From Spirochaetia bacterium (lineage in GTDB: Bacteria > Spirochaetota > Spirochaetia > CADAEX01), in the NCBI GenBank assembly GCA_031548835.1, contig JAVBQS010000001.1:1-44054 (forward strand): 44,054 bases of DNA. Reading direction: 5' to 3'. A model generated the notes under the pieces. It saw only the letters and a program-made list of their open reading frames with translations. It was not told the origin of the DNA and ran no database searches. Each line of letters opens with the position of its first letter. Position 1 is the first letter of the stretch. Position numbers and translations under genes: made by a program. This document shows, in pieces, positions 1 through 44,054 of this stretch.

Positions 1-470
1 TTCGTATTCCGCTGCTTCGGCCCTTCCACAAATGTTGCGTCTACGATACTTCCTCTGTAACTGATTATTTTCTTTTCCTCCAGTTGTTGCACAAAGCGGT
101 AGAACAGGGTATCCAATACCCCGCCGCTGCTCAACTGTTCCAGGAAGTGCCAGATCGTTTTCGCATCAGGAACGCTGTCTCCTAACGAAAGTCTTAAGAA
201 TCGTTGAAAACTCAAACGGTCTTTGACCTGATACTCTGTCTGGTCATCACTTATATTATACAGTTTCTGCAATATCAGTATTTTCATCATCATCACATAA
301 TCATAGGCAGACCGCCCTCAAGGTTCTTTGGCTTCCCGGGTAAATGCTTTTTTAAGCGGGATCCGGAATATTTCCCAATTCACATATTTGTTTAACTTTT
401 CCAGCGGATCTCCCAATTTACTCAATTCCGCTAATCGGTCTGTTTCGTCAAAGAATCCATTTTGTTTCAT
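1..470 (-). pseudogene. IS5-family DDE transposase, 5' part, with in-frame TGA
   Basis: Manual translation from ATG 470: MKQNGFFDETDRLAELSKLGDPLEKLNKYVNWEIFR...[44 protein letters not shown]...VPDAKTIWHF...GSIVDATFVEGPKQRNT. The stop is at 320-318. Confidence 0.88.
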
Positions 471-513
471 TCTTCTATTTTATCATACTTTTGATTGAGT
501 TTTTAGAAGTGCC
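1..513 (-). mobile_element. IS5-family insertion sequence, left end (runs off the window)
   Basis: Putative terminal inverted repeat GGCACTTCTAAAAACTC (513-497, minus strand) upstream of a transposase frame. The adjacent CTAA (514-517) fits the YTAR target of IS5-type elements. The right end is outside the window. Confidence 0.8.
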
Positions 514-517
514 CTAA

Positions 518-766
518 TTATTTTTTCTCGTGATATTCCATTCCCATATAAATATTTCCTGCTTTAAGTTCCCTAATCATCTGTTCAAGACGTTTTATGC
601 GCGCATCTTCAAGTTCAGATCCCACAATCCAGTCAAGATAATCTGTCTGTTGATAAAGCGGACGTGTATGGAATTTTTTCATCAGTTTATTTTTATCAAG
701 AGCTTGTTTAATATAATCAGGCATCGGGTTTGATGATAAGTGTTTTTTTGGACCTGAAATATTCAT
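518..766 (-). CDS. YdeI/OmpD-associated (OmdA) family protein
   Basis: PDYIKQAL...F...YQQTDYLDWI......RIKRLEQMIREL pattern; 82 aa. Confidence 0.75.
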   Translation of the reverse strand: MNISGPKKHLSSNPMPDYIKQALDKNKLMKKFHTRPLYQQTDYLDWIVGSELEDARIKRLEQMIRELKAGNIYMGMEYHEKK

Positions 767-769
767 AGA

Positions 770-1186
770 TTATATCTCCTTATTTTCCTGTACTGTAAAC
801 ATCCAGTTAATACCGAATTTATCCTGTAAAGAACCGTGGAGTAACGCAAAGAAAGAAGGCTGCAGTTCCATATAAATTTTACCATCTTTTTTTAATATAT
901 CCCAAGCTTTCTTAACCATTTTTTTATCCGAGGTGGTAACAGTAACATACATATTGTTTCCGCTTGCCATTCCATCGATGCTGTCTGCACACATAAGTTC
1001 TCCATTATCAAATTTAAACCTGGCATGCAAAATCAGATTTTTATCTTCATCCTCTATTGGAAAATCAGGATTTACAGGCATATCTGAATATTTTTGAATT
1101 TCAACTATTTCTGCATGTAATGCTTTTTCATATATATTAAGAGCTTCCTGACAATTTTTATTAAACATTAGATAATTTCCAACCAT
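770..1186 (-). CDS. VOC family (PhnB-like) protein
   Basis: YLMFNKNCQEALNIY, ILHARF, LMCAD and LQDKFGINWM motifs. Confidence 0.88.
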   Translation of the reverse strand: MVGNYLMFNKNCQEALNIYEKALHAEIVEIQKYSDMPVNPDFPIEDEDKNLILHARFKFDNGELMCADSIDGMASGNNMYVTVTTSDKKMVKKAWDILKKDGKIYMELQPSFFALLHGSLQDKFGINWMFTVQENKEI

Positions 1187-1411
1187 TTTTTCTCCCGACT
1201 TTTTAAGAAAGATATTTTAATACATTTTTTACACAAAACAGCTATAATGCAAAAAATCTGCCATTATTTTTTTATAAAATATAAATTAAAATAAACTATG
1301 GCAGATATCATATAAAATTATAGTAAAGAGGAACAATAATTACAAATTTTTTAATTTTTATTAATAGTGAAAAAAGATTTATCTATAATAAAATTCAAGG
1401 AGATAATTAAA

Positions 1412-1873
1412 ATGGCAAGAAAAACATTTAACGAAAAACTGAATGACAGCAAGAATATGCCTGTTGTTGAAACTATAACAGATCCAAAATCAATAACCCG
1501 CTATGGAGGAAAACAGATGCTTCTTGCTCCTCCTATTGAATATGATGAAATTATGAAAAAAATACCAAATGGCAAACTTATAACAGCAGACCGCATACGC
1601 AATTATCTTGCAAAAAAGTATAAAGCAGATTTTACATGCCCGTTAACAGCAGGAATTTTTATCAATATTGCTGCGCATGCAAGCGATGAGAGAAACAAGG
1701 ATATAACCCCATATTGGCGCACTTTAAGAAAAGACGGCGAACTTAATGAAAAATATCCGGGAGGAATTGATGGGCAAAAACTTTTACTGGAAAAAGAAGG
1801 GCATATAATAATACAAAAAGGAAAACGCTTTTTTGTATCTGATTATGAGAAAAAGCTTTTTGATCTCAAATAA
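1412..1873 (+). CDS. MGMT/alkyltransferase-like DNA-binding family protein
   Basis: IPNGKLIT...CPLTAGIF...PYWRTL...GELN motifs. Start moved to ATG 1412, after the AAGGAG RBS. Confidence 0.75.
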   Translation: MARKTFNEKLNDSKNMPVVETITDPKSITRYGGKQMLLAPPIEYDEIMKKIPNGKLITADRIRNYLAKKYKADFTCPLTAGIFINIAAHASDERNKDITPYWRTLRKDGELNEKYPGGIDGQKLLLEKEGHIIIQKGKRFFVSDYEKKLFDLK

Positions 1874-2156
1874 TCAAAATCAAGCATTTGCTTTTTGACA
1901 TGGTTTCCTTTGTATCAGGATAAAGTCTATATCCCCCAGAATATCTGTGTATCAAGTGGCTGATTTTAAAAAAGAGGCTGCCTTGCAACAACAATTGACA
2001 TAGCCAGTTTGAATTTTTAAAAGTCATAAGAGCTCCGCCGCCGGGATGATTTCTGGTAAAGCTTTGAATATAATTAAAAAATTCAGAATTATTATTTATG
2101 GTAATTGTAACAGAAAAAGGTTTTCTTTTTATCTTACTTTTACTTGCTTTTGCCAT
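1866..2156 (-). pseudogene. Degraded oleate hydratase (myosin-cross-reactive antigen) fragment
   Basis: Stitching frames gives GGGALMTFKNSNWL/MSIVVARQPLF*NQPLDTQIFWG/YRLYPDT/KGNHVKKQMLD, which matches an internal MCRA-family segment. Several frameshifts and a stop. Confidence 0.75.
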
Positions 2157-2470
2157 ATTTTAACTCCTTTTCATTTTATTATGGATTTGTTATTGCAAAA
2201 AATAATTGTCCACAAAATGCTATAACTATTTTAATTTGATAAAGCTAATACTCATTTGCTTTATCAAATCATTTATAAGATTTCTACTCTTTATTGCTTT
2301 TATAATTTTTAGATATGAAATTCTCGACAGCCTATATTTACTATCAGCATATGACATTGCAAGATGCTAAATTTATAAAAAATATGAAATGCTTTTTTGT
2401 AGCTCCTGTGATATAATGACTGGCTAAATTAAAAAATATTATCTATTCGGATGCCGCAGGAGTTTTCTAT

Positions 2471-5400
2471 ATGGGGGGAAGTAAAACACTCTCGTTAAGG
2501 TTGATTGTTATCATGCTTATAGGAATAAGTATGATAATTTTCATTTCACTTTTTTTCTTTATTTTTTACAATACTATGCCTAAAATGCTGTTACAGTCAG
2601 AAGATAGGTACCTGGAAAAACAGCTTGATGTTGTTGAGGGTCTGCTGGAATCTTCATTTCATACTATGCATAAAATGGCTGCTGATGTTGGAATTTGGGA
2701 AGAGCCTGTAAAATTTGTAGAAGGAAAAAATCCTGACTTTATAAAAAACAACTGGCCTGACCATTCTATACTGGATAATTATGGATTTGATTTTATAATT
2801 ATTAAAGATATAAAAGGAAAAGATCTATATATTGAATTCAGCGATTATATGACAGATAAAAAAATTATGCTGCTATCTGATTTAAGTTCTGCTATCAACA
2901 GAATATCAGAAGCTGTTTTAAAAATATATGATAATTTTCAGATTGATAATACAGCAGTTGAACAGCTTGGAAAAGGCGGCATTCTTTTTTATAAAGGTGT
3001 TCCTTATGGTATTGTAACAATGCCTATAATGGAATCCCGCATGTCAGGCAATCCTGTAGGAACAGTTACTCTTGGAAGTATTATGGATAATCAATATTTC
3101 AGAGAGCTAACCCATTATGAAACAATTTCATTTGAACTTATTTCATCGCCTGCCTTAACAATAATTGAACTTCCAAGAATAGCAAGAGAACAAAAAAATA
3201 TTATATCTACCTCAATGCCGCTGAAAGATATAATTGGAAATCCAATTATATTAAGAATGAGCGATAACAGGATTATATATACAGAAGGCCAGAATATTCT
3301 TGACAGAACATCTCTTATGCTGGTCTTATCAGTATCTTTTTTTATTCTTATTCTATATTTTATTGTAGTAAACCTTATTTTACATCCTATTGAAAAATTA
3401 AGTAAAGATATCAGCAATATAGCATCTGACAGCAAAGTTGATATAAAAAAATACTCAAACAACAAGGAATTTAAAACATTAGCTTTTTCAATAAATGAAA
3501 TGCTTGATAAAGTTAAACAGTCAAATATTTCGATAAATGTTTTTAAAAGTATTTTAAACGGCATGGATGCATATATATATGTATCAGATCCGGAGAATGA
3601 TGAAATACTTTTTATCAATGATAAGATGGCTGCACATTTTAATGCTAATAATGCTGTAGGAAAAATTTGCTGGCAGGTTTTACAGTCTGGGCAAACAAAA
3701 CGCTGCGGCTTCTGCCCTATACACAAGCTTTCAAAAAATTCCGATCTTACTGTTATCTGGGAAGAAAAAAATACAGTTACGGGACGTTACTATACAAATA
3801 CAGATGTATTTATAGAATGGGCTGATAAACGAAAAGTTCATCTTCAGCATTCAATTGATACTACTGATATTAAAATTGTAGAAAATTCCCTTAAAAAACA
3901 GCTCCAGCAGCAAGAGCTTATGGCTGCAATGTCGCAGAGTTTTATTTCTCCTTTAAATACAGAATTATTAATTAATAACGCCTTGCGTATGGCCGGAGAA
4001 TTCATGAATGTTGGTAAAATAATGATGTCACGTTTAAATACCGTAACCCAGACTCTTGACCAGCATTTTGAATGGCATAATGAAAAAGAATTAAGTATAA
4101 AATCTGAAAAAACAATTATACCATTTCATGAAGGAACAGTTGAATATGATGGTTTTATGATGCAAAAACTTTCCTACCTTGCTTTTGACAATATACTTGA
4201 AATTGAAAAATTTGCAAAAGCAATCAATATGGGGATAAATGCTCTTCTTTGTATTCCTTTATATGTTTCAGGTTCTTTCTGGGGAATGCTTAGTTTCGAA
4301 GAATATAATAACACAAGAATGTGGAGCGGAAGCGAGATTCAGCTGGTAAAACTTATAGGAACTGTAATTTCAGGCGTTCTTGAACGCAATATAACAGAAG
4401 AAAAACTAATACGTATGTCATCAATTGCCAACAGTTCTCCCCAGTTTATTTGCTATATAAATACAGACGGCAGTTTTGAATATTTCAATCCCGGCGGTTT
4501 AAAATTACTGGGATATACAGCAGAGGATTTTACAGGTAAAGATATTTCAGTAATTTTATCAGAAGAAAATTTCCAATATTTAAAAAATACAATTATTCCA
4601 TTTATTCTTCAAAATGGGAAAGAAAATTTTGAACTGCCTGTTATAACAAAAACAGGAGAAACACGCCTTCTTTTATTTTCTTTATTCAGAACCAATTTTA
4701 AGACTGCAGGAATAGGAATAATAGCGCGCGATATAACAGACAAAAGGCAGCTTGAATTAGATCTTGTTAAAGCAAAAGAACAGGCAGAAAGGTCAAGCCG
4801 GGCAAAAAGCGAATTTTTGTCAAGAATGAGTCATGAAATGCGGACTCCAATGAATGCAATTATAGGCATGACAAATATTGCAAAATCTTCAAAAGAGGCA
4901 GAAAAAAAAGGATATTGCCTTGATAAAATTGAAGATGCATCAAAACATCTTTTGGGAGTAATTAATGATATTCTTGATATGTCTAAAATTGAATCAGGTA
5001 AATTTGAAATAACATATGCTGAATTTAATTTTGAAAAAATGTTAATGCGTGTTATTGATATAGTTAATTTCAGGATAAATGAAAAAAATCAGAATCTTAT
5101 TGTAAATATAGATACAGATATTCCTCATGTTATTATATCAGACGAACAGCGGCTAACGCAAGTTATAACAAACCTGCTGTCAAACGCTGTAAAATTCACT
5201 CCTGAAAAGGGAACAATTACTCTTAATGTTCACAAGATATATGAGAAAGATAACTACTATACTTTTCAAATTGAAGTTATTGACACAGGCATTGGCATTT
5301 CAAAAAAGCAGCAGGAAAATCTGTTCCGTTATTTTGAACAGGCTGACGGCGGCATTTCCAGAAAATTCGGAGGAACAGGCCTTGGCCTTGCAATTTCAAA

Positions 5401-6346
5401 AAGTATTATAGAACTTATGGATGGAGAGATTTGGGTAGAATCAGATATTGCGCAGGGTGCCAGATTTATTTTTAAAATTAATGTTGAAAAAGGTATCTAT
5501 TTAAAAGAAAGTATTTCAAAGCAGGATATAGACTGGAAAAACATACGAATTCTTGTTGTAGATGATGCGCCGGAAGTACTTGAATATTTTATATCATTTG
5601 CAAATTCACAGGGAATTTACTGCGATGCTGCATCAAGCGGATTCGAAGCATTAAAAATAATTGATAAAAATAATAATTCTCCTTTTAATATTATTTTTAT
5701 TGATTGGAAAATGCCTGAAATGAACGGGATTGAATTAACAAAAAAAATTAAGAGTATGTTTGGCCCAAACACTGTAATAATTATGATTTCATCAACTGAG
5801 TGGAATGAAATTGAAAATGAAGCAAAAGCTGCCGGCGTTGACGGATTTATTCCCAAGCCTCTTTTTCCTTCCTTAATTGTAAACTGTATTAATGACTTTT
5901 TTAGCTTAAAAAAGAATTCTACAGAAAAAAAAGAAATTTCTTCAGAAGAAAAATATACAGGAATATTTAAAGATTTTAAACTGCTGCTTGTAGAAGATGT
6001 TGATGTAAACCGGGAGATTGTATCTGCTCTTCTTGAAGAAACCGGCGTTAAAATTGATTATGCAGAAAACGGGGCAGAAGCTGTGCAAATATTTAGAGAT
6101 AATCCTTCTTTATATAATCTTATTTTAATGGATATTCATATGCCTGAAATGGATGGATTTGAAGCAACCAGACAAATAAGAAAACTTAGAGATCATAAAG
6201 CAAAAACAGTTCCTATTATAGCAATGACTGCAAATGTTTTTAAAGAAGATATTGAAAAATGTTTACAGACAGGAATGAACGATCACATTAGCAAGCCTAT
6301 AGATATGGAAGATGTTTTTTATAAATTAAAAAAATATCTGCTTTAA
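2471..6346 (+). CDS. Membrane hybrid sensor histidine kinase (CHASE4-HAMP-PAS-GAF-PAS-HisKA-HATPase-REC-REC)
   Basis: Two TM helices flanking a CHASE4-like region; H-box SHEMRTPMN; NLLSNAVKF; GGTGLGL; receivers FIDWKMP and LMDIHMP. Confidence 0.92.
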   Translation: MGGSKTLSLRLIVIMLIGISMIIFISLFFFIFYNTMPKMLLQSEDRYLEKQLDVVEGLLESSFHTMHKMAADVGIWEEPVKFVEGKNPDFIKNNWPDHSILDNYGFDFIIIKDIKGKDLYIEFSDYMTDKKIMLLSDLSSAINRISEAVLKIYDNFQIDNTAVEQLGKGGILFYKGVPYGIVTMPIMESRMSGNPVGTVTLGSIMDNQYFRELTHYETISFELISSPALTIIELPRIAREQKNIISTSMPLKDIIGNPIILRMSDNRIIYTEGQNILDRTSLMLVLSVSFFILILYFIVVNLILHPIEKLSKDISNIASDSKVDIKKYSNNKEFKTLAFSINEMLDKVKQSNISINVFKSILNGMDAYIYVSDPENDEILFINDKMAAHFNANNAVGKICWQVLQSGQTKRCGFCPIHKLSKNSDLTVIWEEKNTVTGRYYTNTDVFIEWADKRKVHLQHSIDTTDIKIVENSLKKQLQQQELMAAMSQSFISPLNTELLINNALRMAGEFMNVGKIMMSRLNTVTQTLDQHFEWHNEKELSIKSEKTIIPFHEGTVEYDGFMMQKLSYLAFDNILEIEKFAKAINMGINALLCIPLYVSGSFWGMLSFEEYNNTRMWSGSEIQLVKLIGTVISGVLERNITEEKLIRMSSIANSSPQFICYINTDGSFEYFNPGGLKLLGYTAEDFTGKDISVILSEENFQYLKNTIIPFILQNGKENFELPVITKTGETRLLLFSLFRTNFKTAGIGIIARDITDKRQLELDLVKAKEQAERSSRAKSEFLSRMSHEMRTPMNAIIGMTNIAKSSKEAEKKGYCLDKIEDASKHLLGVINDILDMSKIESGKFEITYAEFNFEKMLMRVIDIVNFRINEKNQNLIVNIDTDIPHVIISDEQRLTQVITNLLSNAVKFTPEKGTITLNVHKIYEKDNYYTFQIEVIDTGIGISKKQQENLFRYFEQADGGISRKFGGTGLGLAISKSIIELMDGEIWVESDIAQGARFIFKINVEKGIYLKESISKQDIDWKNIRILVVDDAPEVLEYFISFANSQGIYCDAASSGFEALKIIDKNNNSPFNIIFIDWKMPEMNGIELTKKIKSMFGPNTVIIMISSTEWNEIENEAKAAGVDGFIPKPLFPSLIVNCINDFFSLKKNSTEKKEISSEEKYTGIFKDFKLLLVEDVDVNREIVSALLEETGVKIDYAENGAEAVQIFRDNPSLYNLILMDIHMPEMDGFEATRQIRKLRDHKAKTVPIIAMTANVFKEDIEKCLQTGMNDHISKPIDMEDVFYKLKKYLL

Positions 6347-6436
6347 TAACAGCCCTGTTTTAGAAAGAGCAGATATAGACTATGGCTGTATAATATTTTT
6401 AATATTTTATATACCAGAAACAAATAAAGCTAATCT

Positions 6437-7237
6437 TTATTTGCCGAAAAGAATACCCTGCTCCACAAGCTGCATATCTTTATTAAAGAAAGTACGGTAG
6501 CCGAACTCAAGCATTAAAATAACAGACAAAGCAACAGATCCCAGTATTCCAAGCATTATTGCAATCTGGTAAGCTATTGCAGTAGACGGGGCAGTTCCTG
6601 ATAATATCTGCCCTGTCATCATTCCAGGCAAAATTACAATCCCCATTCCAACCATTGAATTAATTGTAGGCATAATAGCAGCATCAAAAGAATTGTTTAT
6701 AATTGTTTTTACAGCTGCCTGAGGCGTTGCGCCGAGAATTAATGCTTCTTCAACAAGATTTTTCCTTGTAATAATTCCTTCCTGCAGAGAATTAATACCA
6801 AGAGATATTCCTGTCATAGAGTTTCCCATTAACATTCCTGAAATAGGAATAAAATATTGTGGATTATACCAGGGAGAAATTTGTATTACTATTAATAAAA
6901 AATAAAACAGGCAGACAAGAGTTCCTGCAGGCAGGGAAAAGGCAATTACAAATTTTAACTGTTTTGAAATTTTCCCCCTGAATTTTCTAAAAACTGTATA
7001 AATAGCAAATAGTTCCATTATTACTATTATCCCTATTGTTACCAATGCATTAGGATTTTTTAAAATAAATGTAAGAATATATCCAGCAAGCATAAGCTGC
7101 AAAGTCATTCTTATTGATGAAATAAAAATTTCTTTTTCTCTTTTTATTTCTCTTTTTTTTACAATAATAAGCAAAACTACTGCAAAAATATATGCAAATG
7201 CCAATTGAAGCATGGAAAGATTGATAATTCCATTCAC
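6437..7237 (-). CDS. fetB: Iron-export ABC transporter permease (UPF0014/YbbM)
   Basis: RMTLQL, PQYFIPISGMLMGNSM and GIVILPGMMTGQILSG motifs. Confidence 0.85.
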   Translation of the reverse strand: MNGIINLSMLQLAFAYIFAVVLLIIVKKREIKREKEIFISSIRMTLQLMLAGYILTFILKNPNALVTIGIIVIMELFAIYTVFRKFRGKISKQLKFVIAFSLPAGTLVCLFYFLLIVIQISPWYNPQYFIPISGMLMGNSMTGISLGINSLQEGIITRKNLVEEALILGATPQAAVKTIINNSFDAAIMPTINSMVGMGIVILPGMMTGQILSGTAPSTAIAYQIAIMLGILGSVALSVILMLEFGYRTFFNKDMQLVEQGILFGK

Positions 7238-7878
7238 TATCCTGCTCCTCCATAAATAGCTCCATTTATAATTTCAATAATATTATCAGAATACTTTTCT
7301 GCAATTGCTTTTGAATGAGTAACCATAATAATATCTTTTTTCCCGGATCTTGCATAATCAACAATCATATCAATAACAAGATTTGCAGTTTCATCATCAA
7401 GCGCAGATGACGGCTCATCCAGCAGGTAAACTTCAGGATCAAGCAGTAAAATTCTTCCCAGCGCAAGCCTCTGTTTTTCTCCCCCGGAAAGGTTTGCTAT
7501 ACTGCTATCAAGAGGTTTTTCAAGTTTTACTTTTTTTAATGTTGCCTCAAGCAAATTATCATCCGGTAAAAATTTATTCTGGAATTTAACTCCCGCCAAA
7601 AGATTGTCTTTTATATTGCTTTCAAAAATTGCAGGATTTTGGGAAAGCATAACAATTTTTCTTCTATGCAAAACTGCATCAGAATCTTTAATATCAAAAC
7701 CTTTATATAAAATCTTTCCTTCTGTAGGAGAAAGCATTTTATTCATTATTTTTAACAAGGCTGTTTTTCCGCTCCCGCTTCGGCCTGTTATTGCAGTGAT
7801 TTCTCCTTTATTAATTTTGAGAGAAGGAATATCAAGCACCCCTTTATATTTGATATTTTCAAATTCAAAAAGCACCAT
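7237..7878 (-). CDS. fetA: ABC transporter ATP-binding protein (FetA/YbbL-like)
   Basis: Walker A GRSGSGKT, LSGGEKQR, LLDEPSS. Start at ATG 7878 after GAGG. Translationally coupled to fetB. Confidence 0.8.
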   Translation of the reverse strand: MVLFEFENIKYKGVLDIPSLKINKGEITAITGRSGSGKTALLKIMNKMLSPTEGKILYKGFDIKDSDAVLHRRKIVMLSQNPAIFESNIKDNLLAGVKFQNKFLPDDNLLEATLKKVKLEKPLDSSIANLSGGEKQRLALGRILLLDPEVYLLDEPSSALDDETANLVIDMIVDYARSGKKDIIMVTHSKAIAEKYSDNIIEIINGAIYGGAG

Positions 7879-8127
7879 AAATAAAAACCTCTTATCAATA
7901 TACAATTAACCAGAGAAATAAACTTTAAATTTTATATCAAAAATACCAGCGTTGCAGAATATATTGATTTTATCATAGAGAAAAATAAAACAATACTTTT
8001 AAATATTTTTTTTTATAATTTATAAATAATAAAAAATAAATAATTTTACTAAAAAGATAAATATGCTATAATGATTTTTATAAATTTATAGGTATAAAAA
8101 CTTGATTTAAAAAAGGAGAAGTTTGTT

Positions 8128-8493
8128 GTGGAGAATCAGGAAGATAATGAAATTCTGAAAAAATATATAGATATTGATACAGCGCTATCCAGAGTGCGCG
8201 GTAACAAGGTTATTTATAAAAAAATGCTGGGAATGTTTTTACAAAGCAATTCATTTGCAGATCTGGAAAATTGCCTCTCACAAAAAGATTATTCAAAAGC
8301 TTCAGAAGTTGCCCATGGAATAAAAGGAATGACTGGAAATTTGGGAATGGACATGCTTTTTAATGAAAGCGCAAAATTAATGGTACAACTCCGCGCAGGT
8401 GCGCCTGATGAGCAAACTTTAAAAAACTATAGGGAAGCTCTTATAAAAACCCGCGATTATGCAGAAAAAATGTCTGCTCAGTTTAGCTCCTGA
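8128..8493 (+). CDS. Stand-alone Hpt phosphotransfer protein
   Basis: AHGIKGMTGNLG motif; AAGGAG RBS before GTG. Confidence 0.9.
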   Translation: MENQEDNEILKKYIDIDTALSRVRGNKVIYKKMLGMFLQSNSFADLENCLSQKDYSKASEVAHGIKGMTGNLGMDMLFNESAKLMVQLRAGAPDEQTLKNYREALIKTRDYAEKMSAQFSS

Positions 8494-8608
8494 TAAAATA
8501 AATTATTTATTTTTGGCAGAATATAGTAATCACTTTTAAATATATCTTATCAATATTTTTAAGAGATTAATAGAATATTTTTTTCAAATATTAAAAATAA
8601 GATAACTC

Positions 8609-8646
8609 AAATCCTGTTTATTATAAAAATAATATAAACAGGATTT
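8609..8646. terminator. Hairpin between convergent genes, putative bidirectional terminator
   Basis: AAATCCTGTTTAT ... ATAAACAGGATTT, a perfect 13-bp inverted repeat. Confidence 0.6.
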
Positions 8647-8665
8647 ATATAAAATTTTCTATATT

Positions 8666-9727
8666 TTATCTGTCAGGAAGCTGGACTTTGCCGCATAGTA
8701 TATCTTTAATACTTACAAGACAATCAAGAAATTTTGGATTAAATACTCCGCATTCGCCATTTAATATCATTTTTATTGCTTCTTCATTGGAATAAGCATC
8801 TTTGTAAACTCTTTTTGATGTAAGCGCATCATAAACATCTGCAAGAGATGTAGCTTGCGCCCAAACCGGAATAGCATCTCCCTTAAGGCCGTCTGGATAA
8901 CCTCTTCCATCCCATCTTTCATGATGATGGCGGCATACATCATAACAGTAAGTAAAATATTCCTGATCCTGCATATAGTTCAAACTGGAAAGAATTTCGC
9001 ATCCCCTGATTGTGTGGGTTTTCATAATAGCAAACTCTTCTGAATTCAAAGGGCCTGGTTTTAACAGAATAGAGTCTGGTATTGCAATCTTTCCTATATC
9101 ATGCACTGCTGATGCATTGCCAATCATTTCAATCTCTTCAGGAGAAAGAGGATAATATTGGTTTGCTTTCTCAAGCAAAAGGTGAGTCAATACACGAATT
9201 CTTTTTATATGTTCGCCTGATTCAAAATTTCTGAACTCAACTGTTGTGCTAAGAGTATCAATAACAAACTGATTAGACTGCTTTAATCTTCTGGACTGTC
9301 TTTCAAGCTCTTCTTTTTGTTCCTTAAGCTTCTGCTCAAGATCTCTTTTATGGGAATAGAGATCAACAACATTGTTTACCCTGCGGTATACAATATCTGA
9401 GTTAAAAGGCTTTTTTATTAAATCAGAAACTCCAAGCTTATAGCCTAAAAGGCTTTTTTCATCATCATCTTCCCCTGTTATAAGAATAACAGGTATAGTT
9501 TGAATAATGCCGGAATTATTCATTATGCGTAGAACCTCAAATCCATCCATAACAGGCATTACAAGATCGAGTAAAACAATTGATATTTCTTCTTTATACT
9601 GATCAAGAAGATCTATTGCAGCACGGCCATTTTCAGCTTCCAACACATCAAATTGTCCGCTAAACAGGTCGGAAAGAATTATCCGGTTTATTTCAATATC
9701 ATCAACAACTAATAACTTTTTTTTCAT
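8666..9727 (-). CDS. Response regulator with HD-GYP c-di-GMP phosphodiesterase domain (RpfG-like)
   Basis: REC (VVDD, LLDLVMP), HDIGK, HHERWDGRGYPDGL, ADVYDAL. Confidence 0.93.
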   Translation of the reverse strand: MKKKLLVVDDIEINRIILSDLFSGQFDVLEAENGRAAIDLLDQYKEEISIVLLDLVMPVMDGFEVLRIMNNSGIIQTIPVILITGEDDDEKSLLGYKLGVSDLIKKPFNSDIVYRRVNNVVDLYSHKRDLEQKLKEQKEELERQSRRLKQSNQFVIDTLSTTVEFRNFESGEHIKRIRVLTHLLLEKANQYYPLSPEEIEMIGNASAVHDIGKIAIPDSILLKPGPLNSEEFAIMKTHTIRGCEILSSLNYMQDQEYFTYCYDVCRHHHERWDGRGYPDGLKGDAIPVWAQATSLADVYDALTSKRVYKDAYSNEEAIKMILNGECGVFNPKFLDCLVSIKDILCGKVQLPDR

Positions 9728-9782
9728 AGCCCAGAACTTTTATCCTCCGCCGAACAGGTATTATTCCCAGTTAAAAACTTTT

Positions 9783-12700
9783 TTATCTATTAGCCAAATA
9801 AAAGGACAATTTATCTATTAAAATATCCAAATCTATTGGCTTTGCAACATGATCATTCATACCTGCTTCAAGACAAGCATCAATATCTTCTTTAAAAGCA
9901 TTTGCTGTCATTGCTATTATAGGTATTTTTTTTGAATTTTCAAACCCTGAATTACGAATTTGCCTAGTTGCATCTAATCCGTCAAGCATTGGCATTTGAA
10001 CATCCATCAGGATTATATCATATTTATTATTTTTATTCTTAAACATTTCAATAGCTTGCAGTCCATTTATTGCAAAATCAATTAAAGCGCCGCTATTTTC
10101 CAGAATAGAAAATATTATCTCCCTGTTGATTTCTATATCTTCAACTACAAGAATTTCCTTGTTAGCCCAATTGCACTCTTTTATGTCAGATAACCTGCTT
10201 TCTGGCATAAAAGAATGGTCAATAAGTTCCACAATTGTATTATAAAGCACAGAAGGTAAAACAGGTTTTGGCAAAAATTGTGTAATACCAATAGATTTAA
10301 CTTCATTTTCAATTTCAGACCAGTCAGCGACAGATATCATAATTACAATAGTGCGGTTATCCGCTATTTTTTTAATTTCTTTGGCTGTTTCTGCCCCATT
10401 TATAACAGGCATTCTCCAGTCAAGAAAAATAAGATCATATGGAGTTGAATTTTTAACACTTTCTTTTACTTTTTTAATAGCTTCATGTCCGCCCGAAGCA
10501 ATATCACAGTCCATAGAAAAATTGTTCAAAATATCTTTAAAATAAAAAAGGACATCTTCATTATCATCTACTACAAGAATTTTAAGATCTTGTTGAGCTT
10601 TTTTATTTAATTTTTTATCAAGCAGTTTATCGCCCCATTCTATTTCAACTTCAAATATAAAAGATGATCCTTTGCCAAACTCGCTTTCCACCCAGATTTT
10701 GCCATCCATCAGGCTTATTACTTTTTTACAAATAGCAAGGCCAAGCCCTGTGCCTCCATATTTACGGGTTATGGTGCCGTCAGCCTGTTCGAAAGAGTTA
10801 AATAAACGGTATTGCTGTTCAGGAGTAATGCCTATGCCATTATCTTTTATCTCTACATGCAGTATTGATCTGTTTTTTTCTTTTGGTATCTGTTTTATTG
10901 TTAGAGAAATATTTCCGCCTTCAGGTGTAAATTTGACTGCATTGCTAAGCAGGTTTATAAAAACCTGGGAAAGCCTCATTTCATCCCCAATTATTTTATG
11001 GGTAAAAATATCTTCAAAAATAAATTTGAAATTCTGCTGTTTTTCTTCTATTTTAACTGACATTATATTAAAAATATTTTCCAGCATTTTTTCAAAATTA
11101 AATTCTTTAAAAATAATTTCAAACTTATTTGCTTCGATTTTTGACATATCAAGAATATCATTTATGATTCCCAAAAGCTGCTGTGAAGCATTATCTATTT
11201 TGTTAAGACAGTATTCTATTTTGGATAAATCTTTTGTTTTTTCTGCAATATTTGTCATTCCAATAATTGCATTCATTGGCGTGCGTATTTCGTGGCTCAT
11301 GCGGGAAAGAAAATCGCTTTTGGCTTTTGTGCTTGCAAGAGCTTCTTCTTTTGCCAGTATTAAATTTTGTGTTGTCTCATTCCTGAGTATTGCAGAAGAG
11401 ATCAATAATCCTGCAGATTTCATTATATTTTGTTCAGTGTCGGTAAAAAGCTGTTCATTTGTGCATCTGTCAAATCCTATAAATCCCCAAAAATTGCCAT
11501 GCAAAAATATGGGAATAACCATTAATGCCAAGACATCAGCCATTCCGGGAAAAGCAATTGTTGTTTTATCCAGATTTTTTACAAAAGAATTTATAGTTTC
11601 CGATTTTCCAAGAAGTTCTTCCAGGTTTGGAACAAACTCTTCATAAGGAATAAAAACAGGAGGCCTGTTGTTATGGGAAGAGGGATTATTCCTTGCCCAT
11701 TCAACTACCTGGCTGCAGCAGAGTCTGGTATTTTCAATACTATTTTTCCATATATATGCCCTGTCTGCATTTACGCTTTCTCCCAGAATTCTTAAGACTT
11801 TTTTTACAACACTATAAAATTCATCATCATTAAGCTGCATTCCCATTAAAAGGTATGCAACATCATTAACAGCTTTAAGCAGCCTGTCCTGTCTTAAAAG
11901 TTCATTTTTTGCTTCTTTAAGAGACCGCAGATCAATTTGGTAAAGAACTATTGCAAAAGAATCTTTATAAGGTATTTTTTTCATTGTAACCTGCATAGGA
12001 ATTCTTTCACCATTAAATATAAGTTCTGTTTCAAAATCGTTATAGCCATTTTCAACAGTATGTTTAAACCTATCAATAAAACTTATGGAAGGCATTCCGC
12101 CAGGCTGATATTCCGGAATACTTTTATTTATCAAATTTATTATATTTTTAAGAAAATCTTCTTTGTCAGAAAATCCAAAATATTTAATAGCAGCAGGATT
12201 ACAATCAATAATCTTAAAGTTATTATCAAAAATCATACTTACATAAGGGTCTGCTTCAAACATTGATTTATTAAGAAGCTGGGATTCTTTAAGATTATTA
12301 ATTGCATTCTGAATTTCTACTTGCAGTTTTTCATTGTACTTCTCTTTTTCCAGAAGCATTTCCTGCAATTCTTCTTCTGTATGTTTAAGTTTATCAATAT
12401 TAAGATGCCCGCCTAATATGCGCAGCGCTTTGCCGTTTTTATCTTTTTTTATTATACGCCCTGTATCCAGTGTCCATATATAGCGGCCGTCTTTATGGCG
12501 CATTCGTATTTCCTGGGAATAAGTATCTGTGTTTCCATTGATAAAATCTTCAAGCGCTTTATTTGCGTTAGGCAAATCATCAGGATGATTAAATGATTCC
12601 CATTCTTCAAGAGTTCCATTGATTTCGCTCTTGTCATATCCCATCATTTTAAGATAATCGTCGCTATATGTAATAGATCCTGAAGTAACATCCCAATCCC

Positions 12701-13205
12701 ATGAAGCAAGTCCTGCCATATTAGCTACAAAGTCAAGCTGTTCTGTTTTTTGTTTTAACTGTTCTTCCGCAAGTTTAATGCTGCTTACATCCTGAAGAAC
12801 TCCGACAAGCCGAACCGGTTTTCCATTTTCATCCCATTCAGTTATGTTTCCTTTATCCTGGGCCCATATAATAGAGCCGTCTTTGCGGACCATTCTGAAT
12901 TCAGCTTCATATTTGTCTGTCTTTCCTTCAAGATATTGGCTGATTTTTCTATTTGCCATTTCAAGATCTTCCGGCAGCACTGCATTTTCCCAGGTTTCAA
13001 CAACCTGTTCAAGCTCTCCTTCTTCATATCCTGCTATATGTTCCCACTGTTTGCTATAAATAACTTTGCCTGAAGGAAGATGCCAATCCCATAGCCCTAT
13101 TTTGGTTGCATTTATAATTACATCCATAGAATTGGAAAAATAGATTCCTGCTTCTATTTTTTTGGCGAGTTGATTATTTTGGGTAATATTATTTTTTTCA
13201 GGCAT
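9783..13205 (-). CDS. Cytoplasmic hybrid sensor histidine kinase (PAS/PAC x2-PAS-GAF-HisKA-HATPase-REC-REC)
   Basis: Two GLWDW/ASWDW PAS-PAC units; SHEIRTPMN; GGTGLGL; FLDWRMP and LMDVQMP receivers; no TM segment. Confidence 0.92.
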   Translation of the reverse strand: MPEKNNITQNNQLAKKIEAGIYFSNSMDVIINATKIGLWDWHLPSGKVIYSKQWEHIAGYEEGELEQVVETWENAVLPEDLEMANRKISQYLEGKTDKYEAEFRMVRKDGSIIWAQDKGNITEWDENGKPVRLVGVLQDVSSIKLAEEQLKQKTEQLDFVANMAGLASWDWDVTSGSITYSDDYLKMMGYDKSEINGTLEEWESFNHPDDLPNANKALEDFINGNTDTYSQEIRMRHKDGRYIWTLDTGRIIKKDKNGKALRILGGHLNIDKLKHTEEELQEMLLEKEKYNEKLQVEIQNAINNLKESQLLNKSMFEADPYVSMIFDNNFKIIDCNPAAIKYFGFSDKEDFLKNIINLINKSIPEYQPGGMPSISFIDRFKHTVENGYNDFETELIFNGERIPMQVTMKKIPYKDSFAIVLYQIDLRSLKEAKNELLRQDRLLKAVNDVAYLLMGMQLNDDEFYSVVKKVLRILGESVNADRAYIWKNSIENTRLCCSQVVEWARNNPSSHNNRPPVFIPYEEFVPNLEELLGKSETINSFVKNLDKTTIAFPGMADVLALMVIPIFLHGNFWGFIGFDRCTNEQLFTDTEQNIMKSAGLLISSAILRNETTQNLILAKEEALASTKAKSDFLSRMSHEIRTPMNAIIGMTNIAEKTKDLSKIEYCLNKIDNASQQLLGIINDILDMSKIEANKFEIIFKEFNFEKMLENIFNIMSVKIEEKQQNFKFIFEDIFTHKIIGDEMRLSQVFINLLSNAVKFTPEGGNISLTIKQIPKEKNRSILHVEIKDNGIGITPEQQYRLFNSFEQADGTITRKYGGTGLGLAICKKVISLMDGKIWVESEFGKGSSFIFEVEIEWGDKLLDKKLNKKAQQDLKILVVDDNEDVLFYFKDILNNFSMDCDIASGGHEAIKKVKESVKNSTPYDLIFLDWRMPVINGAETAKEIKKIADNRTIVIMISVADWSEIENEVKSIGITQFLPKPVLPSVLYNTIVELIDHSFMPESRLSDIKECNWANKEILVVEDIEINREIIFSILENSGALIDFAINGLQAIEMFKNKNNKYDIILMDVQMPMLDGLDATRQIRNSGFENSKKIPIIAMTANAFKEDIDACLEAGMNDHVAKPIDLDILIDKLSFYLANR

Positions 13206-13520
13206 TACCGGCTGTCCATATTTGAATTATTTATAATAAAATTTTTGTATTATAACACAATATTGATAATTTTTTTCTTAAGTATTGTAAAAAACCATAC
13301 AATAAACATATAATTTGAAATTATTAATTTTTGCCTTTAAATAGAAATTAGTAAATTTATAGGCATTTTTTTCTATTATTATATTTAGTATGGTTAATGT
13401 CAATCTTTTGAGAAGGCAGGAAAATATGCAGTAATAATTTTGAAAATAATTTAAAACTTTAAAATATAGGAGTTTTGTTTAAACATAAAATTAGAAGAAT
13501 TTTACTAAATATCAGCAGTT

Positions 13521-13808
13521 TTATTGAATTTTGGGAATATCATCCAGAGAGCCCATGCAATAAGCATTTGGCCAGCCAAATGCCTGCAGCAGATTTGCAG
13601 CCATAGCGCCTCTTACGCCGGAACTGCAATAAGTTAATATTGAACGGCTTCTGGGTTCAAGTTCACTTAATCTTGCCGGCAGTACACTTAGTGGAATATT
13701 TACAGCTCCGGGATAAAACCCTCCTATATATTCATCTTCTGTTCTTACATCCAGTATAAGAGCTCCCGCTTTTATTTTTTCTGCTGCTTTATCACTATTT
13801 AATACCAT
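13521..13808 (-). CDS. Rhodanese-like domain protein
   Basis: ILDVRTEDEY...PGAVNIP...YCSSGVRG; probable start MVLNSD at 13808. Confidence 0.85.
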   Translation of the reverse strand: MVLNSDKAAEKIKAGALILDVRTEDEYIGGFYPGAVNIPLSVLPARLSELEPRSRSILTYCSSGVRGAMAANLLQAFGWPNAYCMGSLDDIPKIQ

Positions 13809-14085
13809 AAAACTTCCGCTGTTTCGGCTAAAAAGGCTTTTGGAAAAACTATTAGCTTTAAGTATTATATAATAATTAAAATATATCAAACTTTTTATTC
13901 TATTTTTCTGTCACATACTTTAAACAAGGATGCATAAATATAGTAAAATTATTTAACATTTTGGCAGAAAATTTTTTATATAAATAAAAGATAAATTCCG
14001 CAGTTTTCAGCAATATTGGCACATATGTAGAGAATAAGGTATATTTATCAAAGCTTTATATAATTAAATTAAAGAGGATTCCTAT

Positions 14086-14823
14086 ATGAAAAATTATTTA
14101 AATACAATTATTGTGTGTGTTTCTGTAATAATTTGTGTAACTATATTTTCCATTAGTATTATTGCATTAAAAACAGCGCAAAATAATTATATAGTAGTAA
14201 CAGGTTCTGCAACAAAATCATTTGTTTCTGATCTTATTGTGTGGCGCGGTTCTTTTTCCAAAAAAGCAAAAACATCAAAAGAAGCATATGAAAAATTGAA
14301 AAATGATACAGCAGCAGTAAGAAACTATCTTATTAAAAGCAGTGTTAATGAAAAAGATATTGTTTTTTCTTCAATAGAAATGAGCGAAAATTTTGATTAT
14401 GAATATAATCAGGATGGAAAAATTACAAAAACAATATTTACAGGCTACACACTTACCCAAGGAGTTACTATCAAATCCTCAGAAGTAGATAAAATAGAAC
14501 AGATTTCGCGCGATATAACAGAGTTAATTGATCTTGGAATAGAGTTTTTCTCAATGCCTCCTGAATATTATTATACAAAACTGGATGAGCTAAAACTTGA
14601 TCTAATAGCAAAGTCTGCTGAAAATACAAAAATACGGGCAGAAACAATTGTAAAAGAATCAGGCGCAAAAATATCAAAATTAAGATCTGCCAATCTTGGA
14701 GTATTTCAGATAACTCCAGAGAATTCATCAACAGATGGTTATAGCTATGGCGGAACTTTTGCTGTTTCATCAAAAAATAAAACAGCATTTATAACAACAC
14801 GGCTGGAATATTTATTAAAATAA
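14086..14823 (+). CDS. SIMPL (DUF541) domain protein
   Basis: N-terminal TM, IVVTGSA...SDLIVW, PEYYYTKL, ANLGVFQIT. Confidence 0.85.
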   Translation: MKNYLNTIIVCVSVIICVTIFSISIIALKTAQNNYIVVTGSATKSFVSDLIVWRGSFSKKAKTSKEAYEKLKNDTAAVRNYLIKSSVNEKDIVFSSIEMSENFDYEYNQDGKITKTIFTGYTLTQGVTIKSSEVDKIEQISRDITELIDLGIEFFSMPPEYYYTKLDELKLDLIAKSAENTKIRAETIVKESGAKISKLRSANLGVFQITPENSSTDGYSYGGTFAVSSKNKTAFITTRLEYLLK

Positions 14824-14949
14824 AAAATATATTATATCGATAGATTTTATCAAATACAGATTATCAACTGGAAAAATTATATGCTGGCTAAAATTAAAAA
14901 ACAGCAATTATGAAACAGTCTGGCAAAAACAAAATGCTGTATTATTTAA

Positions 14950-15165
14950 TTATTTATTTTTTACACAATACCGCAAAACAGTTTTTAATTTTGCAGGTTC
15001 TGTTTTTCGCGGATCAAAAATATAAATTTCTCTGCATACTTTATCTTTTCTTTTAAAATTATTTTCTTCCAGAAATTGATTCATCTTTGCAAAGTTTAAA
15101 TGATTATCATCATAGCTGCTGGTATGCATTATCTGAAAAGATAACCCATTTTCAATTTCTGACAT
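14950..15165 (-). pseudogene. C-terminal fragment of a GyrI-like domain protein
   Basis: QIMHTSSYDD...REIYIFDPRKTEPAKLKTVLRY matches the C-terminus of ~200-aa GyrI-like proteins; the N-terminal part is absent. Confidence 0.65.
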
Positions 15166-15230
15166 ATTTCATATCAATTGTTTTCCCGACATAAAAAATA
15201 TTTTTTTAAAGCTGTTTCACAAATATAAAT

Positions 15231-15788
15231 CTATATTGCTAATTTTTCTCCTATTGAAAATGCACGGTTTCTCATCTCTTCTGAGATCTGGAAGTCAGGA
15301 ACACTTGTGCCTGTACACACAAGAGTATCAGCAACATCCCATCCGAAGAATTTAAAATATCTGTTAAACATTTCAATTATAGTTTTATTTGTATTTATAT
15401 CGCTTGCACCTTGCACAAAGATAGTTGCAGCTTTTTTTCCCGGGTTTCTTGGTGTAAAATTGCTGCCGGAAACCATTGGAAACATTCTGTCAAGCCATAT
15501 CTTTGACTGTCCTGTTACTTGAAAAAAATATATTGGAGAACCAAAAAGTATACTGTCTGCAAATTTAATATCATCATACATTGTAGAAAGATAATCATCT
15601 TTTATAAAACATGATTCGTTAGTCCTGCAGTAGTAACAGCCTTGGCAGCCGCTGATATTTTTATTATTCAGATTATATAGTTTTACTTCTGCTTCAGCTT
15701 TTTTTGCTCCTTTTACTGCTTCATCAATTAACTGGTTGGTAACTCCTGTTTCTCTTGGACTTCCTGTAAATATAACTATTTTTTTCAT
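15231..15788 (-). CDS. Flavodoxin family protein (NADPH-dependent FMN reductase / iron-sulfur flavoprotein)
   Basis: GSPRETG, CQGCYYC-x5-C, GSPIYF, DRMF. Confidence 0.9.
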   Translation of the reverse strand: MKKIVIFTGSPRETGVTNQLIDEAVKGAKKAEAEVKLYNLNNKNISGCQGCYYCRTNESCFIKDDYLSTMYDDIKFADSILFGSPIYFFQVTGQSKIWLDRMFPMVSGSNFTPRNPGKKAATIFVQGASDINTNKTIIEMFNRYFKFFGWDVADTLVCTGTSVPDFQISEEMRNRAFSIGEKLAI

Positions 15789-15949
15789 TTTTTCACCGCT
15801 TTCTTTTTTTAATTTATAAATATGGTTTTTATTAAATTATTATATTTAGCTGCAAATTAATTTAAAAAATCCCAGAAATTATATCCGGGAGGAATAGTTT
15901 TTCAATTTATACTGTGACTGACTCTGGCATGCTATAAAGAATAGACTAC

Positions 15950-16723
15950 TCAATAATCTGAATCTTCTTCCGGTTCATCATATTCTTCTTCATAATAATC
16001 AGGATCATAATTATCATCTGACTCATCTTCTATTCCAAGTTCTTTTCGAATAAGATATTTAAAGCCGGAATCAAGCTCTAATGCATTTTTTAAAAGTTCT
16101 CTTTTTACAACTTCATTTTCAGCAGCATTTGCAATAGTATAAAGTTTCATTGCCTGAACATCATCATAAAATATTGTTACATTTTCTTTTTTAATAAATT
16201 TTTGTTCAACAGAATATGGTTTTTCGCCATCAACATATGCGCTAATAGAAACAAATATTTCAGATTCAGTATCAGGGTGGACAGCAACCAGGCTATATTC
16301 TGGAATAATTGAACTAGTTGCTTTAGTAATATCAGGCTTTGAATAAAGAATAGTTTCATTTCCTATAATTACTCCGGGAACAGCATCAGATGCAACAAAA
16401 ACAGTTTGCACCCAATAATCTTCGCCATCTATATCAATTAATGCAAAATTTCTTTTTACATTATCATAGCGGAGAGCTTCCTTTACTTTGTTTTTCCATC
16501 CCACTATATCTGCTATATTTGCATTATTTTTTTGAACTTTCATTACTTCATCAACTTCTTTATAAAGAGCTGTGTTTTTATGCAGAATAACAGCTTCTGC
16601 TTTTTTATGTTCTTTAACAATTCCATTAGAAGCGCCTGCAGACTCTTTTGAACATGCAATAAAAAAAATAGAAATAATGAAAAGTACAGAAAATCCTATA
16701 AAATATCCGGCTTTTCTAAACAC
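15950..16723 (-). CDS. Putative lipoprotein with highly acidic C-terminal tail
   Basis: Signal peptide with lipobox FIAC; tail EDESDDNYDPDYYEEEYDEPEEDSDY; function unknown. Confidence 0.65.
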   Translation of the reverse strand: MFRKAGYFIGFSVLFIISIFFIACSKESAGASNGIVKEHKKAEAVILHKNTALYKEVDEVMKVQKNNANIADIVGWKNKVKEALRYDNVKRNFALIDIDGEDYWVQTVFVASDAVPGVIIGNETILYSKPDITKATSSIIPEYSLVAVHPDTESEIFVSISAYVDGEKPYSVEQKFIKKENVTIFYDDVQAMKLYTIANAAENEVVKRELLKNALELDSGFKYLIRKELGIEDESDDNYDPDYYEEEYDEPEEDSDY

Positions 16724-16952
16724 ATGTTCCCCCTTTGTTTTAATTTATAATTTTTTATATCAGAAAGAATAACATATCCTGTCAAATATTTAAATTTATT
16801 TTTAATAATAGCAAGTAAATATTATTAAGTTAAAAATCAAAAAATCTGTTTATAAATATAAATTATCAATTATTATAAAATAATTTGCTATTAAAAAACT
16901 ATTATACAAAAATTTTTATATCTCTATTTTATATAACTTAATAAAAAATAAC

Positions 16953-16981
16953 TTGACATTTACAGCTAAAACAAGTATTAG
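16953..16981 (+). promoter_or_regulatory. Putative sigma70 promoter
   Basis: TTGACA-17 nt-TATTAG upstream of the DUF2846-like gene. Confidence 0.45.
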
Positions 16982-17030
16982 AAATTAGCTGCTATTATTG
17001 CAGTTAATTATAACTTTAGAGGAGAACTTT

Positions 17031-17591
17031 GTGCGAAAAATCTGGCTTTTTACAATGATAATTTTTACAGCATTGTTTATCGGCGCAATCATTGGATGTG
17101 CATCTGCACCAACTGCAACTTCAACTAAAGAAACTATTGAACCTGATAAAGATCATGCAGTAGTTTATTTTTTGAGGCCGTCAAAATTTGGTTCTAGTGT
17201 AAAATTCGGCTTATGGGATAATGATTCACCTATTGGAATAATTAAAGGACGAAATTATATAGCTTATAAAACAGTACCAGGAACCCACTATTTTATGGCA
17301 AGAGCAGAAAACTGGGCAATTGTTAAAGCTGATTTAAGTGCAGGTAAAACATATTATATACTTGCAGCTCCTGTAATGGGCGCTTTTAAAGCAAGAGTTG
17401 ATTTCCGGGTACAGAATCCTGATAATCCTGAAATTCAAGTATGGATAAGCAGCAGCAAACAGCTTAGCTACAGCGATGAGTGGAAAGCAGAGTATAGCAA
17501 AAACCGTGTGGATGATGTCAGGGCAGCTTTAGAAAAAGCCAAAAATGATCAAGTTAGTTATGAAAGAATGAAACCGACAGACGGTAAATAA
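17031..17591 (+). CDS. DUF2846-like lipoprotein
   Basis: Lipobox IIGC; AVVYFLRP...PGTHYF...GKTYY; GTG start after AGGAG. Confidence 0.7.
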   Translation: MRKIWLFTMIIFTALFIGAIIGCASAPTATSTKETIEPDKDHAVVYFLRPSKFGSSVKFGLWDNDSPIGIIKGRNYIAYKTVPGTHYFMARAENWAIVKADLSAGKTYYILAAPVMGAFKARVDFRVQNPDNPEIQVWISSSKQLSYSDEWKAEYSKNRVDDVRAALEKAKNDQVSYERMKPTDGK

Positions 17592-17597
17592 ATAATA

Positions 17598-17710
17598 GGC
17601 AGGATTTCGAGTTTTATTTATAAAAGTTATTTATGAAAAAACTTGAAATCTGCCATAATAAAAATAGTCTTTATGTTATAAAACTATTAATTGCAGCATA
17701 AAGACTATTT
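17598..17710. terminator. Two tandem hairpins between convergent genes
   Basis: GGCAGGATTTCGAGTTTT/AAAACTTGAAATCTGCC (17598-17654, imperfect) and a perfect 14-bp IR AAATAGTCTTTATG/CATAAAGACTATTT (17662-17710). Confidence 0.55.
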
Positions 17711-17794
17711 CTTTTAAAGAATAATTCAAATCTATTTTATTATTGAAATATTTTTAGTAAAATAAAACACTATAAAATTGATTTAAAAAAACTT

Positions 17795-18916
17795 CTAAAA
17801 TCTTACACCTGCAACACCGCCAATCCATATATCTATTCCCATTCCTCCGGTTTCTTTATACCACAAAGAATAGGGAACAAACCTGAATCCCGGGTCACTG
17901 TTATCCGATCCCTTATAGTCAGATACAGAGACATTTAAAACAGGCCCAAAAAACATTTTAAAATGAGATGCAAATTCTTTTTCCAGAGTAACTCTAAGCT
18001 GGTTTAATACAGAAACAGAGTTGTTAATAAAACTTGTATCATCTGTGAAAGAATATGTACGTAATTCAAATTGAGCACTGACATTATCAGCTAAATCGAG
18101 ATTGGTGCCGACTCCAAGTCCAAGTGCAAATTCAAAAGGTGTTGCAAAATAGTTAACTCCTCCAGAAAAAATTGTATAAAAGCGGTCTATTCCAAGCTTA
18201 AAACTTAATTCAGTATGTAATACATCTGAAGCAGATATTTCAAGCTCGTGTTTTCCTCCATTTTTCACAATATTAAAAAGACCAATAGGAACTCCATCAT
18301 TGGTTTCAGATATATTTATAAGCCCAAGCTGAAGGCCTGAAATATTTTTTGCAATATTCATAAAACCGCTTATTTGAACATTGGAATTCTCTGCATAATT
18401 AAGGATTCCTGCCAGCTGGAAAGCATTATTTCCGCTAAGAGTTAAATTTGAAACTCCTGCAAACTGTACTTTTGAAAGCTTTGAATAATTAAAAATTCCT
18501 GATGCCTGAAAAGAGGTTTCGCCATTAAGAGTCAGGTTTGAGATTCCTGCAAACTGTGCTCCGCCAAGCTCTCTATTAACATTAGCAAGGCCGGCAAATT
18601 GAACAGCATTATCCCCATTTCCGCTGTAATTGGCAAGGCCGGCAACCTGAAGCCCTTCTGTAATTTCTAAATTGACATTATAGAGAGCTCCTGCCTCAAA
18701 CCCGATATTTCCCTTGCTGTATCCGCCAAGAAGATTAAGTGAAATATTATTTATAATCAAATGCGAATAAAGACCATTTGTTCCCACAGGAGTAATAACA
18801 CTAAGCTGGAAAATTCTTGTCTCAAAAGAATTTTCACTATCCTCTTCTGCAAAAACAATAAAAGGGAAACTGCAAATCATTAATATTAGGATTAATTTTT
18901 TTAGTATATGTTTCAT
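17795..18916 (-). CDS. Secreted/outer-membrane protein with LA_2272-like surface repeats
   Basis: Signal peptide, repeated (G/V)Q(F/L)AG(L/I)xN units, GLQLGLIN, C-terminal aromatic residue (GVRF). Confidence 0.65.
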   Translation of the reverse strand: MKHILKKLILILMICSFPFIVFAEEDSENSFETRIFQLSVITPVGTNGLYSHLIINNISLNLLGGYSKGNIGFEAGALYNVNLEITEGLQVAGLANYSGNGDNAVQFAGLANVNRELGGAQFAGISNLTLNGETSFQASGIFNYSKLSKVQFAGVSNLTLSGNNAFQLAGILNYAENSNVQISGFMNIAKNISGLQLGLINISETNDGVPIGLFNIVKNGGKHELEISASDVLHTELSFKLGIDRFYTIFSGGVNYFATPFEFALGLGVGTNLDLADNVSAQFELRTYSFTDDTSFINNSVSVLNQLRVTLEKEFASHFKMFFGPVLNVSVSDYKGSDNSDPGFRFVPYSLWYKETGGMGIDIWIGGVAGVRF

Positions 18917-19099
18917 AATATAATGAGTGACATATTTTTATACCTTATGTCAATATAACCAGCCCAAACGGGCTAACTTTAATTAACAAATCTAGCATAA
19001 TTATTAAATAATTATGTTTTTACTATTATAATATTTATTATCAAGAAAGATATTGTGCCTTTTATTGAAATATTTTTAAAAACTTTAAAGGTAATAAAA

Positions 19100-19411
19100 A
19101 TACAGACAGCAGTGATATTTGCCCACCCATGGCGTGGCAGTTAATATAAAGCAATTTTAGATAAAGTTGAAGACAGCAAGGGCATGCATCTGTTAAAAAA
19201 TATTAATAAAACTATTTTATTTACAACATCTTCTGCCCCTGCCAATATGCTTATAAATAATTTTGGCAATGCTGTAAACAGGACAATAATAAAAAGAGCT
19301 TTTGCAGCAATTGGGTTTAATAATTCAAAGTGGTATAATCTTGGATTAATTCAATCAAGCTCTGAAAAGGAACGGGAAGATTTTTTAAATAATATTTCAA
19401 ATCATATATAA
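19100..19411 (+). pseudogene. NAD(P)H-dependent oxidoreductase (flavodoxin_2 fold) remnant
   Basis: In frame with the 19184 ORF: IQTAVIFAHPWRGS*YKAILDKV (TAA at 19142-19144), joined directly to C-terminal LLKNINKTILFTTSSAP...EREDFL; the middle of the protein is missing. Confidence 0.7.
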
Positions 19412-21526
19412 TTATTTTTTAACTTTAAGAAATTTGGCATTTATAGCAACAATTACTGTACTTAAAGTCATCAATGCTGCTCCTGCGGCAGGAGATATAA
19501 TAATGCCTTTATTATATAAAACGCCCGCAGCCAATGGTATTGCAATTATATTATAACCTGTAGCCCAAAAAAGATTTTGTATCATTTTTGAATAGGTAGC
19601 TTTGCCGAAATTAATTAAAGATATTACATCTTTGGGATTATTATTTATTAAAATTATATCTGCTGTTTCTGCCGCTATATCTGTGCCGCTGCCAATTGCA
19701 ATTCCCACATCTGCTTGCGCTAATGCAGGCGCATCATTTATTCCATCTCCTGTCATTGCAACAAATTCCCCTTTATCCTGGAGCTCTTTTATTTTAGTTT
19801 GCTTTTGATCAGGCAAAACTTCAGCAAAAAATCCATCAAGTTCCAGTTCAGAGAATACTTTTTCTGCAATCTCTTTATTATCACCGGTAAGCATCCAGCA
19901 TTTGATTCCTGACTTTTTTAATTTATTGACAGCTTCATAAGATTCACTTCTAATCTTATCCGCCAAGACAATAGAGCCGGCTGATTCGTTATCAACAACA
20001 AGATAGACAGCTGTTCCAATGTTATTATTTTGTGCATCAGGAATTTCAATTTTATTTTTTTCAAGATATTTTCTGCTTACAAGCTTGACTGTTTGAGAAT
20101 TTATTTTTCCTTCCACTCCCTCTCCTTTTAGAATTCTGAAATCTTTTACATCTATATTGCTTTCTGCTTTTAAATTTTTTGTTTTTTCAATAATTCCTTT
20201 GGCAATTGGATGTTCAGATCTTTTTTCAAGAGCTGATGAAAATTCCATAATCTTTTTTTCATCATAGTCAGCATTGTAGGCAATGACAGCAATTACTCCA
20301 AATTTACCCTCTGTCAAGGTTCCTGTTTTATCAAATACAACTGTTGTAATTTTTCCAGAATTTTCAAAAGCAGTTCTGTTTTTTATTAAAAGGCCATTTT
20401 TTGCAGATAAAGAAGTTGAGACAGCAGTCACTAAAGGTATTGCAAGGCCCAGCGCATGTGGGCATGCTATAACCATAACACTTGCCATTCTCTCTATTGC
20501 AAAAGCAATATCCTTATTTGCAGAAAACCAGAAAATAAAAGTTATTGTTCCGACAGTAATTGCGATTATTGTAAGCCATTTCGCAGATGTATCAGCAATT
20601 CTTTGTGTTTTAGATTTTGAATCCTGGGCCTCTTTTACAAGATTAATTACTTTATTAAGGTAGGAATTTTCGCCTGTTTCAGTAACTTCAGCTTCAAAAA
20701 CTGAATCTCCATTTACAGAGCCTCCAATAACTTTGTCGCCCTGTTTTTTCCTGACTGGTTTTGATTCGCCTGTAAGTATAGATTCATCAATATAACCTGT
20801 CCCTTTTTTTATAATGCCATCAGCAGGAAATTTTTCTCCTGCTTTTATAAGAATGTTATCCCCTTTATTTAATTTTGAGATAGAAATATCTTCTATAATA
20901 TTATTTTTTAAAATATGTGCTGCATCAGGCAGAAGCTTTGCAAGTTTTTCAAGAGCTTTTGATGCCCCGATAATAGATTTCATTTCAATCCAGTGGCCAA
21001 GAAGCATAATATCAATCAATGTTACAAGTTCCCAGAAAAAAGAACTTCCTTTTAACCCTAAAACAACAGCAGCGCTGTAGATATATGCAGCAGATATTGC
21101 AACTGCAATTAATGTCATCATGCCAGGCTGTTTTTTATTTATTTCTCCGGCAATGCCTTTTAAAAAAGGCCATCCTCCATAAAAATAAATAAAACTTGAT
21201 AATGCCCATAAAATATATTTGGAACCCGGAAATTTTATATTAAAATTGAAAAAATGCTGTATCATTGGAGAGAGAATTAGAACAGGAACTGTAATAATAA
21301 GAGATATAATAAACCTCTTTCTAAAATTTTCTGCCATTCCCTCATGATGCGCATGATTGTTATGATTATCTTTAATATGATGATTGTGGTTTTTATTTAT
21401 TGAATTATTATGATTATTTCCGGAAATAATATTGTCTTCTGCTTTGACAAGAACTGTTCCATCCATAGTGCATTTTCCAGGTTTATCATATGCCATGCCA
21501 CATTTTGGACATATATATTTTTTCAT
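19412..21526 (-). CDS. copB: Copper-translocating P1B-type ATPase (CopB/P1B-3 type)
   Basis: CPHALGL, DKTGTLT, TGES, SEHP, GDGINDAP, YN..MTLST; N-terminal CPKC..KPGKC metal-binding motif plus His-rich linker. Confidence 0.9.
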   Translation of the reverse strand: MKKYICPKCGMAYDKPGKCTMDGTVLVKAEDNIISGNNHNNSINKNHNHHIKDNHNNHAHHEGMAENFRKRFIISLIITVPVLILSPMIQHFFNFNIKFPGSKYILWALSSFIYFYGGWPFLKGIAGEINKKQPGMMTLIAVAISAAYIYSAAVVLGLKGSSFFWELVTLIDIMLLGHWIEMKSIIGASKALEKLAKLLPDAAHILKNNIIEDISISKLNKGDNILIKAGEKFPADGIIKKGTGYIDESILTGESKPVRKKQGDKVIGGSVNGDSVFEAEVTETGENSYLNKVINLVKEAQDSKSKTQRIADTSAKWLTIIAITVGTITFIFWFSANKDIAFAIERMASVMVIACPHALGLAIPLVTAVSTSLSAKNGLLIKNRTAFENSGKITTVVFDKTGTLTEGKFGVIAVIAYNADYDEKKIMEFSSALEKRSEHPIAKGIIEKTKNLKAESNIDVKDFRILKGEGVEGKINSQTVKLVSRKYLEKNKIEIPDAQNNNIGTAVYLVVDNESAGSIVLADKIRSESYEAVNKLKKSGIKCWMLTGDNKEIAEKVFSELELDGFFAEVLPDQKQTKIKELQDKGEFVAMTGDGINDAPALAQADVGIAIGSGTDIAAETADIILINNNPKDVISLINFGKATYSKMIQNLFWATGYNIIAIPLAAGVLYNKGIIISPAAGAALMTLSTVIVAINAKFLKVKK

Positions 21527-21775
21527 TTTGTCCCTCCAGATTTAGAAGATACAATTATCAGCAGAGTTATTGTAAATTTTAAGCTATTTGAAAAATGAAG
21601 TAAAGAAAACTCAATTATTAATAAATATAACTTATTATATTTTTAGCTCTATATTTTTTATAAAAATTCTTTAGTTAAGACAATAAAACAGTTTTTATTA
21701 AAACTATTTACTTTTTAAATTTCTGTACTAATATTTCATTATAAGGATAAATATTTTTAAATTCAGGAGGTTGAT

Positions 21776-22081
21776 ATGAATTTTTTTGAATCTGCATTTT
21801 ATGCATCAGTAGGTTTGGCAGTAAAGGGAAAGGAAAAAATTGAAGAAGCAGCTAAAAAATTTGCCGAAGATCAGAAAATGAGTGTTGAAGAAGGGAAAAA
21901 ATTTGTAGATGATGTGGTAAAATCATCAGAAAAAACAAAAGAAGAAATTTCAAAAAAAATTGATACTGCAGTAAAATCAGCTATAGATAAAATGGGCCTG
22001 GCCTATAAAAGCGAGGTTGAACAGCTTAAAACCCGCATAGATGAACTTGAAGCACAGCTAAAAAAACCAAAAGGAAAATAA
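21776..22081 (+). CDS. Phasin / PHA-synthesis-regulator family protein
   Basis: ASVGLAVKGKEKIEE...EEGKKFVDD...EVEQLKTRIDELE; typical partner upstream of AarF/UbiB. Confidence 0.7.
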   Translation: MNFFESAFYASVGLAVKGKEKIEEAAKKFAEDQKMSVEEGKKFVDDVVKSSEKTKEEISKKIDTAVKSAIDKMGLAYKSEVEQLKTRIDELEAQLKKPKGK

Positions 22082-22242
22082 TAAATTTTATTATTCAAAA
22101 TACTATTGGAAAAATTTTGCATTTATTTTAAATACATTTTTCATAAAACATTACAGTTCAGCTGTTTTTAGAAAATTATTGCTTTTTAAAAAGTTAAATT
22201 TCTTTTTAAATTGCATCAGTATCAAAGAAGGTTGCCCAGATT

Positions 22243-23928
22243 ATGGGATTTTTTTCAAGGACTCTTAAGCATACAAAACGTTACACTGAAATAATTTCTA
22301 TTCTTATTACCTATGGAATGGGTGATCTGCTCCATAAATTAAAAATTGCAGATACTTTTCCATTTATACGCAAACTATTGCCTAAAAAAGAATCGCGTTC
22401 TGTCGATGAGTTAACCAGGCCGGAAGAATTGCGCCTTATTCTTGAAGAACTTGGCCCTACTTTTGTAAAACTGGGCCAAATGCTTTCCAACAGGCCGGAT
22501 ATTCTTCCGCCAGATATTATTGTACAGCTTGAAAAATTACAGGATACAGTTCCGCCTTTTTCAAGCGACGAAGCTGTAGCTATTCTTGAAGAAGAATTAA
22601 AAAAACCGGTGGGCATAATTTTTAAAAATTTTGACAAAGCGCCTGTTGCTTCTGCATCAATGGCACAGGTTCATAGCGCGCATCTTCATGACGGAACTCA
22701 TGTGGCTGTAAAAATACAGCGGCCTAATATAAAAAACACTATTTCTGTGGATCTGGAAATTCTTTTTCATTTTGCCCAGCTTGCAGAACGCAACATTGAG
22801 CAAATACGGTATCTAAAACCCACCGGTGTTGTAAAAGAGTTTGAAATAAGCATAAACCGGGAACTTGATTTTGCCAGGGAACGGCTTAATATGCAGAAAT
22901 TCCACAGTAATTTTAAAGATGATGACAGAATTTATGTGCCTTTGCCTTATAAAGAATATTGCTCTAAAAAAATAATTACAATGGATTTTGTAGAAGGAGT
23001 AAAAGTTTCCTGCGTTACAGAAGAATGTCTTGCAAATAACGACAGGCATAAAATAGCGCATAACGGAGCAAATCTTATTCTTAAACAGATTTTTGAACAT
23101 GGTTTTTTTCATGCTGATCCCCACCCCGGCAATATAATAATACTTCCGGACAATAAAATTTGTTTTATTGATTTCGGCATGATGGGTTCTGTTATCCCCA
23201 GGCAGCAGGATGAACTGGGAGATCTTATACTTGCTCTTGTATATAGGGATACTGTTCTTATCACAAATGCAATACTGGTTATAACAAAGCGGCTTAACCA
23301 TCCGCAGATTAATGAAATAGAACATACTGTACAGGATATGGTAGACAGGTATCTCGACCTGCCGCTTGAAGAATTAAATATTTCTGAAGTTCTTACAGCT
23401 ATTATAGGAATTATTCAGACTTTTAGATTAAATATTCCTGTAAATCTTACTCTTATGGCAAAAGCTCTTATTACAATAGAAGGCATAGGGCTTCAGCTTG
23501 ATCCATCATTCCAGATTTTTTCCATTATACAAAAATTTTCCAGTGTTATAATTAAAAACAAATTTAATTATAAAAGAATAATGACAGCATCTATTCTCAA
23601 TTTCAGGGAGATGAAAAGACTTCTTGAACATGCGCCGGGTGATATTTTAGCTATTATAGAAAAAATAAAACAGGGAAAAATTAAAATAGAGTTTGAACAT
23701 CGCGGCCTTAGTCCCTTACAGCGGGCAATAGATTCTGCGGGAAATAGAATAATAATTGGCGTTACTCTTGGATCATTAATTATAGGTTCTTCAATAATGG
23801 TTCATGCAGATATTGCTCCAAAATGGCACGGCATACCGCTTATTGGAGTTGCAGGATTTCTTATAAGCGGTATTTTTGCTATGTTAGTTCTTATAGCTTC
23901 TATTTTTTGGCATTTTAAAGATAAATAG
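22243..23928 (+). CDS. AarF/UbiB/ABC1 family kinase
   Basis: LGPTFVKLGQMLS, ASASMAQVH, VAVKIQRP, FFHADPHPGN, IDFGM; two C-terminal TMs. Confidence 0.92.
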   Translation: MGFFSRTLKHTKRYTEIISILITYGMGDLLHKLKIADTFPFIRKLLPKKESRSVDELTRPEELRLILEELGPTFVKLGQMLSNRPDILPPDIIVQLEKLQDTVPPFSSDEAVAILEEELKKPVGIIFKNFDKAPVASASMAQVHSAHLHDGTHVAVKIQRPNIKNTISVDLEILFHFAQLAERNIEQIRYLKPTGVVKEFEISINRELDFARERLNMQKFHSNFKDDDRIYVPLPYKEYCSKKIITMDFVEGVKVSCVTEECLANNDRHKIAHNGANLILKQIFEHGFFHADPHPGNIIILPDNKICFIDFGMMGSVIPRQQDELGDLILALVYRDTVLITNAILVITKRLNHPQINEIEHTVQDMVDRYLDLPLEELNISEVLTAIIGIIQTFRLNIPVNLTLMAKALITIEGIGLQLDPSFQIFSIIQKFSSVIIKNKFNYKRIMTASILNFREMKRLLEHAPGDILAIIEKIKQGKIKIEFEHRGLSPLQRAIDSAGNRIIIGVTLGSLIIGSSIMVHADIAPKWHGIPLIGVAGFLISGIFAMLVLIASIFWHFKDK

Positions 23929-23953
23929 ACAGATATAAATCTTTTTATAGTAA

Positions 23954-24134
23954 GAGCCGATTTCAAAATCAAGAAATTGAAAAATTAAAATAGAGAAAAA
24001 ACTTCAAAATAGAATATTTTTCTCTAAAAGTTAAAAAAATCAGGGCTCATTCTTACTAATGTTCTTAAAAAAGAAACATCATATAAATATTTATCAATGA
24101 ATATTTTTAAACATTTTAATTTTGAAATCGGCTC
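23954..24134. mobile_element. MITE-like element or IS remnant, 181 bp, with 16-bp perfect terminal inverted repeats
   Basis: GAGCCGATTTCAAAAT (23954-23969) and ATTTTGAAATCGGCTC (24119-24134) enclose an AT-rich non-coding interior. Confidence 0.6.
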
Positions 24135-24387
24135 ATAATAAAAAATTCAACAAACATTTTGTTATATAAATAAGAAAAGTTTTAGGCCAGGCAATATAGA
24201 GATATTAGTCCTCTTTTATAAAATAGCAGTGCATATTCATAAATAAGTTTTCCAATTTTAAATTAATTTTTATTTAAAAGACAGCAGGAGAGAAATGGGG
24301 AATTTTACAACAATTTATTCCTATGTACAATTTTGCTGCCTCCAGGGTATATTAAAGATTGATTTATCATTAGCCAGAGGATTATTT

Positions 24388-25458
24388 ATGTTTTGGAAAC
24401 AGCTCTCTATTACTTTGTTTATTTTATTTATAGCACAAAATAGTTACCTCTTTTCCCAGGATATTATAAAACCAACAAGGATGGCAACTGAGAACCAGGA
24501 AGCAAAAGAAGCTCCTCCTGAGCCTGCATTTGGAACACTCTTGGGAATAACTCTTCAACCATGGGCATTTTGGAGGTCAGGACAAATAGAAGCTATAGCG
24601 CCGGTTGGATTTGATGAAAAACTTGATTTTAACCTTGATTCAAATACATTTACAACTTATGAAGGTTCTCTCTGGCATAAATCAGGGCTTAAGCTTGGCG
24701 TAAACCTGGATGTGGATAATAACATTGTTGGAAAATTAAATAAAATTACAGGACTACTTGGTTTTAAAAAAGTTTCGCTCCGGGTTTCTGGCGGAAAAAT
24801 TACAGGAACAGCAAACTGGAAAGGCGAGCCTGTTCCGGGACAGCCTGAAACTGCAGAGGTAGATACAAAATATATAAGTATTGACCTGCTCTATAGTATA
24901 TGGAAATCACATGGCAGTGTGTATGTAGGTATTTCCTATACCAGCTATGATATGCCTATGGAGATTGAAGGATTGATAAGAAATTCGAAAAACCAGGTAA
25001 CAATTGCTCCAAATTCAGCATATGACGATAATGTAAAAATTCAGACATATGGTATTGTTTTTGGCTTTGATTCTTTAAACGATGCTATAAAATCAGGAAA
25101 GGAAGGTTTTACATTGTGGGCTTTTACACAGGATTCTATTTTTGCAGGACAACTAAAAATAAGCGATGAAGGAATGAGAAGGCTTGCCGCTGCAAATCCC
25201 TCATATGATCTTGTAGATAAAAACAAGTTTTTTGTATTAGGGGTTCAGTATGATCTAACGCTTGGCCTGGGGTGGACAAAAAAAATAGGAAGATCAATAC
25301 TTGGCCTTGGCGCAGGCTATAATTTTTCAGGCAGAGGATTTTTTAGCTTTACAGGTTATAATGATATTGCTGATTATCCTGAAAGGGAAATGGTTGTAGA
25401 TACATATCCATATTTGATAAGGCATGGTTTTGTAGTAAAAGGCGCTTTTGCATATTAA
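24388..25458 (+). CDS. Hypothetical exported protein, possible outer-membrane beta-barrel
   Basis: Start MFWKQ after AGAGGA; signal peptide; alternating hydrophobic strands; C-terminus VVKGAFAY. Confidence 0.55.
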   Translation: MFWKQLSITLFILFIAQNSYLFSQDIIKPTRMATENQEAKEAPPEPAFGTLLGITLQPWAFWRSGQIEAIAPVGFDEKLDFNLDSNTFTTYEGSLWHKSGLKLGVNLDVDNNIVGKLNKITGLLGFKKVSLRVSGGKITGTANWKGEPVPGQPETAEVDTKYISIDLLYSIWKSHGSVYVGISYTSYDMPMEIEGLIRNSKNQVTIAPNSAYDDNVKIQTYGIVFGFDSLNDAIKSGKEGFTLWAFTQDSIFAGQLKISDEGMRRLAAANPSYDLVDKNKFFVLGVQYDLTLGLGWTKKIGRSILGLGAGYNFSGRGFFSFTGYNDIADYPEREMVVDTYPYLIRHGFVVKGAFAY

Positions 25459-25535
25459 ATATATAGATTTATATTAATTTTTATAAAAAAATTTTATTTT
25501 AATACTGTTAAAATAAATAAAGGGAAAAACATAAA

Positions 25536-28500
25536 TTACACAATTCTGTTTCTTCCCAGATCTTTTGCCTTGTAAAGATTTTCATCTGCTGCTGCAAGAA
25601 GCTGTGCTGCAGTTTCAGGATTGACAGCATTGGTATATGAAATTCCAATGCTTACTGTGATATACCGTATTCCTTTTTCGTTACTTCCATTTTGTATCTT
25701 TTTTTCTTCAACTTTCTTTCTTATTCTTTCAGCAACAATGCGGGATCCGGTCAAATCAGTATCTACCAGCAATATAACAAACTCTTCCCCGCCATAGCGG
25801 AAAACACTATCTGTTTTTCTGTTCATAGCTTCAAGGATAATGTCGGCAACAGTTTTAATAGCCTTATCGCCTGCAACATGTCCATATGTATCATTAAAAT
25901 TTTTAAAATAATCTATATCAAGCATTAATACAGAAAAGTTTAGTTTTGTTCTTATATATAAATCCCAAAGCCGTCCGAAAATTTCTTCAAAATGTTTTCT
26001 GTTATGCACACCTGTAAGATTATCAATACGAGTCTGCCTTTCAAGCTGAAGATTAACAGTCAGAAGTTCATCTTTAAGCCTGCTGACTTCATCAAGTCTT
26101 TTGCTGACTTCCCCTCCTTTTACAATTATTATAATACCGTAAAAAAATGCTGCTATAGCCAGAAGATAAAAAAGATAGGCTATGGGAGTCCTATAAAAAG
26201 GAGGTATAATATTTATTTTTAGCGATGCTTCTTTTGTACTCCAGATTCCGCTGCTATTTGTTCCTGTCACCCTAAATATATAGTTTCCAGGAGGAATTGA
26301 AGTATAGCTTGCATAATTTCTTTCTCCTGAATAGATCCACTCTTTATCAAATCCTTCAAGTATATATTTATATTTTCTGCCTTCGGAAAAACTGTAATCA
26401 ATAGCGCTAAAGTCAAAGGAAATATGGCCGTCATACCATTTAAGGCTTGTCTCTTTTTCTGCAAAAATATTTTTACCAAAAATATCGAGATATGATTTAT
26501 CAAAGATTTTTAAATCAGTAATAACAATTTCAGAATTTACCTTGTTAAGATAATAAAAAGCAGTATTGATTTTATATATTTCTTCCATTGTTCCGATAAA
26601 AATATTTCCGTTTTTATCTTTTGTAATACCGCCGTAAAAATTAATCCTGTTTAATCCAAAATGGTTTGTAAGGCTTGTTACAGTGGATAACTCTATATTT
26701 GCTTTTTTTGCAATCATTGAAATACCCATAAAAGTCACAGCAATAATATTACCTTTCTGATCTTCAGTTAGTCCCATAGCTGTATTGTGTTCAAGCCCTT
26801 CTTCTTTGGTAAAACTATAAAAATTATTTTTATCTTTGTTAAAGACAGAAACTCCGCCTCCACTAGTGCCTATCCACACATTTCCGGCAGAATCACAATA
26901 AATAGCCTTTATACTATTACTTGAAAGAGAGTGGGTATCATAAGAATTATGATTATAAATATCTATAGTATTAGTTGCAGGGTTAAAACTGTTTAATCCG
27001 TTATCTGTTCCTATCCAGACAATTCCATCTTTATTAATATCAATTGCATATACTGTATTATCAGACAATCTTTTACCAGGAGGTAAATCTTTTGAAAAAT
27101 GGGTTGTTATTCCGCTTGCCTTATCCCAGATATATACACCATTAGATGTTCCAAGCCAAAGCCTTCCATATTCATCTTCTTTTCCTGAGTAAAATTTGTT
27201 ATCTGCAATATTTATAGGTATATCTGCATTTTTTCTATAATTTAAAATTTTCTTTCCATCAATATAATAATGTTCAAAACTTTTAGTTTTTCTATTAAAT
27301 TTATCCAGGCCTGAATCTGTAAAAACCCATATATTTTCCATGCTGTCAATTAATAGTGAATTGACATTATTACTGCTTAAAGAATTAAAATTATCAGGAT
27401 TATAGCCATAATGTTCTTTATTTTTATTTTCATTATCAAATATATAAATTCCATTTTTTGTTGATCCGACCCACAGATTATCCCTGTTATCAATTAGTAA
27501 TGAACTAACTCCGTTATTTTCAATTTTATAAGTTTCTCCTATATGAAAATGATATTTATAACTTCGCTGCATCTGGTTAAGCTTATTTACCCCGCTCCCA
27601 TCTGTTCCAACCCATATACGGGCTGAACTATCTTCAAAAATTGAATATATAATATTACTGCTTAATGAATATTCATTATCCTGTTCATGTGAAATTTTTA
27701 TATAATTATTTCTTTTTATACTTTCAAGATTATTAAAATAATAAATTCCGCCGCCCCATGTTCCTACCCAAATATGCCCTCTAGTATCATACTCAATTGT
27801 ATATATCCTATTATCGCCAAGTTTATTCACAGAGTATTCTTTAGAAACAGGGTCAAATAAAATAACACCTTCTCCCCAGCATCCTATTAAGAGAAGGCCC
27901 ATAGATATTTCTTCAATGCTGGTAAATTTTTCTGTATTTGAATAGATATTTGTTCTTTTATAATTCTGAAAATAATTTATAAAAGTTTCATTTTTATATA
28001 ATGCTATTCCATTATAAGTACTTACCCATATATTATTTTTGGAATCGCATAAAATATCTTTTATATTGTTATCAGGCAGAGATAAAGGATCCTCTTTGTT
28101 ATGCAGATAAACTGTTGAATCTTTTGTTTTGTCATCGATTTTTACAAGCCCATTAGTTGTTCCAACCCAAAAATCTCCCTTACTGTCTTTTTTTATCGCA
28201 GTAATTTCTCCATCAAGAATTTTTTGTGCTTCAATATTACTTAATGATACATTTAATATTTTTTCAGTTACAGGATTTAATATACAAAGCCCTTCTTTTG
28301 TGCCTATCCATATAAAATCTTTATCATAATCATAAAATATTGTTTTTATAAAATTATTTCTTAAAGAATCAGGATTAAATGGTTCATATTCAAAAAGGCG
28401 GAATTCTTTGCTATCATAACGATTAATGCCGTCATTGGTTGAAAACCATATAAATCCTCTTTTATCCTGTATAATTCCTGAAACATTGTTATTTGCAAGG

Positions 28501-28616
28501 CCGTCAAATGTAGTTATTTTTTCAAAGCGGAAATCTTGCGGGTAAATCTTTTCTGACAACACTGTTAGAGTAAAAATAATTAAAAATCTGACATATTTCA
28601 GAGGATTATCCATCAT
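25536..28616 (-). CDS. Ligand-binding sensor diguanylate cyclase (beta-propeller repeats + Y_Y_Y + TM + GGDEF)
   Basis: Repeated DxxGxIWxGTxxG propeller units, YKYILEGFDKEW/PPGNYIFRV, DIDYFKNFND, RYGGEEF, RKTD I-site. Confidence 0.92.
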   Translation of the reverse strand: MMDNPLKYVRFLIIFTLTVLSEKIYPQDFRFEKITTFDGLANNNVSGIIQDKRGFIWFSTNDGINRYDSKEFRLFEYEPFNPDSLRNNFIKTIFYDYDKDFIWIGTKEGLCILNPVTEKILNVSLSNIEAQKILDGEITAIKKDSKGDFWVGTTNGLVKIDDKTKDSTVYLHNKEDPLSLPDNNIKDILCDSKNNIWVSTYNGIALYKNETFINYFQNYKRTNIYSNTEKFTSIEEISMGLLLIGCWGEGVILFDPVSKEYSVNKLGDNRIYTIEYDTRGHIWVGTWGGGIYYFNNLESIKRNNYIKISHEQDNEYSLSSNIIYSIFEDSSARIWVGTDGSGVNKLNQMQRSYKYHFHIGETYKIENNGVSSLLIDNRDNLWVGSTKNGIYIFDNENKNKEHYGYNPDNFNSLSSNNVNSLLIDSMENIWVFTDSGLDKFNRKTKSFEHYYIDGKKILNYRKNADIPINIADNKFYSGKEDEYGRLWLGTSNGVYIWDKASGITTHFSKDLPPGKRLSDNTVYAIDINKDGIVWIGTDNGLNSFNPATNTIDIYNHNSYDTHSLSSNSIKAIYCDSAGNVWIGTSGGGVSVFNKDKNNFYSFTKEEGLEHNTAMGLTEDQKGNIIAVTFMGISMIAKKANIELSTVTSLTNHFGLNRINFYGGITKDKNGNIFIGTMEEIYKINTAFYYLNKVNSEIVITDLKIFDKSYLDIFGKNIFAEKETSLKWYDGHISFDFSAIDYSFSEGRKYKYILEGFDKEWIYSGERNYASYTSIPPGNYIFRVTGTNSSGIWSTKEASLKINIIPPFYRTPIAYLFYLLAIAAFFYGIIIIVKGGEVSKRLDEVSRLKDELLTVNLQLERQTRIDNLTGVHNRKHFEEIFGRLWDLYIRTKLNFSVLMLDIDYFKNFNDTYGHVAGDKAIKTVADIILEAMNRKTDSVFRYGGEEFVILLVDTDLTGSRIVAERIRKKVEEKKIQNGSNEKGIRYITVSIGISYTNAVNPETAAQLLAAADENLYKAKDLGRNRIV

Positions 28617-28650
28617 AGTTGGCTATATTATACTTTATAAATATATAAAA

Positions 28651-29247
28651 CTATAATTTAATTTCTTTTTTCAGAATATAATCTGCAAAACCTGATTTTT
28701 TTAACAGTTCCTGACATCTTGCAATATCGTTTTCTTCAAGATCAGCAAGAACTACTCTAAAAATGCCTTTATCAGTTTTTTCCATAGTCGGGTTTAATCC
28801 ATTTGAATTTAAACGTAAAATTATATTTTCTGCATTTTTTACATTGCTGTATGCGCCAATCTGAATCTTGTAGACAAAATTTTCTGCTTTGTTTCCATCA
28901 CCTTCAATTATATCTATAGAAACTTTTGCCACACCGCAGTCAATTATTCCAATTTCCTGGGCAGCTGCATAGGAAAGGTCTATTATTCTTCCTTCAACAA
29001 ACGGGCCTCTGTCATTTATTCTGACAATAGCTGTTTTTCCATTCTCAAGATTTCTGACTCTAACAACTGTATCAAATGGAAGATTTTTATGCGCTGCTGT
29101 GAATTTATATGTATCAAAAATCTCTCCGTTTGCTGTCTTTCTTCCATGGAATTTATCAGCATACCAGGAAGCATAGCCTGTCTGTTCAGCAAAAACAAAT
29201 GGGCTTATAATAAAAAAAAGCAGTAAAAAAACAGGTAAATTTTTCAT
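28651..29247 (-). CDS. rlpA: Septal ring lytic transglycosylase RlpA family (DPBB + SPOR)
   Basis: GYASWY, TANGE, TAAHK.LPF, INDRGPF, IIDLS; C-terminal IQIGAY SPOR. Confidence 0.9.
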
Positions 29248-29332
29248 AAATTTATTATCGGTTTATATTCATATTTTAATCATATAAATCATTATTGAAC
29301 AATAGGATAAAATCCATATATACTTTTGAAAT

Positions 29333-30928
29333 ATGGAAAATAATGTAACTTCTACACACTGGGCAGATATAAATGCTGATAAAATTATAAGAGAAAGAAA
29401 AAAATATCTTGGAGGAGATAAAGAATGGTTTGTCTGCGCATCAGGCATAACTCCTTCGGGAACTGTTCATATAGGTAATTTCAGGGAGATAATCTCTGTT
29501 GAACTTGTTGTAAGGGCTCTTAAAGATAAAGGCGAAAAAGTAAAATTTATATATTCCTGGGATGATTATGATGTATTCAGAAAAGTTCCTGCAAATATGC
29601 CTAACAGGGAAAATCTTGAAAAATATTTACGCTTTCCAATAACAATGGTCCCAGATCCCTGGGGCAAGGAAAAGAGTTATGCAAGGGCAAATGAGGTTGA
29701 GCTTGAATCCCTGCTTCCATCTGTCGGTGTTTTTCCCGAATATATTTACCAGGCAGATAAATATAGAAATTCAGATTATGCACAAGGCATAAGAACTGCT
29801 CTTGAAAACAAAGAAAAAATAAGAAAACTTCTTGATGCCCACAGGACAGAGCCGCTTGAAAAAAAGTGGATGCCTGTATCTGTTTTCTGCAGCAAATGCA
29901 ATAAAGACAGGATAGAAGCTCTGGCCTGGGATAATGAATGGGGCATTACATATAACTGTTCTTCATGCGGCAATAAAGAAACAGTTGATCTTCGTAAAAC
30001 TTCGTGTGTAAAACTGCCGTGGCGCATAGACTGGCCGATGCGCTGGGCTTATGAAAAAGTTGATTTTGAACCTGCAGGAAAAGACCACCATTCAGAGGGA
30101 GGCTCTTTTGATACTGCAAAAAATATTGCAAAAGAAGTTTTTAACCATGAACCTCCTGTTACTTTCCAGTATGATTTTTTAAGCATAAAAGGAAGGGGCG
30201 GAAAAATTTCATCATCAAGCGGCGAAGTTATAAGCCTGCGCGATGTTCTTGAGATATATGAACCTGAAATTGTAAGATACATGTTTGCAGGAACAAGGCC
30301 GAACACAGAATTTGCAATATCGTTTGATCTTGATGTAATAAAAATATATGAAGATTATGATAAATGCGAAAGAATATATTTTGGAAAAGAAGCTATAAAT
30401 GATAAAAAAGCAGAGAAAGAAAAAAGAATATATGAGCTTTCTCAGGTAAAGGCTGTTCCTTCTGAAATGCCGCATCAGATTCCATTCAGGCATTTGTGTA
30501 ATCTTTTGCAGATACATTCAGGAAATATCAATGCTTTATTAATAGAAGAATTCAGTAATTTGAGCGAAGCGCAAAAGAAAAAAATAGAGGCAAGAGCAGA
30601 GTGCGCATGGAGATGGATAACCAATTTTGCGCCTGAAGATTTTAAATTTACGATAAGATCAGCATCTGATTCTGCTGTTATTGTTGATGAAAAATCTGCA
30701 AAGATGTTAAAGCTTCTTGCAGATGAAACAGGAAAGCTTGAAAACCATACAGAAGTTTCTCTTGCAGAAGCAATTTATAAAATAGCGCAGGATAATGAGA
30801 CAGATCCAAAAGATCTTTTTAAGCTTATATATACTGTTCTTATAGGAAAGGAAAAAGGGCCAAGGCTTTCTGGTTTTATATTAACAGCAGGCAAAAACAA
30901 GATTCTGCCACTGCTTGAAAAATATTAG
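29333..30928 (+). CDS. lysS: Lysine--tRNA ligase, class I
   Basis: HWAD, SGITPSGTVHIGNFRE, KLPWRIDWPMRW, EPAGKDH, KISSSSG, GPRL. Confidence 0.96.
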   Translation: MENNVTSTHWADINADKIIRERKKYLGGDKEWFVCASGITPSGTVHIGNFREIISVELVVRALKDKGEKVKFIYSWDDYDVFRKVPANMPNRENLEKYLRFPITMVPDPWGKEKSYARANEVELESLLPSVGVFPEYIYQADKYRNSDYAQGIRTALENKEKIRKLLDAHRTEPLEKKWMPVSVFCSKCNKDRIEALAWDNEWGITYNCSSCGNKETVDLRKTSCVKLPWRIDWPMRWAYEKVDFEPAGKDHHSEGGSFDTAKNIAKEVFNHEPPVTFQYDFLSIKGRGGKISSSSGEVISLRDVLEIYEPEIVRYMFAGTRPNTEFAISFDLDVIKIYEDYDKCERIYFGKEAINDKKAEKEKRIYELSQVKAVPSEMPHQIPFRHLCNLLQIHSGNINALLIEEFSNLSEAQKKKIEARAECAWRWITNFAPEDFKFTIRSASDSAVIVDEKSAKMLKLLADETGKLENHTEVSLAEAIYKIAQDNETDPKDLFKLIYTVLIGKEKGPRLSGFILTAGKNKILPLLEKY

Positions 30929-30956
30929 TCACCAGCAGAAGTGAAGTGTCCCCCTC

Positions 30957-31018
30957 GTCTTCCCGGCTGCCGAAGGCATGCCGGGAACTATACAGATTCC
31001 TGCCTTCGCAGGAATGAC
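30957..31018. repeat. Paired GC-rich palindromes (GTC...GAC bounded, REP/dRS3-like); the right one is also the candidate DGR hairpin
   Basis: TTCCCGGC-TGCC-GAA-GGCA-T-GCCGGGAA (30960-30987) and ATTCCTGC-CTTC-GCAGGAAT (30996-31015). Confidence 0.75.
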
Positions 31019-31025
31019 ATTGGGT

Positions 31026-32786
31026 TTACTCTGTCCTTAAAAAACGGAAGCCTATAAAGTCGTACCGGGAATTAGGCGTGTTGCTGACGCGGTATGCAAC
31101 AGCGCAGCCAGATGCATCGAAGTTCCAGTCGCCGCCGCGTATAACACGGCCAGACTCTGGACTACTTCCCGGCCCAGAGTAATCTGTCTGAGCTGTTCCG
31201 GGATAAGTGTCATACCAATCCCAGCACCATTCATATACATTACCGCTCATATCATATAAACCCAGTTCATTTGCTGTTCTCTTTTTTACCTCATGGGTTT
31301 TACTGCCGGAATTAACATCATACCAGGCATAATCTCCTATAAGCCCTCCGCCGGCTTCGGGATTATCATCTCCTGCATATTCTTTTTTATACCCATTAAT
31401 AGAAGCCACTGCTCCTATTACTGCCCACATCCACTCCATCTCGGTAGGAAGCCTGTAGCCATTTGCAGCCCAGTTTACTGTTGCTGCATTCCATACAGGG
31501 TCATCAGCTACAGGAATATCTCCATATGCCAAAGTGTTAAAATCTACTCCGCTTACTATATATACTGGTGTTTTTCCATCCAGTATGCTTAATTTATTGC
31601 AGAATGCTATTGCATCATACCAGCTTACCTGCTCTACTGGCCGCTTTTCCTGTATTTCTGTGCTTTCAGGAAGATGTGTAGCTCCCTGAAAATAACTTGG
31701 GTTAATTCCCATTACTGCTTCCCATAAACCTTGCGTTACTTCTGTTTCTGCCATTATAAAGCTTGATACTGTCATGTCTGGATCACTTGCTCCAAGTTTA
31801 AATGTCCCGCCTGTAACTGATACCATATTAAATTGTATAGTTACACCGCTTGCCATACTGCTAAGGCTGCTTTCTGCTCCGCTTGTGCTTTTTGCCCTTA
31901 CCCATGCATAATATGTTGTTCCATAGATAAGGCCTGTTATTGTTGCGGTAGTTCCTGTTATTCCTGTAACATTTGGAGAACCTGGAGGTGTCGGGCTTGT
32001 GCTGTAATAAATATCATAACTTGCTGCTCCTGTTACTGCGTTCCAGCTTACTGTTATTCTTTTTACTCCTCCTGTTACTGTTACGCCTTGCGGTACAGGC
32101 ATTATTGTGCTTCGGCTTTGTACTGCACTTGGAGCGCTTTCTCCTGCAGCATTGCTTGCTGTTACCCATATATAATAAACTGTTCCATCAGCAAGTCCTG
32201 TTATTGTTTTATTAAGAGATGTTCCTGCATCTGTTCCTGTTGCAGATGCAAAATTATCTGCTGTGTGGTAATAAACCTTGTACCCTGTTGCTCCTGTTAC
32301 TGTACTCCACGATACATTTATTTCTCCGGCGTCCCCTGCTGTTACAGCAACGCCTGTTGGGGAAGCAGGTGCTGTTATTGCTGCAACCGGTGTTCCTGTT
32401 TTTGCTGTACTAACAGCGCTTGATCCTGCACTATTGTGCGCCTGTACCCAGATGTTATAAGTTGTTCCATTTAAAAGGCCTGTTATTACTTTACTTGCTT
32501 CTGTTATATTTTCATGTTTATTTGCTGATTCGTAATTAGCTGCAGTACCATAGTAAACTGTATATTTACTTGCATTTGACACAATATCCCAGCTTACTGT
32601 TAGCTGAGCATCTGCTGGTGTTACTCTAACATTTGAAGGAGAAGCTGGGGCTGTTCCGCCTCCGCCAGGGTTATTTCCATTATCAGGATCTGTACCGCCT
32701 GAGCTGTCGCAGCCAATTGAAATAAATACCATTCCTGTAATAAATATTAAAACTGTAATTACTTTTAATAACCTGCTTAAAGTCAT
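31026..32786 (-). CDS. Lipoprotein with three FN3 domains and C-terminal FGE-sulfatase/C-type-lectin domain (TvpA-like DGR-type variable protein)
   Basis: Lipobox SIGC; three FN3 repeats (VSW...Y.VYY...ITGL..GT.Y..WV.A); ETEVTQ, PVEQVSWYDA, YRLPTEMEW, NELGLYDMSGNVYEWCWD, RVIRGGDW, IGFR. Confidence 0.9.
   Translation of the reverse strand: MTLSRLLKVITVLIFITGMVFISIGCDSSGGTDPDNGNNPGGGGTAPASPSNVRVTPADAQLTVSWDIVSNASKYTVYYGTAANYESANKHENITEASKVITGLLNGTTYNIWVQAHNSAGSSAVSTAKTGTPVAAITAPASPTGVAVTAGDAGEINVSWSTVTGATGYKVYYHTADNFASATGTDAGTSLNKTITGLADGTVYYIWVTASNAAGESAPSAVQSRSTIMPVPQGVTVTGGVKRITVSWNAVTGAASYDIYYSTSPTPPGSPNVTGITGTTATITGLIYGTTYYAWVRAKSTSGAESSLSSMASGVTIQFNMVSVTGGTFKLGASDPDMTVSSFIMAETEVTQGLWEAVMGINPSYFQGATHLPESTEIQEKRPVEQVSWYDAIAFCNKLSILDGKTPVYIVSGVDFNTLAYGDIPVADDPVWNAATVNWAANGYRLPTEMEWMWAVIGAVASINGYKKEYAGDDNPEAGGGLIGDYAWYDVNSGSKTHEVKKRTANELGLYDMSGNVYEWCWDWYDTYPGTAQTDYSGPGSSPESGRVIRGGDWNFDASGCAVAYRVSNTPNSRYDFIGFRFLRTE
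31044..31154 (-). repeat. Candidate DGR variable repeat (VR)
   Basis: 19 of 37 codons end in C, in a gene otherwise dominated by A/T-ending codons; the variable positions read NNC/NNT, as expected from mutated AAC/AAT. Confidence 0.7.
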
Positions 32787-32978
32787 AAAAGCTCCTTTTG
32801 TTGTTATAGATTGAAGATAATGTTAGCTTTTAAAAGAATAATATACTCTGAGTAATATTATTTATAAAGAGTAAAAATAGTAAACAATATCTTTTCATCA
32901 TAAAAAATAGTATTTTTTACTATTTTTTTAGATACTGTTTTACAATGGTATGACTGGGCAGGATATTCCAAATTGGTG

Positions 32979-33899
32979 TTAATTAATAAGCCTGGTTAAG
33001 ATCCCTCTTTTTTTTCTCCAGTTATGATTAACTTTAACACGTAAATCTATTTTAACAGGATAAGGAAAGATTGATTTTATCTCTTTTTTTGCAGCAATTC
33101 TTATTGCTTTTATTTTTTCCCCGCCGCTTCCTATAAGTATTCTTTTCTGTGATTCATTTTCTGCTATTAAAAAAGCTCTTACCCAAAGTTCTTCTCCCTG
33201 GGGAGTTTCTGCCATTTCAATATCTGCAATTTCAACATAAAGGCTGTGAGGGATTTCTTCTCTTGTTCTGTTTACAGCTTTTTCTCTTATTATTTCGCTT
33301 ATTCTAAAAGAGACATCCTGATCTGTATAAATATCATCAGGATATAGCTTTTCTCCCTCTGGCGCTTTTTCAAACATTGCATCAAGAAGTTTATCTTTGC
33401 CTTCCCCTGTCATTGCTGAAACATGACAGATAGAAATATCTTTTTTATTATCTATTTTTCTAAGATTTTTTTTCAAAAAATTTTCAAGACTTATTAAAAA
33501 CTCTTTTTTATTTTTTTCAGCTATTTCCAGAAGATCTATTTTGTTTAAAGCAATTATTATAATAGCATTAAGCGATGCAAGATATTCAATTATCTTTTTT
33601 TCTTCTTCGCCAGGCTCTCTTGTGCAGTCAAAAACATATAGAATTATCTCTGCATCATTAACAACATTTTCAGTAATATTTTTAAGTTCTGTATTTATTG
33701 TTTTTTCTGAGACATGGTAGCCTGGAGTATCCTGAAAAACAAACTGGCCTCTTTCTTCAGTATAAATACCGCGTATTATATTTCTTGTTGTCTGCGGAGT
33801 TGCAGATACAATTGAAACTTTATGCCCGCATATTTTATTAACAAGAGTAGATTTTCCCGATGAAGGCCTGCCTATTAATGTGATAAATGTTGATTTCAC
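32979..33899 (-). CDS. era: GTPase Era
   Basis: GRPSSGKST, PQTTR, DTPG, NKID, SA, KH domain IGSGGEKIK; GTG start at 33899 after GAGGT. Confidence 0.93.
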   Translation of the reverse strand: MKSTFITLIGRPSSGKSTLVNKICGHKVSIVSATPQTTRNIIRGIYTEERGQFVFQDTPGYHVSEKTINTELKNITENVVNDAEIILYVFDCTREPGEEEKKIIEYLASLNAIIIIALNKIDLLEIAEKNKKEFLISLENFLKKNLRKIDNKKDISICHVSAMTGEGKDKLLDAMFEKAPEGEKLYPDDIYTDQDVSFRISEIIREKAVNRTREEIPHSLYVEIADIEMAETPQGEELWVRAFLIAENESQKRILIGSGGEKIKAIRIAAKKEIKSIFPYPVKIDLRVKVNHNWRKKRGILTRLIN

Positions 33900-33961
33900 T
33901 TTTTTACAATACCTCAATTACTTTGCAATTAATTATATTAATATTACTTTATAAATTAAAT

Positions 33962-35872
33962 CTATTCCAGTTCAAATATTCCAGTATAAAGCTGGTAATA
34001 TCTTCCTTTTTGCATAAGCAGCTGCCCAGGTGTTCCGCTTTCAATAATTCTTCCCCCATCCATTACCATAATAACATCAGAATTTCTGATTGTGGAAAGC
34101 CTGTGAGCAATAACAAAAACAGTCCTCCCATGCATAAGAGAATCCATTCCTTTCTGGACAATCATCTCTGTGCGGGTATCTATGCTTGAAGTTGCTTCAT
34201 CAAGAATCATTACAAGAGGATCAGCGACTGCAGCGCGGGCAATTGCCAATAATTGCCGCTGTCCCTGGGATATACCTTCGCCGCTTCCTGTAATAACAGT
34301 ATTGTATTTTTCAGGAAGCATTGATATAAATCCATCTGCATTTGCAAGTTTTGCTGCTGCATATACATTTTCATCATCTGCATCAAGTTTCCCATACCTG
34401 ATATTTTCCATAATTGTTCCTGTAAAAAGATGGGTATCCTGCAGAACAATACCCTGACTGCGGCGCAGGTCGCTTTTTTTTATTTTATCAATGCTAATGC
34501 CATCATAAAGAATTTGTCCTTTTTGAATATCATAAAATCTGTTTATAAGATTTGTCATTGTTGTTTTTCCTGCGCCTGTTGCTCCTACAAATGCAACTTT
34601 CTTTCCAGGTTCTGCATGCATAGTTATATTGTGTAAAACTGTTTTATCTTTTTCATATCCAAAATCAACATCAACAAAGCTGACATCTCCTGTAAAAGGT
34701 ATGTATTTTTTGCTGCCGTCTTTTTGCAGATATTTCCATGCCCTTATTTTTGTTTTTTCTTTTGTTTCAATTAATGTCTTTTCATTATTATCATATTTTG
34801 CATTTACAAGAGTTATTTCTCCGCTATCTTCTTCCTCTTTTTCATCCATAAGGTTAAAGATACGCTGCGCTCCTGCCATAGCCATTATTACAGAATTAAG
34901 CTGCTGCGAAACCTGGTTTATCGGCATGTTAAAAGAACGGCTTAACTGCAGGAAGGCTGCAATTGATCCAAGAGTAAGCCCGCCTATTCCGCTTACAGCA
35001 AGAGCGCCCCCTGCTATTGCAAGAAATACATATTGAAGGTTTCCCATATTAACCATAAGAGGCATTAACATATTGGCATAACTGTTTGCTTTGCTTGCTG
35101 TTTCTCCAAGTTCTTTGTTATGCATATCAAAATGTTTTTTTGCTTCTTCTTCATAACAAAATACTTTTACAACTTTCTGGCCATGCATCATCTCTTCGAT
35201 ATATCCGTTTATTTTACCTATTACGCTCTGTTGTTTGATAAAATAAGAAGAACTTCTTCCTCCTATTTTTCTTACAATAAAAAATATTCCTACAACCATG
35301 ACAACTACCAGCATTGTTAAAAATATGTTGACATAGATCATTGCAGAAAAAACAAAAATTATTGTAATAACAGAAGAAAATACCTGCGGAATACTCTGTG
35401 AAATCATCTGCCTGAGTGTATCAATATCATTTGTATAACGGCTCATAATATCGCCATGAGTATGTGTGTCAAAATATTTAATCGGAAGGCTTTGCATATG
35501 CGAAAACATCTGGTCGCGTATCTCTTTCTGCACACCCTGCTCAATAGTAACCATAATCAGGTTATATATTAATGCAGATGCAACACCTACCAGATAAATT
35601 CCTGCCATAATAAAAATAGCTTTAATAAGGCCTGTAAACAGAGGCTTGCTGCTTCCAAGCATTGGGGTTATATATTTATCAATTAAAATTTGCAGAAACA
35701 GGGAACCTGCAACAGATGCAATAGCGCTTATAAGAATACATATTAAAACAAAAAGAAAACGAATTTTATATGTTCCTGTTAAATAAGAAAGCAGCCGCTT
35801 TGCTGTTTTTCCTGCATCTTTTACAGATACTTTGCTGTAGGCAGCCGCAGTTCTTCTGTTAGGCAACATCAT
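33962..35872 (-). CDS. ABC exporter ATP-binding/permease subunit (consensus-site half of a heterodimer)
   Basis: TM domain, GATGAGKT, ISQGQRQ, ILDEATS, AHRLST; start MMLPN after AGGAGG. Confidence 0.92.
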   Translation of the reverse strand: MMLPNRRTAAAYSKVSVKDAGKTAKRLLSYLTGTYKIRFLFVLICILISAIASVAGSLFLQILIDKYITPMLGSSKPLFTGLIKAIFIMAGIYLVGVASALIYNLIMVTIEQGVQKEIRDQMFSHMQSLPIKYFDTHTHGDIMSRYTNDIDTLRQMISQSIPQVFSSVITIIFVFSAMIYVNIFLTMLVVVMVVGIFFIVRKIGGRSSSYFIKQQSVIGKINGYIEEMMHGQKVVKVFCYEEEAKKHFDMHNKELGETASKANSYANMLMPLMVNMGNLQYVFLAIAGGALAVSGIGGLTLGSIAAFLQLSRSFNMPINQVSQQLNSVIMAMAGAQRIFNLMDEKEEEDSGEITLVNAKYDNNEKTLIETKEKTKIRAWKYLQKDGSKKYIPFTGDVSFVDVDFGYEKDKTVLHNITMHAEPGKKVAFVGATGAGKTTMTNLINRFYDIQKGQILYDGISIDKIKKSDLRRSQGIVLQDTHLFTGTIMENIRYGKLDADDENVYAAAKLANADGFISMLPEKYNTVITGSGEGISQGQRQLLAIARAAVADPLVMILDEATSSIDTRTEMIVQKGMDSLMHGRTVFVIAHRLSTIRNSDVIMVMDGGRIIESGTPGQLLMQKGRYYQLYTGIFELE

Positions 35873-37598
35873 TTTTCCTTCCTCCTTTTGTCTGGGAGTT
35901 ATAAACTTCCCGGTAAATTGCGTTATTTGCAAGAAGCTGCCCGTGGTTTCCTATAGCATTGATTATGCCGTTATCCATAACTATAATTTTATCTGCATGA
36001 ACAACAGATGAAATCCGCTGTGCTATAATAATTTTTGTTGTGTCAGGAATTTCTTTTTCAAGAGCATTGTTGATAAGAGCTTCTGTTTTTGTATCTACAG
36101 CGCTTGTAGAATCATCAAGAATAAGAATTTTAGGTTTTTTAAGCAGAGCGCGCGCAATACAGATTCTCTGTTTCTGTCCGCCTGAAACATTTGTTCCTCC
36201 CTGTTCTACATGTGTATCATAACCTTGCGGAAAGCTTTTTATAAAATCATCTGCCTGGGCAATTTTGCATGCATGAATCAAATCTTCATCAGCTGCATCT
36301 TTGTTTCCCCATCTTAGATTTGCTTTAATAGTTCCGGAAAAAAGTTCATTTTTCTGGAGAACCATTGCAACTCCATTGCGCAATGTTTTTAAATCATATT
36401 TGCGGACATCTGTTCCCCCAACAGCAATTGATCCTTCTGTAACATCATAAAGCCGAGGTATTAGCTGAACCAGGGAACTTTTAGAGCTTCCTGTCCCTCC
36501 TATAATTCCAACAGTCTCTCCTGCTTTTATATCAAAATTTATATTTTTAAGAGAAAGTTTATCGTTATCGCCAACATAGCTAAAATTAACATTTTGAAAA
36601 GATATAGAACCGTCAGGTATGTTAAAAACAGGATTTTCACAATTGTGCAAATCAGTTTTTTCATCAAGGACACTTACAATACGCTCTGCTGATGTGCGGG
36701 AAATAGTTACCATAACAAAAACCATTGAAAGCATCATCAGACTCATTAATATTTGTGATGTGTATGAAAACATACTTACAAGCTGTCCTGTAGTCATCTC
36801 TGAAGAGATAATCATTTTTGCCCCAAGCCATGAAAAAAGGACGGAACATGCATACATGGAAAACTGCATCAATGGGCTGTTAAATGATAATATTCTCTCA
36901 GCTTTTGTAAACTGCTGATAAATATCTGCAGATACTGTTTTAAATTTTTTAATCTCATAATCTTCTCGGACAAAAGATTTTACAACACGTATACCGTGGA
37001 GGTTCTCCTGAACAACATCATTCATCCTGTCATAAGTTTTAAATACTTTTTTAAACAGAGGATGAACCCTGCTCATAATAAGATAAAGCCCTATTCCTAA
37101 AAAAGGAACTATGGCAAGAAATACAAATGAAAGTCTTATATTAACAGAAAAAGACATTATTAGAGAAAATATAAGCATAAGAGGGCTCCGCACAATAATG
37201 CGGATTATCATCTGGAATGCATTTTGTATATTTGTTATATCTGTTGTTAATCTTGTAACAAGACTTGCTGTTGAAAATTTGTCTATATTTGAAAAAGAAA
37301 ATTCCTGGATATTATAATACATATCATGGCGTACATTTTTGGCAAAACCTGCGGCAGCTATAGCAGCAGTTCTTCCTGACATAACTCCAAAAAATAACGC
37401 AAGTCCTGTTGCAAAAATAAGAATTATGCCGATTTTAATTATCATAGACATATTTTCCTGTGAAATACCGCTGTCTATAATTCTGGCCATAAGAAGAGGA
37501 ATAACAACATCCATGGCAACTTCTATTGTTACAAAAAGAGGTGTAATTATTACGTTTTTTTTATATTCTCTTATACATTTTGCCAATTTTCTAACCAT
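35859..37598 (-). CDS. ABC exporter ATP-binding/permease subunit (degenerate-site half of a heterodimer)
   Basis: GGTGSSKS, VSGGQKQR, ILDDST and AQR in place of DE/H, typical of TM287/288-type heterodimers. Confidence 0.92.
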   Translation of the reverse strand: MVRKLAKCIREYKKNVIITPLFVTIEVAMDVVIPLLMARIIDSGISQENMSMIIKIGIILIFATGLALFFGVMSGRTAAIAAAGFAKNVRHDMYYNIQEFSFSNIDKFSTASLVTRLTTDITNIQNAFQMIIRIIVRSPLMLIFSLIMSFSVNIRLSFVFLAIVPFLGIGLYLIMSRVHPLFKKVFKTYDRMNDVVQENLHGIRVVKSFVREDYEIKKFKTVSADIYQQFTKAERILSFNSPLMQFSMYACSVLFSWLGAKMIISSEMTTGQLVSMFSYTSQILMSLMMLSMVFVMVTISRTSAERIVSVLDEKTDLHNCENPVFNIPDGSISFQNVNFSYVGDNDKLSLKNINFDIKAGETVGIIGGTGSSKSSLVQLIPRLYDVTEGSIAVGGTDVRKYDLKTLRNGVAMVLQKNELFSGTIKANLRWGNKDAADEDLIHACKIAQADDFIKSFPQGYDTHVEQGGTNVSGGQKQRICIARALLKKPKILILDDSTSAVDTKTEALINNALEKEIPDTTKIIIAQRISSVVHADKIIVMDNGIINAIGNHGQLLANNAIYREVYNSQTKGGRKNDVA

Positions 37599-37838
37599 TA
37601 ATCAAATCTTTTCCTTTGACAGAGTTAATTTTCCTGTTTTATTAAGATTATTTTTTAATCAATGTAAAATATTTATATTAAAATTCACACTATAATTATA
37701 TTATAAGAAAAATATCTTGTTTTTGATAACTATTTTGCTTTTATAGCTAGAATTTTATATTAGCCCTGTTCGATAACCTAGAAATGACAATTCCGGCATG
37801 GTAAGCCATACCAAGGTTATAAAAAAACTTTTAAGATT

Positions 37839-38207
37839 ATGTATGCTGTAAGAGGCGAGCAGCCTGAAGCTGTAAAATTTCTCATACAGGCAGGAGCAGG
37901 TATCAATATAAAAACAAATTCCGGCGATACAGCATTGATACAAACGACAATGACAGGCCAGGCAGAAATTATAAAACTACTGCTCCAGCATGGCGCTAAT
38001 GTAAATGAAAGCAATAATAATGGAGAAACAGCATTGCTTCAGGCAGCTAAATGGGGAGAAGAAGAAATTGTAAAACTTCTACTTGCTGCAAAAATAGATA
38101 TACAAGATAACGAAGGATATACAGCAGTTGACTATGCTGATGCCAGGAAGCATAAAGAGGTTGTGGATCTATTGCTCAATGCAGGCGCTATTAAAAAAAC
38201 AGAATAA
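37839..38207 (+). pseudogene. Ankyrin-repeat protein, 5'-truncated
   Basis: Begins mid-repeat (MYAVRGE...) with no RBS or signal peptide; out-of-frame ankyrin-like HTKVIKKLL just upstream; third repeat linker shortened (LLAAKIDIQD). Confidence 0.6.
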
Positions 38208-38266
38208 ATATCTTATAATTTATAAATAAGGGCTATCCCCTGATTTATAAAAATTATGGAAAAAAC

Positions 38267-40003
38267 ATGAATAAAAAAAACATTATTTTTATTATTATAT
38301 TTTGCATTATATCACCCTCGCTCTTTGCCGGCGATTATGATCTATATATGGCATGCCTGAATGGAGATATAGAAACTGTAAAAACAATTATATCAAAAGG
38401 CGCTGATGTTAATAAAAACCTTTCAAAACAGGAGTATTTAAAATTTGCAGAAGAATATATAACAAAAACAAAAACTCAGTTTGAGAGCGAAGAAGAAAAA
38501 GCAGATTTTATAAAACAATTCAGCAGATTTCCTTTACAAATTGCTGCAAAAACAGGAAATGCAGAAATTGCCATGCTTTTAATAAAAGCAGGAGCAGATA
38601 TTGATGCAAAAGATATAACAGGATTGACAGCGCTAATGTCATCTTCTTATAACGGAAATATAGAAGTTACAAATTTATTGCTGGAATCAGGAGCAGATGT
38701 CAATGCAGTAGATAATAACGGCGGATCATCATTAATGGGAGTTGCAGAAAGCGGATATTTGGAAATTGCAAATTTACTGCTGCAGTCCGGAGCAGATGCA
38801 AATGCAAAAGACAATGAAGGCTGGACTCCTTTGATGATAGCAGCATATAACGGACATCTGGAGATTGTTAAAGCATTATTACAGTATAAAGCTGATCTAA
38901 ATGTAAAAAACAATTTTGGAGGCACTCCTTTCATGGCAGCTTCTGCAGGGGGAAATATAGATGTTGTAAGCCTTTTTCTCCAGGCTGGCGCAGATATAAG
39001 CTTAAAAGATGACAACGGCGAAACTGTGTTAATGACAGCTATAAACAGCGGAAATAACGAAGTTATAAAACTGCTGCTTAAATCAGGAGCAGATGTTAAT
39101 GCAAAAAATAATATTGGAGGAACAGCATTATTAAAAGCATCAGCAATGGGATACCTTGATATTGTAAAACAATTAATAGAGGCAAAAGCTGATATCAATA
39201 CAAAAGCTGATGACGGTACTACAGCTCTTATGCTTGCTTCATTTTATGGTTTTCCTGAAATTGTAAGATTATTAATTGAAACTGGAATTAATATCAATGC
39301 AAAAGATAATAATGGATGGACATCTTTGATGATTGTTTCAGAAAAGGGAGATACAGAAATTGTAAAATTTTTACTAAAAGCTAACGCTGATGTTAATGCC
39401 AGAAAAAATGATGAAGGAACAGCATTAATGTTTGCTTCTGGAAATGGCCACACAGAAATTATACAACTGCTATTAATAGAAAAAGCAGATATCAACGCAA
39501 AAGACAATAAATATGGAACAACCTCATTAATGTATGCAGTATCCAGAGGATATATAGATGCTGCAAAAATATTGCTTACAGCTAAAGCTGAAATTAATGC
39601 AAAAGATAACTCAGAATGGACAGCATTAATGATTGCTGCAGAAATCGGCAACAGGGAAATTATAAAACTGCTGCTTGATGCAAATGCAGATGTAAATATA
39701 AAAAATAACGGCGGCGCTACTGCATTGCTTATATCTGCCAGAAATAACCATGCAGAAGTCACACAACAGCTGATAAAAGCCAAGGCAGATGTTAATGCTA
39801 CAGATGATATAGGCTGGTCTGCCTTAATGATTGCCTCTGCAAACGGCAATATAGAAATTGTAAAAATTTTATTGCAGGCGAAAGCAGATGTAACTTTAAA
39901 AGAAAATCAGCAAGGAGCAACAGCAAGAATGCTTGCACAATTCAATGGCAATAGAGAAATAGAAGCTCTTTTAAAAGAAATAGAAACAAAAACTATATTT
40001 TAA
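38267..40003 (+). CDS. Signal-peptide ankyrin-repeat protein (~16 repeats)
   Basis: MNKKNIIFIIIFCIISPSLFA signal; 33-aa GxTALMxA..G..EIVKLLL..ADVNAKD repeats. Confidence 0.93.
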   Translation: MNKKNIIFIIIFCIISPSLFAGDYDLYMACLNGDIETVKTIISKGADVNKNLSKQEYLKFAEEYITKTKTQFESEEEKADFIKQFSRFPLQIAAKTGNAEIAMLLIKAGADIDAKDITGLTALMSSSYNGNIEVTNLLLESGADVNAVDNNGGSSLMGVAESGYLEIANLLLQSGADANAKDNEGWTPLMIAAYNGHLEIVKALLQYKADLNVKNNFGGTPFMAASAGGNIDVVSLFLQAGADISLKDDNGETVLMTAINSGNNEVIKLLLKSGADVNAKNNIGGTALLKASAMGYLDIVKQLIEAKADINTKADDGTTALMLASFYGFPEIVRLLIETGININAKDNNGWTSLMIVSEKGDTEIVKFLLKANADVNARKNDEGTALMFASGNGHTEIIQLLLIEKADINAKDNKYGTTSLMYAVSRGYIDAAKILLTAKAEINAKDNSEWTALMIAAEIGNREIIKLLLDANADVNIKNNGGATALLISARNNHAEVTQQLIKAKADVNATDDIGWSALMIASANGNIEIVKILLQAKADVTLKENQQGATARMLAQFNGNREIEALLKEIETKTIF

Positions 40004-40045
40004 TTTTTCAAACTGCTTAAATGCTTGTATTATTGGAGCACAATT

Positions 40046-40358
40046 ATGAAAAAAACCTGCCTTGTTTTTCTCAGCTTGTTTTTTTGTGTAACTCTTTCTG
40101 TTTTGCCGGCAATATAAATATTATAAACTTGCTACTGCAGGCAAATACAGATATCAATGCAAAAACAAACACAGGCAAAACAGCATTAATGATAAATTCT
40201 TCAGAGGAAAGACAGATATTGTAAAACTGCTGATTGAGGCAAAAGCTGATATAAATATAAAAGACAACCAGAGGCAAACAGTTTTAATGATTGTCTCAAA
40301 AAATGGAAATACAGAAATTGAAAAGCTTTTAAAGCATGCAGAAGCTGACAGAATGTAA
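40046..40358 (+). pseudogene. Signal-peptide ankyrin-repeat paralogue remnant
   Basis: GGAG RBS, ATG 40046, MKKTCLVFLSLFFCVTLSV/(F)AGNINIINLLLQANTDINAK...TALM/GKTDIVKLLIEAKADINIKD...EADRM*; two frameshifts. Confidence 0.75.
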
Positions 40359-40380
40359 TATTCATTTTATAATATAACAA

Positions 40381-41698
40381 TTATGGAGAAATCATGAAAA
40401 AGAAAATTATAGCATTTTATATTTTATTTCTGTGTATAACACTTTCACTTTTTGCAAATGATTATGATTTTTATATAGCATGTTTAAACGGAGATGCCAA
40501 TGCTGTCAAAGATCTTATATCAAAAGGCGCTGATGTTAACAAAAGCCTTTCAAAAGAGGATTCTATAAAAATTGCAGAAGAATTTATAAATATAAGAGGA
40601 TTGGAATTCAACAGCGATGAAGAAAGAGAAGAGATTATAAATAATTTAAATCTATTGCCGCTACATATTGCTTGTACAACAGAAAATACAGAAATTGCCG
40701 GCTTATTGCTACAGGCAAAAGCAGATGTAAATGCAAAGGTTGATGAAACAACACCCTTAATGATTGCATCAGCCAATGGATATCCTGATATTGTAAAACT
40801 TCTCCTTAGCTATGGCGCAAAAGTTGATGAAAAATATATCAATGGTCTAACTGCATTAATAGCAGCTTCAGCCAATGGATACATTGATATTGTAGAACTT
40901 TTAATAGATGCAAAAGCTGATGTTAACATAAATAGTGAAATGGGAACTGCCCTGATATGTGCTTTTTTATATAGCCATGATATGGATATTGTAAAAATGC
41001 TTATAAAAGCTAAAGCAGATCCCAATTCAAAAATGAATAATGGCGGAGCAACGGTATTAATGCTTACCTGCGAACTTGGCTTTGCAGATGTTGTAAAAAT
41101 GTTAATAGATGCCAAAGCAGATGTTAATGCAAAAGCAGATGATGGAACAACTGCATTAATGGTTGCTTCAAGCCGCGAAGATGCTGATGTTACCAAACTG
41201 CTTATTCAGGCAAAAGCTGATGTTAATGCAAAAGACAGCGAAGGAAAAACTCCATTAATTTTTGCATCATATTATGATATTCCAGAAAATATAAAACTAT
41301 TATTAAAAACAAAAGCAAATATCAATGAAAAAGATAATGAAGGAAAAACTGCATTAATGTGGGCTTCATATAATGGCAGCACAGATACTATAAAATTGCT
41401 GCTTGATGCAAAAGCAGATACAAAAACAAAAGATAATGATGGGCAAACAGCTTTGATGCTTGCATCAGAAAATGGAAATACAGAAGTTGAAAATCTGCTT
41501 AAGGCAGCAACTAGCAGCACAAAAAAATAAATTTTATAATAGTTATGGAGAAATCATGAAAAAGAAAATTATAGCATTTTATATTTTATTTCTGTGTATA
41601 ACACTTTCACTTTTTGCAAATGATTATGATTTTTATATAGCATGTTTAAATGGAGATGCCAATGCTGTCAAAGATCTTATATCAAAAGGCGCTGATGT
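40381..41698 (+). repeat. 156-bp direct repeat (40381-40536 and 41543-41698), one mismatch
   Basis: RBS, signal peptide and first ankyrin repeat are identical except C40489/T41651. Confidence 0.9.
40394..41530 (+). CDS. Signal-peptide ankyrin-repeat protein (~10 repeats)
   Basis: MKKKIIAFYILFLCITLSLFA signal, ankyrin repeats. Confidence 0.93.
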   Translation: MKKKIIAFYILFLCITLSLFANDYDFYIACLNGDANAVKDLISKGADVNKSLSKEDSIKIAEEFINIRGLEFNSDEEREEIINNLNLLPLHIACTTENTEIAGLLLQAKADVNAKVDETTPLMIASANGYPDIVKLLLSYGAKVDEKYINGLTALIAASANGYIDIVELLIDAKADVNINSEMGTALICAFLYSHDMDIVKMLIKAKADPNSKMNNGGATVLMLTCELGFADVVKMLIDAKADVNAKADDGTTALMVASSREDADVTKLLIQAKADVNAKDSEGKTPLIFASYYDIPENIKLLLKTKANINEKDNEGKTALMWASYNGSTDTIKLLLDAKADTKTKDNDGQTALMLASENGNTEVENLLKAATSSTKK

Positions 41699-43199
41699 AA
41701 ATAAAAGTTTATCTAAACAGGAATATGCAAAATTTGCAGAAGAATATATAAATAAAACAAATGCAAAATTTGAAAGCGAAAAAGAAAAATCAGATTTTAT
41801 TAATAACTTTAATAGAAAACCTCTACATATTGTCTGCAAAACAGGCAACACAGAAATTGTGAAATTATTAATAAAGGCTGGAGCAAATATTAATGTAAAA
41901 GATAATATTGGATTTAACCCATTGATGATAGCTACAGCTGGCAGAAACATAGAAATTTTAAAAATATTAATAGAAGCAAAAGCAGATATCAATGCAGAAT
42001 CACCTGAGGGAGAAACAATATTAATGGCAGCTGCATACCATGGATATACAGATATTGCAAAACTTTTAATAGATGCCAAAGCAGACATAAATATAAACAG
42101 CAAAGATACTATGGGAACAGCATTGACAGCTGCTTCTGCAATGGGACATGCAGATATTGTAAAATTGCTAATAGAGTCCAAAGCAGATGTTAATATAGAG
42201 AACAGCGGGGGCGGAACAGCTCTAATAGCAGCTTCATATAATGGCAAGACAGATATTGTAAAACTGCTATTACAGGCAAAAGCAGATGTTAATGTAAACA
42301 AAGAAGCAGGAACAGCATTGATGCTGGCTTCATATAACGGCTATACAGATATTATAAAACTGCTATTACAGGCAAAAGCAGATGTTAATGCAAAAATGAA
42401 TAATATTGGGCCGACAGCTTTAATTTTTGCAGCAACTGCCAGCCATGCAGATATTGTAAAACTATTAATAGATGCAAAAGCAAATGTCAATACAAAAGAT
42501 GATGAAAAAGGGTATACCCCATTAATGGCAGCTGCCGGCAGCAAAAACAGCGCTATTACAAAAATGCTTATTCAGGCAAAAGCTGATGTTAATGCAAAAG
42601 ATGCCAATAACGGGACACCCATAACATGGGCTGCATATTATGGAAATCCTGAAAATGTAAAATTATTAATAGCTGCAAAAGCTGATATAAATGTAAAAGA
42701 TAATTATGGCAGAACAGCATTGATATGGGCGACATATAATGGTAATGCCGAAATCGTAAAACTATTGATCCAGGCAAAGGCAGATATCAACATAAAAGAT
42801 AACGAAAGCTATACAGCATTAAACTGGGCGTGGCAGAACGAATTTACAGATATTGCAGAAATATTATGGCAGGCACGGCTGGATAGCGCATATAAATCTC
42901 TTGATTACAGAAAAGCAAAAATGGGTAGTTACGAAAAAGACTCTCTCTTTAAAATATTTTTTATGGCAGAAACAATAAGAAAAGAGGATGATCAATATAA
43001 TATTACATGCTATTTAAAGGAAAATGAAAAAGCTGAATATAATAAAAAATATGTTTTCAAATTAATATCTTATGACAGGCCTGGATTTCTTGAAGGAGAC
43101 AATATCTATGCAACAATAATGCTTAATGGAATTGAGACAACTTCAACCGGTGAAGAAGTTCTTGTTTTCGACATTATAGAAGTGCATAAAACATATTAA
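41556..43199 (+). CDS. Signal-peptide ankyrin-repeat protein (~12 repeats) with a ~105-aa unknown C-terminal domain
   Basis: True start ATG 41556 after GGAG (same leader as 40394); non-ankyrin tail from about LDSAYKSLDYRK. Confidence 0.92.
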   Translation: MKKKIIAFYILFLCITLSLFANDYDFYIACLNGDANAVKDLISKGADVNKSLSKQEYAKFAEEYINKTNAKFESEKEKSDFINNFNRKPLHIVCKTGNTEIVKLLIKAGANINVKDNIGFNPLMIATAGRNIEILKILIEAKADINAESPEGETILMAAAYHGYTDIAKLLIDAKADININSKDTMGTALTAASAMGHADIVKLLIESKADVNIENSGGGTALIAASYNGKTDIVKLLLQAKADVNVNKEAGTALMLASYNGYTDIIKLLLQAKADVNAKMNNIGPTALIFAATASHADIVKLLIDAKANVNTKDDEKGYTPLMAAAGSKNSAITKMLIQAKADVNAKDANNGTPITWAAYYGNPENVKLLIAAKADINVKDNYGRTALIWATYNGNAEIVKLLIQAKADINIKDNESYTALNWAWQNEFTDIAEILWQARLDSAYKSLDYRKAKMGSYEKDSLFKIFFMAETIRKEDDQYNITCYLKENEKAEYNKKYVFKLISYDRPGFLEGDNIYATIMLNGIETTSTGEEVLVFDIIEVHKTY

Positions 43200-43224
43200 A
43201 ACTGATAGCTAAAGTTTATATAAT

Positions 43225-43599
43225 ATGAATTTATTATTTATTGCCATAGGCGGAGGAATAGGCGCTCTGTTGCGTTATATATCTGTACAATTAATTCATA
43301 ACAGTTTTAAAATAGCATTTCCTGTTGGAACAATATTTGTAAACTGCATTGGATCATTTTTAATAGGGTTGCTATTTAATATATTTGAAAAATATGCAAT
43401 TGCAGGAGGGCTAAGATTATTTATTATAACAGGGTTTCTCGGCGGTTATACAACTTTTTCAGCATATTCACTGGAAACAGCAGGATATATAGTAAATGGG
43501 AAAATAAAAGAAGCGCTATTAAATATAATAATAAGCAATATAATGTGTTTAATATTTGTACTATCAGGAATGTATGTTGGTAAACTATTTATAAAATAG
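43225..43599 (+). CDS. crcB: Fluoride efflux channel FluC/CrcB
   Basis: GGGIGALLRY, FPVGTIFVN.IGSF, TGFLGGYTTFS. Confidence 0.95.
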   Translation: MNLLFIAIGGGIGALLRYISVQLIHNSFKIAFPVGTIFVNCIGSFLIGLLFNIFEKYAIAGGLRLFIITGFLGGYTTFSAYSLETAGYIVNGKIKEALLNIIISNIMCLIFVLSGMYVGKLFIK

Positions 43600-43645
43600 C
43601 AATTTATTATTAAACATTGTCATAAATATAATTACAGCAAACATA

Positions 43646-43702
43646 AATAAAAAAGCCGGTTTCACAGCCCATTCCTTATTAGGATTATATAAACCGGCTT
43701 TT
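43646..43702. terminator. Bidirectional intrinsic terminator
   Basis: AAAAGCCGGTTT (43651-43662) / AAACCGGCTTTT (43691-43702); U-tracts on both strands. Confidence 0.7.
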
Positions 43703-43755
43703 AAAACTGGCAGGAACTTTTATCCTTACCAAGTTCTACTAAAATATTATAAAAT

Positions 43756-43815
43756 TTATATTGTCAGTTTTATTGCCGGCCCTTCTCTCCGGCATATTAC
43801 ATTTGGCGGTATCAT
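43756..43815 (-). CDS. Candidate 19-aa small ORF MIPPNVICRREGPAIKLTI
   Basis: AGGGAGGT Shine-Dalgarno just upstream of ATG 43815; TAA at 43758-43756. Confidence 0.35.
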   Translation of the reverse strand: MIPPNVICRREGPAIKLTI

Positions 43816-43899
43816 TTTAACCTCCCTCTCTCTTATTCAAACTACTAGAAGAAGAAGTAAAAAAAATTATTTATAATAAAATTAATGCCCTCCACTATT

Positions 43900-43928
43900 A
43901 TTTTAAAACGACAAATTAAATTTGTCAA
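43900..43928 (-). promoter_or_regulatory. Near-consensus sigma70 promoter
   Basis: TTGACA (43928-43923)-17 nt-TAAAAT (43905-43900). Confidence 0.6.
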
Positions 43929-44042
43929 ATTTTATTGTAATTCTATTATCTTTCTGCATAAATAAAGTTATTATATAGATATAAAAGATGTTTGCTTGCA
44001 CAGCTATAACTTTATGTTAAACACCTAAAAAAGAGGATAAAA

Positions 44043-44054
44043 ATGAGAAATATT
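44043..44054 (+). CDS. Start of a gene running off the window (MRNI...)
   Basis: AAGAGGA RBS followed by ATG 44043. Confidence 0.4.

What the first reader, a model, noticed from the sequence alone, without database searches (positions are those of the whole stretch)
31026..31154. Orphan DGR variable repeat: a remote hypermutation target with no TR or RT in the window
Seen: the coding strand reads TCT GGC CGT GTT ATA CGC GGC GGC GAC TGG AAC TTC GAT GCA TCT GGC TGC GCT GTT GCA TAC CGC GTC AGC AAC ACG CCT AAT TCC CGG TAC GAC TTT ATA GGC TTC CGT. 19 of 37 codons end in C, against the strong A/T-ending bias of the rest of the gene. Established: DGRs copy an AAC-rich template repeat with adenine-specific mutagenesis into the C-terminal VR of C-type-lectin/FGE-fold proteins, e.g. 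Treponema denticola lipoprotein TvpA. Inference: the segment back-converts to a canonical template (SNRVKRGGNWNNNASNCTVANRNNNxPNNRNNNIGFR) using only changes to A, at about 14 codons. No TR, RT or avd was found in these 44 kb, so the gene would be diversified in trans from a distant cassette while sitting between housekeeping genes lysS and era.
Basis: partly seen in the sequence, partly recalled or inferred. Interest (0 to 1): 0.88.

Follow-up and report, generated by a model that had tools for sequence, protein, structure and literature searches.

The report
Hypermutation scar in a surface lipoprotein
The last 37 codons of a spirochaete surface-lipoprotein gene carry the footprint of a retroelement that rewrites adenines, but the retroelement is not in the assembled genome, a situation already described for oral Treponema strains.

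Summary
Window 31044-31154 (minus strand) holds the quoted 37 codons. 19 of them end in C, against 72 of 544 in the rest of the gene. The gene (31026-32786) encodes a 586-aa probable lipoprotein with three FN3 domains and a C-terminal FGE-sulfatase/C-type-lectin domain. Its closest solved relative is T. denticola TvpA.

The DGR reading of the segment holds without a template. Two paralogues in the same genome share its scaffold. Across the three copies, 2 of 67 invariant columns are A, against 65 of 198 upstream. Variation falls on codon positions 1, 2 and 3 as 18, 20 and 6.

The "diversified in trans" part is not supported. No TR, reverse transcriptase, Avd or HRDC gene was found in the 92.4%-complete, 234-contig genome. 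No reverse transcriptase was found in four congeners. Two scaffold masks found nothing in public metagenome, genome or viral contigs.

This matches the leftover target genes reported in 8 of 17 T. denticola strains (PMC4891356). It is a new member of a known kind. Contig-only read data could not tell a lost cassette from an unassembled one.

The parts
31026..32786 (-). Gene for a 586-aa TvpA-like variable lipoprotein
   Evidence: ORF. Pfam FGE-sulfatase E 9.5e-39 and fn3 E 2.5e-25. Best solved relative is 2y3c_A TvpA, E 8.2e-62.
32709..32786 (-). Signal peptide ending in a lipobox-like ..SIGC, with Cys at residue 26 (probable lipoprotein)
   Evidence: Read from the translation. This is an inference and no predictor was run. 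The paralogues on C221 and C7 also start with a hydrophobic leader ending in Cys.
31842..32654 (-). Three fibronectin type III repeats (about residues 45-315)
   Evidence: Pfam fn3, 3 stretches, best at residues 142-221. The outer limits are approximate.
31038..31829 (-). FGE-sulfatase / C-type-lectin-fold domain (residues 320-583)
   Evidence: Pfam match. AlphaFold model has mean pLDDT 84.9 and pTM 0.89. Foldseek top hit is 2y3c with TM 0.88/0.86, rmsd 2.3 A and 43% identity.
31044..31154 (-). Variable repeat: 37 codons (residues 545-581), of which 25 vary among the three sibling copies
   Evidence: Of 67 invariant columns, 2 are A. The 44 variable columns fall on codon positions 1, 2 and 3 as 18, 20 and 6. 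36 of the 44 hold an A in at least one copy.
30996..31015 (-). Hairpin with an 8-bp stem and 4-nt loop, starting 11 nt after the stop codon. It is a copy of a small dispersed repeat and is probably not DGR-specific.
   Evidence: Fold. Other copies lie after unrelated genes on C132, C188, C131 and C204.
30960..30987 (-). Second, longer hairpin between the convergent lipoprotein gene and lysS. It is probably a shared terminator or REP-like element.
   Evidence: The 122-nt stretch folds at -24.7 kcal/mol, z -3.88, and 0 of 200 shuffles fold as well. A 34-nt stretch of it is identical on C132.

Best explanation
The segment is a genuine DGR variable repeat. It was written by mutagenic retrohoming: cDNA copied from a template repeat, with template adenines read at random, replaced the 3' end of the gene. 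This diversified the ligand-binding face of a TvpA-like C-type-lectin domain held on a surface lipoprotein by three FN3 spacers.

The same template wrote at least two other paralogues in this genome, on contigs C221 and C7. An older, decayed copy lies on C157.

Shown here: the fold, the position of the repeat, and the adenine-specific pattern shared by the copies.

Inferred: the core cassette (TR, reverse transcriptase, accessory gene) has since been lost. The gene is then a frozen leftover target that still encodes one fixed binding variant, as in T. denticola strains that lack the core DGR.
For: (1) Fold and family. The best solved relative is TvpA, by sequence (E 8.2e-62) and by model (TM 0.88). 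The repeat aligns to TvpA's C-terminal variable stretch with the same fixed residues.

(2) Scaffold copies. A scan of the whole genome with the 70 positions shared by the three copies finds only C90, C221 and C7 at 70 of 70, and C157 at 56 of 70.

(3) Adenine signature. In the three copies 2 of 67 invariant columns are A. In the upstream part of the same three genes 65 of 198 are A (Fisher p 7.7e-8). Variable columns by codon position are 18, 20 and 6, against 37, 36 and 47 upstream (p 0.0023). 36 of 44 variable columns hold an A in at least one copy.

(4) C90 against C221. In 37 repeat codons the differences at positions 1, 2 and 3 are 15, 16 and 4. In 211 upstream codons they are 43, 47 and 71 (p 2e-4). 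The repeat was therefore rewritten long after the paralogues diverged.

(5) No cassette found. PF00078 has no hit at E<=1 in the genome or at E<=0.001 in any of 4 congeners, two of them 99% complete. tblastn with 4 reverse transcriptases and 3 accessory proteins from relatives' DGRs gives a best E of 0.10. PF05635 reaches only 12.9 bits and HRDC gives no hit. No A-rich copy of the scaffold exists, whole or in thirds.

(6) Erosion. The C7 copy is split by a frameshift. The C157 copy has drifted at 14 of 70 scaffold positions.

(7) Precedent. The DGR is present in only 9 of 17 T. denticola strains. The other 8 keep target genes with adenine-type repeats (2 to 6 in the table rows shown), which the authors call leftovers (PMC4891356, passages read).
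Against: No template is in hand, so the defining TR-to-VR comparison could not be made. The adenine pattern is inferred from three copies that I picked because they share a scaffold.

The C90 copy shows no non-adenine deviation from the shared scaffold. The four C/T differences lie in C221 and C7. Its last rewriting was therefore recent, which fits a live cassette as well as a recent loss.

All five species of the genus carry their own scaffold families and none has a reverse transcriptase. Five separate losses is less economical than one systematic failure to assemble or bin the cassette.

The genome is 92.4% complete in 234 contigs.
Confidence: 0.5

Rival explanations
1. The repeat is still being rewritten in trans. 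The organism has a TR, reverse transcriptase and accessory cassette, chromosomal or on a mobile element, that the metagenome assembly or binning missed.
For: The C90 scaffold has 0 non-adenine deviations. C90 and C221 differ at only 2 non-adenine columns, while 71 of 211 upstream third positions differ.

The genome is 92.4% complete in 234 contigs. Contig C157 breaks 237 nt after its target gene, inside a repeat of the paralogues' 5' regions.

All five congeners have species-specific scaffold families, which implies template activity after speciation.

PMC8144416 notes that fragmented metagenome assemblies hide DGRs that act on remote targets (passage). PMC5758913 documents remote targets for the Treponema DGR (passages).
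Against: No reverse transcriptase, template or accessory gene was found in this genome. No reverse transcriptase was found in 4 congeners, two of them 99% complete.

Nine ORFs flanking the five-gene target array of G001 include no reverse transcriptase.

The three repeats sit inside contigs of 26 to 44 kb without assembly breaks. One target is frameshifted.

Two scaffold masks found nothing in public metagenome, genome or viral contigs.
Confidence: 0.35
2. The target genes were acquired horizontally with their repeats already written. This lineage never had the cassette.
For: The gene is lineage-specific at this locus. In G001 lysS and era are adjacent. In G004 a LuxR-like gene lies between them. 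G003 has that gene plus a differently oriented FGE gene with 33% identity. In G002 neither era nor an FGE gene was found within 5 kb downstream of lysS; the ORFs there are unrelated.

The repeat has no nucleotide match in 19 genomes of the family. PMC4891356 mentions acquisition of a target alone as an alternative for one strain.
Against: Three to four paralogues at separate loci share the scaffold. They also share leader peptides and 5' regions with one another. The FGE lipoprotein family is expanded in every congener, with 4 to 16 matches each. Several separate transfers, or a transfer followed by duplication without rewriting, would not give adenine-only differences between the copies.
Confidence: 0.07
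3. No DGR was ever involved. The pattern is ordinary paralogue divergence, with diversifying selection on binding residues and purifying selection or gene conversion on the scaffold.
For: The fixed residues (R, G, W, C, V, A, P, F) are conserved across the whole FGE-sulfatase family and need no adenine at codon positions 1-2. Paralogues here are mosaics, which suggests gene conversion: the first 43 aligned domain residues of C90 and C221 are nearly identical.
Against: Selection does not explain why scaffold third positions avoid A in a gene where 245 of 544 codons end in A. It does not explain why 15 variable codons keep a fixed pyrimidine third base. It does not explain why 2 of 67 invariant columns are A against 65 of 198 in the control. 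Paralogues C198a and C145 show no such pattern, with differences spread about equally over the three codon positions.
Confidence: 0.05

Closest known systems
Leftover DGR target genes in Treponema denticola strains that lack the core DGR (Nimkulrat et al. 2016, PMC4891356; passages read)
   Same: These are TvpA-like FGE-domain proteins, mostly lipoproteins. Their C-terminal repeats differ at template-adenine positions. Several scattered copies occur per genome, some truncated or over-mutated, and the genome has no reverse transcriptase and no template.
   Different: In T. denticola the template is known from sister strains, so the adenine pattern was read directly. Here no template exists in any collection searched, and the pattern is inferred from sibling copies. 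The host is a different genus from an invertebrate-gut metagenome. The protein carries three FN3 repeats.
TvpA and the T. denticola ATCC 35405 DGR with seven non-adjacent targets (Le Coq and Ghosh 2011, not read; cited through PMC5758913; PDB 2y3c)
   Same: Same fold and same placement of the repeat (E 8.2e-62, TM 0.88). Both have multiple remote targets among unrelated genes.
   Different: The T. denticola system has a resident TR, HRDC gene and reverse transcriptase. None was found here. Identity to TvpA is about 43% over the domain.
Bordetella phage BPP-1 Mtd DGR (target recognition: Guo et al. 2011, PMC3240598; passages)
   Same: [quoted passage not shown] Counting from the last repeat codon, the distance falls within the 4-34 bp range given in that paper.
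   Different: The loop here does not fit the 5'-GRNA consensus. The hairpin is a dispersed repeat that also follows unrelated genes. It cannot be taken as a DGR recognition element.
Catalytic formylglycine-generating enzymes (human SUMF1, bacterial FGE)
   Same: Same domain family (PF03781). Structural matches have TM of about 0.6.
   Different: In the alignment to 6muj only one of the two cysteines of the enzyme's C..C pair has a counterpart. The protein is therefore read as a binding protein, not an enzyme. The catalytic role of the pair is recalled knowledge. It is supported only by the entry titles naming C336S and C341S mutants.

Membership tests
DGR target protein (CLec/FGE class, TvpA type) | C-type-lectin / FGE-sulfatase fold with the variable stretch at the C-terminus | tested here: met
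   PF03781 E 9.5e-39 over residues 320-583. TvpA E 8.2e-62. The model matches 2y3c at TM 0.88 and rmsd 2.3 A. The repeat covers residues 545-581 of 586.
DGR target protein (CLec/FGE class, TvpA type) | Substitutions confined to template-adenine positions (NNY codons, adenine-free scaffold) | tested here: met
   Tested by proxy through three sibling copies. 2 of 67 invariant columns are A, against 65 of 198 in the control. Variation by codon position is 18, 20 and 6. 36 of 44 variable columns hold an A. 4 of the 44 variable columns are plain C/T changes.
Complete DGR system | Template repeat that matches the variable repeat except at adenines | tested here: not met
   A whole-genome scan with the 70-position scaffold finds only the four coding copies, and scans with each third find no template. 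blastn at word size 7 finds nothing else. Two masks give 0 hits in metagenome, genome and viral contigs. The genome is 92.4% complete.
Complete DGR system | DGR-clade reverse transcriptase | tested here: not met
   PF00078 has no hit at E<=1 in the genome. It has no hit at E<=0.001 in any of 4 congeners. tblastn with 4 relatives' reverse transcriptases gives a best E of 0.24.
Complete DGR system | Accessory gene (Avd or HRDC) | tested here: not met
   PF05635 gives a best of 12.9 bits against a cut-off of 33.8. PF00570 gives no hit. tblastn with three accessory proteins gives a best E of 0.10.
Complete DGR system | IMH and a dedicated hairpin or cruciform downstream of the variable repeat | tested here: inconclusive
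   A hairpin with an 8-bp stem and 4-nt loop starts 11 nt after the stop codon. It is a dispersed repeat found after unrelated genes. The IMH cannot be defined without a template.
Active DGR target | Within-population variation confined to the variable repeat | not testable with these tools
   The only run that holds the locus is kept as contigs, which drop rare variants.
Catalytic formylglycine-generating enzyme | Pair of active-site cysteines in the C-terminal segment | tested here: not met
   In the alignment to 6muj the first cysteine of the pair aligns to F and only the second is kept. The role of the pair is recalled.

The most novel reading that the evidence does not exclude
A whole genus of invertebrate-gut treponemes keeps families of TvpA-like lipoproteins whose tips are rewritten, species by species, by a DGR core that is not a stable part of any chromosome. 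The core could be carried on a phage, a plasmid or another transient element that acts in trans on remote chromosomal targets and then leaves.

This would explain species-specific, internally concerted, adenine-free scaffolds in 5 of 5 genomes with no resident reverse transcriptase. It would go against the published expectation that phage-borne DGRs do not serve remote cellular targets (PMC5758913).
Probability: 0.12. Interest if true: 0.75.

Novelty: new member of a known kind. Interest (0 to 1): 0.4.

Why it matters
It shows that a DGR-written repeat can be recognised from sibling copies alone. The marks are adenine-free invariant columns and variation at codon positions 1-2. Surveys that start from the reverse transcriptase miss such targets.

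It extends the pattern of targets without a core from oral T. denticola to a gut-symbiont genus, where every sampled species shows it.

If the cassette turns out to be present but mobile or unbinned, the genus would be a good place to study trans-acting DGRs on many chromosomal surface proteins. If it is lost, the graded decay (fresh in G000 and G001, worn in G003 and G002) offers a time series of how frozen variable proteins erode.

Tried and rejected
(1) Read evidence. One run holds the locus (87% of sampled words, invertebrate gut metagenome) and is kept only as Logan contigs. Laid at 80% likeness, it gave 53 pieces, mostly from paralogues or other organisms. No listed error-free piece covers 30986-31237. 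The differences listed inside the repeat are not confined to the adenine strand. Contigs cannot show rare variants, so this says nothing about activity.

(2) The post-stop hairpin as a DGR recognition element. I rejected this as specific evidence because copies follow unrelated genes on C132, C188, C131 and C204.

(3) Public scans with two N-masked scaffold patterns gave 0 hits in metagenome, genome and viral contigs. Records of the window's own genome may be left out of those collections. blastn of the repeat against phages and plasmids found no match.

(4) The protein database has no near-identical orthologue to compare repeats between strains. The best non-self identity among the 120 listed proteins is 58%, and the protein's own cluster has one member.

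(5) Rfam found nothing above threshold in 28000-34500. The best match was 28 bits against a gathering score of 66.

(6) A 17-of-20 scaffold match on C173 lies in an unrelated frame and is chance.

(7) Near-closed genomes of the same family, G007 and G011 (1 contig each) and G013 (3 contigs), have one FGE match each. They offer no test of orphan families in a finished genome.

(8) The flanks of the G001 target array hold no reverse transcriptase among the 9 ORFs scanned.

Full report
WHAT IS THERE. The minus-strand ORF 31026..32786 encodes 586 aa. It starts with a hydrophobic leader ending in a lipobox-like Cys26 (read from the translation; inference). Three fibronectin type III repeats follow, then an FGE-sulfatase domain at residues 320-583 (Pfam E 9.5e-39). 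The gene lies between class-I lysS (29333..30928, +) and era (32979..33917, -).

The remaining bases down to 31026 are five more codons and the stop.

- 19 of the 37 codons end in C, against 72 of the other 544, where A-ending codons (245) dominate.
- This is the most C-ending 37-codon window of the gene. The binomial P is 3.3e-8.
- Only 3 of all stop-free frames of 300 aa or more in the genome (498,781 windows) contain a window that reaches 19. The other two look like non-coding frames.

WHAT THE PROTEIN IS. The closest solved structure by sequence is 2y3c_A, the Treponema denticola variable protein TvpA (E 8.2e-62). The alignment runs through the C-terminal stretch and keeps the same fixed residues.
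- A model built on 16 sequences has mean pLDDT 84.9 and pTM 0.89.
- Its best structural match is again 2y3c (E 9.1e-30, TM 0.88/0.86, rmsd 2.3 A, 43% identity). Catalytic FGEs follow at TM about 0.6.
- Against a bacterial FGE, only one of the enzyme's two paired cysteines has a counterpart. I therefore read the domain as a binding module, not an enzyme. The role of the pair is recalled.

THE DGR SIGNATURE WITHOUT A TEMPLATE. The genome (G000) has 2.53 Mb in 234 contigs and is 92.4% complete. The window is contig C90. tblastn finds FGE-domain paralogues on eight contigs.

Three of them resemble the 3' end of this gene at the DNA level:
- C221, a 290-aa lipoprotein.
- C7, split in two by a frameshift.
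- C157, a 1136-aa protein.

I took the 70 positions identical in C90, C221 and C7 over 114 nt and slid them over both strands of the whole genome. Only those three matched at 70 of 70, and C157 matched at 56 of 70. Nothing else reached 62%.

Within the 37 codons of the three copies:
- 67 columns are invariant, and only 2 of them are A. In the upstream part of the same three genes 65 of 198 are A (Fisher p 7.7e-8).
- 44 columns vary. They fall on codon positions 1, 2 and 3 as 18, 20 and 6, against 37, 36 and 47 upstream (p 0.0023).
- 36 of the 44 hold an A in at least one copy.
- Of the 8 that do not, 4 are plain C/T changes: two in C221, two in C7 and none in C90.

For the pair C90/C221, differences at positions 1, 2 and 3 are 15, 16 and 4 in the repeat. 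They are 43, 47 and 71 in 211 upstream codons. 25 of the 37 codons vary, and 15 of these keep a fixed pyrimidine third base. Paralogues C198a and C145 serve as controls and show no such pattern.

This is what adenine-specific mutagenic retrohoming from AAY-rich template codons produces. Selection or gene conversion would not produce it.

Two cautions apply. The three copies were chosen because they share a scaffold. The comparison is with each other, not with a template.

NO CASSETTE.
- The RVT_1 family has no hit at E<=1 in the genome.
- Among 41 genomes searched (G000 included), 9 have a reverse transcriptase hit. Within this family the count is 3 of 19, and among congeners 0 of 4. Two of the congeners are 99% complete.
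- tblastn with four reverse transcriptases and three accessory proteins from relatives' DGR-like loci gave nothing better than E 0.10.
- Avd-like PF05635 reached 12.9 bits, and HRDC gave no hit.
- No A-rich copy of the scaffold exists, whole or in thirds.
- Two N-masked patterns of the repeat found nothing in public metagenome, genome or viral contigs.
- blastn against phage and plasmid records found nothing.

CONTEXT IN THE GENUS. The lysS-era interval is variable.
- In G001 the two genes are adjacent.
- G004 has a LuxR-like gene between them.
- G003 has that gene plus an FGE gene in the other orientation with 33% identity and ordinary codon usage.
- In G002 neither era nor an FGE gene was found within 5 kb downstream of lysS; the ORFs there are unrelated.

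So this gene is a lineage-specific insertion among housekeeping genes.

All four congeners carry many FGE paralogues, with 16, 16, 11 and 4 matches. Each has a subset with its own adenine-poor scaffold. I chose the subsets below by eye and kept only 35-codon members. From G001 I left out two 37-codon copies, a duplicate and the C1 copy. From G003 and G002 I left out three and four copies with other scaffolds.
- G001 (3 copies): 1 of 65 invariant columns is A, and variation is 17, 17 and 6.
- G003 (5 copies): 2 of 54, and 18, 15 and 18.
- G002 (5 copies): 1 of 37, and 20, 19 and 29.

A masked pattern finds 6 copies in G001, five of them in tandem, and no template. It finds 4 in G003. No reverse transcriptase lies among 9 ORFs flanking the G001 array.

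The phenomenon is therefore genus-wide and shows graded decay.

THE DOWNSTREAM HAIRPINS. Two hairpins lie between the stop codon and lysS, and C221 shares them at 92% over 72 nt. The first has an 8-bp stem and a 4-nt loop and starts 11 nt after the stop codon. Counting from the last repeat codon, it lies within the 4-34 bp range reported for phage DGR targets (PMC3240598, passages). However, its loop does not fit GRNA, and copies follow unrelated genes elsewhere. I do not count it as DGR evidence.

WHAT IS KNOWN. I read passages only in all four papers cited here.
- The T. denticola DGR diversifies tvpA and seven scattered targets, uses an HRDC accessory gene, and serves FGE-type targets, the largest target class (PMC5758913).
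- The DGR is present in only 9 of 17 T. denticola strains. The other 8 have no reverse transcriptase and no template, yet keep target genes (2 to 6 in the table rows shown) whose repeats differ from the known template mostly at adenines. The authors call these leftovers. Some are truncated or over-mutated, and 62% are predicted lipoproteins (PMC4891356).
- Metagenome surveys that start from the reverse transcriptase cannot see remote targets (PMC8144416).
- One search for DGRs with termite and Treponema returned only an unrelated phage paper. That is a thin basis for saying the gut-symbiont case is not in print.
- Supplementary files, which hold the published templates, were closed.

VERDICT. 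The segment is a real DGR-written variable repeat in a TvpA-like lipoprotein. I put about 0.9 on a DGR origin of some kind.

As assembled, it is an orphan. I lean to a lost core and a frozen target (0.5) over a live cassette that the assembly missed (0.35).
- For a lost core: no congener has a reverse transcriptase, one sibling is frameshifted, another has decayed, and the case has an exact precedent.
- For a live cassette: the freshness of the C90 copy, and the fact that five species each have their own scaffold.

Raw reads of the source sample would decide. The only run available here is held as contigs and was uninformative.

It is a new member of a known kind and of moderate interest.

Noticed in passing
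G001:C3:96984-106574 (loci L081-L085) and G001:C1:79728-79786 (L086): A congener that is 99% complete has five tandem genes for 648-767-aa FGE proteins, plus one remote copy. All share one adenine-poor repeat scaffold, with variation at codon positions 1-2 (17, 17 and 6 in the three copies compared). No template and no reverse transcriptase were found in the genome or in the array's flanks.
   Followed up: partly
G003 (L047, L051, L055, L059, L066) and G002 (L053, L056, L060, L064, L069): Each species has its own scaffold family, with more third-position drift (18, 15, 18 and 20, 19, 29). Across the genus these form a decay series of DGR-type repeats.
   Followed up: partly
window 30960-31015; also G000 C221:34101-34172, C132:16704-16776, C188:76113-76138, C131:4283-4308, C204:281-306: A small dispersed palindromic repeat (one or two hairpins) sits in intergenic spacers after unrelated genes. 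It looks like a REP or terminator element. No Rfam family matches it.
   Followed up: partly
window 30929-32978 compared with L078, L091, L092, L093: The lysS-era interval is a variable spot in the genus. It is empty in G001. G004 has a LuxR-like gene there. G003 has a LuxR-like gene plus an unrelated-orientation FGE gene. In G002 neither era nor an FGE gene lies within 5 kb of lysS. G000 has the FN3-FGE lipoprotein gene.
   Followed up: yes
G000 C7:3265-4222 (L004:771-1728): The sibling target on C7 is split into two overlapping frames of 154 and 166 aa by a frameshift inside the FGE domain. It is either a pseudogene or an assembly error.
   Followed up: partly
G000 C157:13087-13324: The contig ends 237 nt after the C157 target gene. 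Its last 150 nt resemble the 5' regions of the paralogues on C157, C7 and C221. A further tandem paralogue is probably unassembled there.
   Followed up: partly
window 31700-31841 compared with G000 C221: The first 43 or so aligned residues of the FGE domains of C90 and C221 are nearly identical, although the domains are only about 56% identical overall. This mosaic structure suggests recombination among paralogues.
   Followed up: no
window 25536-28616 (-): A 1026-aa protein with a long repeat-rich N-terminal part (weak PorZ-like matches), one predicted membrane span and a C-terminal GGDEF diguanylate cyclase domain. Next to it is an RlpA-family lipoprotein gene with a SPOR-like end (28651-29247).
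   Followed up: no
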